A DNA stretch of 64,000 nt from an uncultured Methanosarcinales archaeon (GTDB taxonomy: Archaea > Nanobdellota > Nanobdellia > Woesearchaeales > GW2011-AR9), in contig CAYFMJ010000001.1 of the NCBI GenBank assembly GCA_964344235.1, forward strand, positions 256,001-320,000. The letters run 5' to 3'. The translations under genes and the position numbers were made by a program. Position 1 is the stretch's first letter, and every line of letters begins with the position of its first letter. Shown here one piece after another: positions 1-64,000 of this stretch. A model generated the notes under the pieces. It had not been told where the DNA came from. It saw nothing but the letters and a program-made list of their open reading frames with translations, and made no database searches.

Positions 1-1028
1 GCTGCCCATGCTTGGTCAGCTTCCTCTAATGCTGCTTCTCGTGTCTGTTCAGCTGCAACCTCTAAATCAACTCTTGCAGGGATGTTAACTTCTTGTCCTG
101 CGAAGTGTCGATCTTTCACATCATTAATGTAGTTTATTACTTCTCTAGGTTCTTCATCAAGTTCCTGTGAGAAACTGTTAGTAAACCTGAGTAATGATTC
201 TGCACGTACTTCAAATAATTTAGGAGCTCCTGATTCGGCTGCTTGTTCTAAGTCCCATGCCAATTGGTTTTGAGCTCTTTCGATTGCAGCAGTTCTGTAG
301 CTTCTAAGTTCTTGATTATCGTTTGCAGCTAATTGTACGTCGACATTACCAATCAATGTTTGATAAAATGCTTCGGTGATCGGTACCTGTGGGCCTTCGG
401 AAGGTCCTGCCATTGGCTGTGAACCTGTGGCTTCGACAAACCTTCCTAACGATTCTGCAAATTGTTGTTCCATGTATTCTCCTTTCTTTTTGGTGGTTAC
501 GGCGAACCGATTAGTTCCAATAACATTTGTAATCCCAGAAAGTGCAGTAGAATACACTATTCCATCATATGACACTGGGCCTTCTTGGTTACTGCCTGCT
601 GGTCTTAATGGTTTTTCTGTAAGGCTTTCAAGGTCTGCTCTTTGAGCTTCATATTCTTCGATTAATCTTGGGTGCCAACCTTTTGATTGTAATGTTCTAA
701 CGACTCCATTGATTCTGTTGTAGCTATCTTCAACCTTAACTGTTTGGGTTAATGCACCTACATCTTCAACAAGTGGCGTAATAGTGTGTTCCTCTCTCGC
801 AAGGGTTCTTGCAACGTAGGTCTCAACTTTTTCCATCGGGTGAACTTTTGATCTTTCGTCGAGCATTTTTAATGCAATTGCTCTCTGAATCAGGGGTTTG
901 TGGTCAGCTAAGTCTAATCCAAGATCTGCCATTTGCATACTAGCAATATTAATTCGTGCAGCGAAGCCGCTATATGTGGGCATTCTTAATGCCTCACCAA
1001 TTTTTCCCTGTAAATCGTATTGTGCCAT
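1..1028 (-). CDS. Hypothetical acidic protein, partial (3' end runs off the window)
   Basis: Not in the ORF track. My manual translation from ATG 1028 (MAQYDLQGKIGEALRMPTYSGFAAR...) stays open to base 1. AAAAGA-TTTATATA (BRE/TATA-like) lies 24 nt upstream. Confidence 0.8.
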   Translation of the reverse strand, partial: MAQYDLQGKIGEALRMPTYSGFAARINIASMQMADLGLDLADHKPLIQRAIALKMLDERSKVHPMEKVETYVARTLAREEHTITPLVEDVGALTQTVKVEDSYNRINGVVRTLQSKGWHPRLIEEYEAQRADLESLTEKPLRPAGSNQEGPVSYDGIVYSTALSGITNVIGTNRFAVTTKKKGEYMEQQFAESLGRFVEATGSQPMAGPSEGPQVPITEAFYQTLIGNVDVQLAANDNQELRSYRTAAIERAQNQLAWDLEQAAESGAPKLFEVRAESLLRFTNSFSQELDEEPREVINYINDVKDRHFAGQEVNIPARVDLEVAAEQTREAALEEADQAWA

Positions 1029-1075
1029 TTTACTATGTAGATACAGAGGTACTATATAAATCTTTTGTCTTTTTT

Positions 1076-1091
1076 GTCACTGAACAGTGAG
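1076..1091. promoter_or_regulatory. Palindrome GTCAC-N6-GTGAG, candidate transcription-factor site
   Basis: GTCACTGAACAGTGAG in the divergent intergenic region. The same palindrome at the same TATA spacing occurs at 3809-3824. Confidence 0.45.
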
Positions 1092-1150
1092 TAAGAATGT
1101 GTGTTGGGGGCCCGCAAGCCTTATAAACCAAATTATCTTTTCTGGGTTAT

Positions 1151-1705
1151 ATGAAAAAGCAGTGGTTGATGGTTGTACTAGTCTCTTTCTCAGCGTTTCT
1201 GGCAGGATGCTCTCCCGGTAGCACGTTTGATAATGTATGGAACAAGATCTTAGATGTTGGAAATGTGAAGTTTTTAGGGAATGGAGATGCAATTCTCGGG
1301 TTTTCTCGGCTCCTCATTTGGTTGTTTATTTTCACTGTATTTTATGCAGTTATTTTAGGAATGCGGGGGGGTAAGGATGAAAAAGGATATGCGCCAATGA
1401 GTTTCTTTACCAATGCACAAGCAGGTGTTATTTCAGCGATTATTGCAACGGTTTCAGCTATCTTTTTGCCTAAACAGGTATTAGCGGCAACAGGAGTGGG
1501 TTGGGCAACGTTTATGGGGCTGGTGTTAATTGGCGGGCCGATTGTAGGAATTGCATTATTAATGTGGAAATGGCCTGGGCATGATAAAGATGGTAAGAGC
1601 TTAGAGACAAAGTGGTCAGTAGCGACTAAGATTATTTTATGCGCATTATTACTATGGATTTTGGGAGCGATGCGGCATCATGTAGCGGGGTTGGGTTTAT
1701 CATAA
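1151..1705 (+). CDS. Multi-pass membrane protein with N-terminal lipobox-like LAGC
   Basis: Signal-like N-terminus ending FLAGC and about 4 further hydrophobic segments; CTTATAAA ~23 nt upstream. Confidence 0.75.
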   Translation: MKKQWLMVVLVSFSAFLAGCSPGSTFDNVWNKILDVGNVKFLGNGDAILGFSRLLIWLFIFTVFYAVILGMRGGKDEKGYAPMSFFTNAQAGVISAIIATVSAIFLPKQVLAATGVGWATFMGLVLIGGPIVGIALLMWKWPGHDKDGKSLETKWSVATKIILCALLLWILGAMRHHVAGLGLS

Positions 1706-1706
1706 A

Positions 1707-2513
1707 ATGGTTAACGATGCAATAATCAGTGCGGAAGTGGGAAAAACGGTTGCACAGTTTATCGACTATGCGATGGTTGTTGTTATTATACTGATTATTT
1801 GGTATGTTGGAAAATTCTTTTTCGTTTCACCACCGACGAAAGCTGAGAGAGATGCTCGGAGAGCGGAAGCAAGTGCGAACCGTGAACGAGCGTTGGGCTG
1901 GTTCAAAGACAAGATGGAGGCGGATAAGAAAGCTGGAGAACATGGCCGAAGGCATGATGAAGTAGCATACATCAGAAGACATTTATTGGAAGCACAGACA
2001 AGAGCAAGACACGCTATTCATTCTTTAGAGTTAGCTGAAAGAGCGAGTGATGAAAGCAGTAGGCACAGGGTGGCTAGGACGATGCGTCGTGACTTACGAC
2101 GATTAGAACATGAGCTACATAGAGCTGTTCGCGCACTAGATCATAGAAAACATGATGAGAAACATTTCCCTGGTTTTGCTGATTTAGCTGGTTCGGCAGG
2201 GAGTTTATTGACGCAGGTTGAACATGCACTCCATACGGAACTTGACGAGTTGGAGGATGCTGTTGGGGAGAGTGGGGATACGTGGGATAGTGCTGTTGCG
2301 AAGTTGAAAGAAATGATTCATGACGATTTTGTTCGAGGCTGTGGCGCGATTGTGAAGAATTTGGATGAATTTATTAAGAATGATAAGATGGATTCTTTGG
2401 GGGATTTAGTGACTGCGAGTGCGAGAAGGCAAGCGCAACAAAATGCCGCGGCCGGTCAGGTTCAGCAGGGTGCAGGGAGACGACCGCGTGCAGTCGTGAG
2501 AAGAAGACCTTAA
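1707..2513 (+). CDS. Membrane-anchored helical/coiled-coil hypothetical protein
   Basis: One N-terminal TM (VVVIILIIWYV) then charged helical sequence; starts 1 nt after the previous stop, so probably co-transcribed. Confidence 0.75.
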   Translation: MVNDAIISAEVGKTVAQFIDYAMVVVIILIIWYVGKFFFVSPPTKAERDARRAEASANRERALGWFKDKMEADKKAGEHGRRHDEVAYIRRHLLEAQTRARHAIHSLELAERASDESSRHRVARTMRRDLRRLEHELHRAVRALDHRKHDEKHFPGFADLAGSAGSLLTQVEHALHTELDELEDAVGESGDTWDSAVAKLKEMIHDDFVRGCGAIVKNLDEFIKNDKMDSLGDLVTASARRQAQQNAAAGQVQQGAGRRPRAVVRRRP

Positions 2514-3763
2514 CTCTCTGGTGCAATAAATTCATAGATAACTGCTTCTACTGGTGCTTTGTCTGCGTCGTATGATGTAACAGCAAAGTAATTTGTTCCT
2601 GGGTTGAATTGCCAAGGTTCGTCATCTTCGATGTAAATGACAGGGACTTCTTCGCCTTCGATAATGGTTGTTTCCTCTGCTACCCTTACGTCAAGGAGAG
2701 CCTCAACGCCTTCATGTCTGCTGCCAATTTGAAGTTGGTGGTAATGGCCTGCATATACGCCCGATGCATGGCTAGCATATTCTATTGTTACTTCACTGGG
2801 GCCATTCCCAGTTACGTCCGCGGCGTTTATTGGAAGTTTGTGCGAAAGATAAATATCTACCTCTTCTGGTTTTCCTAAGCGGGTACGTTCTGCTTGTTTT
2901 TTCTCTTTGAGTCGTGCTAACTTTTCCTGTCCTGAGGAAATACTCTCCTCAAGTCTTCCATTGTCTCGTAACTTTGTAAGTCCTTTTCTTAATTTCTCTG
3001 GTATTTCGACTCCATCTGGGTCTTCACGAAACTTTGTAAATATGTTAATGGTGGCTTCTAGATTTGGAACACTATAGCCTGTATCGTAATCTGGGGAGAA
3101 AGGTTGGACGACAGCAGTAATTAGGGGTGTTTGTGAATATGCGCGCGGAATTTCCCAAGAATTGAAGTCTCCTTTTATAGTCATTTCTATACCTGTTTTT
3201 CCTTTAATGACCACCCTGTCAGGGGCTGCGATTGTTTCTACAAATGTTATTGTTTCTCCAAGAATCTCATACGCTAATGTTAGGTCGTGGTTGCCTGCAA
3301 CTCCTATGATTGGGGCGTATTCGTCTATTCCTTCTAGAAGTGGAATCATAGAAGTGTAACTTGTAGTAATTGTGTCTAGGATGAGTGGTGTTGTGATAGC
3401 ATCCCGTTTTCTTACTGCTTCTATAAGGATATCTTTTGTTCCTTCGTCAAGATCGGCGTGTTTTACAACGCCATTCTCGCCATGTTCTTCAACGATTTGC
3501 CTGATTGTGTCTTGCGCTGCTTGAAACTCTGGCTGCTGAGCTGCTTCATTTAAACCAGCAAGAACCCTGTCGATGGTTCTATCTTCACTGTCTCCCCGCG
3601 AATTAGCATCTTTTGGTGTGCCTTCAATAAAGTCACCAGTGAGAAAGACGGCGTCTACTTCGTCATCTGAACCTGCATAATCTGCAGCATATTGCCTAAG
3701 AACTTCTAATTTCCACGTTTGATCATGGATGTCAGTAGCGTGCAAAATGTTGAATTCGGCCAT
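2510..3763 (-). CDS. Calcineurin-like metallophosphoesterase with helical insertions
   Basis: Motifs TDIHD, LTGDF, AGNHD, SH and GHYH in the expected order. Confidence 0.8.
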   Translation of the reverse strand: MAEFNILHATDIHDQTWKLEVLRQYAADYAGSDDEVDAVFLTGDFIEGTPKDANSRGDSEDRTIDRVLAGLNEAAQQPEFQAAQDTIRQIVEEHGENGVVKHADLDEGTKDILIEAVRKRDAITTPLILDTITTSYTSMIPLLEGIDEYAPIIGVAGNHDLTLAYEILGETITFVETIAAPDRVVIKGKTGIEMTIKGDFNSWEIPRAYSQTPLITAVVQPFSPDYDTGYSVPNLEATINIFTKFREDPDGVEIPEKLRKGLTKLRDNGRLEESISSGQEKLARLKEKKQAERTRLGKPEEVDIYLSHKLPINAADVTGNGPSEVTIEYASHASGVYAGHYHQLQIGSRHEGVEALLDVRVAEETTIIEGEEVPVIYIEDDEPWQFNPGTNYFAVTSYDADKAPVEAVIYEFIAPES

Positions 3764-3808
3764 ATAATATCCATAGAATTAGTACTTTATAAGAGTTTTG
3801 GGTATTTT

Positions 3809-3824
3809 GTCACTGTTTGGTGAC
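3809..3824. promoter_or_regulatory. Palindrome GTCAC-N6-GTGAC, candidate transcription-factor site
   Basis: TGTCACTGTTTGGTGACA directly upstream of the TATA box (3786-3793) of the phosphoesterase gene. Confidence 0.45.
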
Positions 3825-3825
3825 A

Positions 3826-4080
3826 TTAAGATATTCTGATCTTTTGACCCAGTGCTTGACCTGGAAGACCTGCTTCTACAAAAATAGCTCGGACTGCTCC
3901 TTTTCTCCCATGTAATGCTGAGATCTTGCCTGAAATAGCTTTTCCCGCTGGAGAAGTCCAGGTAACAGTTTTACCAATAAGTTTCTCTGCTTCTTCCACC
4001 GTTTCTGCTACTTGGAGAATCATCTGTTTATTATTTTGGTGGTGCCGTCCCTGACGGAAATGCATAATTGTTGCTTCCAT
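3826..4080 (-). CDS. rpl35ae: 50S ribosomal protein L35Ae
   Basis: 84 aa with FRQGRHHQ..., GKISALHGRKGAVRAIF and GLPGQALG, the archaeal L35Ae pattern. Confidence 0.92.
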   Translation of the reverse strand: MEATIMHFRQGRHHQNNKQMILQVAETVEEAEKLIGKTVTWTSPAGKAISGKISALHGRKGAVRAIFVEAGLPGQALGQKIRIS

Positions 4081-4180
4081 GAGACGTTTGAACTATGGGT
4101 TTTTTATAAAGGTTTTTGTTTGATTATGGTCATTCTTTACTATCTAAATTATTAAAAACAGAAGAGTTGGTTTAAGTTGT

Positions 4181-5695
4181 ATGATAAAAGGGCAGGTGGT
4201 AGCAGGTGATTTTGGAAAGATTGTTGTGAGGGTTAAGTCAGATCGACCTGTTGAATTGGGAGAATTGTTAGTTATTGAACATAATGGTGAAAAGTTTATT
4301 CTGCAAGTATATGATTTGTTGTATGGGAGTCAGATAAGTCAGCAGAATTTAGAGATGGTTGCAGGAATGGATTTAGAGGAATCTGGCTTTGTGATGATGG
4401 ATGAGAAATTGCGCAATTATCAATTGGCGCAGTGTTCGTTGTTGTTAACAGTAGGTTCTAGTACGAGAACGTGTAAACATTTGCCAACATTCTTTACAAA
4501 GGTTCGTAGTATCAAGAAAGAAGATTTGGCGTTTATTACAAAACCACGGAACCCATTGTTTTTGGGGGGGTTACGGAGTGGGAGTCAGCATATTGAGTTT
4601 GATGTCTTTCTGCCAGGGAAAGATGTGTTATCGCACCATGTGTTAATTCCTGCGAGTACTGGAAAAGGAAAATCGAATTTAATGAAAACGATGTTGTGGA
4701 ATCTTGCTGATACTGATTATGCAGGTGTGTTGGTATTAGATCCACATGATGAGTATTATGGCAGAGCGGGAGTTGGGTTGAAAGATCACCCTCGGCGGGA
4801 AAAAGTTGTATATTACACTCCTGTCAATCCTCCGCCGGGAGCAAGATCGTTGAAGATTCATGTTGAAAAATTAAAACCAGAACATTTTATGGGAGCGATT
4901 TCGTTAAGTGATCCGCAACGAGGTTGTTTACATGGGTATTACAAGAAGTTTCGTGAGAGGTGGATTGAAAGTATTTTACGGGAAGAAAGAATTGAGAATG
5001 TGAAGTTTCACGAGGATACACTTGCTGTTGTGAAGCGGAAGTTAATTGCGTTGTTAGGAATAGAGTTTGTTGATGGAAGAATGACTTGCCAGGGCATTTT
5101 TGATACTGTTGCTGGGGAAAATACCGTGTTTGAAATTTGTAAAGAGTTGGAGAGTGGAAAAATAGTTGTGATTGATACAAGTTTTTTTTCAGGAGCGTTA
5201 GAGATTATGGTTGGAAGTATTATTACATCTGAAATGTTTCAGAGGTATAAGAACTATAAACGGCGAGGAGAGTTGCGTGATAAGCCGGTTGTATCTGTTG
5301 TGTTAGAAGAAGCGCCTCGTGTATTGGGGAAAAAAGTGTTAGAAAGAGGAAGTAATATTTTTGATACATTAGCTAGGGAAGGTAGGAAGTTTAAAGTTGG
5401 TCTCATTGCAATTACGCAAATTCCATCGGAGATTCCACGGAATATTTTAGCAAACATGAACACAAAGATTATTCTCGGAATTGAGATGGCTGCGGAGAGG
5501 GGAGCGGTGATAGATTCTGCACCGCAAGATTTGAGTAAAGATAATCGAACAATAGCGGCGTTGGATAAAGGTGAGGCGTTGGTCACTTCTACATTTACAC
5601 GATTTGCAGTGCCGATTAAGATTCCACTATTTGAAGAAGTTGTTAAAAAGAAAAAAGAAGAAAAAACGTATCACGTGGATACTAGTTTGTTTTAG
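4181..5695 (+). CDS. herA: HerA-type ATPase/helicase (HAS barrel plus FtsK/HerA ATPase)
   Basis: N-terminal GELLVIE...LQVYDL HAS barrel, Walker [16 protein letters not shown], Walker [15 protein letters not shown] arginine finger and TQIPS. Confidence 0.85.
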
Positions 5696-8066
5696 GTCTG
5701 GATTTTCTGATCTCAACTAGTGCTTGATAGCGACCAACAGTCCTTTCAAGAGGTTCTATATTGCCTATAGTAACTTCTCTTACCCCGTCAGCAAGACCAC
5801 TTGCGGCTCTAACATAGGTAATTACTGCTTCCCTTGCTGGCATATACTCTGGTGTTGCCAGTACGACTGCGTGACTGATTGCTGCTGCTCGTAAGTTTGC
5901 TGCAACTTTACCTTTAAGATCTGCCGCGATTACAGCACCGGCTTTAAACTCGTCTCTTGCGACTGATTCTGTTTTATCTAAGTAACGAGCAGGATTTCCT
6001 CTTACGGCAGAGGTGATCCCAATGGTCCCTTCTGCAAGATCTTCTAAGAGTCCAAATTCTGAAGGATCTTGTATTGTGCTTACAAATTCAAACCCTGCTT
6101 CAAAACCTTTTTGCAGTGGATCAACAGCATACAGGAATGTTCTTGCAGTTGTTGCTCGTTCCGTGTCTTCTGCATTAGAATATCTCTCTCGTGCAGATGC
6201 GAATGTGTCATATAGCTCTGCTCTTTTTTCCTCACCAGTTACTTCAACTAGTGAAACGAAGTCAGCGACATTTTCTGCTGTCAAATGACCATTCTCTAGA
6301 AGCCACTCAACATCTCTCCAAGCATCTCTCGTGGTTCTATCGTCTACTCGCCCTAGGTGTTTTGCTAGATAGACTGCGGCTTCTACTGATTCTGGTACTT
6401 TAACCTTTGCTTCACGGTAGATGGCCTCTGAAATTCTGTTATCTACATGACCTTCACCTAGTTTGTAACCTGCTAGGTCATCTTTCCAGGAAGTTTCAGG
6501 ATCTACAAGGTCTGATCTTCGTAGTGAGATCAAGTTTTCTGCATTGGCCACTGCTGCTGCTTTGTAGGATTGTCGGTCTCCGAATGCTTTTTTGTATAAG
6601 CTAAACAATGCTGCAGACGCGTCCAAACTTTCCTGTACTCCGTCATCTCCGAAGAGCGTTGCATTTGCTAGTTCAAATATTACCTCTGCTTTCTTTTCAG
6701 TTCCTACGTCTCTTTCGATTGAGCCGACTTTTTCGTGAACCGTTTTTGGATCGTACTGGCCAGTAATTATTCCACCAATGACTTCTAGTACTGACGGTAC
6801 AATAGAGTGCCTCTCGCCAGCCACTCTTTTGAAGAACTGGTATCCCGCTGAGATTGCTGAAGCACTTGGTTGAGCTGCGGTATCAAGTGTTGCTGCTTGT
6901 GCTGCTTGATCGACTGTTGATTGTTGTCCTTGAACCCTCCTTCTAAGAGCTCTGATATCGTCAGCAAGGGAATCACGTTCATCGATTTCGACCTCTTCGT
7001 CAGGGGCCGCAATAATATTACCTAAGTACAGTGCCCTCGCCTTTGCTTCTTGTACTCTCTCATAGATTGCTGTTATCACTGCCGCTTTAGGATCATCACC
7101 AAGAGCTCCTACAAAATTCTGAGGGCTGTCACCTCTTGCGATTGCCTCTAAGGCACATAGTGTCCAATCTCTTTTAGAAGGCGCCCCTTCTTCGGCTGTT
7201 TGTTGTGACCCTGCTAATGCAGCTTGATATCCTTCGTATCTTGTTCTTGTTTCCGCGTCTTCGATAGCGGCTATTGTTACTGCAGAACCTTCCTCCCCTT
7301 TGAGAATTGCTTCTGCTGCGGCAACCTGCTGCTCTAAATCTCGTACTTTTGCAGCGTTGCCATGCATCTCGACCAGGGCCTTATTTATTCCTTCATAGGC
7401 TGTTCGGTGATCTTCACCGTGATCTTTATCTGAGAACGGGTGTAATTCCCCTGGGTTACTGGCGATCTCAAAAAGAACGCCGACTCTCGCTGCTTGATCA
7501 TTGTAGTTTTGGTTCGCTGCAGCTAGCTCCTCTTCTAATTCTGGGACTCTGTCGGCAGTTTCTCTGGTTGCTTTCAGTCCTTTCATAAGATCTTCGTGAG
7601 CTCTCTGTTCGGGTGTTTCTAATGCAACATCTCCGTCGTTTTGTATACCTGATGCTAAGAAATCAGCGTCTGCTCGTGCGGCTTTATAATCATCTTCTGC
7701 TTGCTCCGCTCTTCCTTCTGCAAGGTCAACACGGTGTTCTAGTTCAGCAGAGTATACTCTTAAAGCGTCTAAATCACTTTGGTTTCTTGCACCGACTGCA
7801 GCTAGTGCTTTAACTCCTCTGTGGGCCATATGGGCATCACTAATAGCGTCAGTATCAAGTCGGCCATCTACAACTAAGTCTTTATAAGAATCAGGGATTT
7901 CACGAAGTCCTCCTGCGGGTCTCGGAATAGAACCGTCTCTTAGCCCCGTTCTAATTGCTTCCTGTAAATCTCTTCCCTCTAACCCTCGTAATTGTTCATG
8001 CAAGTCTGAATCTGCCATTGTAGTATCGTCTCCGTGTATATTATAATGAGAGTGCTCTATGAACAC
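5682..8066 (-). CDS. Large acidic Ala-rich helical/coiled-coil hypothetical protein
   Basis: 794-aa ORF with no TM or ATPase motif. Start is GTG 8066 (24 nt from AAAAGATTTATAAA) or ATG 8018. Confidence 0.75.
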
Positions 8067-8167
8067 TTCTCTTACTCGGGAGAACGGTTATTTATAAATC
8101 TTTTGAATGTTTGACTCCTCTCGAGTGGTCACTATCTTTTATGAACGGCCTCTGGTTTCGTTATGGT

Positions 8168-9076
8168 ATGAAGCATTCTGTGAAAGTAACGTTGATTCTA
8201 CTGCTGCTGTTTTTGATGGCACAATTTATTGGATTGGGGGTTGTGTACAGTTATATTGATACTGAACAGACTGCAGCTACGGGGGAAACGGTGTTTGAAG
8301 AATTGCCAATTGGGGAAAGACCTCCGGTGGAGGAAAGAACATCCTATCTGCCAATTTTATTGGCAATTATTATTGGGACAATTGTTATGTTGTTGCTAGC
8401 AAAGTATAAGTTGCAGAAATTTTGGAAAGTTTGGTTTGTATTTGCGGTAGTAATTGCGTTAACGGTGGCGTTTGGTGCGTTTCTGCCAGCGATTATCGCA
8501 TTTATTATTGGGTTAGTGTTAGGGGCCTGGAAAATCTTTCGCCCTCACTTGTACATCCACACGTTTACAGAACTATTTATCTATGGTGGGTTGGCAGCAA
8601 TTTTTGTTCCGTTGCTAAATTTGTGGTCGGTTAGCGTGTTGTTAGTGCTAATTGCGATTTATGATATGTATGCGGTGTGGAAATCGGGGCATATGGTAAA
8701 ACTTGCAAAGTCACAAACGAAGCAGGGTGTGTTTGCTGGTTTGTTAGTGCCATATAAATTACCACAAAAACCGTCAAAGAAAACAGTTAAGAAGACTGCA
8801 GCTAAAGTTGTTGCTAAAAGTAAAAAAGTTCCTCAGAAAATACGAACAGCAATTCTTGGTGGAGGCGATATTGGCTTCCCATTAATTTTTGCAGGGGTTA
8901 TATTGAAGGAAATCGGATTGTGGCAGTCGTTAATTATTCCTTTCTTTGCGTTAGCAGGTTTAGCGTTATTATTATGGAAAGCTGAAAAGAAGAAGTTCTA
9001 CCCTGCAATGCCGTTTATTGGATTGGGATGTTTTGTTGGGCTGGGAGTTGTGTGGTTGGTGAGTTTATTGTTGTGA
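8168..9076 (+). CDS. Presenilin/signal-peptide-peptidase-like intramembrane aspartic protease (A22)
   Basis: YD (IAIYDMYAVWKSGHM), GxGD (LGGGDIGFP) and PAL-like PAM motifs in a polytopic protein; start moved to ATG 8168 by TATA spacing. Confidence 0.9.
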   Translation: MKHSVKVTLILLLLFLMAQFIGLGVVYSYIDTEQTAATGETVFEELPIGERPPVEERTSYLPILLAIIIGTIVMLLLAKYKLQKFWKVWFVFAVVIALTVAFGAFLPAIIAFIIGLVLGAWKIFRPHLYIHTFTELFIYGGLAAIFVPLLNLWSVSVLLVLIAIYDMYAVWKSGHMVKLAKSQTKQGVFAGLLVPYKLPQKPSKKTVKKTAAKVVAKSKKVPQKIRTAILGGGDIGFPLIFAGVILKEIGLWQSLIIPFFALAGLALLLWKAEKKKFYPAMPFIGLGCFVGLGVVWLVSLLL

Positions 9077-9143
9077 TTTCTCTGCTTTGATATATTTATT
9101 TGATGCAATAAAACGTTAAAAAGTAGTGGTCTCGTGAGTATGT

Positions 9144-9542
9144 ATGAATCGTCTAGAGAAAGTGTATCTGTTTTGTGGCTCTTTGTTTCTCCCTTTTCTT
9201 TTTTATCGAATTTATGTTTTTCTTAACGGCGGTAAGGTTTCGTTCTTACGTGGTTTGACTGGACTGAAGGTTCACCATTATCATTACGGAGTTTTTCTCA
9301 TTACTGTTGTAGTATTGCTGTTGTTGTTCTATAAATTGTCTAAAATAATAGTTGTGCTGGCTGGTTTAGGCATAGGGACGATGCTTGATAGTTTTATTTC
9401 TTCTTTATTTAGGAGCTCGTCACGTGCCGGAGAAATTGTTAATTATAATACCGCACTTATTCCAACTTTGCTATTATTGCTGGGAGTTACGTTGCTGGCT
9501 GTTGCGCTTTCTAGAAATAGTTCTAATCAAACCCACGAATAG
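9144..9542 (+). CDS. Small integral membrane protein with HHYHYG motif
   Basis: Four hydrophobic segments and a His-rich HHYHYG motif. Confidence 0.7.
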   Translation: MNRLEKVYLFCGSLFLPFLFYRIYVFLNGGKVSFLRGLTGLKVHHYHYGVFLITVVVLLLLFYKLSKIIVVLAGLGIGTMLDSFISSLFRSSSRAGEIVNYNTALIPTLLLLLGVTLLAVALSRNSSNQTHE

Positions 9543-10329
9543 GGGATTTGTATTTTACGTACCCACCAGCTGCTAACGATAATCCATCACGGGCAGCAAT
9601 GGTTTGTACGCCAGTGAGTCTCTGAATTTCTCTTGCTTGTTGTAATGGGTCTGCTTTTAACATTTCTAAGCCAAAATGGGTGATGATCGCAACCCTCGGT
9701 CGAACTTTGGAAACAATCTTGATTGCTGATTCTGTGTCGAGGTTAAGACCCTTACCCTCTTTACCGGGAAATGGTACGTTCATGATGAGGATGTCAGTTC
9801 CAGTAAGACTTTCCATTAGCTCATCTGTAAGAATTGTGTCTCCCGTATAGGCAAGTGTAAATTTAGGGCAGAATAATTTGAATCCAACTGCGTGTGGATC
9901 TGTGTGTTTTACAGGGAGTGCGTTGATTTGAACTAACTCAATCCCAATTTTGTGGTTCTGTTCTATGGGAATAATTCGTTCTGGTAATTTTTGATGATGC
10001 TTTGTTAAGATTGGGTTATTTTCTTCAGATGCTTGTAAGACAGACTTGCTCGCTAAAACAATACCCCTCTGTTCGATGCCGCCGTGAGTCATCGCATCCA
10101 CAACAGCGTTGAGGTCATTACAATGGTTGATGTGGTTATGTGATACTAGGACTGCAGTTGTATGGTGGAGATTGACTCCATATTCTTTCGCTTTCACCAA
10201 CGCACCCGGGCCGGGATCGAGATGGAACTGGAGGTCTTCTACTTGTACGATTATGCCGCCTGATGCACAGAGTTGCCTACTGACAACTGCGGGTGAGCCG
10301 GCAGTGCCTAAGAAAATAATACGAGACAT
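9523..10329 (-). CDS. MBL-fold metallo-hydrolase (PhnP/RNase Z-like)
   Basis: FLGTAGS, DPGPG, SHNHINHCND (HxHxDH variant), VKH, YTGDT and ITH motifs. Confidence 0.85.
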   Translation of the reverse strand: MSRIIFLGTAGSPAVVSRQLCASGGIIVQVEDLQFHLDPGPGALVKAKEYGVNLHHTTAVLVSHNHINHCNDLNAVVDAMTHGGIEQRGIVLASKSVLQASEENNPILTKHHQKLPERIIPIEQNHKIGIELVQINALPVKHTDPHAVGFKLFCPKFTLAYTGDTILTDELMESLTGTDILIMNVPFPGKEGKGLNLDTESAIKIVSKVRPRVAIITHFGLEMLKADPLQQAREIQRLTGVQTIAARDGLSLAAGGYVKYKSPIRGFD

Positions 10330-10403
10330 GCTATTTTGGGGTAAAAAGTGTTAATAAAGATTATTGTGGTTGGATAGTTGGGTTGGTGTGTTCTTTTCAG
10401 TAT

Positions 10404-10531
10404 GTGGGAAGACCCTACTCCGGAGACAAGAACCCCCTCACTCTGTAAGAGGAACCTTGTATCCTCCGCCTGGTCATGCCATCATTGTCTTTGACAATAA
10501 TGACATTGATGACACAGACGGGTCTTTCCAC
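10404..10531 (-). ncRNA. Candidate structured ncRNA (~128 nt three-way junction), family unknown
   Basis: A 12-bp terminal helix (10404-10415 with 10520-10531) encloses two long hairpins. Most non-canonical pairs in the arms are G-U on the minus strand but C-A on plus. It fills an ORF-free intergenic gap. Confidence 0.55.
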
Positions 10532-10592
10532 TCACCTAACGTTTCATAATCTTTAAAAGATTGGTTTTTGGCTAGGGTTTAGGGGGAAAACT

Positions 10593-12215
10593 ATGTCAAA
10601 TAATGTGCAACCGATTTTTATCATGCCGGAAGATACACAACGAACTACTGGAAAAGACGCGCAGCGCAACAATATAGCGGCAGCGAAAGCAGTAGCACAA
10701 GCTGTTCGGACAACTCTTGGACCAAAGGGAATGGATAAAATGATTGTTGATGCCGCTGGAGAAGTTGTAGTCACGAATGATGGGGTAACGATATTGCAGG
10801 AGATGCAGATTGAACATCCTGCTGCGAAGATGATTGTTGAAGTTGCGAAGACACAAGAAAATGCTGTGGGAGATGGTACCACAACGGCAGTTGTGCTGGC
10901 TGGGGAATTATTGAAGAAAGCTGAGGATTTATTGGATCAGGAGATTCATCCAACCGTTCTTGCGAAAGGTTATCGGTTGGCGGAAGTGGAAGCGCAGAAA
11001 GTGTTGCAGCAGATTGCCCGTGCAGTGAACCCGCAGCAACATGATGTGTTGAAGAATATTGCAATCACCGCCATGACTGGGAAAGGAGCAGAAGCAAATA
11101 AAGAGCAATTAGCTGAGTTGGTTGTGCAATCGGTTACAGACGTTGCAGATTCTTCTAATGAGTCTGTTACGGTGGATTTAGATAATATTAAGATTGAAAC
11201 GAAAGCAGGAGAGGCTGTTGATACTAGTACTTTGATTCGAGGGGTTGTGTTGGATAAAGAACGAGTGCATCCAACAATGCCAACGCAGGTGGAAAATGCA
11301 GCAGTGTTATTGTTGAATGCCCCTCTCGAAATTAAAAATACAGAGATCGATGCAAAGATTCAAATCACTGATCCGACACAATTACAAGCATTTCTTGACC
11401 AGGAAGAGAGAACGTTGCGAGAGATGGTTGAGAAAGTGAAAAGTGTTGGAGCGCGTGTTGTGTTATGTCAGAAAGGAATTGATGAGTTAGCGCAGCATTT
11501 CTTGGCGAAAGTGGGAATTCTGGCGGTGAGAAGAGTGCGCAAGAGTGATTTAGAAAAACTTGCAAAAGCAACTGGTGGGTCTATAGTGAATAATCTACGG
11601 GAATTGCAGTCAACAGACTTAGGGAGAGCGGGTTTAGTACGAGAGATAAAAGTTGGTGATGAAGAGATGATCTTCGTTGAACAATGTCCAAATCCAAAAG
11701 CCGTTACACTATTACTCCGAGGAGGAACAGAGCATGTTGCTGAGGAGATTAAGCGAGCCGTCACAGATGCGTTGGGGGATGTTGCAGCGGCTTTGAGAGA
11801 GGGAAAAGTTGTTGCAGGAGCAGGTTCTGTAGAGATGGAAATTGCAAAGGGGCTGCGGAATTATGCAAGACAGTTACAAGGGAGAGAACAATTGGCAGTG
11901 CAAGCATTTGCAGAAGCGATGGAAGTTATTCCAAGAACATTAGCAGAGAATGCTGGTTTAGATCCGATTGACGTGTTAACTTCATTACGATCAGTACACG
12001 ATCAGGGCCAAACGTGGTCAGGAATTAATGTGTTTACGGGGAATGTTATGGATGCGTGGCAGGAAGGAGTTTTGGAACCGTTGAAGATTAAGACACAAGC
12101 GCTTTCTTCAGCTGCTGAAGTGGCTGAAATGATTTTGAGAATTGATGATGTGATTCTTGGTGCGAGTAATGCAGCACCTCCTCGCATGCCACCGCAGGTG
12201 CAAGGGTTGATGTGA
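10593..12215 (+). CDS. ths: Thermosome subunit (group II chaperonin)
   Basis: [27 protein letters not shown] and IDD motifs; 540 aa. Confidence 0.97.
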
Positions 12216-12256
12216 AGTTCAAAAGACTTTTAAACAAAATTTGTTTCTTATGATTT

Positions 12257-13726
12257 ATGTCCTTAACTAACCTTATTAGTATTTTACGTGTTCTGACCCT
12301 TCCAGCGTTGCTATACTTCTTAGGAAATGATTCGTTATTCTCAACGTTCTGGGCGTTGGTTGTTTTTTTTATTGCAGTCTTAACGGCAGTGGTTGATGAT
12401 ATTCTATTCTATAAACGAGGAAGATCGAAAGTAGGTTCGTTTCTTGATCCATTAGCGGATAAAATTGTCATTGTAGGGATGTTGTTATACTTCGTTTTAC
12501 AAGGAATGTTTGAAGCAGTTTATTTAGTCGTCTTCATTTTACGTGACGTTATTGTTGGTGTTACTCGTTTTGTGGCGAATAGAGATGGCATTATGGTTCG
12601 GGGGAGAAGGTTGTATGTGTTGCTCTTAACATACTCTCTGTTTGCAGTCATTGCGGGGTTGTTGTTGGAACATTTCTTCACATTTGAGGGTTTCACCGTT
12701 GGCGGGAGATTAATCTTTACGCAAACTATTATTCTCTTTTTCACATTTGTGGCGCTTATTGTTGCGTTTATTTCAGTGCTTCATCATTTATTGAGATACA
12801 GCCGAGGTGCTATGCGGCGGAGGCATTACAAAAGAGTTGCAAATAGAAATATGGTGGTGTTGGCGAATAAGCGATCTCGCGGATACCACGATGGGTACAG
12901 AAGAAGATTATTGAAACTGTTTGCCAGACGGCGGAACGCCCCGGTGATGTTTTTTCCCCATACAAGAAATATGTTCAAAGGGTTACGTAACAAAGTAGCC
13001 GGGAAGAATCGTATAGTTATTGCAGGTGGTGACGGATCATTTGAGAGTGCATTGAATTACAAACCGTTTCACAAGAAGACATTGGGATTCTTTCCATTAG
13101 GTGCCGGGAATGCATTCTATTCCCATTTCTACAAGGGTAAACGGTTCGAATATTTACGGTCGAGGTTCCAGTTTCATGAACAAGAATTAGACGTATTAGA
13201 AATGACTTGGGATAAAGGGAAGAGACAGACGTTATTTCTAAATATTGGTGGTGACGCAGAAGTTATGCACCATAGTGTGAAAAGAACACAACATGGATTG
13301 AGAGATTATGTAAAAGCCTGCTGGAAAGTTATAGTGGATGTTCCAGTACAGTATGATTTGAATTGTAGTGTCGATGGGAAAAAGTATAACTGGAAGAACT
13401 CAGTAAGTATGGTATTAGCTAAAGTCCCCTATTTAGGTTTTGGTATACGTTCCATACCCGGTGAAGTTGATTTAGGTGATGGGCAGGTTTATGGTGCTGC
13501 AGTTGTGAATACTCATTCTTCATTTTTTAACAAAGGGATAAGAATTTGGGCTTTATTGTTAGGGATGTTTAACATTGATAAATCACCATTTGTTTTATTA
13601 CAGGGTAAGAAAATTGTTATCAAAAGTAAGCACCCATTTCCAATTCAAGCAGGAGGGGAATTTATTGGGTATAGCAGGTCTCTTTCCGTGAAAGTTGTGA
13701 GGAAGCAGAAAGTATTGATGATTTGA
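12257..13726 (+). CDS. Fusion of CDP-alcohol phosphatidyltransferase-like (PgsA-type) and diacylglycerol-kinase catalytic domains
   Basis: N-terminal NLISILR, GSFLDPLADK and LRD..V in a TM bundle; C-terminal AGGDGS and PLGAGNAF (DAGK/YegS-type motifs). Confidence 0.8.
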   Translation: MSLTNLISILRVLTLPALLYFLGNDSLFSTFWALVVFFIAVLTAVVDDILFYKRGRSKVGSFLDPLADKIVIVGMLLYFVLQGMFEAVYLVVFILRDVIVGVTRFVANRDGIMVRGRRLYVLLLTYSLFAVIAGLLLEHFFTFEGFTVGGRLIFTQTIILFFTFVALIVAFISVLHHLLRYSRGAMRRRHYKRVANRNMVVLANKRSRGYHDGYRRRLLKLFARRRNAPVMFFPHTRNMFKGLRNKVAGKNRIVIAGGDGSFESALNYKPFHKKTLGFFPLGAGNAFYSHFYKGKRFEYLRSRFQFHEQELDVLEMTWDKGKRQTLFLNIGGDAEVMHHSVKRTQHGLRDYVKACWKVIVDVPVQYDLNCSVDGKKYNWKNSVSMVLAKVPYLGFGIRSIPGEVDLGDGQVYGAAVVNTHSSFFNKGIRIWALLLGMFNIDKSPFVLLQGKKIVIKSKHPFPIQAGGEFIGYSRSLSVKVVRKQKVLMI

Positions 13727-13728
13727 AC

Positions 13729-13767
13729 CACTAGCCACTGGACAAGTGCCAATAGGGGTTATAAATC
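13729..13767 (+). promoter_or_regulatory. Conserved LAGLIDADG upstream module, copy 1 (CACTAGCCACTGGACAA-N14-TATAAATC)
   Basis: The 17-bp and 8-bp blocks are identical to 21625-21587 (minus strand) at the same spacing. Confidence 0.8.
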
Positions 13768-13811
13768 CTTTTCTATTACTAAGTGTTCATATTTCTAATT
13801 AATCGGGAAAT

Positions 13812-14546
13812 ATGAAACTTAATAAAATGGAATGTGAAGATTTAGCCTACTGGGTTGGTGTTGCTCAAACTGATGGGTACCATAAAAAATACTTGCCAAA
13901 AAACCAAAATAATGTAACTCATTCCATGGTTCTACATGTGGGGTTCTGTTCAATTCCAATGCTTATTAAATTTAGGGAAATCTCAAGAAGCTTATTCCAA
14001 ATAAAAGGATCGACATATAGTGTTAACGGAAATAATTCCCTCGTCTTTAAATTTGGAATCACTAGGCTTCTTAATTTATTTAATGAACTTGACATTATTT
14101 TCTCCGACCCTCCACAACCACCTTTGTGGGTTATGAAGAATTCAACTTTCTTTGGGGCTTACTTGGCAGGGATTATTGACGGTGATGGGGATGTAAGGAT
14201 AAAACGACCGAGGTATCCTCAATGTGCAATAAGGATTAACTCAGGTTCTCCAGCAAACCATTTGTTAAGTGCAATCAAATCCAAACTTGGGATTGGGGCT
14301 TCACTTTCAACAAATCACCGTGATACGGTCTATCAAGGGAGGAGGATCATTGGACGCTCACATCGGCTCGAGTTTTATGTTTCGTCAAAGAATATTGATT
14401 TCTTTGAGCGATACGTTTTAGACCATTTAGCAATGGGGTACAAGAGGAAGAAAATTAGAGATTATGTCCAGGTCCGCAAAATCACGAAACATTTAAATAA
14501 AAAAATCTGGCTTAACGGAGCTTGCGGCGACCGTCGTATAAACTAA
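13812..14546 (+). CDS. Free-standing two-motif LAGLIDADG endonuclease family protein
   Basis: LAYWVGVAQTDG and GAYLAGIIDGDG motifs; no intein splice residues; not inside an intron. Confidence 0.85.
   Translation: MKLNKMECEDLAYWVGVAQTDGYHKKYLPKNQNNVTHSMVLHVGFCSIPMLIKFREISRSLFQIKGSTYSVNGNNSLVFKFGITRLLNLFNELDIIFSDPPQPPLWVMKNSTFFGAYLAGIIDGDGDVRIKRPRYPQCAIRINSGSPANHLLSAIKSKLGIGASLSTNHRDTVYQGRRIIGRSHRLEFYVSSKNIDFFERYVLDHLAMGYKRKKIRDYVQVRKITKHLNKKIWLNGACGDRRIN
14492..14499 (+). promoter_or_regulatory. TATA box for tRNA-His, inside the LAGLIDADG ORF
   Basis: TTTAAATA 26 nt upstream of the tRNA 5' end. Confidence 0.55.
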
Positions 14547-14640
14547 TCAACAATGTTGTTTAGATACTTTGGTTATTATTCCGGACTGTGGAATACTTTG
14601 CAGTCATCCGGGGACGCGAGTTCAATTCTCGCCGGTCGCC
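14526..14640 (+). tRNA. trnH: tRNA-His(GUG) with two introns (15/16: 14542-14569, 28 nt; 37/38: 14592-14605, 14 nt)
   Basis: Acceptor GCGACCG/CGGTCGC with G-1:C73, T-arm GCGAG-TTCAATT-CTCGC, anticodon stem CCGGA/TCCGG and spliced loop CT-GTG-GA. Both introns form BHB motifs. Confidence 0.88.
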
Positions 14641-14650
14641 CTCTTTTTTT
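14641..14650 (+). terminator. Oligo-T terminator after tRNA-His
   Basis: CTCTTTTTTT immediately after position 73. Confidence 0.55.
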
Positions 14651-14807
14651 ACAAAAGTATTAAATAAAAGCGGTTTTTTCTAGAGGTTATGACAACACAA
14701 ACCAGAGTTGATTGTATTCATTGTTCGCAATGATTTCTCTAGTTGTCAGTCTGTTTTTCTAAATCAAAATCATCATCGGTAGAGCAAATGCTCCACCCAT
14801 TTTTTAT

Positions 14808-14904
14808 GCTTGCGGTAGTGTTAGTGGTGAGCACGCACGACTGTGATGATATTCTTTTTCTTCATAGAACTCGTGAAGCAGGAGTTCGAATCTCCTCCGC
14901 AGGC
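14808..14904 (+). tRNA. trnH: Second tRNA-His(GUG)-like gene with a canonical 37/38 intron (14847-14869, 23 nt)
   Basis: G-1 plus CTTGCGG/CCGCAGG plus C73; D-stem GTGT/GCAC (one extra T); anticodon stem CACGA/TCGTG; BHB with helix CTGT/ATAG and bulges GA^T and AA^C; T-arm AGGAG-TTCGAAT-CTCCT. Confidence 0.75.
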
Positions 14905-14941
14905 CTGAGTCGTCTGGACTTAAAGCAGGGAGATTAAGAAA

Positions 14942-15926
14942 ATGCAAGAACAAACACAAACATCTGAACCAAGAGTTACAGAAGATATTGGAGGTGATTT
15001 ATCTAGCGTGAGCAAGATAGACCAAGATATTCATTGTCGGCATAGATGTATCAAAGAATAAGTATGCGAACTGTCAAATACCCTTAAACCTCTTCATGGG
15101 TTTTGGTTATAACCCGGATTTAGCGAGATTTGGTGAGAGACTTGATATCCTAAACTTTTTCTCTTGGATGAAAAGGCTTCAGAGATCATGGGGTTCCACA
15201 TGGACTATCTTTGATGCGAGCGGTTACGCAATAGTTAACAAAGCTCCACAGAAGAAGATAACGAAATTAGGTAGTAAACCAACGGGAGAACAGATTCTTG
15301 ATGCATTAATAAGTGAACAGGAGAGACCAAAACGGGCAGAAGTAATGAGAAACTGTGAACTGCGATCCCGATACCTACAGAAGTTGGTAAGCGTTGTTGG
15401 AGTCCAGGCTGATTACATTGATTCTCGGGAGGTGTTTAGAAGTTCCCAGCAATATAGAGCAGCATTAGATGTGGCCCTGGAATTTGTAGAGCGTCTAAAA
15501 GCCGAGAGCCCGGATCTTGTCCGTAGACTTTCCCCTCCAAATCCAAACCCTGCCAGCAAGCTGTATCTGCCTCTCGAAGTCGCTGAAGCAATTTACCTGT
15601 GGGAAATTGGAAAAGTGGCAGGAAAATTTGGGCCGACAGCTGAATTATACTTTGATCAAGCAATTCTTGGGGCTTTTGAGGACAACGCTCAACCATACGA
15701 AACATTTCGTTGCCCTTTTGGTCCGAGAAGACCAGGATACTTGAGTGACAGAAACGTAATCTGGACGCGCTCACCTGACTCATTTGTAGAAGAGATTTTA
15801 CAGACTGATTCAGAATATGGTTCTTTTGTTGCTCGGTATTTGGATCCGTTTAGGGAGCAAGGGGAACCGGTTAAAAGTTGTGCCATAAGAATGAGGGATA
15901 AAATGACGCTCATAGAGGTACTTTAA
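14942..15926 (+). CDS. Hypothetical protein with possible class I aaRS/CDPS-like fold; apparent frameshift near 15020 (intact ORF 15096-15926)
   Basis: ATG 14942 follows an SD-like AGGGAG but that frame stops at 15061. The downstream frame is open from 15021. A CAAGATA direct repeat sits at the junction. The fold call is weak inference. Confidence 0.6.
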
Positions 15927-15927
15927 A

Positions 15928-16608
15928 ATGAAAAAGTACAAAACTATGGGCATCCTGGGTGGTATGGGGCCCGAGGCTACTGCTGAACTCTATCTTCGGA
16001 TAGTGAGAATCTTTCAGAGGAAATATGGAGCCAAGTATGATGATGATTTTCCTGAAATTATTATCATCAACTTACCAATTCCCGATGTTGTTGAAGGCTT
16101 TACTGCCGAGCAAGAAATTAAAAAGATGCTTCTTGATGGCGTCAAAAAGCTAGAGGGAGCGGGAGCAGATTTTATTGCTATTCCTTGTAATACCGTTACG
16201 TATTATTTAGATGAGATACAAGAATCTGTTTCAATTCCCCTCTTGAGCATTTTAGAAGAGACTGCTAAAGAAGTTAAGAAGCAGGGCTTTCTAAAAATCG
16301 GTGTTCTTGGTACAGAGTTGACTATCAATAAGAACATTTATGGAGACACTCTTTGTAATGAAGAGCTAATCTACCCTACGCTCGAAGAGCAAAGGGGCAC
16401 TACGAGGGTAATAATGAACATTCTCTCAGGAGAAAAGAAGCTCGAGGATAAATGTTTTTTACTGAGTGTGATTAAAAACCTGAACGTTCGGGGGGCCGAG
16501 AAAGTTATCTTGGGCTGTACAGAGTTACCTCTGTTAGTTAATGGAGGGGATTTTTTTGACACTATTGAAATTCTTGCTAGGGCATGTGTTAGGGAGGTGA
16601 TGCTCTAA
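15928..16608 (+). CDS. Aspartate/glutamate racemase family protein
   Basis: GILGGMGPEAT, IPCNT and GCTELP, carrying both catalytic cysteines. Confidence 0.92.
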   Translation: MKKYKTMGILGGMGPEATAELYLRIVRIFQRKYGAKYDDDFPEIIIINLPIPDVVEGFTAEQEIKKMLLDGVKKLEGAGADFIAIPCNTVTYYLDEIQESVSIPLLSILEETAKEVKKQGFLKIGVLGTELTINKNIYGDTLCNEELIYPTLEEQRGTTRVIMNILSGEKKLEDKCFLLSVIKNLNVRGAEKVILGCTELPLLVNGGDFFDTIEILARACVREVML

Positions 16609-16673
16609 AGCTTTTGTTTTTCGTTCCCACAAAATTATATAAACAATAAAGTAATCATGGAGGATAATATACA

Positions 16674-17948
16674 ATGAAATTACAATTAGCGAAAGGGGTA
16701 GATGACGTTTCTCCGGAAGAGAAGATTCTGAAGAATAAAGTAGTGAATATTATTACGAACACGTTTGAGAGATATGGCTTCGCGCCATTGGAAACTCCTG
16801 CTATTGAGAGATACGAAACACTTGCAGCAAAATATGGGGCGGGTGTAGGGAGTGATGTGCTGAAAGAAACGTTCAAATTAACAGATCAAGGGAAGCGAAA
16901 GCTTGGTTTACGGTTTGAGCTAACGACTTCTTTAGCGAGATATGTGGCAATGAACCCAACGTTAAAGATGCCATTTAAGCGATATGAAGTTGGTAAAGTC
17001 TTCCGAGATGGACCCGTAAAACTGGGCAGGGTACGAGAATTCTGGCAATGTGATGCTGATACGATCGGAACGTCTTCAATGATTGCAGAGGCTGAACAGA
17101 TTGCAATTATTAGTGAAGTATTTACGACGCTTGGTTTTGCATATGTGATTAACATTAATAATAGAAAAATTCTGAATGGGATTTTGAATCAAGCTGGTAT
17201 TGAAAAGAAGAAAGAAGCGATTATTGCCATTGATAAGTTGGATAAAATAGGGGCAGCGGGAGTTAGGGATGAGTTGAAGAAAGAGGGTTATAGTAAAAAG
17301 CAAATTGATGGCGTTTTAGCTCTTGTTTCTAAAAGGATGAGAATAACTGAGTTACGTAAAAAGTTACGTGATGAAGAAGGTGTTGCCGGGTTGAATGAGT
17401 TACGGGAACTACAAACATATTTGAAGAGACTGTGTGTAAAGAATGTGCAATTTGATGTATCGATGGCGAGGGGTCAGGCATATTATACCGGAACGGTGAT
17501 TGAAGCGTTTTTCAAAAAGAGTTCCATTACCTCTTCTATTGCTGGCGGTGGTCGGTATGATGACATGGTTGGTGGTTTTTTGGGAGGAGGTAGAGTTGTT
17601 CCTGCTGTGGGAATTTCGTTTGGTATAACGCCTATTATGGAGCAACTCAAATTGCAGGGGGATGCTTCGGTAAAAACTCCAGCTCGTGTATTGGTGATTC
17701 CTATTAATACTGTTGAGGAATCTTTACAAATTGCCAAACAGTTGCGCGAAGCGAGTGTACCTACAGATTTTGCGTTAGGAAAGAAAGGTGTTTCAAAGAA
17801 TTTACAGTATGCTAATGCACTTGGTATTCCGTATGTTGTGATTGTTGGGCCTGATGAAGTGAAGAAGAACAAGGTGTTATTGCGGGATATGAAAACTGGT
17901 TCTGAAAGTTTGTTGAGTGTTTCGGGAGTGGTGAAGAAATTAGGATGA
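16674..17948 (+). CDS. hisS: Histidyl-tRNA synthetase
   Basis: KGVDD, LETP, GRVREFWQCDAD (motif 2), YYTG, GGGRYD and a C-terminal anticodon-binding domain. Confidence 0.95.
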   Translation: MKLQLAKGVDDVSPEEKILKNKVVNIITNTFERYGFAPLETPAIERYETLAAKYGAGVGSDVLKETFKLTDQGKRKLGLRFELTTSLARYVAMNPTLKMPFKRYEVGKVFRDGPVKLGRVREFWQCDADTIGTSSMIAEAEQIAIISEVFTTLGFAYVININNRKILNGILNQAGIEKKKEAIIAIDKLDKIGAAGVRDELKKEGYSKKQIDGVLALVSKRMRITELRKKLRDEEGVAGLNELRELQTYLKRLCVKNVQFDVSMARGQAYYTGTVIEAFFKKSSITSSIAGGGRYDDMVGGFLGGGRVVPAVGISFGITPIMEQLKLQGDASVKTPARVLVIPINTVEESLQIAKQLREASVPTDFALGKKGVSKNLQYANALGIPYVVIVGPDEVKKNKVLLRDMKTGSESLLSVSGVVKKLG

Positions 17949-18112
17949 ATCAGCAACAGAAATTAAAAGCGATCGGATATGTGTTCCTACTTATTTTAGT
18001 GTTAAATTTAGTGTTATTTGCGTTGAAGTTAATTACGACAATTGTGTTCTGGGCGATTATTTTAGTGGGTGCGTTGTTTGTGTATAAGATTCTCCCAAGG
18101 TTAAAGAAGTGA
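17945..18112 (+). CDS. Small two-TM membrane protein (55 aa)
   Basis: Not in the track. ATGA overlaps the hisS stop; MNQQQKLKAIGYVFLLILVLNLVLFALKLITTIVFWAIILVGALFVYKILPRLKK. Confidence 0.7.
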   Translation: MNQQQKLKAIGYVFLLILVLNLVLFALKLITTIVFWAIILVGALFVYKILPRLKK

Positions 18113-18158
18113 TTTTTTGTGGGATAAATATTTAATTAGGCACTAGTTTTCTCGCTAT

Positions 18159-18950
18159 ATGATCCGTGAAGAAAGATTGCTTGCTGTACAACGATGGCTT
18201 CAAAGCTATCCTGAAGTAATTTCTTTTCAAGAATGGAGCGGCCAACAATCTGTCCCTCTTGATAGGTTAGCATCAGCGATTAGACAAGCAGAAATAAATG
18301 GGATTATTGAGCCAGGACAAAGCTGTATTGATTTGGGGTCGAGCGTTGGAAATGCTGTTTTTCTCTTTGCTGCTGCGGGTTACTCTACGACGGGGTATGA
18401 GCTCTCAGAAGAGGCGATTACTATTGCACGTGAAAGAGGTGAATTGATACTTGAAGCAGAAGAGAGAGGCTTAGAGGTTGCAGAATTTTCATTTTTTCAT
18501 CAAAGTTATTTTCCGAGGGAATATATTGATTTTAGGAGTAGTGGTGATTCTTTAGCGGTAAGATTAGAGGCTGAGATCGAGGGGGGTTTAGTCTTTGACA
18601 AGCCGGGGGTGATAACTCCTGAACAGCTCGCTCATTACGACATTTTTTACACATTTCCATACGATGTGCAGATGCCTTCTATATTTGAACTGTTTGATTT
18701 ATATGCTAATGATGATGCAGTTTTGTTTGCTATAGAACATCAGAAAGATCATGTTGTTTATGATGCTCTTCGTGCATTTGGTGGTAGGGTCGTTCGTTTC
18801 TGCGACCCTGATATATTTGCAGGAGATAAAACAGCACAGGCTGAGATTCAGAAAAAAGCTGCCAAATTTGTGTGGCATAATCTCCGTTGTTATGTTAAGA
18901 AAGATTTTGACTATTCGAAAGCGGAAGAACGCGCCTTAAGATTGTTATAA
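18159..18950 (+). CDS. Class I SAM-dependent methyltransferase domain protein
   Basis: CIDLGSSVGN motif I followed by TGYELS motif II. Confidence 0.7.
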   Translation: MIREERLLAVQRWLQSYPEVISFQEWSGQQSVPLDRLASAIRQAEINGIIEPGQSCIDLGSSVGNAVFLFAAAGYSTTGYELSEEAITIARERGELILEAEERGLEVAEFSFFHQSYFPREYIDFRSSGDSLAVRLEAEIEGGLVFDKPGVITPEQLAHYDIFYTFPYDVQMPSIFELFDLYANDDAVLFAIEHQKDHVVYDALRAFGGRVVRFCDPDIFAGDKTAQAEIQKKAAKFVWHNLRCYVKKDFDYSKAEERALRLL

Positions 18951-18958
18951 TTCGGAAT

Positions 18959-19870
18959 TCACCATTCATCATCTTCATGTCGTGTGTAGACCGTACAGCC
19001 GTCTTTTGTTACAATCATAGAATGTTCAAATTGCGCTACCATCCCGCCAGACACTTCTACCAATGGAGGGTATTCTTTCACAATACCAGAGCGGATGAGC
19101 TCTCGTAAACCAAGTGCAGTTGTTCCTTTACCAAATTTGCGGGTAAGCCAGCGGGTGGTGAATGGTAGACCATTCAGTGGTTTTACGAAGTCAAGAATTT
19201 TACGTGCATGAGGGGAACGAACACCTTTCTCTTTCTCTACCATAAAGATGGTTGCTTTCCCCTGCTCTTTAATCATCCCCTGGCCGTCTGTGACGAATGG
19301 TTCAATGGCAATTTGCCAGTTTTCTTGAAGCGTTGTTTGATTTTTGCTGTCAAATGATGGAATGGAAACGCCAGCATGCACAATATATGGTTCGATTGTA
19401 TGGCCAGATAGGTTTTTTACAGTTGTTAGGTTATGATTTTCTGCTTCTGTGATTTGGGCTTTGCCTAATTCTGTTATTTTAACCCCCGCTTGTACTTTTT
19501 CAATTGCTGCTTTCAACGCGTTTTGTGATGCTTTGATTAAATCAGCATGTTTGTTAGTGTTACCAACTTCAACCGTCATTGCATTATCTGCGATGTAGCC
19601 ATCAATGTGGACTCCAATGTCTATCTTTACGAGGTCGCCTTCTTTAAGCGTAGTAGTGTCATCCTCTTCAGGGCAGAAGTGGGCAGCGGTATCGTTGATG
19701 GCCATTTGAGCCCAGGCTATTTGGCCGCCTAGTTCGATGATGCGGTTTTCGCAGAAATCCATGACTTCTAAACAGCTAGCTCCTGGAATGAACTTAGCGG
19801 CGCCTTCTCTTCGTACCTGTGCAGCTACTTTTCCCGCTTTAAGGATTTTGTTAAGCGTTTCTTGGTTCAT
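18959..19870 (-). CDS. map: Methionine aminopeptidase type II
   Basis: AAHF, DIGVHIDGYIAD, GH, EPF and QFEH metal ligands plus the archaeal-type insertion. Confidence 0.95.
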   Translation of the reverse strand: MNQETLNKILKAGKVAAQVRREGAAKFIPGASCLEVMDFCENRIIELGGQIAWAQMAINDTAAHFCPEEDDTTTLKEGDLVKIDIGVHIDGYIADNAMTVEVGNTNKHADLIKASQNALKAAIEKVQAGVKITELGKAQITEAENHNLTTVKNLSGHTIEPYIVHAGVSIPSFDSKNQTTLQENWQIAIEPFVTDGQGMIKEQGKATIFMVEKEKGVRSPHARKILDFVKPLNGLPFTTRWLTRKFGKGTTALGLRELIRSGIVKEYPPLVEVSGGMVAQFEHSMIVTKDGCTVYTRHEDDEW

Positions 19871-19905
19871 TAATGAGTAGAATTGAGTCGGAATTATAAA
19901 AGTGT

Positions 19906-20688
19906 TTATGGAAAGAGGTGATGATATAGTTGTTGTGCTTTTACATACATGTCTCTAGGATTATCTACGGCAATAAAGTCAACTACGGGAATAACGGAAG
20001 AGTCATTACCTTCTGGGTCGTCTCCGAAATAGACGATTCCATCAAGGCTAGTATGTAATTGTTCGCTGAGGTATTTCGCAGCGGTTCCTTTGTCGTGAGG
20101 AGTTATGTCAATAGTAGAGGAGCCACCGGGTTCGATATTGCCCCTAAGGCTTTGTGTTGCGAATCTCTGCTGCAATTGGGTGGACCATGCTCGCCTTCTT
20201 GCTTTCTCTGGGTCAAATTGATTTTTTAGATCTCTCGGAGCATTATGGCCAAGAAAGGCTACTTGAAAACCATAACCGTTTGTGATTTGTTGCCCGTAGG
20301 CTGACTCCTCCGAAAAGCCGTTCTCGTCAAGAAATGAACGTGCTACTTGTTGTATGTATCTTCTTTCTTCTGCAGTGAACCCTGCGTCATATATTGGTTC
20401 TAGTCCGTCGGGACCATATGCAATGCACACTGCCCCATTGTTTGGGAGAATATAGTGGAAAATTGGGGGGGTTGCGGCAAGAAGTGGTTCGGTCACTGTT
20501 GCTTGGAGGTAGCGTGTGTTTCTACCGCTAATGAATGCGAATGGAACGTCGTGGTTTGAGAATTTTCTGATAAGTTCTATTACTTCTGGAGAGAGTGGGT
20601 GGTCTCGCTCAGCAGCACAGTGGTCGACGTCAGTTAATATGATTTGTTTTGGAGTTCTAACGTCTTCTACTCGCTCTACACGTGCCAT
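19906..20688 (-). CDS. HAD-superfamily IIB hydrolase (phosphomannomutase-like)
   Basis: TDVDH motif I, SGR motif II, DKG and GDD..GND motif IV. Start moved to ATG 20688 because the track's extension overlaps the 5S rRNA. Confidence 0.8.
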   Translation of the reverse strand: MARVERVEDVRTPKQIILTDVDHCAAERDHPLSPEVIELIRKFSNHDVPFAFISGRNTRYLQATVTEPLLAATPPIFHYILPNNGAVCIAYGPDGLEPIYDAGFTAEERRYIQQVARSFLDENGFSEESAYGQQITNGYGFQVAFLGHNAPRDLKNQFDPEKARRRAWSTQLQQRFATQSLRGNIEPGGSSTIDITPHDKGTAAKYLSEQLHTSLDGIVYFGDDPEGNDSSVIPVVDFIAVDNPRDMYVKAQQLYHHLFP

Positions 20689-20743
20689 CTTCTCTTTTTG
20701 GGTTGTTGTTCTCTTAAACAGAATTAAAGAAATAACCATAATC

Positions 20744-20751
20744 TTTATAAA
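20744..20751 (+). promoter_or_regulatory. TATA box for 5S rRNA
   Basis: AATC-TTTATAAA ~21 nt upstream of the 5S 5' end. Confidence 0.6.
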
Positions 20752-20772
20752 TAGATGCGGGGGTGAATGTGA

Positions 20773-20883
20773 TGGACGGCCAGAGGGATGGAAATCACCT
20801 AGACTCGTTTCGAACCTAGAAGTTAAGGCCATTTCCGTGTTGGAGTGTACTGCATTTTGTGGGAAATCCGACAAGCTGTCCCC
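20773..20883 (+). rRNA. rrf: 5S ribosomal RNA, stand-alone
   Basis: Helix I GGACGGC/GCTGTCC, loop C TTTCGAAC, conserved GAAGTTAAG, loop E GTACT...GGGAAA; followed by a TTATTTTTT terminator. Confidence 0.88.
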
Positions 20884-21572
20884 TTATTTTTTAGTGAGAT
20901 GCTTGCTAATTTCTTCTTTAGTTCTCTGAACTGGTCTTCATTTCGCGCTGTTGCGGCATAACTTTCAATAATTAAGTTAGTAACTCTCTTTTTTCTTGGG
21001 TGTTTAAATCCAATTTTCTCCCTAAAAGCAATGAAATTCTCCTTTCCAGTTATAGATAATAGAAAGCTCTGGTCCCTTTTGCTTGATCTATGGTTTCTTA
21101 TTATTTTGTTTGACCTTATCCCCAAATTGAGTAGAACCTGCTTGACTTGAGATAGGATTTTATAGGAATTGGAGGAAAGAGTAATGTTCCTTTTCCATTC
21201 GTTAGTTTTTCTATTTAGTCTTAGGGCGGCACATCCCTCATCATCATAAAAAGTACGAAGAAACTCTCTTAACATTCTGTCCGATTCTAAGAACGCTTTA
21301 GGGATACTGATGTTGTGGCTGTTGTAACTTTGTAGATACTTTTTCAAGTGATTGACTATATGCTTGCCGTATACTGCCACATATGGTGTTCCACTGTTCA
21401 TTTTGCCTCCGGACATTCCAGGATTACCAAATTGATTTTTTATATCCAACTTAAACTCTTCAATCAGTGTAGGGCAAGTGTTGAAATACATGATTTGTCG
21501 GTCTGATAAATGGCCATCCCCGCAAATTCTCGCGACAATTCTTACTAGTTGCATCTCTTTCATCCGTAACAT
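20823..21572 (-). CDS. Free-standing two-motif LAGLIDADG endonuclease family protein
   Basis: IVARICGDG and FLRTFYDDEG motifs, L..LGI.S, and C-terminal IGF.HPRK. The start may be ATG 21563. Confidence 0.85.
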   Translation of the reverse strand: MLRMKEMQLVRIVARICGDGHLSDRQIMYFNTCPTLIEEFKLDIKNQFGNPGMSGGKMNSGTPYVAVYGKHIVNHLKKYLQSYNSHNISIPKAFLESDRMLREFLRTFYDDEGCAALRLNRKTNEWKRNITLSSNSYKILSQVKQVLLNLGIRSNKIIRNHRSSKRDQSFLLSITGKENFIAFREKIGFKHPRKKRVTNLIIESYAATARNEDQFRELKKKLASISLKNKGTACRISHKMQYTPTRKWP

Positions 21573-21586
21573 TTGGGGGTATACTT

Positions 21587-21625
21587 GATTTATATTTTCT
21601 ACCTATGGTTGTCCAGTGGCTAGTG
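21587..21625 (-). promoter_or_regulatory. Conserved LAGLIDADG upstream module, copy 2
   Basis: The reverse complement reads CACTAGCCACTGGACAA-N14-TATAAATC, identical to 13729-13767. Confidence 0.8.
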
Positions 21626-21692
21626 CCTTGGGCTAATTATTATCTATCTTCCATAAGCCTTTTAAACGATTCTTGGGCTATTTTGTGTATAG

Positions 21693-22433
21693 ATGAAAGC
21701 AATTATTCTTGCAGGTGGCTATGGTACGAGGTTAGGTGAAATCACTAAAGAGAAAGCAAAACAGCTGCTGAAAGTAGGGGACAAATTTCTTATTGATTAT
21801 GTTGTAGAGAAAGTTCTTGCATTACCTGAAGTGAGTGATGTGTTTATTGTGACAAATGCCAAATTCTATGTTGATTTTTATGAATGGTTTCATGGTAAAC
21901 AGCTTGACAAAGTGAAAGTACTTAATGATGGGACGTGGACGAAAGAGGAACGGCTAGGTTCAGTTGGGGATTTGCAGTTTGTTATTGACAAAGAAACAAT
22001 TGATGATGATTTGTTAGTTGTTGGTGGAGATAATTTGTTTGAGGACAATCTAGATACGTTTCTGGAATTCTTTAAGAGGAAAGGTTCAGCAATTATGGTA
22101 CATGATGTGCAATCGCTTGAAACGGCGAAGCAGTTAGGGGTTGTTGAAGTTGGTGAAGGAGATAAAATTATTTCTTTTGTTGAGAAGCCAGAGCATCCTG
22201 CATCGACGTTAGCTTCAACATTGATTTATGGTATTAGGAAAGAGCACTTACCGTTGATTAAAGAAGCTATTGCGGCAGGATTTCATGATCGAGCAGGAGA
22301 TTTCATTAAGTTTCTTTCTGAGAGAGAACCGATGTTTGCGTTGCCTCTTTCAGGAAGATGGTTTGATATTGGAACTGTTGAACAATTAGAGTTAGCTAAT
22401 ACTGTGTACGGGGAGAGGAACAATGAACATTAG
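21693..22433 (+). CDS. Sugar-phosphate nucleotidyltransferase
   Basis: AIILAGGYGTRL, GGDNL, FVEKP and WFDIGT motifs. Confidence 0.9.
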   Translation: MKAIILAGGYGTRLGEITKEKAKQLLKVGDKFLIDYVVEKVLALPEVSDVFIVTNAKFYVDFYEWFHGKQLDKVKVLNDGTWTKEERLGSVGDLQFVIDKETIDDDLLVVGGDNLFEDNLDTFLEFFKRKGSAIMVHDVQSLETAKQLGVVEVGEGDKIISFVEKPEHPASTLASTLIYGIRKEHLPLIKEAIAAGFHDRAGDFIKFLSEREPMFALPLSGRWFDIGTVEQLELANTVYGERNNEH

Positions 22434-23724
22434 TGTATTTGGGGCAGGATATGTTGGTTTGGTCACGGGAGCGTGTTTAGCTAACCTCGGCCATACTGTT
22501 TTGTGTGTGGATATTGACGCAGCAAAAATTGCAATGGTGCAACGAGGAGAAATTCCATTTTATGAGCCTGGCTTGAAAGAATTAGTTGCAGCAAATACTG
22601 AAAGGGGCAGGTTGGCATTTACGACGGATGTTGAGGAGGGGGTGCAGTTTGGAGACGTAGTGTTTAATTGTGTTGGAACACCAAGTGGAGAAGATGGTAA
22701 AGCTGATCTGCAGTACGTGTTTTCTGTGGCGGAAAGTGTTGGAAGATTTGCAGTAGGTAAAAAGTTTCTTGTGAACAAAAGTACTGTGCCACCAGGTACT
22801 GCAGCGAAGTGTATGGAAAAAATAAAAACTGTTAATGCTAGGTCGGAGGTTAAGGTTGTTTCGAACCCAGAGTTTTTGGCTGAGGGGAAAGCGGTGCATG
22901 ACTTTAAACACCCCGATAAAATTGTTGTTGGTGCTCGTGATAGGGGTGCGTATGCAGTGATGCGGCGTGTCTATACTGGGCGAGTTCGGACATATATCCC
23001 CTTCCTAGAAACTGATTGGGAGACGGCAGAGATGATTAAGTATGCTAACAACTCTTTTCTGGCAACGAAGATCAGTTTCATTAATGAAATTGCTGGCATT
23101 TGTGACGTTGTGGGAGCAGATGTCAAGTTAGTAGCGCAAGCAATGGGTTTGGATTATCGAATTAGTCCGAAGTTTTTGAATGCCGGTGTTGGCTATGGGG
23201 GGAGTTGTTTCCCAAAGGATGTTCGAGCGTTGATTGCTCGTGCTGCAGAGGAAGGGTTTAATGCAGATTTGTTGAAAGTAGTTGATTCTCGGAATAGCTC
23301 GCAGAAGAAAGTGTTGTTTGGGAAAGTGGTCGAGCGGTTTAATGAGTTGTCAGGCAAAACGTTTAGCGTGTGGGGTTTATCATTTAAACCAAAAACAAGT
23401 GATATTAGAGAAGCCGTGTCTCTTGTGTTAATTGAGAAGTTACTAGGTGTGGGAGCTATAGTGAAAGTGTATGATCCTATTGCTATGGATGAAGTAAAGA
23501 AAGTGTTTGGTGAGCGGATTAGGTATTGCGATTCGTTGCAGGATTCAGTTGTAGGGAGTTCGGGTATTTTGTTGGTTACAGAGTGGGATGAGTTTCGAAG
23601 TGTTAATTTTACTGAACTTAGTAATTTAATGGCTGAGAAAGTGCTATTTGATGGTAGAAATATTTATGAGCCTGCGCTTATCCACGAAGAAGGTTTTGAA
23701 TATTTCGGAGTAGGGAGAAAGTGA
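22423..23724 (+). CDS. ugd: UDP-glucose/GDP-mannose family 6-dehydrogenase
   Basis: GAGYVG, CVGTP, KSTVPPG, NPEFLAEG, GGSCFPKD and FKPKTSDIRE motifs. Confidence 0.92.
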   Translation: MNISVFGAGYVGLVTGACLANLGHTVLCVDIDAAKIAMVQRGEIPFYEPGLKELVAANTERGRLAFTTDVEEGVQFGDVVFNCVGTPSGEDGKADLQYVFSVAESVGRFAVGKKFLVNKSTVPPGTAAKCMEKIKTVNARSEVKVVSNPEFLAEGKAVHDFKHPDKIVVGARDRGAYAVMRRVYTGRVRTYIPFLETDWETAEMIKYANNSFLATKISFINEIAGICDVVGADVKLVAQAMGLDYRISPKFLNAGVGYGGSCFPKDVRALIARAAEEGFNADLLKVVDSRNSSQKKVLFGKVVERFNELSGKTFSVWGLSFKPKTSDIREAVSLVLIEKLLGVGAIVKVYDPIAMDEVKKVFGERIRYCDSLQDSVVGSSGILLVTEWDEFRSVNFTELSNLMAEKVLFDGRNIYEPALIHEEGFEYFGVGRK

Positions 23725-24809
23725 AGGTTCTTATCACGGGAGGAGCGGGATTTATTGGAAGTCATCTAGCAAGGGCATTGTTGTGGCAGGGCTATGACGT
23801 CGTTGCGGTTGATAATTTTAACTTTTATTATCCTAGAAAATGTAAAGAGTTTAATGTTGATTTAATACGACTAGCGGCGGGGAATGAGCCGCAGTGGTTT
23901 TCTCGGGATGATTTGAGAGATCCGTTTGCTCTTCTGAAACAGTATTTTGAAAAAGGTTTTGGGAGTGTTGTGAGCTCTGTTGGGACATTTGTGTTTTATG
24001 AAATGGATTTTGCTGATAATGATGCATTGGCTGGTGTTTTTGGGAAACATTCGTTTGATGCAATTGTTCATTTAGGGGCAATGGGCGGGGTGCCGTATTC
24101 AACAAAAGACCCACGATTGTACACAGAGGTGAATGTAGTGGGGACTGTTAACTTGTTGACCCTTGCGAAAGATCAGGGTGTAGCGAAGTTTTTATTTGCA
24201 TCATCTTCATCAGTCTATGGAAATAGGGAAAAAGAAAAAGTGTTGGAAACTGATGATGTAACAAATGCGATGTCGGTATATGGAGCAAGTAAAGTTGCAG
24301 GGGAAGTGTTATGTCATGCATTTCACCAGATCTATGGTTTAAAGGTAGGAGTAATACGAATATTTGGACCCGTTTATGGTCCATTGCAGAGGCCGTATGG
24401 CATGCTGCATCAAAGGGCAATTAATTATGTATTTAATGAAAAGCGGTTGTCCATCTACGGGAGGAATGGTTTAGAGACTGCAAAAGATTCAACGTATATT
24501 GATGATGAAGTGCGGGGATTTCTACAGTGTTTACAGTCAGATTTCGATTTTGAAATCTTTAATTTAGGGACGAGTCACCCTTTACCGATTCGAGTTTGGT
24601 TTGATGCAATTACTAAGGCGTCAGGAAAAGAAGTGTTATATGACGTTGTTGAAGTGGACAAAGCAGATGTTATCTCAAGTGCTGATATTGGTAAAGCTCG
24701 TGAGATATTGGGTTATGAACCACAAGTGAGCATGGAAGAAGGTGTTCGCAGACAGGTAGAAGTGTTTAAAACAATGCCGTTATGGTATCAACAGATGGAG
24801 AAAGTGTAG
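23721..24809 (+). CDS. NAD-dependent epimerase (UDP-glucuronate 4-epimerase-like)
   Basis: TGGAGFIG, ASSSSVYG and YGASK (extended SDR). Confidence 0.88.
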   Translation: MKVLITGGAGFIGSHLARALLWQGYDVVAVDNFNFYYPRKCKEFNVDLIRLAAGNEPQWFSRDDLRDPFALLKQYFEKGFGSVVSSVGTFVFYEMDFADNDALAGVFGKHSFDAIVHLGAMGGVPYSTKDPRLYTEVNVVGTVNLLTLAKDQGVAKFLFASSSSVYGNREKEKVLETDDVTNAMSVYGASKVAGEVLCHAFHQIYGLKVGVIRIFGPVYGPLQRPYGMLHQRAINYVFNEKRLSIYGRNGLETAKDSTYIDDEVRGFLQCLQSDFDFEIFNLGTSHPLPIRVWFDAITKASGKEVLYDVVEVDKADVISSADIGKAREILGYEPQVSMEEGVRRQVEVFKTMPLWYQQMEKV

Positions 24810-24814
24810 ATATT

Positions 24815-26095
24815 ATGGAAGCTGAAGGGAAGAAAAAAGTATGCATTGTAGGGTTAGGATACGTTGGTTTACCTCTAGCTAGTTTAAGTTCACGATATTT
24901 CTCAGTTACAGGATTTGATATTAATACCGATAAAGTTACAATGATTCAGCAGGGAAAATGTCCGATTGATGACACGTATACAAAAACGGTCTTTGAAGGG
25001 GGAAGTTTTGTTGCAACAACTTCTCCCGAAGTAATTAAAGATGCAGAGATTATTGTTGTGTGTGTGCCGACCCCTGTTGATGAGAAACATCATCCTGATT
25101 TAAGTCCATTGGAATCAGCAATGGGAATGGTTGCTGAACATTTGTGTAGAGGGCAGTTAGTGATTGTTGAATCCACTATTTACCCTGGCACGATGGAGGA
25201 AGTTGTTATCCCTATTTTGGAGGGTTCTAGGTTGCAGGCAGGCAGAGACTTTGGCGTTGCATATTGTGCAGAGAGAATTGATCCTGGAAATGAAAAGTGG
25301 GTGTTGGGGAATATTACAAGAGTATTGGCAGGCTTGACGACGGAGGATGCAGAGCGGGCTAAACAATTTTATCAAACGTTTATTGATGCCGAGGTAAAAG
25401 TTTTGGGTGCGTTAAAATCAGCAGAAGCTGTGAAGATCTTAGAGAACACGTTCCGTGATGTTAATATCGCGTTCATCAATGAGATGGCGAAGAGTTTTGA
25501 TGAATTAGGAATTAATTTGTTAGAAGTAATTGAAGGAGCGGCTACAAAACCATTTGGGTTTATGCCTTTTTACCCTGGTCCGGGAGTGGGAGGACATTGT
25601 ATCCCTGTTGATCCGTATTATTTAATTGAGAGGGCAAAGCAGAAAGGGTTTGATCATGAATTTTTGAACTTAGCACGTCGGATTAATCTTTCTATGCCAA
25701 ACTACGTTGTTCAAGTGTTACAGGAGGCATTGAATGAAATGGGGTTAGCGTTGTCTAATGCCCGCATTGGTGTTTTGGGGCTAGCATATAAGAAAGGAAT
25801 TGATGATGTGAGGGAAAGCCCCGCAGTGAAAATTGTGGAACGGTTGAAGTGTAAGAAAGCATCTATTGAGGTGTTTGATCCATACTTGCTTGGACAATCA
25901 ACGGTAGATAATGCGGTTGAATTATTTGGGAAAGTGGATGTTGTTCTTTTGCTGACAAACCATGATGAATTTAATGACTGTGAAGAAAAATTAATTTCTG
26001 CGGGGATTAAAGTGGTCGTTGATACGCGCAACCTTTTGAATCCTCAAACACTGAAACGTGCAGGAGTTGTCTACAGAGGGATTGGTAGAAATTAA
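24815..26095 (+). CDS. Nucleotide-sugar dehydrogenase (UDP-GlcNAc/ManNAc 6-dehydrogenase, WbpA/WecC-like)
   Basis: GLGYVG, VPTP, ESTIYPG, ENTFRDVNIA, GGHCIPVDP and DDVRESP motifs. Confidence 0.9.
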   Translation: MEAEGKKKVCIVGLGYVGLPLASLSSRYFSVTGFDINTDKVTMIQQGKCPIDDTYTKTVFEGGSFVATTSPEVIKDAEIIVVCVPTPVDEKHHPDLSPLESAMGMVAEHLCRGQLVIVESTIYPGTMEEVVIPILEGSRLQAGRDFGVAYCAERIDPGNEKWVLGNITRVLAGLTTEDAERAKQFYQTFIDAEVKVLGALKSAEAVKILENTFRDVNIAFINEMAKSFDELGINLLEVIEGAATKPFGFMPFYPGPGVGGHCIPVDPYYLIERAKQKGFDHEFLNLARRINLSMPNYVVQVLQEALNEMGLALSNARIGVLGLAYKKGIDDVRESPAVKIVERLKCKKASIEVFDPYLLGQSTVDNAVELFGKVDVVLLLTNHDEFNDCEEKLISAGIKVVVDTRNLLNPQTLKRAGVVYRGIGRN

Positions 26096-27897
26096 TCTTT
26101 GTAGTATAAAATATCGCTCGGATCGTGTCTGTATAATCTTTCCCCTAACCGTTTCTGATCAAAGATGTGGCCAATAATACCAATACTTCGCGCTAATGCA
26201 AAAAGGCCGTTCATATAACCAATAGAAATGATTTGCTCGATCTCTTCTTCTGAGAATGCTTGTGAAGACGTGAGTGCGTCGAGGAATACTGCGGCCATAC
26301 ACCCGTCGACGTTTAGAATTAAGTTTTCTGTTTTTTGCAATGTTAGTTGTTCCACTTGTAATGTGTAGGTAAGGTGTGGGGTTTGCGGAATGTTTTCTTT
26401 TGCAAAAGTCGTGAGGATTGCAACTCTTTTGTCAGGGTTCTTTTTTGATTTTGTTCTGTGACCAATACCAGGAATAGGTATGTTTTGCTGTTTCATCTCT
26501 TGGATGAATTGTTGTGGAGAGGTTTGAGCGTCAACAGCTTGTTTGAAGTAACGGCAGGCGGCGTCAGTTGCACCGCCAAAGCGTGGACCGATGGTTAGTA
26601 GTCCCGAACAGAGGGAAGATATAACATCTTTACCAGCTCGTGAAGCAACGATGGCGTTGTGAGCTCCAGATACGGCAGGACCATGGTCTGCAGTGAGTTT
26701 TATGCAAAGATCGAGAAACTGTGTGAAATATTCAGGAAGTTCTTTTTTGAACCAGAGGTGGCCAATAATGTTGCCAATAGACGCATTTTGCTCAACTAAT
26801 TGGGAGAGAGGAACATTGTTGTAGGTTGGCTCTTCTCCCCTGTCATCAGAGATTGTTGAAGTGATATGCGTGGGTTTTCTTTCTGGAATACTTATGGCTT
26901 CTACTGAGTTCGGTTGGTTCATGTCAAGCTCAGACTGCTGTATTTTTTTAAACGTTTCTTGAATGGTTGTTTCGAATGTTTCGAATGATTCCGGGACGAT
27001 AATGCCTGCTTCTCTGAGAGCGTTATTTTTTGCTTCTGCACTTTCTTTCTCATCTCCTGCTTTCGCGCCAGCATGACCAAACTGCACCTGCCAGGGGAAT
27101 AACGAGGCAGAGGTTCCAGAGACCCACATGACGAGTGGTTTAGTTATTTTTCCCTGCCGCTTAGCTTCTGCGATTTCATACTCAGCAGTACCGCCGATCT
27201 CTCCGAGTGCTATGATAAGTTTAATGTTGGGATTGGCTTCGTAGCGGAGGATATGTTGAAGAAGCGTTGACCCGGGAAATTGGTCACCACCAATAGCAAC
27301 ACCTTCGTAAATTCCATCCGTTGCCCGAGAGATTATGTTGAAGAATTCATTCATCATGCCAGCAGAACGTGAAATTAGGCCAACACTTCCCGGTTTGTAC
27401 AGATTAGCTCTAAGAATATTCTCGTTCATTCCACCAGCGTGTCCTATTCTGAATTGACCTGCGACAATCCCTCCAACTGTTGCGGGGCCGATAATTGTTT
27501 TGCTATGTTGACTTGCAAGTGCAATCAGCTCTTTACTTTGCCTTTCAGGAATGCCTTCAGCGACAATTGTTATTGTTTGAATTGTTGGCACGAGAATTGC
27601 TTCCTTTGATGACTGGAATGAAGACCTGAATGAAGCGAAGTTAATGAATGATGTTGTGTTGGGGTGTTTTGTTGCGGCAGTTGTTATTGAAGAGTAAACG
27701 GGGATGAGGATCTCTTTCTCACCAAAGAATGCTTTGTGATGACCAGTTCTTCCAGGATGAATAATTGCAGAGATGCTTGGGGTTTCTCGTTGTGACAGAT
27801 AATCAAAATCTAACATTCGCTGAATTGGCTTCGCTTTGAGGTTGTAGAAAAATGTGGTTGTTGTTCTATTGAATAATTCATATGGTTGTAACGTCAT
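26092..27897 (-). CDS. aclA: ATP-citrate lyase alpha subunit
   Basis: NFASFRS, IGPATVGG, phospho-His GHAGA, DHGPAVSGAHN and IPGIGHR (citrate-synthase-like C-terminus). Confidence 0.93.
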   Translation of the reverse strand: MTLQPYELFNRTTTTFFYNLKAKPIQRMLDFDYLSQRETPSISAIIHPGRTGHHKAFFGEKEILIPVYSSITTAATKHPNTTSFINFASFRSSFQSSKEAILVPTIQTITIVAEGIPERQSKELIALASQHSKTIIGPATVGGIVAGQFRIGHAGGMNENILRANLYKPGSVGLISRSAGMMNEFFNIISRATDGIYEGVAIGGDQFPGSTLLQHILRYEANPNIKLIIALGEIGGTAEYEIAEAKRQGKITKPLVMWVSGTSASLFPWQVQFGHAGAKAGDEKESAEAKNNALREAGIIVPESFETFETTIQETFKKIQQSELDMNQPNSVEAISIPERKPTHITSTISDDRGEEPTYNNVPLSQLVEQNASIGNIIGHLWFKKELPEYFTQFLDLCIKLTADHGPAVSGAHNAIVASRAGKDVISSLCSGLLTIGPRFGGATDAACRYFKQAVDAQTSPQQFIQEMKQQNIPIPGIGHRTKSKKNPDKRVAILTTFAKENIPQTPHLTYTLQVEQLTLQKTENLILNVDGCMAAVFLDALTSSQAFSEEEIEQIISIGYMNGLFALARSIGIIGHIFDQKRLGERLYRHDPSDILYYKD

Positions 27898-29123
27898 GAG
27901 AGATCACTCTCCGCTATTTGAATGATTTTGGGCATTGATGTTTCTGGGCCATGCACTTCTATAGGGATCTGTAGGTTTGTGACAGTTTCTTTGATCTGGC
28001 GTAAGCCTTGTTCGTAATTTGGGCCACCTCTTCTGACGAAAATTTTGATATTTTGTTCTTTAAGTTGTTGTGCGTGCTCTTCAATGGCTTGGATAAACCC
28101 TTTAAACGTGTCTTTAACATCAGTGAAGTTAGCGATACCACCAACGATGAAGAGAATTTTTCCATTATTCTTTAGCATCATGGAAATAATGGATTTTGCA
28201 TATTCGTATGACTCCTGTGTTGAGGGGTTACCGCTGGATTCTCCATAATTAGCGATTTGATCCCCCTTGCCAAGATTAGCAATCATATCAAGATAGATAA
28301 TACTTGCTCCGCCACCTCCAAGGACGTTCCAAATCGTTCCCTGTTGGTTGAGGACGCTTAGCTTTAACGATGCCCCACTATTTCTATCGAGGTTTTCAAT
28401 GTATTCTTCTTCTGGAAATGGTTGTTTGCCAAACTCTTTTGGAAGTTCGGGGGAGATGTGGTTCTTGAATAATGAACAGCTGTCAATCTCTGCGACAGTG
28501 TCAAGTAAGTAAATGGTGTTTGTTGCTTCTTGTATGGTGAATGGGTTAAATTCAAGATAAGTAAAGTCAAGCGTGCGGAATTGTGAGAGGGCCTCTTTAA
28601 TGAATGATTGAATTGTTGGGTTTGTCGTGAGTTGTGATAGGTTGTCTGTTGTTAGTTCAGAGAGTGTTGGTACATAGACCGTTTTCACAGCATCCCAGTT
28701 TTCTTCAATATTAATTCCTCCCGTTTCTGAGAAATGAATTGTGTCGTGATCCCGTTCTGATTTTATTGCAAGATAATATTCTTTGTCATGTGGGATGAAT
28801 GGTTCGATAATGAAATGGGTTAATGTGTCGGTTGCTTTATCGATAGTAACTTGTTTGTGTTGGTGTTCTGTGATGAATTGTTTCACTTCTTCGAATGACT
28901 TGTTTGCTAGTACAAGTCCATATTTGCCTCTCTTGCCAAATAATTGGTCTGGTTTTACAACGAGGTTTGTGCTAAGAAGCCAGGGATGTTGCTCTGGAAG
29001 TGAGGCGAGGTTGGTTTCGGGAGTAATGGCAACTAGTTTAATGGCTAATGTGAAGCAGTTTTGTAGTATGTTTTGGAGAATAATCTGCTTTGCATCGTAC
29101 TCCCTAATTTTCTTCCTAGCCAT
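27894..29123 (-). CDS. aclB: ATP-citrate lyase beta subunit
   Basis: MARKKIREYDAK, VKPDQLFGKRGK, GGGAS, NYGESSG and GGIANFT motifs. Confidence 0.93.
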   Translation of the reverse strand: MARKKIREYDAKQIILQNILQNCFTLAIKLVAITPETNLASLPEQHPWLLSTNLVVKPDQLFGKRGKYGLVLANKSFEEVKQFITEHQHKQVTIDKATDTLTHFIIEPFIPHDKEYYLAIKSERDHDTIHFSETGGINIEENWDAVKTVYVPTLSELTTDNLSQLTTNPTIQSFIKEALSQFRTLDFTYLEFNPFTIQEATNTIYLLDTVAEIDSCSLFKNHISPELPKEFGKQPFPEEEYIENLDRNSGASLKLSVLNQQGTIWNVLGGGGASIIYLDMIANLGKGDQIANYGESSGNPSTQESYEYAKSIISMMLKNNGKILFIVGGIANFTDVKDTFKGFIQAIEEHAQQLKEQNIKIFVRRGGPNYEQGLRQIKETVTNLQIPIEVHGPETSMPKIIQIAESDLS

Positions 29124-29137
29124 AGAGGATTTTTTAG

Positions 29138-29446
29138 ATGGCGTATTTAAATAGATTCTGGAAGAATGTTATGGATTCAGAAAATATTAAAAGAGAAGGG
29201 AGTTTGGGCAGTAGAATGGTTTCAGATATTGAGGCAACAATGGAGATGGTTCTGCCAGTCCTTGTAACAGATGTAATGCAAGCTCTTGAAGAGCAAGGAA
29301 AGCATCCAGAAGCGGACTTTACACAGCGGTTACGGGTGGCGTTGTTACGGGTTGTGCCTAAATATCCAGAGATTGAACAGGACGTTTGGGAACCAGGGAA
29401 GAAGCAGGCACTGATTAGTGAGTTGTGTGAGCTGATTGAATTATAA
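29138..29446 (+). CDS. Hypothetical protein
   Basis: 102-aa ORF directly before uppP; the start may be ATG 29171. Confidence 0.6.
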   Translation: MAYLNRFWKNVMDSENIKREGSLGSRMVSDIEATMEMVLPVLVTDVMQALEEQGKHPEADFTQRLRVALLRVVPKYPEIEQDVWEPGKKQALISELCELIEL

Positions 29447-29447
29447 G

Positions 29448-30206
29448 ATGGTTTCGATATTGGAAGCAATCATTTTGGGAATTGTGCAGGGAATAACAGA
29501 ATGGGTGCCGATAAGTTCTAGTGGCCATTTGGTGTTGTTTGAAACGTTATTTGGTGTACAGCAACCAATTATTTTTGATGCGGTATTACATCTAGGAAGT
29601 TTAGTAGCGGTATTATTTGTCTTCTGGAAAGATATTATGCGTTTGATTCGAGGTTTTTTCCGATGGGAGAAGTTTTATGTGCGATATGTGTTGTGGTTAG
29701 CAATAGCTTCAGTACCGATTGCAGTTGTTGGTTTATTGTTTAATACACAGATTAAAGCAGCGTTTCATAACTTAACTGTTGTAGGAATTTCATTTCTGTT
29801 TACAGCGTTAGTGTTGTTTTTATCCCGGTTTGCGCGAAGTAGTGGAAGAAAGTTGGGTTGGCGTTCTGTGATTATGATGGGAATTATGCAAGCATTTGCG
29901 TTGCTGCCAGGGGTGTCCCGTTCAGGAATGACGATTGCGACAGGGTTACGACATGGCGTAAAACAGCAGGACGTGGCTCGGTTTTCGTTTTTATTGTTTA
30001 TCCCAGCGGTTGTTGGCGCAACGGTTTTGGAGATTGGGAGTATTGGCGAGGTGACAAACGTCGTTGCATTGGGTGTTGGTACGTTGGTTACAGTTATTGT
30101 GGGAATTATCACGTTACAGTTATTGTTGAACATTATTAAGAATCAGAAATTTCATTATTTTGGTTGGTATTGTTTGGTTTTAGGAATTATAGTGTTGGTT
30201 TTGTAA
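29448..30206 (+). CDS. uppP: Undecaprenyl/polyprenyl-diphosphate phosphatase (BacA/UppP)
   Basis: GIVQGITEWVPISSSGHL and PGVSRSG motifs. Confidence 0.93.
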   Translation: MVSILEAIILGIVQGITEWVPISSSGHLVLFETLFGVQQPIIFDAVLHLGSLVAVLFVFWKDIMRLIRGFFRWEKFYVRYVLWLAIASVPIAVVGLLFNTQIKAAFHNLTVVGISFLFTALVLFLSRFARSSGRKLGWRSVIMMGIMQAFALLPGVSRSGMTIATGLRHGVKQQDVARFSFLLFIPAVVGATVLEIGSIGEVTNVVALGVGTLVTVIVGIITLQLLLNIIKNQKFHYFGWYCLVLGIIVLVL

Positions 30207-30263
30207 TTGGGCATCTTACCTCTCGTGCGCAATCTTTAAATAGCAGGGTTTTCTCTTTGTTGT

Positions 30264-30857
30264 ATGGGCAGGAAGAAGCGATTTAAAGTTGATTCTAAGA
30301 AGGCTATGGCGTGGTTTGTCATTTTCATCATGGCTTTTGGGGTTCTCGGTTTAGTTGGCGGGGGACTTGTCGGCTTAGGCAATGGTCAGGATTCTGCATA
30401 TGGTGTGGAGGAGTATAACGGTTTTACGTTTACAAGAGATTATAATCATCAATGGATTGTGGAAGTCAATGGACAGAATTTTGGGTTTAGCTATTTCCCA
30501 ACAGAATTAGAAAATATTATTTTGCCCGAGACAATGTCTGGTGTACTGGGTGCTGAGAAAGTGTATCTTGGTTTTATGCCAGAGGATGAAATCGATGTGA
30601 CATTGTATCGAAATGTGTTGCGGTCAGTGCTGGCGTTACGGGGCAAATTTGCTCCCGATGCGTGTATGGTAGATGAGGGGTGTGGTGATCTTCCGCTGCT
30701 GGATTGTGAAGTAAGCGAAGGGATTGTGTTACAGCATAGTGAGGATGTCGTGTTGAGTTCTGAGGGCAAATGCGTGGTTGTTGAAGCACCAAATGCATTT
30801 GAGTTGCAGAAAATAACAGAAAGGATTATATATACGTTTCTTGGTGTGATGAATTAG
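30264..30857 (+). CDS. Membrane-anchored extracellular hypothetical protein
   Basis: Basic N-terminus, one TM and a Cys-containing extracellular domain. Confidence 0.7.
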   Translation: MGRKKRFKVDSKKAMAWFVIFIMAFGVLGLVGGGLVGLGNGQDSAYGVEEYNGFTFTRDYNHQWIVEVNGQNFGFSYFPTELENIILPETMSGVLGAEKVYLGFMPEDEIDVTLYRNVLRSVLALRGKFAPDACMVDEGCGDLPLLDCEVSEGIVLQHSEDVVLSSEGKCVVVEAPNAFELQKITERIIYTFLGVMN

Positions 30858-30868
30858 GGTGGTTTTAC

Positions 30869-33643
30869 GTGGATGATTCTGAAATCCGTGAAAAGAGAGA
30901 GAAATTAGTACAAAATTTTAAAGGTTTCTTTAGTTCTGCCAGTGAGAATGAAGCTGATCTTAAAGAACAACGGGAAAAAGTTATAGGTACTCTAAAACAG
31001 AAAACACATTGGCTGATTGGTTTAGTATTGGTAGGAATTATCTGGTTTACTTCAAAGTTGCGATTACAAAACTTACCTCTTCTGAAAGATATTACAACGG
31101 GAAAAGAAGTGCCACTGGCGCTGGATCCACATCTATTTTTGAAATACGCACGGCAAATTGTTGAGAATGGAGCGATGGTTGCACATGATGCTGCACGGTT
31201 TGTTCCAGTAGGGACGTCCACAGTGAATTATGTGTTTATGAGTTCATTTATTGCGTATTTGTATAAATTTATTCATTTCTTTTTCCCGTCTGTGACGTTG
31301 GAATATGTTACAGTTATTTATCCTGTTATCTGTTTTGCAATAGCGTTGGGCTTCTTCTTTTTACTTGTGAGAAGATTATTTGATTGGAAAGTGGGTTTGC
31401 TAGCAACTCTATTCTTAGGGGTTGTACCTGCGTTTTTACACAGAACGATGGCTGGTTTCTCTGACCACGAGGCGTTAGGTGTTATGCTGATGTTTATGGC
31501 GATGTATTTCTATGTGTTGGGTTGGCAGGCAAAAGGTATGAAGAAGACACTTGGGTGGGGTGTTTTAGCTGGATTGTTTACAGGTTTCATGGGTCTAACG
31601 TGGGGTGGTTGGAAGTTCTTAATCTTGATCATTAGTATCTTTGTGTTGATTGAATTTTTCTTCGATAAGATTGGGAAAAAAGATGTATATCAATATGTGG
31701 CGTGGGTTGTTGCTCTTGTTCTTGTGACAACAGTGTGGATCCCAATGTTTAGTATTAGTTTATTGTTGAGTTCGTTTACTACGGGGATTGCGTTTTTGGT
31801 ATTATTTATGTTGTTAGTTCATTTGGCTATTGTGAAGTATAATGTGTTAAGGATTAAGCAAAAGGTTGCAGGGAAAATGCCATTAAGTGTGGCGACGTTT
31901 GTGATTAGTTTTGTGTTGGGAATTCTGTTACTTGGAGTGATTGTAGGACCAAGTGCGCTTTCTCATAAAGTAGAAGAGATTAGTGACAATTTATTACATC
32001 CATTAGGAAATGATCGATGGCAATTAACGGTAGCGGAACAACACCAACCATATTTCGTTGATTGGGTAGCACAGTTTGGCCCGAACTGGTTCTCTGTGCC
32101 GTTGTTCTTAACATTGTTTATTGTTGGGTCAGTTATTTTATTTCATGCAATGGTGCGGCGTAATAAGAATAGTTCTTTGTTAACGGGCGCGTATGTGTTA
32201 TTTATCTTAGCATTTATCTTAAGTAGACACTCTGCAGGTAGCATATTTAATGGGGAAAGTACGATTTCAAAAGTTGTATACTTAGGAAGTTTAGCTGTGT
32301 TTGCATTGCTGGCAGTGATATTTTACTTTAAGTCGTTCTATAAAAACCAAGAAGAGTACGAAAAGATTTTAGCATGGGAGAAGAAGTTTATTTTTGTATT
32401 AGTGTGGTTCTTAATTATGGTAATTGCAGCTCGTGGAGCTGTTCGGTTGTTGTTTATTTTCGCCCCAATTACAGCATTAATGGCGGCGTATGCAGTTGTA
32501 CGTTTAGGGGAGATGGCGTGGAATGTTAAGACGCAGGTGTGGAAGTATGTTGCGTTGACCGTTTTAGTGTTGGTTGTATTTAGTCCGTTTGCATTTCCTG
32601 CACAGGGAATTGTTCCGCAATTTACTGAAACGACGTCATCACAAGCAAAGTTTTCCGGTCCATCGTATAACCAACAGTGGCAGGTAACTGGAAGTTGGGT
32701 ACGAGAGAATGTTCCTGAAGATGCGGTGTTTGGTCATTGGTGGGATTATGGGTATTGGGTGCAGAATGGTTTTGGAAAAGCTACAGTATTAGATGGAGCG
32801 AATAAAATTAAATATTGGAATTATTTGATGGGAAGACATGTTTTAACAGCACAAACACAGGAAGAAGCTCTTGAATTTTTGAAAGTACATGACACGACAC
32901 ACTACTTGATTGTTTCTGACGAGATTGGGAAATATACAGCGTACTCAAGCATTGGTTCTGACGAGAATTTTGACCGGTTTAGTTGGATTAATGTCTTTGG
33001 GTTGAATCCACAGGGAACGCAGGAGACTCGTGATAAAACAATTCTCATGTACCAAGGGGGTTATGCTCTTGATGATGATTTTGTCTGGGAGGGAAAAGTA
33101 TATCCTCGCCAAGGTGCAGGAATTGGAGCAGTGTTCTTACCGATGCAGCAGGTTGAACAGGTTGTTAATGGTGAAGCCGTTCTTACGGGGACGTTTGAGC
33201 AGCCAATGATTGCATTGGTTCATGGGAATGAAAGAGTTGATTTACCTCTAGAATGTATTTATGTTAATGGGCAGATGATCTACTTTGAGCAGCCAGGATA
33301 TAACGGTTGTTTCAGACTCATGCCAACTTTAGCAGGTGATGGGAGTGTGGAGAATCCAATTGGCGCAGGTTTATTTGTTTCTGAGGAAGGTGTTAAAGCA
33401 CTGTGGACGAATTTGTATATTTTCGAAGGAAATAACCCTCGCTACGATACGTCAGCATTTGAGTTGATATATGGGGAAGATGGAGTTTATGCACCTTTGT
33501 CGTTGTATCAGAGTAGGATTGTTGGACCTCAGAAGATTTGGCAAATTAATTATCCTGCAGGGTTTACGGTTGATGAAGAGACAACTGCGAAGTATCTTGG
33601 TGGGAATGAATTATTGCCAGGTTATTTCTATGATGTTAATTAG
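30869..33643 (+). CDS. aglB: Oligosaccharyltransferase AglB (STT3 family)
   Basis: About 13 TMs, DP, DHE, TVAE (TIXE), WWDYG and DEIGK (DXXK) motifs. Confidence 0.95.
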   Translation: MDDSEIREKREKLVQNFKGFFSSASENEADLKEQREKVIGTLKQKTHWLIGLVLVGIIWFTSKLRLQNLPLLKDITTGKEVPLALDPHLFLKYARQIVENGAMVAHDAARFVPVGTSTVNYVFMSSFIAYLYKFIHFFFPSVTLEYVTVIYPVICFAIALGFFFLLVRRLFDWKVGLLATLFLGVVPAFLHRTMAGFSDHEALGVMLMFMAMYFYVLGWQAKGMKKTLGWGVLAGLFTGFMGLTWGGWKFLILIISIFVLIEFFFDKIGKKDVYQYVAWVVALVLVTTVWIPMFSISLLLSSFTTGIAFLVLFMLLVHLAIVKYNVLRIKQKVAGKMPLSVATFVISFVLGILLLGVIVGPSALSHKVEEISDNLLHPLGNDRWQLTVAEQHQPYFVDWVAQFGPNWFSVPLFLTLFIVGSVILFHAMVRRNKNSSLLTGAYVLFILAFILSRHSAGSIFNGESTISKVVYLGSLAVFALLAVIFYFKSFYKNQEEYEKILAWEKKFIFVLVWFLIMVIAARGAVRLLFIFAPITALMAAYAVVRLGEMAWNVKTQVWKYVALTVLVLVVFSPFAFPAQGIVPQFTETTSSQAKFSGPSYNQQWQVTGSWVRENVPEDAVFGHWWDYGYWVQNGFGKATVLDGANKIKYWNYLMGRHVLTAQTQEEALEFLKVHDTTHYLIVSDEIGKYTAYSSIGSDENFDRFSWINVFGLNPQGTQETRDKTILMYQGGYALDDDFVWEGKVYPRQGAGIGAVFLPMQQVEQVVNGEAVLTGTFEQPMIALVHGNERVDLPLECIYVNGQMIYFEQPGYNGCFRLMPTLAGDGSVENPIGAGLFVSEEGVKALWTNLYIFEGNNPRYDTSAFELIYGEDGVYAPLSLYQSRIVGPQKIWQINYPAGFTVDEETTAKYLGGNELLPGYFYDVN

Positions 33644-33658
33644 AGTTTATTGAGAGAA

Positions 33659-34366
33659 TTATGTTGTTTTCTTCTTCCCTACCACAATTACGTTAAAACA
33701 CCAGTTGGGGAAGACTTGAAATGGTTTGAGAAGAAAGTATAGCCATCCGGTGTACTGGGGAAAGAGTTGTGTGAGTTGGAACAAAACAGGTATGGTTGCT
33801 GAGAGTCCGTGTTTCGCTTCGATTGTTTGATGCTTTTCCAGCATTCTATAATATTCCCAAATCGGCCTATCGCCGGGATGGTAGGAAACTTTGGCAGTGC
33901 GTAATAATCTCCCGAGAAACATGAATGAAAATCGTGATGACAAATGGGCAAGATTAGGAATACTCCAAATCATTTTTCCAGATGGTCTAAGGATACGTGT
34001 CAGTTCTTTGACAAGTGTTTCTTGTTGGTCTAATTGGAAATGTTCTATTACATCCAGGCATAGGATTATATCGAAGCTGTTATCTTCAAAGGAATTGTTG
34101 AGGATATCATCTTGCTTCACGTATTCTGAGCCATAAAATGCGTCAATACCAATTATGTCGTAGCCTTTGTCTTTGAAGTGTTGAACGAGTAACCCCTGAC
34201 CGCAACCAGCGTCAAGAATTTTTGTGTCTTTTGGCAGTGTGTTAAGAAATGATGTGATGTATTTCATCTTCGCGACGAATGTGTGGCGGTAAGACCATTT
34301 CTTGAACGTCCATTGTGGGTTGATTTTCTTGAGGTGTTCCCCCGAGTAAAGTTTTTCGTAGTTCAT
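33659..34366 (-). CDS. Class I SAM-dependent methyltransferase
   Basis: LDAGCGQG, GID and FDIILCLDVIEH motifs. Confidence 0.88.
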   Translation of the reverse strand: MNYEKLYSGEHLKKINPQWTFKKWSYRHTFVAKMKYITSFLNTLPKDTKILDAGCGQGLLVQHFKDKGYDIIGIDAFYGSEYVKQDDILNNSFEDNSFDIILCLDVIEHFQLDQQETLVKELTRILRPSGKMIWSIPNLAHLSSRFSFMFLGRLLRTAKVSYHPGDRPIWEYYRMLEKHQTIEAKHGLSATIPVLFQLTQLFPQYTGWLYFLLKPFQVFPNWCFNVIVVGKKKTT

Positions 34367-34385
34367 TGTGTTTGTAGAATAAAAT

Positions 34386-36098
34386 TCACTTCTCCTCGCT
34401 TAATACGTTAATTTGCGTGCCGGGAAGAACACCTTTGTTTTGTTTGTGGATGGAGTAGTTTTTTCGAAGAAAGTTGTATATGTGCTTTCCGAGACGCGTT
34501 CCCATAGCGATACCTCGTAATTTTATGTACCGATCGTTATCTCGGGCAATCCAGTAGATTAGGGTGCCCAGTTTCTTGCCAAACCGATATTGTAAAAATG
34601 ATTTGTTGAACACTGCACGGCCTTTCTTTAATGCTTTCACCCGCTCTTTGAAACGGAATTCTCGTGTTTCATAGACTGGCTGGCCGATTTTTGTGGTGGT
34701 GTCTTTCAGGTACTCCTCTGGTTGCCGTAAGAAGCGGGCGCGTCCAGTTTTTTCTTGTTCTCGAATCCATTTATACACATCTGTTCCAGGATAGGGGATC
34801 ATGTTTGAGAACATTGCATAGTCGCAGGTTTTGAGGATTTTCTTCGCAAATTTCACGGAATCGAGCGCTCGTTCATAGGTTTCTTCAGGATGGCCAACAA
34901 TAAAGTTAACAGCATGTTTCAAGCCAACTTTCTTTGTTAGGGCAGATGTTTCTTCAATTTTTTTGAGTGTGGTTGCTTTCTTAATTGTTTTAAGAATGTA
35001 GGGGTTACCTGTCTCTAACCCATAGGAAACGAAGACGCAACCCGCTTGTTTCATTAATGTAAGGAGTTCTTCATCAACCCTGTCTGCTCGAATGCCGTTT
35101 GCACAGTTCCAGTCAAACCTCATGCCGCTATCGATAATCATGCGGCAGACTTGTTTTGCTCGCTTAATGTCCATGGTAAAGACATCATCAACGAATTCAA
35201 AGAACCTGTATCCTTTATCGTACCAATGCTTGATCTCCGCTAAAATGTGGTCTGGTCCTCGTGGCCGGAAGGCTTGTCCCATACTTACTTTTACGTCGCA
35301 AAATGTACAACTATACGGACAACCCCGTGAAGTTTCGATCGGGAGCCGCTTATCTACGTAGTGAATATACTTTGGAAGTTCAAATTTCTCATACGCAGGG
35401 TAGGGAAGTTCGTCCAGTTGCCAGTTTAATTTTCTAATTTGGTTTTCAATAATTTGCCCTTTGCCATCTCTCCAAATTAGACTTTTAATTTTGCCTAGTG
35501 GCCAGCCTGCACAAAGTTGGAAGAGAGGGATTTCTCCATCTCTTGTGATGCCGAAGTCAGCATTGGTTTTTTCCAGTGCTTCTCCTTTAACTGTTGAGAT
35601 GTGGGCTCCACCAAGAATTAATGGGAGTTTGGTTCTTGTTTTAATTTCATTAATGACTTTATAGGTTCGCACGAAGTCGAAGCTAAACATTGTTACGCCA
35701 ATAAGATCGGCTTTGAACTCTTCAGCTTTCTTTACAATGTCATCGATGTTGTAGCCAAGTTGTTGATCGATGACTGCGGTTTCAAAACCTTCGCGATCAA
35801 GATAGGCCATTAACATTGCTATCCCTAAATGGGGATTGAGTGCTTTTCCATACGCGGCAGAAACGTTAGTAACAACGAAGAGAATCCTGTTAAAACGGCG
35901 TTTGTACTCCGGACGTTTAACATCTTCTTCGTTCTGTGGAACGTATTGTGATTTGATTTTTTCTTGCGCTGCTTTGATTTTCTCAAGAATTGCTTCTTTT
36001 TCAGAATCTGGTTTGTTTGAACTAGGGATTCCGGTGAGGTTTTCTGTAGAAGAATCTTGTGGTACAGTTGCTGTTTCTGGAGGAGTCATGAGAATCAC
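34386..36098 (-). CDS. B12-binding radical SAM protein
   Basis: B12-binding-like N-domain (HLGIAML, GGAH), SRGCPYSCTFC, DDVF and GLETG motifs; probable start ATG 36089. Confidence 0.9.
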   Translation of the reverse strand: MILMTPPETATVPQDSSTENLTGIPSSNKPDSEKEAILEKIKAAQEKIKSQYVPQNEEDVKRPEYKRRFNRILFVVTNVSAAYGKALNPHLGIAMLMAYLDREGFETAVIDQQLGYNIDDIVKKAEEFKADLIGVTMFSFDFVRTYKVINEIKTRTKLPLILGGAHISTVKGEALEKTNADFGITRDGEIPLFQLCAGWPLGKIKSLIWRDGKGQIIENQIRKLNWQLDELPYPAYEKFELPKYIHYVDKRLPIETSRGCPYSCTFCDVKVSMGQAFRPRGPDHILAEIKHWYDKGYRFFEFVDDVFTMDIKRAKQVCRMIIDSGMRFDWNCANGIRADRVDEELLTLMKQAGCVFVSYGLETGNPYILKTIKKATTLKKIEETSALTKKVGLKHAVNFIVGHPEETYERALDSVKFAKKILKTCDYAMFSNMIPYPGTDVYKWIREQEKTGRARFLRQPEEYLKDTTTKIGQPVYETREFRFKERVKALKKGRAVFNKSFLQYRFGKKLGTLIYWIARDNDRYIKLRGIAMGTRLGKHIYNFLRKNYSIHKQNKGVLPGTQINVLSEEK

Positions 36099-36216
36099 AC
36101 CTATTGATTACGAATTATGGTTTAACCCACCTATTTTGTTGTGTGGAAGCTCGGTGTTTAGACCGTTTAAATAGTTTACGGATGTTTTTTTAATGAAATG
36201 TGTTTTTGTGTGCAGA

Positions 36217-36489
36217 ATGGAGAAGAAATATCGGCTTGTATATCGGAAGAGTGAATGTATTGGAGCAGGAGCGTGTGAAGCAGCGTACCCCGAAGCGTGG
36301 TTTTTTGATAAAGAAACAAGTATTGCGACATTGAAGTCGGAGAAGACGATAAGAACCGATGAGCGAGAGGAGTTGGAGTTTGGCCAGGAAGAGTTTGATA
36401 AATTCTTAGAATCAGCACAAGTGTGTCCTGTAATGATTATTGAGGTGTTTGATCAGGAGACGGGGAAGCGGGTTTTTCCTGAGGAGTAA
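36217..36489 (+). CDS. Ferredoxin (3Fe-4S/single-cluster type)
   Basis: CIGAGACEAAYPE...AQVCPVMII. Confidence 0.85.
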   Translation: MEKKYRLVYRKSECIGAGACEAAYPEAWFFDKETSIATLKSEKTIRTDEREELEFGQEEFDKFLESAQVCPVMIIEVFDQETGKRVFPEE

Positions 36490-37741
36490 CTGGTGGGTTG
36501 TTGTTTTGTATTCGTAATTTCTTAATTCCATAAATGTTTAGTGCGATTTTTATGATAATAGTGATCGCTGTAGCGATTGGAGCTCCAATGATGCCCCATG
36601 CTGAAATGAGTAAGACGTTGAGTAATGTGTTGATAATCAGTGAGATTGCGAAGTCTGCTACGAGAATTTTCATGTACAGTGGAGAGTATTCGTTTTCTCC
36701 CACAAAAATAGAGTTGAAGTAGGAGTAAAGAACAAGAAGTGTTGAGGAAATAACTAGCGCAATTGGTAAGTATGTTGCGGAGTAGCCTGCACCATATAAA
36801 ATCGGAACGAGGATGTAGCTTCCTGCCAAAACGAGAAGTGCGAATGGGATAAGTAATTTGAAGATTCTTTTAAGAGATTGTTTTAACCTATAATGATGAA
36901 TTGCAGCCATCGGCACAACGACCATCGGAAAGACATAGCCCAGTAATCGGATGGTGTTAGTGATAGAACCGTATGCTGAATACAAACCAAGACTGGTGAA
37001 ATCAACGAGGTATTTAATCGTGATGGCGTCAGCAAAGCGAAGTGAGTAGAAGCTTACCTGCATTAGGAATAATGAGAGGGCGAGGATGAAGAATTTCTTG
37101 AAAGGTGTTGATTGTTGTAATTGTGGTTTGGGAAAATGTTTGAGAATTTGTGGAATGCTGGCAACGGTTGCAATGAGGAGTGCTATGGAAAAGCTGATGA
37201 GAACATAGGTGAATGGGAAAAGATACAATGCAAGTAAGACGATGAATAGTATGACAAATATCCTGTTGAGTAATGAGTACATGGAAGCACTGACAAATTT
37301 CTGCCAACCACGTAGTATGTTGTAGGAGATGTAATGGAGTGTGTAGAACACTATGTAGAGAGTAAATGCGAGGTTGAAATATGGAAGTTGTGGGTTAAGA
37401 TGGGTATATGTAGTGATGGTTATGGTGATCAGGATGAAGAAAATCGTAAATGGAGTTAAGAGGGTGAGTGCGTGTCTCAGTGAATTTCGTAATCGATGTG
37501 GGTTTTTGATAATAATTTGAGTGATTGCATCAGGAATACCAAAGGAGGTGAATAAAAACACGAGGCTCACAAGGCTGAAGAAGTATGTGAAAATTCCTAA
37601 TTCTTCTTGTCCGTAGAGGCGGGCAATAAGAATTTTTATGAAGATGATGGTTAAGGCAATAAACCCATAGATGAAGAATGTTTTGAATAAATGGGCGCGT
37701 GTTTCGCCACCAAGAGTGAGTTTTTTAATTTTTTGAATCAT
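36437..37741 (-). CDS. Polysaccharide/oligosaccharide flippase (Wzx/MATE-like)
   Basis: About 12-14 TMs; LGIFTY, GLYSAY and WGIIGAPIAT patterns. Confidence 0.85.
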   Translation of the reverse strand: MIQKIKKLTLGGETRAHLFKTFFIYGFIALTIIFIKILIARLYGQEELGIFTYFFSLVSLVFLFTSFGIPDAITQIIIKNPHRLRNSLRHALTLLTPFTIFFILITITITTYTHLNPQLPYFNLAFTLYIVFYTLHYISYNILRGWQKFVSASMYSLLNRIFVILFIVLLALYLFPFTYVLISFSIALLIATVASIPQILKHFPKPQLQQSTPFKKFFILALSLFLMQVSFYSLRFADAITIKYLVDFTSLGLYSAYGSITNTIRLLGYVFPMVVVPMAAIHHYRLKQSLKRIFKLLIPFALLVLAGSYILVPILYGAGYSATYLPIALVISSTLLVLYSYFNSIFVGENEYSPLYMKILVADFAISLIINTLLNVLLISAWGIIGAPIATAITIIIKIALNIYGIKKLRIQNNNPPVTPQEKPASPSPDQTPQ

Positions 37742-37755
37742 CTGTTGTTATTCTG

Positions 37756-38241
37756 TTATTCTCTTTTTGTTTTTCTAGTTTTTGTTTTTGCAAGGAATGA
37801 ATGGATTTCTTCATGAATAGTGTGGGGTGTGGGCGAGTATGAGGCAAAGTTGTGTGTCTCGGCTTTCTGAATACACTCAGCGAGTTGTTGTGGTGTGTCA
37901 CAATATAGTAGGCCGTCTGTTTCTTGTGCAATGGCTTGCAGAAACTCTACTTGGTGGCGCGGATCAGTTCTGTTTCTGTTGGGGATACCAATTAATTTCT
38001 TTCCCATTTTGAGAATTTCAAAGATACAACCGGGTCCACCGTGACTGATGATTACGTCTGCTTGCTGTTCATACTTTGTTAATGGTGCTTCAAACGTAAA
38101 CCAGTTGCAATGTTGTGGTTTGTATTCTCCATGGCCGAGTTGGATAAGAACGTCGTCTTTGATAACTCCCGTGGATTTTAATCTATCAATCTCTTTGACG
38201 AGTTCTTCAAATTTTCCGTTTCCTACTGTGACGAAGAGCAT
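37756..38241 (-). CDS. Alg13/PssE-like glycosyltransferase catalytic subunit
   Basis: MLFVTVG, ISHGGPG and HQVE (GT28 C-terminal) motifs. Confidence 0.88.
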   Translation of the reverse strand: MLFVTVGNGKFEELVKEIDRLKSTGVIKDDVLIQLGHGEYKPQHCNWFTFEAPLTKYEQQADVIISHGGPGCIFEILKMGKKLIGIPNRNRTDPRHQVEFLQAIAQETDGLLYCDTPQQLAECIQKAETHNFASYSPTPHTIHEEIHSFLAKTKTRKTKRE

Positions 38242-38263
38242 TGTGTTGAATGTCTGATGGGGA

Positions 38264-38767
38264 TTATGACAACCTCCCTGCATGTTTGGCTTTTGGATAG
38301 ACTTTTTTCATACTTTCCCATTGAACGAGGAAGAGATCAGATACAGGGTAGACGAGTTTTCCAGTTTGTGATTTATGGTGGACCCGCACCCATGACTCAA
38401 TAAAGATTGTTTTGATACCCATAACTTTAGCAATCCAGAATAATGGGATGGCAGCGGAAGGGCCGGCACTAATAAACACATCTGGTTTTGCTTTTCGTAA
38501 GATATTGAAGCCTTGAATAGTTGTGGGGAACATGTTGAGGACGACTCTAAAGAGGGATTTATCTTTCATTAACCGTGGATTTTTAATGGTGTGAACTTTC
38601 CCGGGATGGTGGATTTTCTTTGCAGATGTTTGGTCATCATGGCCTACGAGGTATTGAAATTGGTGAGTTGGATCGAGATTTTTTGTTAGTTCCAGTATTT
38701 GTGAAGTGTGGCCGCCCATCCCTAGGTGAATAAGGAGGTTTTTACTGCTGTTTAGCGTGGTACTCAT
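38264..38767 (-). CDS. Alg14/PssD-like glycosyltransferase subunit
   Basis: GMGGHTSQ, SAGPSAAIP, IESW and FLVQWE motifs. Confidence 0.9.
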   Translation of the reverse strand: MSTTLNSSKNLLIHLGMGGHTSQILELTKNLDPTHQFQYLVGHDDQTSAKKIHHPGKVHTIKNPRLMKDKSLFRVVLNMFPTTIQGFNILRKAKPDVFISAGPSAAIPLFWIAKVMGIKTIFIESWVRVHHKSQTGKLVYPVSDLFLVQWESMKKVYPKAKHAGRLS

Positions 38768-38831
38768 AAAATGGTCTCGGTTCGACAAGATTTATAAAGA
38801 TTTGGAAAAAGATTTTGGAAATGGTGGTTCT

Positions 38832-40583
38832 ATGTTGAGGGCGGCAAGGAAAACTCCGTTGGAAGAAGGAGAGTGTAGGACGATTAGCGCTACTTCTGGG
38901 AACGTTACTGAGAATGGATCCTTAACAGAGACACAGACCGTTTTTGGAGCTACAAGTGAACTTGAGGATGTTACGAAAGAAACCCCTCCCCTGGAAACAC
39001 AAAGAATAAAAGAGCATAAATTTAATTTTCCTAAAGGAAAGACAATTGATTTTTTAAAGGATAAGTATCACCTTATTCTGGTAGCAGTTTTAGTTTTGGT
39101 TCTGCTCACACGCTTGAAATATATTGGTCAAGAAAGTCTATGGAATGATGCAGCTGTTCACTTGTGGTACGTTATAAAAGTTACTAAAGAACCACTGTTT
39201 ATACTTAGTCATGAATATCTGCTTGGAGATTATGCAATCCCACAAACAATTATGACTCTTTTTTACTTTGTTGTTAAAGATGCTCTCACTGCGGGGAAGA
39301 TTGTTGCAGTTTTATATTCTTTAGTGGGAGTTGTCTTAATTTACCTTTTAGGCTCAGAACTTAAAAGTAAATTCGTTGGGGTCATGGCGGCTATCCTTTT
39401 AGCTTTTAATCATATCTTTTGGTTTTACAGCGTAAGGCCTTTGGGAGATTCACCGCTAATGGTTAGTACTATTTTTATCTTCTATTGCATGGTTCGGTTA
39501 GAAAAAGAAAAAACAATGATCTGGGGTTTTCTCACGGGGACCGCCTTCGTTCTCGCACTTTTCCATAAGGTCCAATCCTCTATTTTTATCCTTGGTCTTG
39601 TTCTTTACTATATTCTTTTTAAGCGTAAAGAAATGATTAGAAACAAGCCAACGCTTGTTTCTTGGTTGATACCCGTAGGGACAATTGTGGTGGGGCACCT
39701 TGTCGCTCAGATCTTTTACGGCCGAGATTTGCTTGGAAGATTATTCGGCTTAATGATTTATTTAAGAGGAATGCCTTTTGGATTTGAGGCTGCTGGTATG
39801 CTGGAATGGGTCTTTTCTTGGTATTTAATCCCGTTTGTTTTCTTGGGGGCTTTGTTCGTTGTTTTTTATAAATATAAGAGATTTTATCCGCTACTTGTTT
39901 TAGGGCTTTATTACTGGTTTTACTTTGAGGTTAATGTTGATAATACGCAAGACAGATATGTTTTACCTCTCCTTCCTATAGCAATATTGTTAGCAGTATT
40001 CGCGATAGAAGAGATCGCATCATACCTCTCGATGGTCTTCCCGAAGAAAGTGAAATCTATCCTAAAGCATGTGATTGTTATTGCTGTTGTTTTGCTCTTA
40101 GCTTTGAATTATTATCAAGTTGGTGATCCTTTGATTTATAATAAATCGTTTAGTTACACTGGCCATGCAGAAGCAGGTCAGTGGATGAAAGAGAATATTC
40201 CTGAGGAGACCCCGATTTTTGCTGGTTCGTATCGTTTTGTTCGTTTGTTTACTGAGCGTGAGTTTGGTGGGCCGGCGGAAGAATCTTTTGGAGGATCAAT
40301 TTGGAACCTACGGGCAGAAAAAGTATATGCATCAAATCGGACTGCCTTTGAGGAGGATCTTTTGCGTCTTTCTCAAGAGAGCGATGTCTATTTGGAAATT
40401 GACCACATTGAATACACTCAACCAAGTTGGTATTATCCATTGACTGAAGATAGCGTTAGCTACTTCGCTTCTCTTGGTTTTAACTTAGTGCATGTTGTCA
40501 ATGGAAAAGTGCTGACGAACGAGGGGGTTATGGAAACACCGATGATTTTTATCTTTAAAAAAGATAAAGTAGAGTTAGAATGA
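38832..40583 (+). CDS. GT39/ArnT/PMT-like membrane glycosyltransferase
   Basis: LWNDAA loop motif, multiple TMs and DRYVLP. Confidence 0.8.
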   Translation: MLRAARKTPLEEGECRTISATSGNVTENGSLTETQTVFGATSELEDVTKETPPLETQRIKEHKFNFPKGKTIDFLKDKYHLILVAVLVLVLLTRLKYIGQESLWNDAAVHLWYVIKVTKEPLFILSHEYLLGDYAIPQTIMTLFYFVVKDALTAGKIVAVLYSLVGVVLIYLLGSELKSKFVGVMAAILLAFNHIFWFYSVRPLGDSPLMVSTIFIFYCMVRLEKEKTMIWGFLTGTAFVLALFHKVQSSIFILGLVLYYILFKRKEMIRNKPTLVSWLIPVGTIVVGHLVAQIFYGRDLLGRLFGLMIYLRGMPFGFEAAGMLEWVFSWYLIPFVFLGALFVVFYKYKRFYPLLVLGLYYWFYFEVNVDNTQDRYVLPLLPIAILLAVFAIEEIASYLSMVFPKKVKSILKHVIVIAVVLLLALNYYQVGDPLIYNKSFSYTGHAEAGQWMKENIPEETPIFAGSYRFVRLFTEREFGGPAEESFGGSIWNLRAEKVYASNRTAFEEDLLRLSQESDVYLEIDHIEYTQPSWYYPLTEDSVSYFASLGFNLVHVVNGKVLTNEGVMETPMIFIFKKDKVELE

Positions 40584-41515
40584 ATCCCAGAAAGTATGCG
40601 ACAATTCAAGTAGATTTAGATGGCTTATGGACAAATTTAGCGTATTATGGTTATGACCACCCTGTGGAAGATGACCCTGTATTTGCCAGTTCAGTACCTC
40701 GTTTTATTGAATTGTTCAAAGAATTTGATGTTAAAGCAACATTTTTCTTGATAGGCAGGGATGGAGAGGTGCCTTGGAAAGCAGAATTGGTAAAAAAATT
40801 GGTCGAGGCAGGGCATGAAGTTGCTAACCATACTTACAATCACCCTTTTGGTTTACGAAAGTTGCCTCAACAAGAGCAAGTTACAGAGATTGAACGAGGA
40901 GAAGAAGTAATCAAAAAGATTACTGGGAAAAAACCTCGTGGATTTAAAGCTCCAGGGTATGACATGGACGCAGGAGTTTTGCGGTTATTAGCAGAGAAGG
41001 GGTATAGGTACGATTCTTCAATGATTCCAACGTTTGTATACCCGATGATTATGAAGATGATGCAACTCATTTCGGGTGGGGCAAAACGGACGCACGGGCC
41101 AAAGTGGAGTTGGGCGTTTGCTCCGAATACTGTCTATCGGCCGTCAGGTCATAAAGAGTCAAGACGAGGAAAGATGCCCCTGGTAGAGTTGCCGTGCACA
41201 GTTGTCCCGGGGTTGCGGTTACCGTACCATGCAACGTTTGCATTGCGGTTAGGTATGCCTTACTTTTCACCAGCATATGGGCTTACAAAGATGACTCGCG
41301 GGACGTTGAATTATGAATTTCACGCTGTTGATTTAGCAGATGATATTACTGATGATAGATTGACACACGTCAAGGGAATACCTCTTAGTAAAAGGATTGA
41401 ACGTTGTCGAGCGATCGTCAAAAAGATGGTAACTCACTATGATGTTGTTGTGTCTGAGGATTTAGTGCAGGAGGTTCAGCAAGGAAATGGTTTGCTCTCT
41501 ACTCGCAAAAGATGA
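40580..41515 (+). CDS. Polysaccharide deacetylase family protein
   Basis: VDLD, ATFFLIG, HEVANHTYNH, GFKAPG and YDSS (NodB motifs). Confidence 0.9.
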   Translation: MNPRKYATIQVDLDGLWTNLAYYGYDHPVEDDPVFASSVPRFIELFKEFDVKATFFLIGRDGEVPWKAELVKKLVEAGHEVANHTYNHPFGLRKLPQQEQVTEIERGEEVIKKITGKKPRGFKAPGYDMDAGVLRLLAEKGYRYDSSMIPTFVYPMIMKMMQLISGGAKRTHGPKWSWAFAPNTVYRPSGHKESRRGKMPLVELPCTVVPGLRLPYHATFALRLGMPYFSPAYGLTKMTRGTLNYEFHAVDLADDITDDRLTHVKGIPLSKRIERCRAIVKKMVTHYDVVVSEDLVQEVQQGNGLLSTRKR

Positions 41516-42542
41516 TGAGGAACAGTACGACCGGTATGTTAGTAATGTTTCCAACGCTGGTTTTGAATATACTTTGCGTTGGCGCGATATTCTTCAACGT
41601 CATTTTGGTTTTCGCTCGCGATGTATCATCGCTAAGGACGAAGAAGGTAAGATTGTAGGGGTTCTGCCATTATTCCAAGCTCGAGGCATATTTGGTAAGA
41701 AGCTCGTTTCTTCTCCATACGCGATTTATACGGGCATGTTGGCAGATAATGGAGTGGCGAGAGAAGAGATGATGCATTTTGCAAAACAGTTGTCGATTCA
41801 GGAACGTGTAAAATTTTGTGAGGTTCGTGAACAGTTTCAAGATGATTCCTATATTAAAAGAGGGTTTAGGGAAAACAGTACTGTGTTCAATTTCTCGCTT
41901 GCCTTATCTTCTGATGTCGATGCCGTCTGGAAGAAATTGCCTAAAGGGAGCGTGCGTTGGGGGGTCAAGAAAGCCCAAAAGAGTGGCTTGCAGTGGCGTT
42001 GTGGTATTAGTGAGCGGGAGCTGCAAGGTTTTTATGCTTTGTTTCTTCAGACACGCAAACTGCGGGGTGTTCCGGGATATCCTTATGCCTATTTCAAAGA
42101 AATTCTCTCGACATTTGGGGAGAATGCGAGAATTTACGTTACTTCATACGAGAATAAACCTGTTGCTACAATCTTCTTGATATATCACAAGAATGAAGTG
42201 CGATATGCTTTTGCAGGAGCAGTTCACGATAAAACAATCATGCAATTGCAACCGTACCATCTTATAATGTGGGAAGCAATTAAAGATGCGTGTAACAGAG
42301 GGTATACAACGTTTAACTTTGGTGGTGCTACACTGCAAACAAATGATGGCGGGTTGTATAATTTTAAGAAGAGATGGGCAGATACGGTTGGGAAAGCGTA
42401 TTCGTATTATTTCCTTCATACAATGAAAGAAGTTCCCTCAAGCGACACTGCATTTTTTGCTTTGGCCACGAAACTATGGAGGAAGCTGCCTCTGTCGGTT
42501 GTTGATACGTTAAGTCCTTTTGTGATACGGCAATTTGTTTAA
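41487..42542 (+). CDS. FemAB-related GNAT family protein (copy 1)
   Basis: GVLPLFQ, VKKAQKSG, FNFGG and LYNFKKRW motifs. Confidence 0.82.
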   Translation: MVCSLLAKDDEEQYDRYVSNVSNAGFEYTLRWRDILQRHFGFRSRCIIAKDEEGKIVGVLPLFQARGIFGKKLVSSPYAIYTGMLADNGVAREEMMHFAKQLSIQERVKFCEVREQFQDDSYIKRGFRENSTVFNFSLALSSDVDAVWKKLPKGSVRWGVKKAQKSGLQWRCGISERELQGFYALFLQTRKLRGVPGYPYAYFKEILSTFGENARIYVTSYENKPVATIFLIYHKNEVRYAFAGAVHDKTIMQLQPYHLIMWEAIKDACNRGYTTFNFGGATLQTNDGGLYNFKKRWADTVGKAYSYYFLHTMKEVPSSDTAFFALATKLWRKLPLSVVDTLSPFVIRQFV

Positions 42543-42571
42543 GAGGAATATTTGGCGGATGATAAAGTCTA

Positions 42572-43621
42572 ATGAAATATACAATAACAATGTTAAGTGA
42601 GGAGGATCACGAGCTGTATGCGCAGTTTGTTAGTAGCTGCCCTGATGCCCTTTATGAACATTCTTTAGCTGTGAAAGATTTGGTTCAAAGATATTTTAAG
42701 TTTGAACCGAGATATATTGTGGCGAAGAATTCAGTTGGACAAATTGTTGGGGCTTTGCCGTTGTTTAAAGCGAAGAGTTTTGTGGAAGGAACACGCCTCG
42801 TTTCTATCCCATTTTTTCCATATGGCGGCGTGATTGGGGAGAGTGATGAATGTAAACGTTTGCTGTTAGAGGAAGCCAAGAAGTTGTCAAGTACAAGTAA
42901 GTTCTTGGAAATGCGTCAACATGGTGAACTCTCGGCGGAAGTTGCTCGAGGTTTTGTAAGACAAGCCCCGATTATTAATTTTTATCTTGACTTGAAAGAG
43001 TCCGAGGAGGAGATGTTACAATCGTTACATAAAAGTGTGCGATATGATATTCGAAAAGCACAGAAAAATAATTTGCAATTTTCTATGGGGGATACAACCA
43101 AGTTGCTCAATGATTTTTATGATGTGTATCTGAACACGCGGAAGAGAAGAGGTGTACCGGCGTGGCCAATGGGGCTCTTTAAAGAGGCATTGAAAACATG
43201 TGATACAAAAGTTGCGGTGACATACCATGAAGGAAAACCAATTGCTGGTTGCTTTTTATTTTTTGATAAAAAGACAATTGAATATGCTTTTGCGGGGACT
43301 GACTATCGGCACTCTGCGCTTTGTCCATATTATCTCTTACTGTGGGAGATTATTTGTTATGGAATCAAGCAAGGTTACACTGTTTTAGAGTTGGGTGGAA
43401 CGACTAAAGTTATGAATGAGGGGAATATGTATTCTTTCAAGAAACGGTGGAGTACGAAAACTGAAGAGATCCCTTACTACTTTTATGCACGTGAGGAGAA
43501 AAATATTCCTGTGTTACAGAATTCATTTAAAGTGTATACTCTCTATGGTAAAGTTTGGAGTTTACTGCCGAAGTGGTTGATAAAAAAAATAAGTCCGCCA
43601 ATTATACGGCAATTTAGTTGA
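42572..43621 (+). CDS. FemAB-related GNAT family protein (copy 2)
   Basis: GALPLF, RYDIRKAQK, LELGGT and FKKRW motifs; tandem paralog of the previous gene. Confidence 0.82.
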   Translation: MKYTITMLSEEDHELYAQFVSSCPDALYEHSLAVKDLVQRYFKFEPRYIVAKNSVGQIVGALPLFKAKSFVEGTRLVSIPFFPYGGVIGESDECKRLLLEEAKKLSSTSKFLEMRQHGELSAEVARGFVRQAPIINFYLDLKESEEEMLQSLHKSVRYDIRKAQKNNLQFSMGDTTKLLNDFYDVYLNTRKRRGVPAWPMGLFKEALKTCDTKVAVTYHEGKPIAGCFLFFDKKTIEYAFAGTDYRHSALCPYYLLLWEIICYGIKQGYTVLELGGTTKVMNEGNMYSFKKRWSTKTEEIPYYFYAREEKNIPVLQNSFKVYTLYGKVWSLLPKWLIKKISPPIIRQFS

Positions 43622-43644
43622 TGATGTGGGGAGTGAAGGTATAA

Positions 43645-44649
43645 ATGGTTTCCGTCAAACAAAAATTACAACAAACGTTATGTTCGTATCTTGGTGTTCG
43701 TCATGCAGTGCTATTTAGTTCTTGCAGGAATGCGTTGCATACATTATTAGTTTCATTACAGTTGGGGGGGGGAGAGGTTATCGTGCAGGATTTTATTTGT
43801 GATAGCTTAAATCAAGCGATTGAGAACGCAGACGGCACAGTTGTCGGTGTTCCGGTGGACGAAAAAACGTTTAACCTTTCTGCAGAAACGGTTGAACAAT
43901 ATATTACGCCAAAAACGAAGGCAGTTCTCTTCGTTCATACGTACGGGAATCCAACGGGTATTGCTGAGGTTGCAACACTTTGTCAAGATAAGGGTATTGT
44001 TTTGGTTGAGGATATTGCCCATGCTTTGGGCGCTGTTTGTCAGGGGAAAAAAGCAGGGACGTTTGGACAATATGCAGTGTATAGTTTTACAAAACAATTA
44101 GTTAGTGGTGGTGGTGGAGCAGTACTTACGAATGAAGATACGACAGCACTAGTTAAAGAACGTGATCGACATTCAACGAGTGCGCCCATTCTGGGTTACG
44201 TGAAACGCGTGATGGCTTCTCTCTATGAGACAAGAGCGTTTTTTCTTTCAAAGATTCTGATTGATGTCGCTCGAAAGAAAGCGGATTTGAAAATGACGAA
44301 TGCTCTTGATAGACATTATAGTTGTTCTTCGATTGAAGCATGGATGATTCTGCGGCAATTGAATGGCTTGGAGAGGTTGGTGGAGAAGAGACAGCGAAAT
44401 TATCGTTATTGGTCAACACTTGTGAAGACACAAGCGGTTATGAATGGTTGTGAATCTAGTTGCAATTATTTAACAATTATTTTTTCCAGCCGTAAAAATC
44501 GAGATAAGGCTGTGGCTCAAAGTCGTTTTTTACTTCCCCCCTGGCCTGGTTCAAATGTTTCTGAAAAGATTGCTTTTGTGCCTAATAATCCTGCTTTTAC
44601 ACAGAAAAAGTTACGAATAATCGCTGGAGCGAGTACAAAAGATTTATAA
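43645..44649 (+). CDS. DegT/DnrJ/EryC1/StrS family PLP aminotransferase
   Basis: VHTYG, VEDIAHA and YSFTKQL...GGGA motifs. Confidence 0.8.
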   Translation: MVSVKQKLQQTLCSYLGVRHAVLFSSCRNALHTLLVSLQLGGGEVIVQDFICDSLNQAIENADGTVVGVPVDEKTFNLSAETVEQYITPKTKAVLFVHTYGNPTGIAEVATLCQDKGIVLVEDIAHALGAVCQGKKAGTFGQYAVYSFTKQLVSGGGGAVLTNEDTTALVKERDRHSTSAPILGYVKRVMASLYETRAFFLSKILIDVARKKADLKMTNALDRHYSCSSIEAWMILRQLNGLERLVEKRQRNYRYWSTLVKTQAVMNGCESSCNYLTIIFSSRKNRDKAVAQSRFLLPPWPGSNVSEKIAFVPNNPAFTQKKLRIIAGASTKDL

Positions 44650-44657
44650 GGAACTCT

Positions 44658-45029
44658 TTGCGGATGAGAATTGAGATGAAAGATAATACAAAAGCGGTGC
44701 TTCTGGCTTTAGTTGTAACAGTTATTGTCTCTGTGTCTCAGATTCTCTTGAAATTTGGTAGTGAACAGTTTGAATTTTCATTGAATCAAATTACAAATTA
44801 TCCTCTTATTGTTGGAGGGGTGTTGTATGTTTTAGGAGCTTTTGTGTTGATTAAGGCGTTTCGTCTCGGTGAACTTTCTGTTGTGTATCCTGTTATGGCA
44901 TCAAGTTATATTTTAGTGACACTGTTATCTGTGCGTTATCTTGGTGAGATTATTACAACACAGAAGTGGGTTGGATTAGCTTTAATTACAATCGGAGTTG
45001 TATTTATTGGTAGGGGGGGTTCACAATGA
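44658..45029 (+). CDS. SMR/EamA-type small membrane transporter (ArnE/F-like), subunit 1
   Basis: Four TMs; GELSVVYP and LGE...KWVGL motifs. Confidence 0.78.
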   Translation: MRMRIEMKDNTKAVLLALVVTVIVSVSQILLKFGSEQFEFSLNQITNYPLIVGGVLYVLGAFVLIKAFRLGELSVVYPVMASSYILVTLLSVRYLGEIITTQKWVGLALITIGVVFIGRGGSQ

Positions 45030-45358
45030 GTTTAGTTACCGGGCTGTTCTTTTTGCTGATTTCTTCAATAATTGGCGCGTTTAGTACGCTTCTTTTTAAG
45101 ACTGGGTCTCGGTTTAAAATTAGCATTCGAAATAATCACCTCATTGGGGCAGTTGTCCTTGCGGCTTTTTCGTTTGTGTTTTACATTCTTGCGTTACAAC
45201 AAGCGCCGTTGACGTTCATTTATCTGACTGCTTCTATTAGTTATATTTGGGCGATAATCCTGGCTAAAAGTATTTTGAAAGAAAAGATTAACAGAAATAA
45301 AATCATTGGAGTATCCCTTATTATCATCGGTATTGTTGTTCTTAATTTCCCATTCTAA
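45026..45358 (+). CDS. SMR/EamA-type small membrane transporter, subunit 2
   Basis: Four TMs; LKEKI...KIIG; ATGA overlap with subunit 1. Confidence 0.78.
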   Translation: MSLVTGLFFLLISSIIGAFSTLLFKTGSRFKISIRNNHLIGAVVLAAFSFVFYILALQQAPLTFIYLTASISYIWAIILAKSILKEKINRNKIIGVSLIIIGIVVLNFPF

Positions 45359-45407
45359 TGGTGTCCTGTTAAGGAAAATTTATAAATCACGTCTCAGAGA
45401 GGCAGAT

Positions 45408-46136
45408 ATGAAATTATCGATTGTTGTTCCGTGCTATAATGAGGAGGAAGGTGTTGAAAACCTCTCACAGAAGCTTGAACCGATTCTCCAGGAATTGCAA
45501 AAGGAGTGGCAGTTAGAACTTATTTTTGTTGATGATGGAAGCAAAGATAGAACGTACGACTTATTGCAGCAGTATTTTGGTGAGAAAGAGTATGTCAAAA
45601 TTGTGAAGCATGAAGTCAATAAGAATATTGGTGCTGCGATGCGAACGGGGTTTTCACATTCAACGGGAGATGTTATTGTGACTATGGATAGTGATTGCAC
45701 GTACGATCCGCAAGAAATCTTTGCGATGCTGGGCCTTATGAAGGATGGTGCTTCAATTGTTACGGCTTCACCATATCACCCTCAAGGGGGTGTGAGGAAT
45801 GTTCCTCTTTACAGAATTTTTCTGAGTAAAGCTATCACTCAAATTTATAGAACACTTACTGGCTCGAAGATTTACACGTTTACTGCTCTCTTTCGAGCCC
45901 ATACTCGTGATGTTGTAGATACGGTTGCTTTCCAAGCTGATGATTTCCTCGCTACTGCAGAAATGTTAATCAAAGCGTCAATAGCAGGTCATAAAATTCA
46001 AGAGCATCCCAGTGTTCTCAATGTAAGAGAATATGGTGTTTCTAAAATGAGATTGTTACAAGTGATTGGGAATCATGCAAAGTTTGTGGGAAAAGTTGCA
46101 TCGCTGCGCTTCCGTGGTAGTTTTAGAAAAAAGTAG
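45408..46136 (+). CDS. GT2 glycosyltransferase (polyprenyl-phosphate sugar synthase, DPM1/ArnC-like)
   Basis: SIVVPCYNEE, DDGSKD and MDSD motifs. Confidence 0.88.
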   Translation: MKLSIVVPCYNEEEGVENLSQKLEPILQELQKEWQLELIFVDDGSKDRTYDLLQQYFGEKEYVKIVKHEVNKNIGAAMRTGFSHSTGDVIVTMDSDCTYDPQEIFAMLGLMKDGASIVTASPYHPQGGVRNVPLYRIFLSKAITQIYRTLTGSKIYTFTALFRAHTRDVVDTVAFQADDFLATAEMLIKASIAGHKIQEHPSVLNVREYGVSKMRLLQVIGNHAKFVGKVASLRFRGSFRKK

Positions 46137-46149
46137 AAGGTTTGGAGTT

Positions 46150-47250
46150 ATGAAAATAATTACGATTCTAGGAACAAGGCCAGAAATCACGAAACTTTCT
46201 CCCGTCTTACCGCTGCTTGATGAAGCATTTGATCATAAAGTCATCCATACTGGCCAGCATTATGACTATAAAATGGATGAGATTTTTTTTGAGGAATTGC
46301 AATTGCGGAAACCAGATTATATGTTGCATGTGGGGAGTGGGAGTCATGCTGAAATGACTGCAAAGATGTTAATTGAGATTGAAAAAATTCTTGTTGCAGA
46401 GAAGCCAGATTGGGTGATTGTGTTTGCCGATCCTAACACTCCGCTTGCAGGGGCGTTAGCAGCAGTGAAGTTACACATTCCTGTGATTCACATGGAAGCA
46501 GGGTGTCGTTCTTTTAACAAAAAGATGCCGGAAGAGATTAATCGAATTGTGTGTGACCATTGTGCAGACTTGTTGCTAGCTCCAGATGAAGTGGCTAGGG
46601 GCAACTTGTTACGAGAGGGTTTGCCTGAAGAGAAGATTGAGGTTGTTGGCAGTACAGCACTTGAAGCGGCGTTGCGGAATGTGGTAATTGCGCGTGAGAA
46701 GTCGAAGATTTTGGAAGAGCTGGGGCTGGTTGATGGCAAATATGCCCTTCTAACAATTCATCGAGCAGAGAATACTGATAATGCAGAAGTGTTGTGTGGT
46801 TTAGTGGGTGCAATGAATAAAATTGCTGAAAAAATTCCGATTGTATTTCCAATGCATCCCCGTTTTGTCAAAGCGTTGCAGCGTGAAGGGTTGCAGTTAT
46901 CAGAGAAGATTCACGCGATTGAGGCAGTTGGTTATGTAGACATGTTGATGTTGTTGGATAATGCATTATTTGTGATGACTGGGTCTGGCGGGTTACAGGA
47001 AGAAGCAGCAGCGTTAGATACGCCTTGTCTTGTGATTCGGAATGAAACAGAGTGGACGTATTTAACTGATGCAGGGAAAAATTTGTTGGTTAGTAATGAT
47101 GGTGGTAAAATAGTGAATGTGGTCACTGACCTGCTTGACCACCCTGAAAAGCTTACTAATATGAAGAATGTTCAATTAACTTTAAATACGGATGTTTCCC
47201 GAAATGTAGTTGATGCAATCAAAAGAAATTGTTCAACGAAAGACGCTTAA
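46150..47250 (+). CDS. wecB: UDP-N-acetylglucosamine 2-epimerase (non-hydrolysing)
   Basis: GTRPE, HTGQHYD, HMEAG.RS, PEEINR, HRAEN and GGLQEEA motifs. Confidence 0.92.
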   Translation: MKIITILGTRPEITKLSPVLPLLDEAFDHKVIHTGQHYDYKMDEIFFEELQLRKPDYMLHVGSGSHAEMTAKMLIEIEKILVAEKPDWVIVFADPNTPLAGALAAVKLHIPVIHMEAGCRSFNKKMPEEINRIVCDHCADLLLAPDEVARGNLLREGLPEEKIEVVGSTALEAALRNVVIAREKSKILEELGLVDGKYALLTIHRAENTDNAEVLCGLVGAMNKIAEKIPIVFPMHPRFVKALQREGLQLSEKIHAIEAVGYVDMLMLLDNALFVMTGSGGLQEEAAALDTPCLVIRNETEWTYLTDAGKNLLVSNDGGKIVNVVTDLLDHPEKLTNMKNVQLTLNTDVSRNVVDAIKRNCSTKDA

Positions 47251-48205
47251 AGGTAAGAACGTTTTAGTGACTGGTGGTGCTGGCTTTGTTGGTGGGCATT
47301 TAGTTGATAGGCTCATTGAGGAAGAACCAGCTTCTATTGTTGTTGCGTCTAATTTCTTTTTAGGAAGCATTTCAAATTTAGATGATGCGCTGAAACGGTT
47401 TCCCGTTAAAATTGTACGGTGTGATGTTGCTGATTTTGAAGAGATTAAAGACGCAATCGTTGATAATGATATTGAAGTTGTGTTTAATTTAGCAGTCATA
47501 CCTCTGCCAACCTCGCTTGTAAAACCGGAATGGACTATTCGAAAAAATATTGAGATGACAATTAATATTTGCCAGTTGTTGCGGGAAAAGAAGTTTAAGA
47601 CGTTAATTCAATACTCCTCTTCCGAAGCATTTGGTTCAGCACAATACGTGCCGATGGACGGGAAACATCCACTTGACCCTGAAACGCCGTATGCAGCTTC
47701 CAAAGCAGCAACAGATCATATTGCGTTATCCTATCATCACACGTTTGGCTGTGACGTTGCTGTGGTGAGGCCGTTTAACCAATATGGGCCGCGGCAGAAT
47801 GTTAAGAAGTATGCAGGAATAATTCCATTAATGGTTGGCAAGATGGTGCGAGGCGAGGATGTGACGATTTTTGGTGATGGGGAACAAACGAGAGATTTTA
47901 TGTACGTGGGAGATACAGCAGATTTAACCATTGAAGTTTACAAAAACCCTGCAAGTCGAGGAAGAGTTATTAATGCAGGTAGTGGCCGGGAAGTTTCAAT
48001 CAAAACTGTTTTAACAAAGATGGCAGATATTTTAGAGTATACAAAACCGTTTGTGCATCTCGATGCACGACCCGGTGATGTGAGGAGACACTGTTCTGAT
48101 ATTTCTGAAGTTAGGGAAGTGCTAGGATGGGAGCCGAAAACTTCGTTTGAGGAAGGGCTTCGTAAAACGGTTGAATGGTACCGTGATCATCCTGAGGTTT
48201 TTTGA
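47210..48205 (+). CDS. NAD-dependent nucleotide-sugar epimerase/dehydratase
   Basis: TGGAGFVG, SSSE, YAASK and RPFNQYGP motifs. Confidence 0.9.
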   Translation: MMQSKEIVQRKTLKGKNVLVTGGAGFVGGHLVDRLIEEEPASIVVASNFFLGSISNLDDALKRFPVKIVRCDVADFEEIKDAIVDNDIEVVFNLAVIPLPTSLVKPEWTIRKNIEMTINICQLLREKKFKTLIQYSSSEAFGSAQYVPMDGKHPLDPETPYAASKAATDHIALSYHHTFGCDVAVVRPFNQYGPRQNVKKYAGIIPLMVGKMVRGEDVTIFGDGEQTRDFMYVGDTADLTIEVYKNPASRGRVINAGSGREVSIKTVLTKMADILEYTKPFVHLDARPGDVRRHCSDISEVREVLGWEPKTSFEEGLRKTVEWYRDHPEVF

Positions 48206-48750
48206 TGATTCATTCGACAGCAGATGTTTCTCCAGAAGCAGTGTTGGGGAAGAATGTAAAAGTGTGGCACCAATCGCAGGTACGGGAGAAAGTGATTATC
48301 GGTGATAATTGTATTTTAGCAAAGAATGTGTATGTTGATAAAGATGTAGTTATTGGCAAGAATTGTAAAATTCAAAATAATAGCTCTCTGTACCATGGGG
48401 CGTTGTTAGGAGATGGCGTATTTATTGGCCCACATTGTGTTTTGACAAATGACAGATATCCTCGCGCTGTTACAGTTGATGGGGATTTGAAACAGGATAC
48501 TGATTGGGAAGAAGGAAAAGTTGTGATTAAAGGGGGGGCGTCCTTGGGTGCGGGGGTTATTGTGTTGCCGGGAGTTACAATTGGAAAGTATGCACTCGTG
48601 GGAGCAGGGAGTGTTGTTGCGAAAGACGTTCCTGATTTTGGGTTAGTGTATGGTAACAGAGCGGAGTTACGGGGATTTGTGTGTAAGTGTGGGAAGAAGC
48701 TAGCTGTTGGTAAGATTGGCGGGGAGATGTGTGAGGAATGTTTAGAATAG
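48202..48750 (+). CDS. Hexapeptide-repeat N-acetyltransferase (WbpD-like)
   Basis: IHSTADV, VWH, IQNN, FTND.YPRA-like LTNDRYPRA and a C-terminal CKCG. Confidence 0.88.
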   Translation: MMIHSTADVSPEAVLGKNVKVWHQSQVREKVIIGDNCILAKNVYVDKDVVIGKNCKIQNNSSLYHGALLGDGVFIGPHCVLTNDRYPRAVTVDGDLKQDTDWEEGKVVIKGGASLGAGVIVLPGVTIGKYALVGAGSVVAKDVPDFGLVYGNRAELRGFVCKCGKKLAVGKIGGEMCEECLE

Positions 48751-48755
48751 TTGTG

Positions 48756-49688
48756 TTATATTCTCTCTAATTCTGGGATCATTTCTGTTGGATCAACCCC
48801 ATAGCTTTCTGCCATGCAGATGAATGTTGGAGAAACGGTGGCAGGGAATCTTGTGTGGTTATCAAGTAGATGTGCTATGCCTGCTGCATCTGCTGTTACC
48901 GAAGCACCTTGGGAATATTTCCCCGAGTGTATCCCCTGGCGCATTTGTTCTGCAGTAACGTCAATTTCTGCATAAGTCGTACGCGTAATATCTAAGTCGT
49001 GAATTGAACGAATAATGGCAGTAACTCTAACATCTTGTACTCTCGCACTTAAACTTGCCACTCCTGGAAACTCTAGGGAAAGCATTCTTTTAACATGGTC
49101 TTCGAATGTAGAGCTATCGGCTGTCACTTCATCAACGAAGAGAGAAGGGTCGCCGCTGATTCGTCCACCACTTGGGAAAGACCAACTGTTTGTGTAGCAA
49201 TCAACGTTGTTGGTTCTCACTCCGTATAAGAACTGCCTATCACTTGTTCTGATAAGTGTGCTCACTGCAAAAGCGGTTGCTAGCTCATTGCCATTTGGAA
49301 CTATTGCTCGTAGCGCTCTATCCGAGACTTTTCGATATCTGTAAGGGCGATGTTGCGCAGTCCATGTATCATCAATCCCATTCACGGGAGTCGTTCCATG
49401 GTGTTGTCTGTAGTCTGTCTTTCCAAGCCGTATTGCTGTTGTGTCGCTTTCTGGTTGGATTCCATTGAAATATACTAATGGGCCATTGAACAACGTTTTC
49501 CTTGCAACTTCTGCTTCTGCCTTTTTCTCTTTCCACACTCGCTCTATCCTCTTTTTTACTGCTGGTGTTGGGGTAAAATCTTCTCCTCGTTCAAATACTA
49601 GGTTTTCACCTAAGGTAAGGTCACTTGCGTCAAGTTCGGTGATCCAAGAACGTGAGCGATCTCGGGAGTCAAGATGGTATAGGGGCAT
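48756..49688 (-). CDS. Hypothetical protein, divergent Nudix-like (NUDT22-like)
   Basis: I..VW......LFNGP...LGKTDY and SFPSGG patterns; the Nudix box is not canonical. Confidence 0.5.
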   Translation of the reverse strand: MPLYHLDSRDRSRSWITELDASDLTLGENLVFERGEDFTPTPAVKKRIERVWKEKKAEAEVARKTLFNGPLVYFNGIQPESDTTAIRLGKTDYRQHHGTTPVNGIDDTWTAQHRPYRYRKVSDRALRAIVPNGNELATAFAVSTLIRTSDRQFLYGVRTNNVDCYTNSWSFPSGGRISGDPSLFVDEVTADSSTFEDHVKRMLSLEFPGVASLSARVQDVRVTAIIRSIHDLDITRTTYAEIDVTAEQMRQGIHSGKYSQGASVTADAAGIAHLLDNHTRFPATVSPTFICMAESYGVDPTEMIPELERI

Positions 49689-49790
49689 TTTTGCTATTTT
49701 TTTGTAAATAGAATAAAAATCTTATGTATTAATTCCTCTTTCATTAAAAGTTGCATAAGTTATTTAAACTGATTTGTTCTCGGAGTTGCT

Positions 49791-50189
49791 ATGTCAACGT
49801 GGCGTGAGGATTTCGATGCGTGGAAGGCGTTTGCGGACGCTTATGGTTTACATTCTTTAGATGATCTCTCTGATAGATTTGGCATACCGATTCCAGAAAG
49901 TCCAAGTTTCTCTTTTGAAACCATTCCTGTGCCACTTTCTCCTGAAAATCAAGATACTCTCGCCGAAGAAGTTCAAAAGCTTTGGGATGTCGAATTTGCT
50001 CCTAATGGCTATGAGAATTCACCTCGTTATGGCGTTTTTGGCATTGATGATAACTTGTGGCTAATTACTGATGGGCTTAGATTTGAGGCATGGGCAACCG
50101 ACTATGCAACATCTCGCTTTGCAAATAGAGATGACAAAGAAGTACTTTGGGCTACATTGAATGAGAATCAAAGAAGTTATTTAGAATGA
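49791..50189 (+). CDS. Hypothetical acidic protein
   Basis: 132-aa ORF with TTATTTAAA ~22 nt upstream. Confidence 0.65.
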   Translation: MSTWREDFDAWKAFADAYGLHSLDDLSDRFGIPIPESPSFSFETIPVPLSPENQDTLAEEVQKLWDVEFAPNGYENSPRYGVFGIDDNLWLITDGLRFEAWATDYATSRFANRDDKEVLWATLNENQRSYLE

Positions 50190-50195
50190 TTAAAG

Positions 50196-50657
50196 TTGCC
50201 AGGCATTATTGTAGTAACGAAAATCGCTGGTTCTGGGGGGCGAGATGATAAGTATTTACTCTCTTCACGAAAAGATGTTCGTGATGGTGTGGCTCGGAGG
50301 AGGGACCAATCTTTAGAATCACCACAAGGATTAATCCCATTGGGAGATTATGCAAACCCTGTCCACACACATGCTCTTAATTTATTGTGTGATGAAGCGG
50401 AGATTAGTGAAGGAATGGTTGAAGGGTTATACTTTAATGGCCTTGTTGAGTCACCTGCGTATGGTGATTTTGCTTTAGTGTTCACTGCAGAAGTTGACCC
50501 CGCAGCGCACGTTGTTGCTGCAACAGAGGAAGCGACTGATTTACATTATAATCGTCAATGGTTCTCGGCAGATGAAATCAATGAGATGCAACCAAATGTA
50601 ATTAATCCTGCAGTCTATAATGCGTTGAAAGTAGCGGGTGTTGTGCGGGAAGATTAA
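50196..50657 (+). CDS. Hypothetical protein (possible degenerate Nudix fold)
   Basis: TTG start; YLLSSR...W-F pattern; weak. Confidence 0.55.
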   Translation: MPGIIVVTKIAGSGGRDDKYLLSSRKDVRDGVARRRDQSLESPQGLIPLGDYANPVHTHALNLLCDEAEISEGMVEGLYFNGLVESPAYGDFALVFTAEVDPAAHVVAATEEATDLHYNRQWFSADEINEMQPNVINPAVYNALKVAGVVRED

Positions 50658-50706
50658 AATTACTGTTCCCTAACTTTTATAAACGAATTTCTTGCTTTTT
50701 TAGGTA

Positions 50707-51774
50707 ATGATTCCAATGGCGAAGCCTCTCTTAGGTGAAGAGGAAAAGGCGGCAGTTTTGAGGGTATTAGAGTCTGGACAACTTGCGCAAGGTAGTGTTG
50801 TTAAAGAATTTGAAGAAGCGTTTGCAGCGTTTATTGGTGTGAAACATGCTATTGCTACAGGCAATGGTACAGCGGCACTACATACAGCATTAATGGCGCA
50901 TGATATCAGTCCGGGAGATGAGGTAATTACGACGCCGTTTACGTTTATTGCAACTGCCAATGCTATCAAAATGGTTGGTGCGACCCCTGTGTTTGTTGAT
51001 ATTGAAGAAGACTCATTTAATCTTAATCCGGAGCTTGTTGCTGGTGCGATTACGGAAAGAACTAAAGCGGTGCTTGCTGTTCATTTATTTGGAAAAGCTG
51101 CAAGAGTTGACCGTTTACGTGAAGTGTGTAGGGAGAATGGTTTGGTATTGCTAGAAGATGCGTGCCAGGCGCACGGGGCGACACATAATGGCGCGAACGT
51201 GGGTTCATTTGGTACAAGCTGTTTTTCATTTTATCCCACAAAAAATATGACTACTGGAGAAGGTGGCATGGTTACAACGAATAATGACGTTGTAGCAGAG
51301 AAAGCACGGTGGTTAATTGATCATGGGGCTGTAGAAAAGTATACTCATCCAATGTTTGGTTATAATTATCGTATGACGAATATTGCAGCAGCGATTGGCA
51401 TTGAACAGTTAAAGAAGTTGCATGAATTTAATGCAGCACGGCGTGGGAATGCGCTGCGGCTGAATGAAGGTCTTGCTGGAGTCCCTGGTCTTGTGTTACC
51501 AGTAGTTGAAGAGGGACATGTGTTCCACCAATATACTGTACGAGTTAACGATAGAGATGCTGTTGCAGAGTTGCTTAAAGAGAAAGGTGTTGGCTCGGCT
51601 GTGTATTATCCTATTCCAATTCATAAACAGGGTGCGTATGCAGTCTGGAACAATGTTTCGTTCCCGGCTGCGGAGAAAGCAGCAGCAGAGGTGTTATCTT
51701 TGCCCGTTCATCCAAGTGTGACCCGGGGGGAGATTGACAGAGTTATTTTAGCGATGCGTGAGGTATTGCGATGA
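50707..51774 (+). CDS. DegT/DnrJ family aminotransferase (WbpE-like)
   Basis: GNGTAALH, VHLFG, EDACQAHG, SFYPTKNMTTGEGG and GYNYRM motifs. Confidence 0.92.
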   Translation: MIPMAKPLLGEEEKAAVLRVLESGQLAQGSVVKEFEEAFAAFIGVKHAIATGNGTAALHTALMAHDISPGDEVITTPFTFIATANAIKMVGATPVFVDIEEDSFNLNPELVAGAITERTKAVLAVHLFGKAARVDRLREVCRENGLVLLEDACQAHGATHNGANVGSFGTSCFSFYPTKNMTTGEGGMVTTNNDVVAEKARWLIDHGAVEKYTHPMFGYNYRMTNIAAAIGIEQLKKLHEFNAARRGNALRLNEGLAGVPGLVLPVVEEGHVFHQYTVRVNDRDAVAELLKEKGVGSAVYYPIPIHKQGAYAVWNNVSFPAAEKAAAEVLSLPVHPSVTRGEIDRVILAMREVLR

Positions 51775-52751
51775 TTGAGAAGAAAAGAATAGCAGTAATT
51801 GGTCTAGGGAATATGGGGAAGCATCATGCTCGGAACTATACGCTTGTTCATGGTGTTGAGTTAGTAGCGGTTTGTGACCTTAATAGAACATTAGCTGATA
51901 CAACAGCAGCGAAGTTTGGCTGTAAAGCATATTACGATTATAGGCAGATGTTAGACCTGGAGACGATTGATGCAGTCAGTATTGTTGTGCCAACGTTATT
52001 TCATAAAGAAGTTGCATTGTACTGTTTAGAGAAAGGGATTGATATTTTAGTAGAGAAGCCGATAGCGGCTACTGTAGAGGATGCACAAGAAATTATTGCT
52101 AAAGCACAGGAGAATGGGCGGATTTTACAAGTGGGTCATGTGGAGCGATTTAATCCTGCCGTGCAGAAGCTGAAGCAGGTTATTGAAAGTGGCAAGTTGG
52201 GAGAAGTAACGTCGGTCATTGCTCGGCGGGTGGGGGCAGTTCCGGTACAAGTGAGGGATGCTAACGTTGTTATTGATTTAGCGGTTCATGATATTGATGT
52301 GATTAATTACATTTATGGGGGCTTTCCAGAGAATATTTTGGGGAATATGGGAAAAGCAATGGTTGAGCAGCGAGAGGATTATGCAGAAATCTTCTTAAAG
52401 TACGGAAATCGATCTGGCTATATTCAGGTGAATTGGATAACTCCTGTTAAGATTCGGAATCTCACCGTAACTGGGAGTCGAGGTTATGCAGAGCTGAACT
52501 ATATTACGCAGGAACTTATCGTGCATGAAAGTAATTATACTAAAGAAGTTGTTGATGAGTATGGCGATTATGTCGTAAAGTTTGGTGTGCCAGATAAAAC
52601 ACATATCGGTGTTGAAGTTGCAGAACCTCTCCTTTTAGAGTTAGACCACTTTGTTAGCTGTGTGCGGGATCGAAAAGAGCCTCTTGTTACAGGAGAGATG
52701 GGATTGCAGGCGCTACGGGTGGCTCTTGAGGTTATGAAGAATAATGGATAA
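51771..52751 (+). CDS. Gfo/Idh/MocA oxidoreductase (WbpB/WlbA-like)
   Basis: GLGNMG, VEKP, VGHVERFNP and DLAVHDID motifs. Confidence 0.9.
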   Translation: MIEKKRIAVIGLGNMGKHHARNYTLVHGVELVAVCDLNRTLADTTAAKFGCKAYYDYRQMLDLETIDAVSIVVPTLFHKEVALYCLEKGIDILVEKPIAATVEDAQEIIAKAQENGRILQVGHVERFNPAVQKLKQVIESGKLGEVTSVIARRVGAVPVQVRDANVVIDLAVHDIDVINYIYGGFPENILGNMGKAMVEQREDYAEIFLKYGNRSGYIQVNWITPVKIRNLTVTGSRGYAELNYITQELIVHESNYTKEVVDEYGDYVVKFGVPDKTHIGVEVAEPLLLELDHFVSCVRDRKEPLVTGEMGLQALRVALEVMKNNG

Positions 52752-54414
52752 AAAAATTATTTTTCTTGTAATCCTGGGAATTCTTGTGTTCGGTTTTAGG
52801 GCTGTTAATCTAAACGAAGCCATTTATGACGATGAAGCTAACTTTGCGTATTCCTTAACAGTAATGGATGAATGGGGGTTTAATCATGATTTTCCATCTC
52901 CACAGTTGTTTAATGTTTTGTATAAACCGTTTATCGCTTTGTTTGGGTTGCAGACGTGGGTGTTTCGTTTGTTGCCTTGGCTTTTTGGTATATTAAATAC
53001 AGTTTTTGTATACTTTTTTGCCAGAAGAAATTGGGGCAAATCAGTTGCTTTTTGGTCGACACTTTTGATGTTAGTAAGTTTTTATCCAACCCTCGCATCC
53101 CTACAGTTTGATGTTGAAGGAAGTTTAGTAATGTCTGCTATTCTGTTATTATTCTTTTCGTATATCGAATCTGAAAGCGCTTATTGTGTGAGAAAAAAGC
53201 GATTTTGGCAAATTCTAGCAGGCGTGGGCCTGGGTATTGCTGTGATTTCAAAGTATAATTCTGTGTATATTGTTTTGCCTTTGTTCATATATGTTCTTAT
53301 GCGGAACAAGTGGCGCCTTAAAAATACGTTTAAGTGTCTCTTTTTGGTATATTTCTCAGGTTTTATTCTCTTTGTTGCTCAACTCCTTTTTGCTATTATG
53401 ATTGTGCCACAAGAGGCTGCGAATGCAATACCGTTTTTTTCTTGGTCAACTGGATTTGGTGCGGCATATCGTCCAGCTGGTGTCTCCTTTTTAGGGTTAC
53501 TTATGTTTTCACTGTGGGGCACGTCGCTTTTGCTCGGCTTCTATCTACTTTCATTTTGGCAACGAAGAAAGAAAACATTATTCTTTTTTTTGTGGGTTAC
53601 AGGAGCTCTCTTGTTTTACACATTGTTTTTAACGTATGGTTCAATGGATCGCTACTTTATGAACACAATTCCAGCAATGGCGATATTGGGTGGAATCTAT
53701 ATCTCGAGTCTCACCCTAAAACGAAAACACCTTTTCTTTGGAAGTGTCATCTGTTTCTTCTTTCTTATCATGCTCTTTTTGATAAACTCTTTTCCCATAC
53801 ACTATATTTCACGTTTTCCAAATCTCTATCTACAAGAACTTACGCTTTTTAACTTGAATTTTCTCTTTTCATACACCTCTGCGTCTGGGCCAACGTTTGG
53901 CGTTAATTTTGCAACAATTTTTCTTTCATTTGTGTTGGCGTTTTATTTTCTCGTGTTTTATTTATGGTATCGTCGAAAGAATAGGGCTCTTGCAAAATAT
54001 TGCTTCACAGTATTTCTTTTTGTGTCTATTGCTTTTAATCTCTTTCTCGTCTCGGAATATTTATTTCACCCTACCGGTGTTGCAGTAAGTGATGCCAAAA
54101 AAGAAATGATCTCATATGCACAACAGAATGAGCTGCCTTTTCCAATATATTCAAACGATGAGGGAATACAATGGTATTTTGATCATTACTATTGGCATAA
54201 TAAAGAGAACGTTGTGAGTTTCCCCGACAATGAAATTGGAGATGACCCTCGGTCAGCTATCGAAAGCATCAAAGAAAGAGCTGGGACAATTCTTTTGCTG
54301 CATTGGCCACCACTCCATGAAAAAAGCCCTGCGTGGGCGGTTGTTTCGTTGTGCACACAGAAAGAGGAATTTTTTTCAAAAGGACGATTGATTGGAGAGG
54401 TTTACACCTGTTAA
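52744..54414 (+). CDS. GT39/ArnT/PMT-like membrane glycosyltransferase
   Basis: YDDEA loop motif, FRLLP, SKYN, DRY and many TMs. Confidence 0.8.
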   Translation: MDKKIIFLVILGILVFGFRAVNLNEAIYDDEANFAYSLTVMDEWGFNHDFPSPQLFNVLYKPFIALFGLQTWVFRLLPWLFGILNTVFVYFFARRNWGKSVAFWSTLLMLVSFYPTLASLQFDVEGSLVMSAILLLFFSYIESESAYCVRKKRFWQILAGVGLGIAVISKYNSVYIVLPLFIYVLMRNKWRLKNTFKCLFLVYFSGFILFVAQLLFAIMIVPQEAANAIPFFSWSTGFGAAYRPAGVSFLGLLMFSLWGTSLLLGFYLLSFWQRRKKTLFFFLWVTGALLFYTLFLTYGSMDRYFMNTIPAMAILGGIYISSLTLKRKHLFFGSVICFFFLIMLFLINSFPIHYISRFPNLYLQELTLFNLNFLFSYTSASGPTFGVNFATIFLSFVLAFYFLVFYLWYRRKNRALAKYCFTVFLFVSIAFNLFLVSEYLFHPTGVAVSDAKKEMISYAQQNELPFPIYSNDEGIQWYFDHYYWHNKENVVSFPDNEIGDDPRSAIESIKERAGTILLLHWPPLHEKSPAWAVVSLCTQKEEFFSKGRLIGEVYTC

Positions 54415-54462
54415 GGATTTTAATATTAAATTGGCGACTCAGAACTGGGAAACCAAATTCAT

Positions 54463-55380
54463 TTAAAATTTATTTTTTAAGAATTTTAGGTCAACTTCTT
54501 CACGCCAGAATAAATTTCTTGCTTTGGCAAATGTGTTAAGGTTCTGCAGGTATAGACTCTGTTTTTGTGGGTCTTTAAACTCGTTCTCTAAGTTTGCTAT
54601 TTCTTCTAGTTCAACTTTAATTGTATCTTTATAGTCTTGATTTGTAAGGTGTTTTAGCATTGACTTATATTGTTGCTTTTTTAGATTAATCCCATATGAA
54701 ATATATTTTGCATTAAAGCTTGTTTTCATTCCAGCAATATTACTATCATATTGGCGATAATAAGTATAGCTATTTTTGAGGAGTTTTGCTTTATGACCCT
54801 GTGCTAAGAGAGAGGAAAAAATCCACCAATCAGTTACTACTAAGTTTGAAGTTATTGGAAATATTTTTTCAAGAAGATTAGCCCTTATTGCAGTGTTATT
54901 TAGGCCACAAAGGTTTTTTTTAATGTTATCCACAAATGAAATCGTATCTGACTTAAGTTTTTCTTGATACCAAGGTCCACTTTTTTGTTTTCCATTTTCA
55001 TATGTTGGAATGAGATCAGTAAATACAATTTCATCTGTTTGGAGAGCTTCTCTTGTTTTAGCTACTCGGTCTTTGTCAAAATAATCATCAGTATCGGTGA
55101 AAATAATCACTTTAACATTTTCCTTTTTAACTTTCTCTTGGAGTGAAGGGATAATGTATTGCCAAAGAGTGGGACCTTTCGCTCCCGGGTTTGGAACTGG
55201 AAGAATTTGAACTTTTATTTTAGAGTTTATTCGTGCAGTGACCTCTTCTGTGTTAGGATAATTATTGTCAAAAAGCCAAAGTTCGAAGTTAGTATCGGTT
55301 TGGTCATTAATGGCTTTTCTGTATTGGGGCCAAAATGGGCGCATTATGGGATACAGAACGCCAACAACTATTAATTTCAT
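54463..55380 (-). CDS. GT-A fold glycosyltransferase-like protein
   Basis: NDQTDTNFEL...DN, FTDTDD (DxD), DWW and YRQY motifs. Confidence 0.72.
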   Translation of the reverse strand: MKLIVVGVLYPIMRPFWPQYRKAINDQTDTNFELWLFDNNYPNTEEVTARINSKIKVQILPVPNPGAKGPTLWQYIIPSLQEKVKKENVKVIIFTDTDDYFDKDRVAKTREALQTDEIVFTDLIPTYENGKQKSGPWYQEKLKSDTISFVDNIKKNLCGLNNTAIRANLLEKIFPITSNLVVTDWWIFSSLLAQGHKAKLLKNSYTYYRQYDSNIAGMKTSFNAKYISYGINLKKQQYKSMLKHLTNQDYKDTIKVELEEIANLENEFKDPQKQSLYLQNLNTFAKARNLFWREEVDLKFLKNKF

Positions 55381-56072
55381 TTTCTCTTTCTCTCGTCTTT
55401 AAAATTGACTGGCTTTTGATAACGAAATAATCTAGCATTGGGCATTACCATTACAGAGTTATCTTCAACGTCGGTTTGAATAATTGCTCCCGCTCCCGTT
55501 AGAACATTGTTCCCAATCTTTCTTTTTTCGATAATGCGAGTGCCCATACCAAAGAAGTTATAGTTACCAATAGTAACATTTCCACCAATGATTACACTCG
55601 TACAGAAATTACAGAAACTTCCAATATACGTGTCGTGTCCAATGACACAATAGCGGTTGAAGTAGTTAAAATCTCCAATTTCAATATCTGTTGTAAGGTT
55701 CGTTCCAACATTTATAATATTTCCCTCTCCGAACTTTACTCCTTCGGCGTCATACAAAACTGAGGGATGAATTAAGTTTGGAAATGTAATGGAACACTGA
55801 TTATACTGTTTAATCTTTTGTACAATTGTGGCCGTGGTTCGAGGTGTTCCGTTGGCGACGGCGATACAAATCTCGCTTTTACCCCGGAGGGCAGCATCGA
55901 GTGATGGAAATACTGGTAAGCCGTACACTTTTCTTCCTTTAAATTTCTTAGAGTTGTCAACAAATCCTAAGAGGTTGTAACCACCAATCTGTTTAATAAG
56001 CCAGGCAATGTGACGCCCTTGGCCTCCTGCACAGTAAACGATAATATCTAATGGGGGAACGGTCTCGACCAT
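55377..56072 (-). CDS. NeuD/PglB-type sugar acyltransferase (hexapeptide repeat)
   Basis: AGGQG, FPNLIHPS, IGHD and hexapeptide repeats. Confidence 0.85.
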   Translation of the reverse strand: MVETVPPLDIIVYCAGGQGRHIAWLIKQIGGYNLLGFVDNSKKFKGRKVYGLPVFPSLDAALRGKSEICIAVANGTPRTTATIVQKIKQYNQCSITFPNLIHPSVLYDAEGVKFGEGNIINVGTNLTTDIEIGDFNYFNRYCVIGHDTYIGSFCNFCTSVIIGGNVTIGNYNFFGMGTRIIEKRKIGNNVLTGAGAIIQTDVEDNSVMVMPNARLFRYQKPVNFKDERKRK

Positions 56073-56166
56073 GTGCTAGTTGAGGATATTCTCTTTTTAA
56101 TTCTTATGAAAAATATGTTGTTTATTTCTACACAACCTTCTATGGAGTTGCTATCTTCTTAGAAAA

Positions 56167-56445
56167 TTAGACTTTTTTTGTAAGAATAAAGAGGTTATCT
56201 TTGATAGGCCTGAAGCCTTTTTGCTTTAAGAAAATGATAATTGATTTAATTGAAGTTAGTCTCGAGACTTCTGCTGGCGGAATGTTTTCTTGTAAGATCT
56301 TTTCAAGGCTGGTAATAATATCAAAGTGAGCAATGGAGTCCCATTGAGTATGAGTATCGCATGACGTCTCTATGGTGATCTGGCTAGAAGTAAGGTGTAA
56401 CACTTTCTGAAATAACTGTTTTAAATTAATCGAGCTTATTACCAT
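56167..56445 (-). CDS. Acyl carrier protein
   Basis: WDSIAH phosphopantetheine-Ser motif in a short helical protein, next to AcpS and an acyl ligase. Confidence 0.82.
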   Translation of the reverse strand: MVISSINLKQLFQKVLHLTSSQITIETSCDTHTQWDSIAHFDIITSLEKILQENIPPAEVSRLTSIKSIIIFLKQKGFRPIKDNLFILTKKV

Positions 56446-57958
56446 TGTATTCACCTGCAAGAAACAGTTCACGTACTTTGTTTCGTAAAATCTTCCCCCC
56501 TCCCCCGAGAGGGAAATCATCGATGCTATATATCTCCTCTGGACATTTGTAACTGGCTAAACTATTATGACAAAATTGAACTACACTTTGAGGCTGCCCC
56601 TGCTTGCTCGATTCTTTAATTTTAACAAGCCCGATTATTTTTTGATTTCTTATCGGATCTGGGATGGCAATGGTCACTGCATTCTCAACTGTGGGGTATG
56701 CATAAAGACATTCATCGACCTCTCTAAGGGAAACGTTTTTTCCCCCGACAATTGCAATGTCCTTCTTTCTTCCTTTTAAAAAAAGGAATTCTTCCTCATC
56801 TACATAACCTAAATCTCCCGTGTCAAACCAGCTATCTTTGATGACTCTGTTAGTGTTTTCTATATCATCAAGGTACCCTGGCATTAAGCCTTCACAGCGC
56901 ACCCAAATTTCACCTTCTTGTTTGGGTTGTGTAATGACATTTCCTTGCGTGTCTCGTATTTGATATTCCGTCATAACCGGTTTGCCGACAGACCCTTTCT
57001 TACGCTTCTTTCGCCCATTAACAAACAGCTGACCAGCGGTCTCACTCATCCCGAGAGAGTCAATCATTGGAAGGTAATAAATTGCTTCAAACTTTTCTTG
57101 TACTGAAGCAGGCAGAGGCGCAGAAGATGTACGAACGAAATCCATGGAGGATATATCAAACTCTTCTTTTTGTATTTCTGAGGCGACAATGATAGAATAA
57201 TGTGTTGGGGTAGCGTTCATCCATGTAGTTTTATATTGGTCCATTAAGTTGAACGTAGTAAAAGGAGTGAACATGCCTTGTTGGTAAACTGCACTACCAC
57301 CTGTTCTTATAACAGACCAGATTGTAAAGATTTGTCCATTTGTACCAGAAAAAGGAGTTAGTGCGAGCAAACGATCTTTTGGTTTTAGTTCTAAAGAAAT
57401 TTCCAAAGATTTTGCTCCCCAAAGAACATTTTTATGGGTTGATATGATCCCCTTCGGGCTTCCAGTACTTCCAGAAGTATAAAGACAAATGGCGGGGTCA
57501 TCTTCCTCTATAACTCGATCGCTCTTTGATGTAATACCAGATGAAATGGCTTTATCAATGGGGGCGATAAGCACCTGTGTCATTGAGTTCTTAACTTTTT
57601 GGGCGAATGAAATATGTTTGGGGTGAACAAGCAAGCAGTCTGCTCGGTATTTTTTGATTAGTTCTTCTTTTTCATCGTCAAGTAATTTTTCATCAGCCCA
57701 TAGAACTAATGAACCGTGTGTGATCGCTCCAAAGTAAGCTAAGTAACCAGCTTTAGAGCGCGGTGATAGAATTAAAAGACGACTCTTTTTTGGAATATTG
57801 TTTCTGTCTAAATAGTTTGCTATAACATTAGATTTCTCAAAGAGCTCTCTATAACTAATTTCTTCGTTATCTTCTGGAAAAATCGCACAAATTTTATTTT
57901 GATACTTTTGGGCTTGTATCTTCACTAATGCAGGGAGTGAGCGAATTGACATAATCAT
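56426..57958 (-). CDS. Class I adenylate-forming enzyme (acyl-CoA/acyl-ACP ligase)
   Basis: YTSGSTGSPKG, GMSET, DTGDLG, GRKKD and GKILR motifs. Confidence 0.9.
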   Translation of the reverse strand: MIMSIRSLPALVKIQAQKYQNKICAIFPEDNEEISYRELFEKSNVIANYLDRNNIPKKSRLLILSPRSKAGYLAYFGAITHGSLVLWADEKLLDDEKEELIKKYRADCLLVHPKHISFAQKVKNSMTQVLIAPIDKAISSGITSKSDRVIEEDDPAICLYTSGSTGSPKGIISTHKNVLWGAKSLEISLELKPKDRLLALTPFSGTNGQIFTIWSVIRTGGSAVYQQGMFTPFTTFNLMDQYKTTWMNATPTHYSIIVASEIQKEEFDISSMDFVRTSSAPLPASVQEKFEAIYYLPMIDSLGMSETAGQLFVNGRKKRKKGSVGKPVMTEYQIRDTQGNVITQPKQEGEIWVRCEGLMPGYLDDIENTNRVIKDSWFDTGDLGYVDEEEFLFLKGRKKDIAIVGGKNVSLREVDECLYAYPTVENAVTIAIPDPIRNQKIIGLVKIKESSKQGQPQSVVQFCHNSLASYKCPEEIYSIDDFPLGGGGKILRNKVRELFLAGEYNGNKLD

Positions 57959-58040
57959 TTGAAAAGTTTAGTTTTTTTAAATCTTTAGAAACTCTTTTTG
58001 TGAAGACGAGTCTTTATTGGGCACCTTGTTTTAAGATCTT

Positions 58041-58424
58041 TTACTTTCTTACGTACTTCTTGGAAACTATTGCAAATGCAAGCGCATATTCTGGAGTATG
58101 TGATAAAGAGACCTTTACCTGAAAACGATTTTGTATTTCGGGATAATGGATGAATACATTTGGTGAGCCATCTTCTTTTTTTTTTACTTCAATACATTTG
58201 AGGTCACCTTTAAAATCAATCTTTAGAACAAGGCCCATCAAAGCTTTAAAAACTGCTTCTTTGGTTGCAAAACGGGCTGCTAGATGTTGAGCTGGGTCTG
58301 TTTTTGAAAAGCAATAATCAAGCTCAGCCTGCCAGAATATTTTTGTGAGAAAGTTTTTATTTGATAATTTCTCTTTAAATCTGGAGATTGCACAAATATC
58401 TGTTCCAATAGCGAGGACTTCCAT
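58041..58424 (-). CDS. acpS: Holo-ACP synthase (4'-phosphopantetheinyl transferase)
   Basis: IGTDI, HLAARFATKEAVFKA, G.P and VSLSH motifs. Confidence 0.92.
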   Translation of the reverse strand: MEVLAIGTDICAISRFKEKLSNKNFLTKIFWQAELDYCFSKTDPAQHLAARFATKEAVFKALMGLVLKIDFKGDLKCIEVKKKEDGSPNVFIHYPEIQNRFQVKVSLSHTPEYALAFAIVSKKYVRK

Positions 58425-58650
58425 ATTTCATGTTTTTTTAAGACAAATTTATGTAACTTATGTAACTTATATAAATTCTATTTTACTAAAATTATATGTT
58501 GTTTTTATTGTTGACCTAGAATGTTTCACAACGCTTAAATATAAATGTGTTGGGTAATCTCAAGACACGTATTGTATTATTATAGTGGGTTGTTAAGGGA
58601 AGTTTTTGCTGTGTTTGTGTGGATAGTAATAAAGCTTGTAGCAATAAAAA

Positions 58651-59433
58651 ATGGAACAAGAAATCTATTTTCCAACATCAACATCCGATTTGTTATTTGG
58701 AAAGCTTCAATGTCCAGAAGTTGGTGATTTTGGGCCAAAAAGGCGAAAGCTTGTTATTCTATCTCACGGTTATGGTTCGCATTTAGATGCTCGGACAACG
58801 CAAATTGGTGTCGTTGGTGCTCTCTATAAGCGGGGAATTGATACTTTTAGATTTTCGTTCTGGGGAAGCAGCCATTCTGCAGGCAATTTTGAGAAGAATA
58901 CCCTTACGCAATATATCTCTGACCTTGAGGCTGCAGTGCGTTATGCGCGAGAAGTTCTGGGATATCACCACATAAGTTTGTATGGCTTTAGTTGTGGAGG
59001 TACTATTTCGCTCCATGTTGCAGCCAAAGATCCTACTATCGAAAAGGTTGCAGTTGTCGCTCCAGTTCTTGATTATCCTGCACAAAGAAGACGTAGACTT
59101 GGTGATCTTGTAATGAAGCACTGGGAGGAGAGTGGAAAGTTAGAGTTTCCCAATTATGGTGAGGAAAAACATGTTCATTATTACTTCATAGAAGATGCTT
59201 ACCAGCATATTCTCTTAGATGAAGAAGCGACGGTTAATAGGTTGTTAGAAATCTCCCAACCAGTATTACTTCTCCATGGGACGGCGGATTCAGAAGTCCC
59301 CTTTTCGCAAAGTCTTCGTGCTCACGAATCCTTGCCTTCTTCGGAAGTTAGATTATTTGAGGACGATGATCATTGGCTTAGAGCGAATCGTCAGGAGGTT
59401 GATGGGTACATTGCAGAATGGTTGTCTCAGTGA
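58651..59433 (+). CDS. Alpha/beta hydrolase
   Basis: HGYGS oxyanion motif, GFSCGG nucleophile elbow, HGTAD and DHW. Confidence 0.87.
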   Translation: MEQEIYFPTSTSDLLFGKLQCPEVGDFGPKRRKLVILSHGYGSHLDARTTQIGVVGALYKRGIDTFRFSFWGSSHSAGNFEKNTLTQYISDLEAAVRYAREVLGYHHISLYGFSCGGTISLHVAAKDPTIEKVAVVAPVLDYPAQRRRRLGDLVMKHWEESGKLEFPNYGEEKHVHYYFIEDAYQHILLDEEATVNRLLEISQPVLLLHGTADSEVPFSQSLRAHESLPSSEVRLFEDDDHWLRANRQEVDGYIAEWLSQ

Positions 59434-59436
59434 ACC

Positions 59437-59997
59437 TTATCCTTGTTTCTTAATCTTTCTAATATCTATATAATCTATCCCTAAATTCTTAGCAGCATTC
59501 TCATCAGATGTTGAATTTCCGATAAAAAGAATTTTTGGGATTGCAGTGTCGAAATATCTTCTAATTATCAAAAACCCTTCTGAGTTTGGTTTTGTAAAAT
59601 TAACTTGGTCTTTACCAACAATTAATCCAATTCTTTTTCCAATGGCGAATTTTTGCAAGACTTCTCTGATAACTGAAGACTGATTTGATGACCAGACCAC
59701 CTGTGGCCCAAGGAATTCTTTCATGATACTCTTGCACTTCTCATTTTCTTTAAAACCATTAACTCCTTGCGATTCGAACTGGTAGGCGATTTCATTAAAC
59801 TCTTTCTTCCCTACTTCTCCTAATCTTTCATACACAGTGCTTGCACCACCCGAGTAACTCGTGAAATCAATATCCATGTTGTGTTTCTCTAAGAAATGGT
59901 TATGTAATGCCGACCGAAGAGCGGCCCAATCAACATCTAATTTTCCGATTGTGCCATCAAAGTCCAAGATCAGCAAGTCATATCGTTGGAAATCCAT
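59437..59997 (-). CDS. HAD-superfamily phosphatase
   Basis: ILDFDGT, WSSN, KP and GN...D motifs. Confidence 0.82.
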   Translation of the reverse strand: MDFQRYDLLILDFDGTIGKLDVDWAALRSALHNHFLEKHNMDIDFTSYSGGASTVYERLGEVGKKEFNEIAYQFESQGVNGFKENEKCKSIMKEFLGPQVVWSSNQSSVIREVLQKFAIGKRIGLIVGKDQVNFTKPNSEGFLIIRRYFDTAIPKILFIGNSTSDENAAKNLGIDYIDIRKIKKQG

Positions 59998-61009
59998 TTT
60001 CTTGGTATGTTTTTATTGCGTTCTTTAAATGTGTTATCTTTCGTTGCAATCCAGGAAGCAATTCATCAATAAAATCACTATTGAGCGAATAGTTTAATAA
60101 ATCTTCCACCCATATACGGATTGCGACAATGGGGATACATTCTTTTTCTTGTGCTGTTAAAGGTAATTCTTGGTTGTATGTTTCAATGTAGTGGGTTGCT
60201 CTTTCTTGATTAAATGGTATGATGTTGCCTTCTGCGTTCCTCGTTGAGAAACACCACATCGCGTAAACTACATCTCTGATATGAGGAATATACATCATCT
60301 CGTCTGGGTCAAGCAGTGCACTTACCTCGCCTTTTTGATAAATAACGTTTCCTGGCCAGATGTCTTTATGCGCAACGATTTTTGGTAAAGCAGGGTATTG
60401 TTTTTTATCAACCAATGCTATTTGTTGCTCAACAAGCGGGAGCACTTCTTGTACTCGCTGACGAAACATGCTTGCTGTAGCGCTTTTTGCTTTCTTGCGT
60501 ACTTCTTGTAACGTTACCTGTAACCGTTCCCGGCGGAGGAAAATGCTTCTTGTCTCTTTTATGTGCATAACATTGGTGGGTGCCATCGTAGTGAGTGTGC
60601 GGTTTAGTGTTGCATGGAACTTTGCCATGCTTTGGACTTCAGGTATTATGCTTTGAAATGAACTGCCTTCAATAAAAGGGTAGAGAACGTAATAGTTCTC
60701 ATTATACTTGACATAGATAGTATTTTCATTTGTTGTTAGATAGCTGACGAGTGGAATATTCTCGTTCATTACATGCTGCATGAAATGTTGCAAGCCTTTA
60801 AAGTAGTGTTCTGGAGTGCATAATGCAAAATATTCTTTAGGGATTTCTTTCAGCACGAATTTTGTTGTTCCCTCTGTTAAAAGATGAAGCGAACTTTTTG
60901 CATTAAATTTTATGTGAGTTGATGAACTAAGATTTTTTAGGTTTTTAGAATATGATCTGTTGATGTTTTGTAGCAAATTTTGGGATATCATTGTTTTTGA
61001 TTTATACAA
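59978..61009 (-). CDS. APH/homoserine-kinase-type-II-like phosphotransferase
   Basis: VLKE, HKDIWPGNVIY (Brenner-like) and LLDPDE motifs. Confidence 0.82.
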   Translation of the reverse strand: MYKSKTMISQNLLQNINRSYSKNLKNLSSSTHIKFNAKSSLHLLTEGTTKFVLKEIPKEYFALCTPEHYFKGLQHFMQHVMNENIPLVSYLTTNENTIYVKYNENYYVLYPFIEGSSFQSIIPEVQSMAKFHATLNRTLTTMAPTNVMHIKETRSIFLRRERLQVTLQEVRKKAKSATASMFRQRVQEVLPLVEQQIALVDKKQYPALPKIVAHKDIWPGNVIYQKGEVSALLDPDEMMYIPHIRDVVYAMWCFSTRNAEGNIIPFNQERATHYIETYNQELPLTAQEKECIPIVAIRIWVEDLLNYSLNSDFIDELLPGLQRKITHLKNAIKTYQENGFPTI

Positions 61010-61094
61010 TAATTACACTTTTAAATAATTCTTTCCCTGTTTCTTGACTTTCTTTTCATAATCTATTTAAACCGTTCTTTCTCGTTTTTGCAGA

Positions 61095-62141
61095 ATGGAC
61101 TCAGAGATATATCAGCGGTTGACAAATGAGACGAAACCTTTTGTTCTGGCGGAAATTGGTTCAAATCACATGGCCAGTATGGAGACTGCTAAAGAGCTTA
61201 TTGATGCAGCGGTTGAAGCTGGCTGTGATGGTGTTAAGTTTCAATCACTTGGTTGGAATGATTGGAATTCGAAAACGGTTTTTCAAAAAAGACGTAACTA
61301 TACTGCTCCTGGCTTGCTAGTGGTTGGGCTAGAGGCCACTAATAAGTTACTTGAACTCTCAAAAGAGCAACATCACGAATTAAAAAGGTATTGTGATGAG
61401 AAAGGCATTCTTTTTTCTTCAACTCCCGCAACTAACGCCCAAATAGATATGCTTGTTGATGAGCTGAAAGTTCCATTCTTAAAAATTGCTTCAATGGATT
61501 TAACAAACCACGATTTCCTACGCTATGCTGCATCGAAGGGCGTTCCGATTGTTCTTTCAACGGGGATGGCACTACTTCATGAAATTGCCGAGGCTGTTGA
61601 AGTAATTAAGGGAACCGGTAATGATCAATTGATTCTTCTACATTGTGTGGCAACATATCCTACCCCTCACGATTGGGTTGATCTCCAAAACATCTCCATG
61701 TTAAAAGATACTTTTGGTTTTCCAATTGGCTTTTCAGATCACACTTTGACAGCGGATATCCCAATTGCATCAGTGGCGTTGGGTGCTTGTTTTATTGAGA
61801 AACATTTTATGTTAGAAGGGCAGGAGTGTCGTGAAAAGAAAGTATCCATTACTCCCTCACAAATGAAGCGATTGGTAGAAGGGGCACATAATGTTGGTAT
61901 GGCAATGGGAACGTATCATAGACGCTTAACTGAGCAGGAAGTAATACGAAGAGGATGGATGCGTCGAGGGATTTTGGTTCGAAAAGATTTACCTGCAGGA
62001 CATATTCTTACGAGGGAAGATTTAGTCTTTAAGAGACCAAGTGGTAAGATCCCCGCCAAGGATTGGAAGTATGTTGTTGGGAGAAAGCTTAAGGAGGCAA
62101 GGGAAGCAGATGATGTTCTTGGTTTAGAGGATTTTGAGTGA
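61095..62141 (+). CDS. neuB: N-acetylneuraminate synthase family protein (NeuB/PseI/LegI) with SAF domain
   Basis: AEIGSNH, VKFQ, KIAS.D, LSTGM, LHCV..YP, GFSDHT, IEKHF and a C-terminal SAF domain. Confidence 0.9.
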   Translation: MDSEIYQRLTNETKPFVLAEIGSNHMASMETAKELIDAAVEAGCDGVKFQSLGWNDWNSKTVFQKRRNYTAPGLLVVGLEATNKLLELSKEQHHELKRYCDEKGILFSSTPATNAQIDMLVDELKVPFLKIASMDLTNHDFLRYAASKGVPIVLSTGMALLHEIAEAVEVIKGTGNDQLILLHCVATYPTPHDWVDLQNISMLKDTFGFPIGFSDHTLTADIPIASVALGACFIEKHFMLEGQECREKKVSITPSQMKRLVEGAHNVGMAMGTYHRRLTEQEVIRRGWMRRGILVRKDLPAGHILTREDLVFKRPSGKIPAKDWKYVVGRKLKEAREADDVLGLEDFE

Positions 62142-62279
62142 GAAAGGTAAGAATTATCCTTAAGACATTGCCCAACAATCTCTATGTTCTGTGACAAGTC
62201 TCTAAAAAATCCCGAGTGATGTTACGTTGTTCTATAGTTCCACAACGCTTATTAGTTTTCCTTTATCAGGTGGCAGATT

Positions 62280-63386
62280 ATGAATATACTTGTTACTGGA
62301 ACGCACAGAGAAGCGACAAACACCCTCACTCCTGTTGTAAAAGAATTGGTGCGAAGGGGTCATGATGTGACGGTTTATGCAACAGGGAATGAGCGGGAAG
62401 CGGCAGGATTTAATGGACTTGAATATGAACAGCAGATCCCTACTTCTGATCAATACATAGTGTTAGTTCAAGGTTATGATCTTGTTGTCGCAGGCGTGTC
62501 AGGGCCACAAACTCCAGATGGATATGTCATTCGCGCCGCAAGGGATAGAGGAATACCTGTTGTTGGTGTTGTTGGGCAGAATCGAGTGTTTAATGTTCGT
62601 TTTGGTACTGTTGATGATTTACCTGATCATATTACTGTTCCAGGGGAAGATTCATACGATTTAGTGAGGGAAGCTGTCGGTGAATGTCTGGCAACGGAAA
62701 TAATCCGAAGAGCGGTTCCGGTTGGCTTTCCAGCGTTTGATCATTACGCAGCAACGCGTGAGCGTTTTACTTCTAAACGGCGAGAAGCATTTGTTGCTGA
62801 ACTTGAATTGGAAGGGCCGTTTGTTTTTTACCCCTCTGCAAATTTAGACCCAAACACCGACTACATGCGGAGATCGACACGAGATCCTGTTGACAAACGG
62901 CAACGGTTTGAGTATGCTCTACGGCTTACTGAAGAAACATTTAGAGTGGCGTCAGACTTAGGTTTGCATATGGTTGTAAAGCCTCATCCTGGTGAGCAGA
63001 CAAGACCCAGACACACTTTAGGGCTTGCGGAACGATTTGGCGTTACATATTTGAGCTACGATCGGTGTGGGACCCAGGATTTACTCCTTGCATCTGCTGT
63101 AGTAGTTGCAGGAGAGAGCGGCTGTTTAAATGAAGGGTGCCTCTTTGATAGAAATACAGGGGCGTTGTTTCCTGGATTGGATGAGGATGTTGTACCCCAA
63201 TTCTCTGCGACGAAAACGGGAGCGATTCCTTACACTTTCGAATGGGAGGGTATTGGAAGGATCCTTACTGAGCTTACTTCCTCAGATGAAGATGTACAAC
63301 GGAGACTTGCTGATCAAAGAAAAAGGTTTTCTGTTGATGGAAAAGGCGCACAGCGTGTTGCAGATTTAGTTGAGAGAGTGCTCTGA
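62280..63386 (+). CDS. GT-B fold protein (TagF/capsule glycosyltransferase-like)
   Basis: L..RGHDV, GFPAFD, VKPHP and DGKGAQRV patterns. Confidence 0.6.
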   Translation: MNILVTGTHREATNTLTPVVKELVRRGHDVTVYATGNEREAAGFNGLEYEQQIPTSDQYIVLVQGYDLVVAGVSGPQTPDGYVIRAARDRGIPVVGVVGQNRVFNVRFGTVDDLPDHITVPGEDSYDLVREAVGECLATEIIRRAVPVGFPAFDHYAATRERFTSKRREAFVAELELEGPFVFYPSANLDPNTDYMRRSTRDPVDKRQRFEYALRLTEETFRVASDLGLHMVVKPHPGEQTRPRHTLGLAERFGVTYLSYDRCGTQDLLLASAVVVAGESGCLNEGCLFDRNTGALFPGLDEDVVPQFSATKTGAIPYTFEWEGIGRILTELTSSDEDVQRRLADQRKRFSVDGKGAQRVADLVERVL

Positions 63387-63414
63387 GCAAGTTGAGTATT
63401 CCTTGGGGTGTTCT

Positions 63415-64000
63415 TTAGGGGCGAGTTGGTATTACTGGTTGCCCTGTTTTTGATCTGAAAATATCTGTATGCCCAACATAGTCTATCTTTCCTGTCTTTA
63501 TCATTTGGAAAGCAAGATCTTTGAATCTAGCACTCCACTCTCTACGAAATCCTTCTGCTCCATAGTAGTTCGCAGCAGAGCCTACGGTGTGAGCTACACG
63601 TAAAAGAAGTTCTAATTGCTGTGTTAGCGGACCTTCATGGTTGTACGTTCCTCCCTCACTTTGATGGCCCCTTCGTAACGCTTCTTGTCCAGCAATCAAT
63701 GTTTCATTGTCAAAATAGCTAGTGAACAGTGAATGGACGAGGTACATTTCTTGTTCCACCGGTCCTGCTTGACTCCATTCAACATCGGGAAAACTGGGAT
63801 TACCTGCACTGTCAACGAGAATATTTCTTGGATGTAAATCAGCTATTGTGAACACGGGGGTGATATGGCTTTCAACTTCTACTATACTCGCAAGGCTTCT
63901 CTCGAGAAAACGATTTACTTCTTCTACTTCCCTTTCAGTGTATGCTGGGGATTGTGTCAATCTGGCTAATCGATAAACAATAAATTGTTTTGCTCTTGCT
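63415..64000 (-). CDS. APH/kinase-like phosphotransferase, partial (5' end beyond the window)
   Basis: ADLHPRNILV and DVE motifs; the frame stays open to the window edge. Confidence 0.72.
   Translation of the reverse strand, partial: ARAKQFIVYRLARLTQSPAYTEREVEEVNRFLERSLASIVEVESHITPVFTIADLHPRNILVDSAGNPSFPDVEWSQAGPVEQEMYLVHSLFTSYFDNETLIAGQEALRRGHQSEGGTYNHEGPLTQQLELLLRVAHTVGSAANYYGAEGFRREWSARFKDLAFQMIKTGKIDYVGHTDIFRSKTGQPVIPTRP

Follow-up and report, generated by a model that had tools for sequence, protein, structure and literature searches.

Two free-standing LAGLIDADG genes and the element before them

The window, a 64,000-nt stretch of DNA from an uncultured DPANN archaeon, contains two LAGLIDADG genes on opposite strands, each preceded by the same short element. 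Judged by their sequences, both are free-standing homing-endonuclease genes of the monomeric, double-motif type with intact catalytic residues. An earlier note on this DNA had called them free-standing, and they are indeed separate ORFs outside any intron or intein, each with its own TATA box and each flanked by a protein gene on one side and an RNA gene on the other. The two loci comprise the following features.

12257..13726, + strand: PgsA-like / DAG-kinase fusion gene, left flank of cassette 1
13727..13770, + strand: promoter module copy 1, 44 nt (putative operator units, BRE-like TAG(G), TATA; weight-matrix score 44-45 bits)
13729..13745, + strand: 17-mer, putative operator core, copy 1 (tandem CCACTAG / CCACTGG units plus ACAA)
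13760..13767, + strand: TATA box TATAAATC, copy 1, 14 nt 3′ of the 17-mer
13812..14546, + strand: LAGLIDADG gene 1 (244 aa, two motifs)
14526..14640, + strand: tRNA-His (GUG) with introns, its 5′ end overlapped by LAGLIDADG gene 1
20772..20884, + strand: 5S rRNA gene (Rfam RF00001, 51.7 bits)
20823..21572, − strand: LAGLIDADG gene 2 (249 aa; PF14528, 55.8 bits, cut-off 22.5)
21584..21627, − strand: promoter module copy 2, 44 nt (weight-matrix score 50.7-51.6 bits)
21587..21594, − strand: TATA box TATAAATC, copy 2
21609..21625, − strand: 17-mer, putative operator core, copy 2
21693..22433, + strand: nucleotidyl-transferase gene, right flank of cassette 2

LAGLIDADG gene 1 encodes the motifs VAQTDG (D21) and IIDGDG (D125), with catalytic residues invariant in 30 homologues. 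Its match to a LAGLIDADG profile is borderline (21.7 bits as a protein and 22.7 bits in the genome scan), and comparison with I-AniI gave E=0.003. The final ~57 nt of the gene cover the TATA box and 5′ end of tRNA-His. Neither ARAGORN nor Rfam called this tRNA in the window; it was read from the sequence by its GGCGACC / GGTCGCC acceptor halves, CTGTGGA anticodon loop and T arm, and at orthologous loci the tools call tRNA-His genes at the corresponding place. LAGLIDADG gene 2 carries the motifs ICGDG (D19) and YDDEG (E112), its catalytic residues being invariant in 27 homologues. It is probably leaderless, and its end overlaps the 3′ 62 nt of the 5S rRNA gene in antisense. Pfam finds no HTH domain in either protein. 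As the earlier note had stated, the two share little: BLASTP returned no significant similarity between them (E=1.1).

The pair of elements reported for these loci proved real. The 17-mer CACTAGCCACTGGACAA is 17/17 identical at both sites and is followed, after exactly 14 nt, by TATAAATC; each copy lies upstream of an ORF with two LAGLIDADG motifs, copy 1 of the surrounding module beginning one base 3′ of the preceding gene's stop codon. With up to three mismatches allowed, the 17-mer occurs twice in the window, against 0.10 occurrences expected by chance. The composite palindrome (GGCAC...GTGCC) attributed to the element did not hold: it had been pieced together from two different copies, neither of which contains it. 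The reverse complement of the 17-mer is D-arm-like, which prompted the idea of a tRNA fragment or split tRNA; this was ruled out, as no tRNA was found at either 17-mer (ARAGORN, Rfam) and every copy of the element is oriented towards a TATA box.

A family of 25 ungapped 44-nt modules

A weight-matrix scan of the whole 1.19-Mb genome revealed one ungapped 44-nt module, CCACTnCCCACTnGACAA-N14-TATA, in 25 copies that score 35-58 bits, as compared to 13 bits for the best non-member site. The module has a total information content of 49 bits. It is built of three direct CCAC-type units, whose starts lie 7 and 11 nt apart, together with a BRE-like TAGA, and its TATA box, close to consensus, comes exactly 14 nt 3′ of the 17-mer; all 25 sites fit a single ungapped matrix. 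Across the family, the flanks of the 17-mer are not complementary, and it is the three direct units that are conserved. Measured against the other members, the 17/17 identity of the window pair is nothing special: 8 of the 300 possible pairs have identical 17-mers (3.9 expected from column frequencies), and over the 44-nt module the two copies agree at 28/44 positions, which is the family mean. A recent duplication is ruled out for such an ordinary family pair.

The TATA box keeps a constant spacing from the element and sits where a promoter would be relative to the gene start, so that the module has the layout of an archaeal promoter with an operator or activating sequence upstream. At 11/25 sites the TATA box is followed by the start codon 20-22 nt later, matching the expectation for leaderless mRNAs. 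A full-text literature search that included the literal motif found no description of the element.

As to the genes behind it, a genome-wide check bore out the suspected enrichment before LAGLIDADG genes: the module stands upstream of 12/12 free-standing ones (hypergeometric P ~1e-22, assuming ~1300 genes), and the two intein-borne LAGLIDADG genes are without it. The earlier proposal of an operator at fixed TATA spacing thus stood, as a putative regulatory site with 25 ungapped occurrences, but its restriction to LAGLIDADG genes did not, since 13 of the 25 sites precede other genes. Among these are an 85-aa gene plus radA, hef, lhr, radC, an HRDC gene and DUF4186; further module-led units are two XerA-type recombinases and tRNA-like RNAs. 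The radA gene was identified by its Rad51 match (E=1e-80) and is predicted to be co-transcribed with the 85-aa gene in one operon. The 85-aa protein has no match in Pfam, PHROGs or NCBIfam. Its AlphaFold model (pLDDT 82) comprises four strands and one helix, but even the best structural matches are weak (bacterial Pur-alpha at Foldseek E=0.28; VIA-align Z<5), and 'PC4-like' is an unconfirmed, tentative label.

The module is conserved across genera and families. Of 200 further genomes of the order, 38 have the box with exact N14-TATA spacing; the control gave 2 hits. In other genera it lies upstream of hef, lhr, the 85-aa/radA operon, Xer genes and LAGLIDADG genes, and also of a DinD equivalog and of Bro-N/KilA-N genes, with the sites at radA, hef and lhr occupying orthologous positions. 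Among 28 hef promoters, ~7 have the canonical box, ~9 have tandem variants at equal distance to the TATA box, and ~12 have no recognisable box. The box sequence drifts among lineages while its distance to the TATA box stays constant, as expected of a co-evolving factor and site.

These data bear on whether the module could be merely a strong constitutive promoter common to unrelated genes, operating without a dedicated regulator. A near-consensus TATA box with a BRE-like stretch would suit such a promoter, as would the predicted leaderless transcripts of many module genes. Yet there are only 25 sites in the genome, and the thermosome gene, which lies in the window, has none in the weight-matrix scan. 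The gene set is functionally coherent, and ~27 conserved positions lie upstream of BRE/TATA, where basal archaeal initiation does not need them. Together with the drift of the box at kept TATA distance, this makes a plain constitutive promoter very unlikely.

Nuclease cassettes at fixed sites beside stable-RNA genes

Each window nuclease belongs to a family that recurs at the same site across genomes, the site being empty elsewhere. Family 1 is located 5′ of tRNA-His at 4/5 loci (its own and 3/4 homologue loci), and family 2 at the 3′ end of the 5S rRNA gene at 5/5 loci (its own and 4 homologue loci). The comparison of empty and filled sites suggested in the earlier note was informative, as related genera are without the inserted unit at both window loci. 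At empty tRNA-His sites (genomes G021, G002 and G044), the stop codon of the PgsA-like / DAG-kinase gene is followed directly by the tRNA-His promoter; at empty 5S rRNA sites (G023, G042, G045 and G046), 100-195 nt separate the nucleotidyl-transferase gene from the 5S rRNA gene. A further genome (G014) has a second, unrelated module-bearing LAGLIDADG gene at the same tRNA-His junction; BLASTP (E=8.5) ruled it out as an orthologue of gene 1.

Could the module, then, belong to a mobile LAGLIDADG cassette as its conserved 5′ end, travelling with the nuclease gene and needed for mobility rather than for host regulation? At both loci it does bound, on the outer 5′ side, a ~750-800-nt unit that is absent from related genera, orthologous cassettes elsewhere likewise open with box and TATA, and the unrelated nuclease gene at the tRNA-His junction of another genus bears it too. 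To this extent the earlier suggestion of a cassette's left end was apt; however, the element belongs to the host, as it also stands at hef, lhr and the radA operon in orthologous positions in many genera, and the cassettes have no second end. The second end or target-site duplication expected with an IS or MITE end or an attC-like site was not found: no terminal repeat links the module to the 3′ end of either window cassette, and there is no partner repeat or target-site duplication. The LAGLIDADG 2 orthologues moreover diverge in step with the neighbouring genes (51-60% identical, vs 37-61% for the neighbours), and the closest homologues found for the two nucleases are only 66% and 64% identical, so no recent transfer is seen. 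We therefore regard a mobility function of the module as unlikely.

LAGLIDADG proteins recognise ~20-bp sites, and the homing endonuclease I-TevI is known for autorepression. In one model, which the earlier note had raised with WhiA as precedent, the LAGLIDADG proteins would themselves bind the 17-mer as their operator and run the regulon; such autoregulation would be WhiA-like or I-TevI-like. That 12/25 sites precede LAGLIDADG genes would fit, as would the extra HTH domains of three LAGLIDADG family members in the genome. But 12 highly divergent proteins would all need to read one box, the element is made of direct repeats and not a pseudo-palindrome, and the box stands at core repair genes across the order. 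A LAGLIDADG-only regulon fails on grounds that the note had named, the occurrence of the element before unrelated genes: radA, hef and lhr share the module, at orthologous positions in other genera. WhiA, which also acts on promoters, is a domesticated LAGLIDADG transcription factor that has lost its catalytic residues and has a C-terminal HTH (PMC10243135). The window proteins show neither trait: the mutually unrelated nucleases keep their invariant catalytic residues and have no HTH, and their box is common to many non-endonuclease genes. Self-binding by the nucleases is hence very unlikely.

A proposed recombination/repair regulon and its known counterparts

The module is, in our view, probably the operator and core promoter of a recombination/repair regulon, carried also by resident homing-endonuclease cassettes. 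A sequence-specific regulator would bind the CCAC-type units beside TFB/TBP and co-control a recombination/repair set consisting of the 85-aa gene, radA, hef, lhr, radC, the HRDC gene, DUF4186 and the XerA-type recombinases. Each window nuclease gene would borrow the host module as its own promoter, so that the nuclease would be made together with the recombination machinery. Binding of a protein to the module, and its activating or repressing effect, we infer from sequence; gene content suggests that the signal would be DNA damage or replication stress. A TATA box this close to consensus would suit activation and repression alike.

Two candidate regulators were set aside. A truncated TFB paralogue (C1:404868-405563), considered as a TFB3-like factor, is present in only 2/31 family genomes and is thus unable to run a family-wide box. 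An Orc1-2-like paralogue fails because the genome has a single Orc1/Cdc6 gene (one Cdc6_C-bearing gene).

More tentatively, and with somewhat more doubt than confidence, we suggest an order-wide SOS-like recombination/repair regulon in DPANN (Woesearchaeota-type), whose regulator would act through a rigid 44-nt operator-promoter and into which every free-standing homing-endonuclease gene, XerA/integron-type recombinases, phage-type Bro-N/KilA-N genes and odd tRNA-like RNAs would be wired. If so, endonucleases whose genes adjoin those of tRNA-His, 5S rRNA and further stable RNAs would be confined to cutting while RadA, Hef and Lhr are raised; this would be a selfish timing strategy or else a domesticated trigger of gene conversion. 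Such slaving to the host recombination programme would account for a dozen intact homing endonucleases being tolerated in a genome of 1.2 Mb. To our knowledge, archaea outside the Sulfolobales have no established transcriptional DNA-damage or recombination network, and we know of none in DPANN, nor of any means of handling DPANN genetically. The information-rich module can be put to direct test: with it, the regulon can be predicted from sequence alone across hundreds of uncultured genomes, and it could serve as bait for the regulator. Since each nuclease family keeps to its own flank, that of tRNA-His or of 5S rRNA, these sites offer concrete cleavage substrates.

Three known systems invite comparison. 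Free-standing homing-endonuclease genes of the seg and mob type, e.g. mobE, occur in T4-like phages (PMC2790892). Like these, the window genes sit outside introns and inteins, between conserved genes; each has a promoter of its own and a site that is occupied in some related genomes and empty in others. Unlike the phage genes, which are GIY-YIG or HNH, they belong to the LAGLIDADG family, reside on a cellular archaeal chromosome and abut stable-RNA genes; their promoter would be a host repair-regulon module, and their orthologues appear to have been inherited vertically for a long time rather than to have moved recently.

In Sulfolobales, a DNA-damage-responsive element, 5′-ANTTTC-3′, is bound by Orc1-2, with TFB3 (PMC6061795, PMC5817253, PMC6101594). 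Both elements are short and non-palindromic, lie just upstream of the core promoter, are common to DNA-transaction genes and are conserved between related archaeal species. However, neither the ANTTTC element nor a non-initiator Orc1-2 paralogue was found here: the consensus is unrelated, the module is longer and more rigid (~44 nt, 49 bits, exact N14), the single Orc1/Cdc6 gene leaves no such paralogue, and the truncated TFB is not common to relatives. The gene set is radA, hef and lhr plus selfish nucleases, as opposed to pili and DNA import in Sulfolobales, and the host is a DPANN archaeon, its regulon being predicted from sequence.

The bacterial SOS regulon, with its LexA box, has selfish elements wired into it, among them prophages, integron integrases and dinD. 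The likeness lies in a recombinase, repair helicases, a DinD equivalog, tyrosine recombinases of XerA/integron-integrase type and phage-type Bro-N/KilA-N genes under one putative operator, with selfish genes plugged into the host repair network. The differences are that no LexA-type regulator was identified, that the promoter architecture is archaeal, with direct repeats in place of a palindrome, and that the selfish clients are homing-endonuclease genes.

A promoter module in front of repair and LAGLIDADG genes

The window holds two copies of a 17-mer, each followed exactly 14 nt downstream by TATAAATC and then by an ORF that matches LAGLIDADG profiles:

13729-13745 (+): 17-mer CACTAGCCACTGGACAA, copy 1
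13812-14546 (+): gene 1, LAGLIDADG ORF, 244 aa
20823-21572 (-): gene 2, LAGLIDADG ORF, 249 aa
21609-21625 (-): 17-mer CACTAGCCACTGGACAA, copy 2

An earlier sequence-based note had described this arrangement correctly, as well as the scant likeness of the two proteins, whose similarity is not significant (BLASTP E=1.1). The composite palindrome it proposed is not real, having been assembled from the left flank of one copy and the right flank of the other. At ≤3 mismatches, the window contains two 17-mers against 0.10 expected, and the whole genome 21 against three for the reversed control. Scanning the genome with a weight matrix built from clear copies returned 25 ungapped 44-nt sites at 35-58 bits, with the next best at 13 bits. 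The genome scan suggested in the note did reveal further copies, and made the element a family of 25 sites rather than a pair. The window corresponds to C1:256001-320000 of the source genome, which is archaeal (1.19 Mb, 96% complete) and encodes a thermosome; the database proteins nearest to its own bear the name Candidatus Woesearchaeota. No module accompanies the window's own thermosome gene, a highly expressed one.

The module consensus, nCCACTnCCCACTnGACAACnACnGGTAGAnnTTATAAA, carries 49 bits of information and comprises three direct CCAC-type units, a BRE-like TAGA and a near-consensus TATA box. In 11 of the 25 cases the TATA box is followed at 20-22 nt by the start codon, matching expectation for leaderless archaeal mRNAs. 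The two window modules agree at 28 of 44 positions, which is exactly the average for the family, and rank 170th among 300 pairs; identical 17-mers occur in eight of the 300 pairs (3.9 expected). Their 17/17 identity reflects membership in the family, not recent copying; that it is unremarkable within the family is new here.

Ten of the proteins encoded downstream have LAGLIDADG profile matches, of which two are weak. Two further proteins have a LAxxxGDG-type N-terminus; one of them also matches a LAGLIDADG profile weakly, and the other has a C-terminal HTH. In genome scans with PF14528, PF00961 and PF03161, every free-standing LAGLIDADG gene detected had the module, answering a question the note had raised; the only two copies lacking it sit inside long ORFs (inteins). 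However, the module is not a LAGLIDADG-only signal, as other sites precede a range of genes:

Other genes and RNAs behind module sites of the source genome
Conserved 85-aa gene, then radA (Rad51, E=1e-80)
hef (helicase plus ERCC4)
lhr
radC
HRDC/zinc-ribbon gene
DUF4186
XerA-type recombinases (two)
Conserved 42-aa ORF
A few genes without assigned function
Serine-type tRNA-like RNAs (two)

The tRNA-like sequences (L017, G000:C2:7300-8500; L018, G000:C3:48800-52400) begin ~27 nt after the module TATA box, start at the D arm without a 5′ acceptor strand and have GAC/GAU-type anticodon loops. One of their modules has a 17-mer with one mismatch, CGCTAGCCACTGGACAA. On contig C3 the tRNA-like RNA lies between the module and lhr, which in relatives the module directly precedes.

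Stable hairpins (z -2.3 to -5.1 across all five) form in the leaders of a 64%-identical gene 1 orthologue and of four LAGLIDADG genes elsewhere in the source genome. The Shine-Dalgarno sequence GAGGUGAU is paired there with AUCACUC upstream of it, and the stem sequence varies among copies:

L020:300-352 (+): leader hairpin
L020:2535-2589 (-): leader hairpin
L025:329-390 (+): leader hairpin
L012:399-462 (+): leader hairpin
L151:190-250 (+): leader hairpin

The hairpin is a second, translational control layer for LAGLIDADG genes, and is absent from genes 1 and 2.

Empty and filled sites at tRNA-His and 5S rRNA

Comparing empty and filled sites in relatives, as the note had proposed, recovered both allele types at both window loci, a comparison that is new here. 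At the first, three relatives (G021, G002, G044) have the TATA box of tRNA-His, and then the tRNA itself, within ~10-20 nt of the PgsA-like/DAG-kinase stop codon. In the window, 763 nt are intercalated—module, leader and most of gene 1—and the ORF continues over the tRNA-His promoter and 5′ end. For gene 1, 74 homologues were found (identity up to 64%), and in three of four homologue loci examined (L151, L152, L153) the homologue again sits directly 5′ of tRNA-His, L153 in a different wider gene context.

In another relative, G014, a module-bearing LAGLIDADG gene that is BLASTP-unrelated to gene 1 occupies the PgsA-DAGK/tRNA-His junction (L074:3386-4453), its 3′ end likewise overlapping the tRNA. 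Such genes seem to land repeatedly in the region just 5′ of tRNA-His. The first window tRNA-His (14526-14640) was not called by ARAGORN or Rfam, apparently because of its introns; a second GUG-anticodon tRNA with a 25-nt intron follows ~170 nt further on (14809-14904; Rfam, 42 bits). Beside the PgsA-DAGK orthologue of G019 lies an Rfam RT-16 RNA match (L072:3200-3385; 56.7 bits, gathering score 50).

At the second locus, 100-195 nt separate the 5S rRNA gene from the nucleotidyl-transferase gene in four relatives (G023, G042, G045, G046), as against 809 nt in the window. Gene 2 and its module occupy this gap in opposite orientation, the final 20 codons extending antisense into the 5S gene. For gene 2, 45 homologues were found (identity up to 66%); in all four further loci examined the homologue converges on the 3′ end of 5S rRNA, and two of these loci have different flanking genes. 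Upstream, three carry a box variant plus TATA and one a partial, weak box. Gene 2 orthologues are 51-60% identical and the neighbours 37-45% and 46-61%, that is, equally conserved.

Catalytic residues are invariant in both families, and no terminal repeats were found around either cassette. With their fixed sites and neighbour-level conservation, these features mark genes 1 and 2 as old, intact, site-specific, free-standing LAGLIDADG genes, neither decaying insertions nor WhiA-like regulators. The fixed pairing of the two nuclease families with tRNA-His and 5S rRNA is new here. A 12-nt direct repeat, CTTGGGCTAATT/CTTGGGCTATTT (21627-21638 and 21672-21683), falls within the 65 nt that separate the nucleotidyl-transferase start codon from the outer edge of module copy 2; as both copies lie outside cassette 2 on the same side, it is not a target duplication.

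Conservation and regulatory reading of the module

The strict box was present in 13 of 40 related genomes, every one another genus, with one hit for the reversed control. Genes found behind it in these genomes are hef, lhr, the 85-aa gene with radA as an operon, Xer recombinase genes and LAGLIDADG genes. Others are a DinD equivalog (NF008573, E=1e-96), Bro-N genes, KilA-N genes and, judged by N-terminal sequence alone, ORF6N-like genes and one resembling a cytosine methyltransferase. The DinD equivalog, corresponding to bacterial DNA damage-inducible protein D, lies behind the module in archaeal G021 (L055:261-1058).

Upstream of hef, 28 genera divided into ~7 with the canonical box, ~9 with tandem variants (two copies each of ACTGGTCAA, GTGGACAA or ACTAGACAA) at unchanged TATA distance and ~12 without a recognisable box. 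G004 (L118) has another tandem repeat instead, ACAAAAGTGTCT twice, 90 nt upstream of hef, possibly a sign that this genus has exchanged its operator. In some genera hef occupies ~1300-aa open frames, with insertions of intein size; other genera have the match divided into two pieces (L136 in G018, L143 in G024, L138-L142). Of 200 other genomes across the order, 38, drawn from at least 30 families, contain CCACTNGACAA-N13-15-TWTAWA (control, two hits), the spacing almost always being exactly 14, an observation new here. Box drift at constant TATA distance is as predicted for a regulator-operator pair beside the pre-initiation complex.

The module is best read as the operator and core promoter of a recombination/repair regulon, for which we infer binding, direction of control and signal alike. 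Gene content, including the DinD equivalog and XerA/integron-type recombinases, suggests a DNA-damage theme. An activator contacting TFB/TBP would fit an element that abuts BRE/TATA on the upstream side at rigid spacing; a repressor occluding the BRE would fit the near-consensus TATA box. Endonuclease cassettes would carry this operator and core promoter as their own promoter. Two candidate regulators were rejected: an Orc1/Cdc6-type factor, the genome having a single Orc1/Cdc6 gene, and a truncated TFB paralogue present in only two of 31 family genomes, an exclusion new here:

L155:266-964 (-) = G000:C1:404868-405563: truncated TFB paralogue, 232 aa, zinc ribbon and one cyclin repeat

Comparison with known systems

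We found no published description of the module in the literature searched. Among published systems the nearest is the ANTTTC element of Sulfolobales, to which Orc1-2 binds (PMC6061795, PMC5817253). It is of the same position class, but differs in sequence and length, in the type of regulator, in its gene set and in lineage. In its logic, the module network resembles a bacterial SOS regulon with selfish clients, and the cassettes resemble the free-standing endonuclease genes of T4-like phages (PMC2790892).
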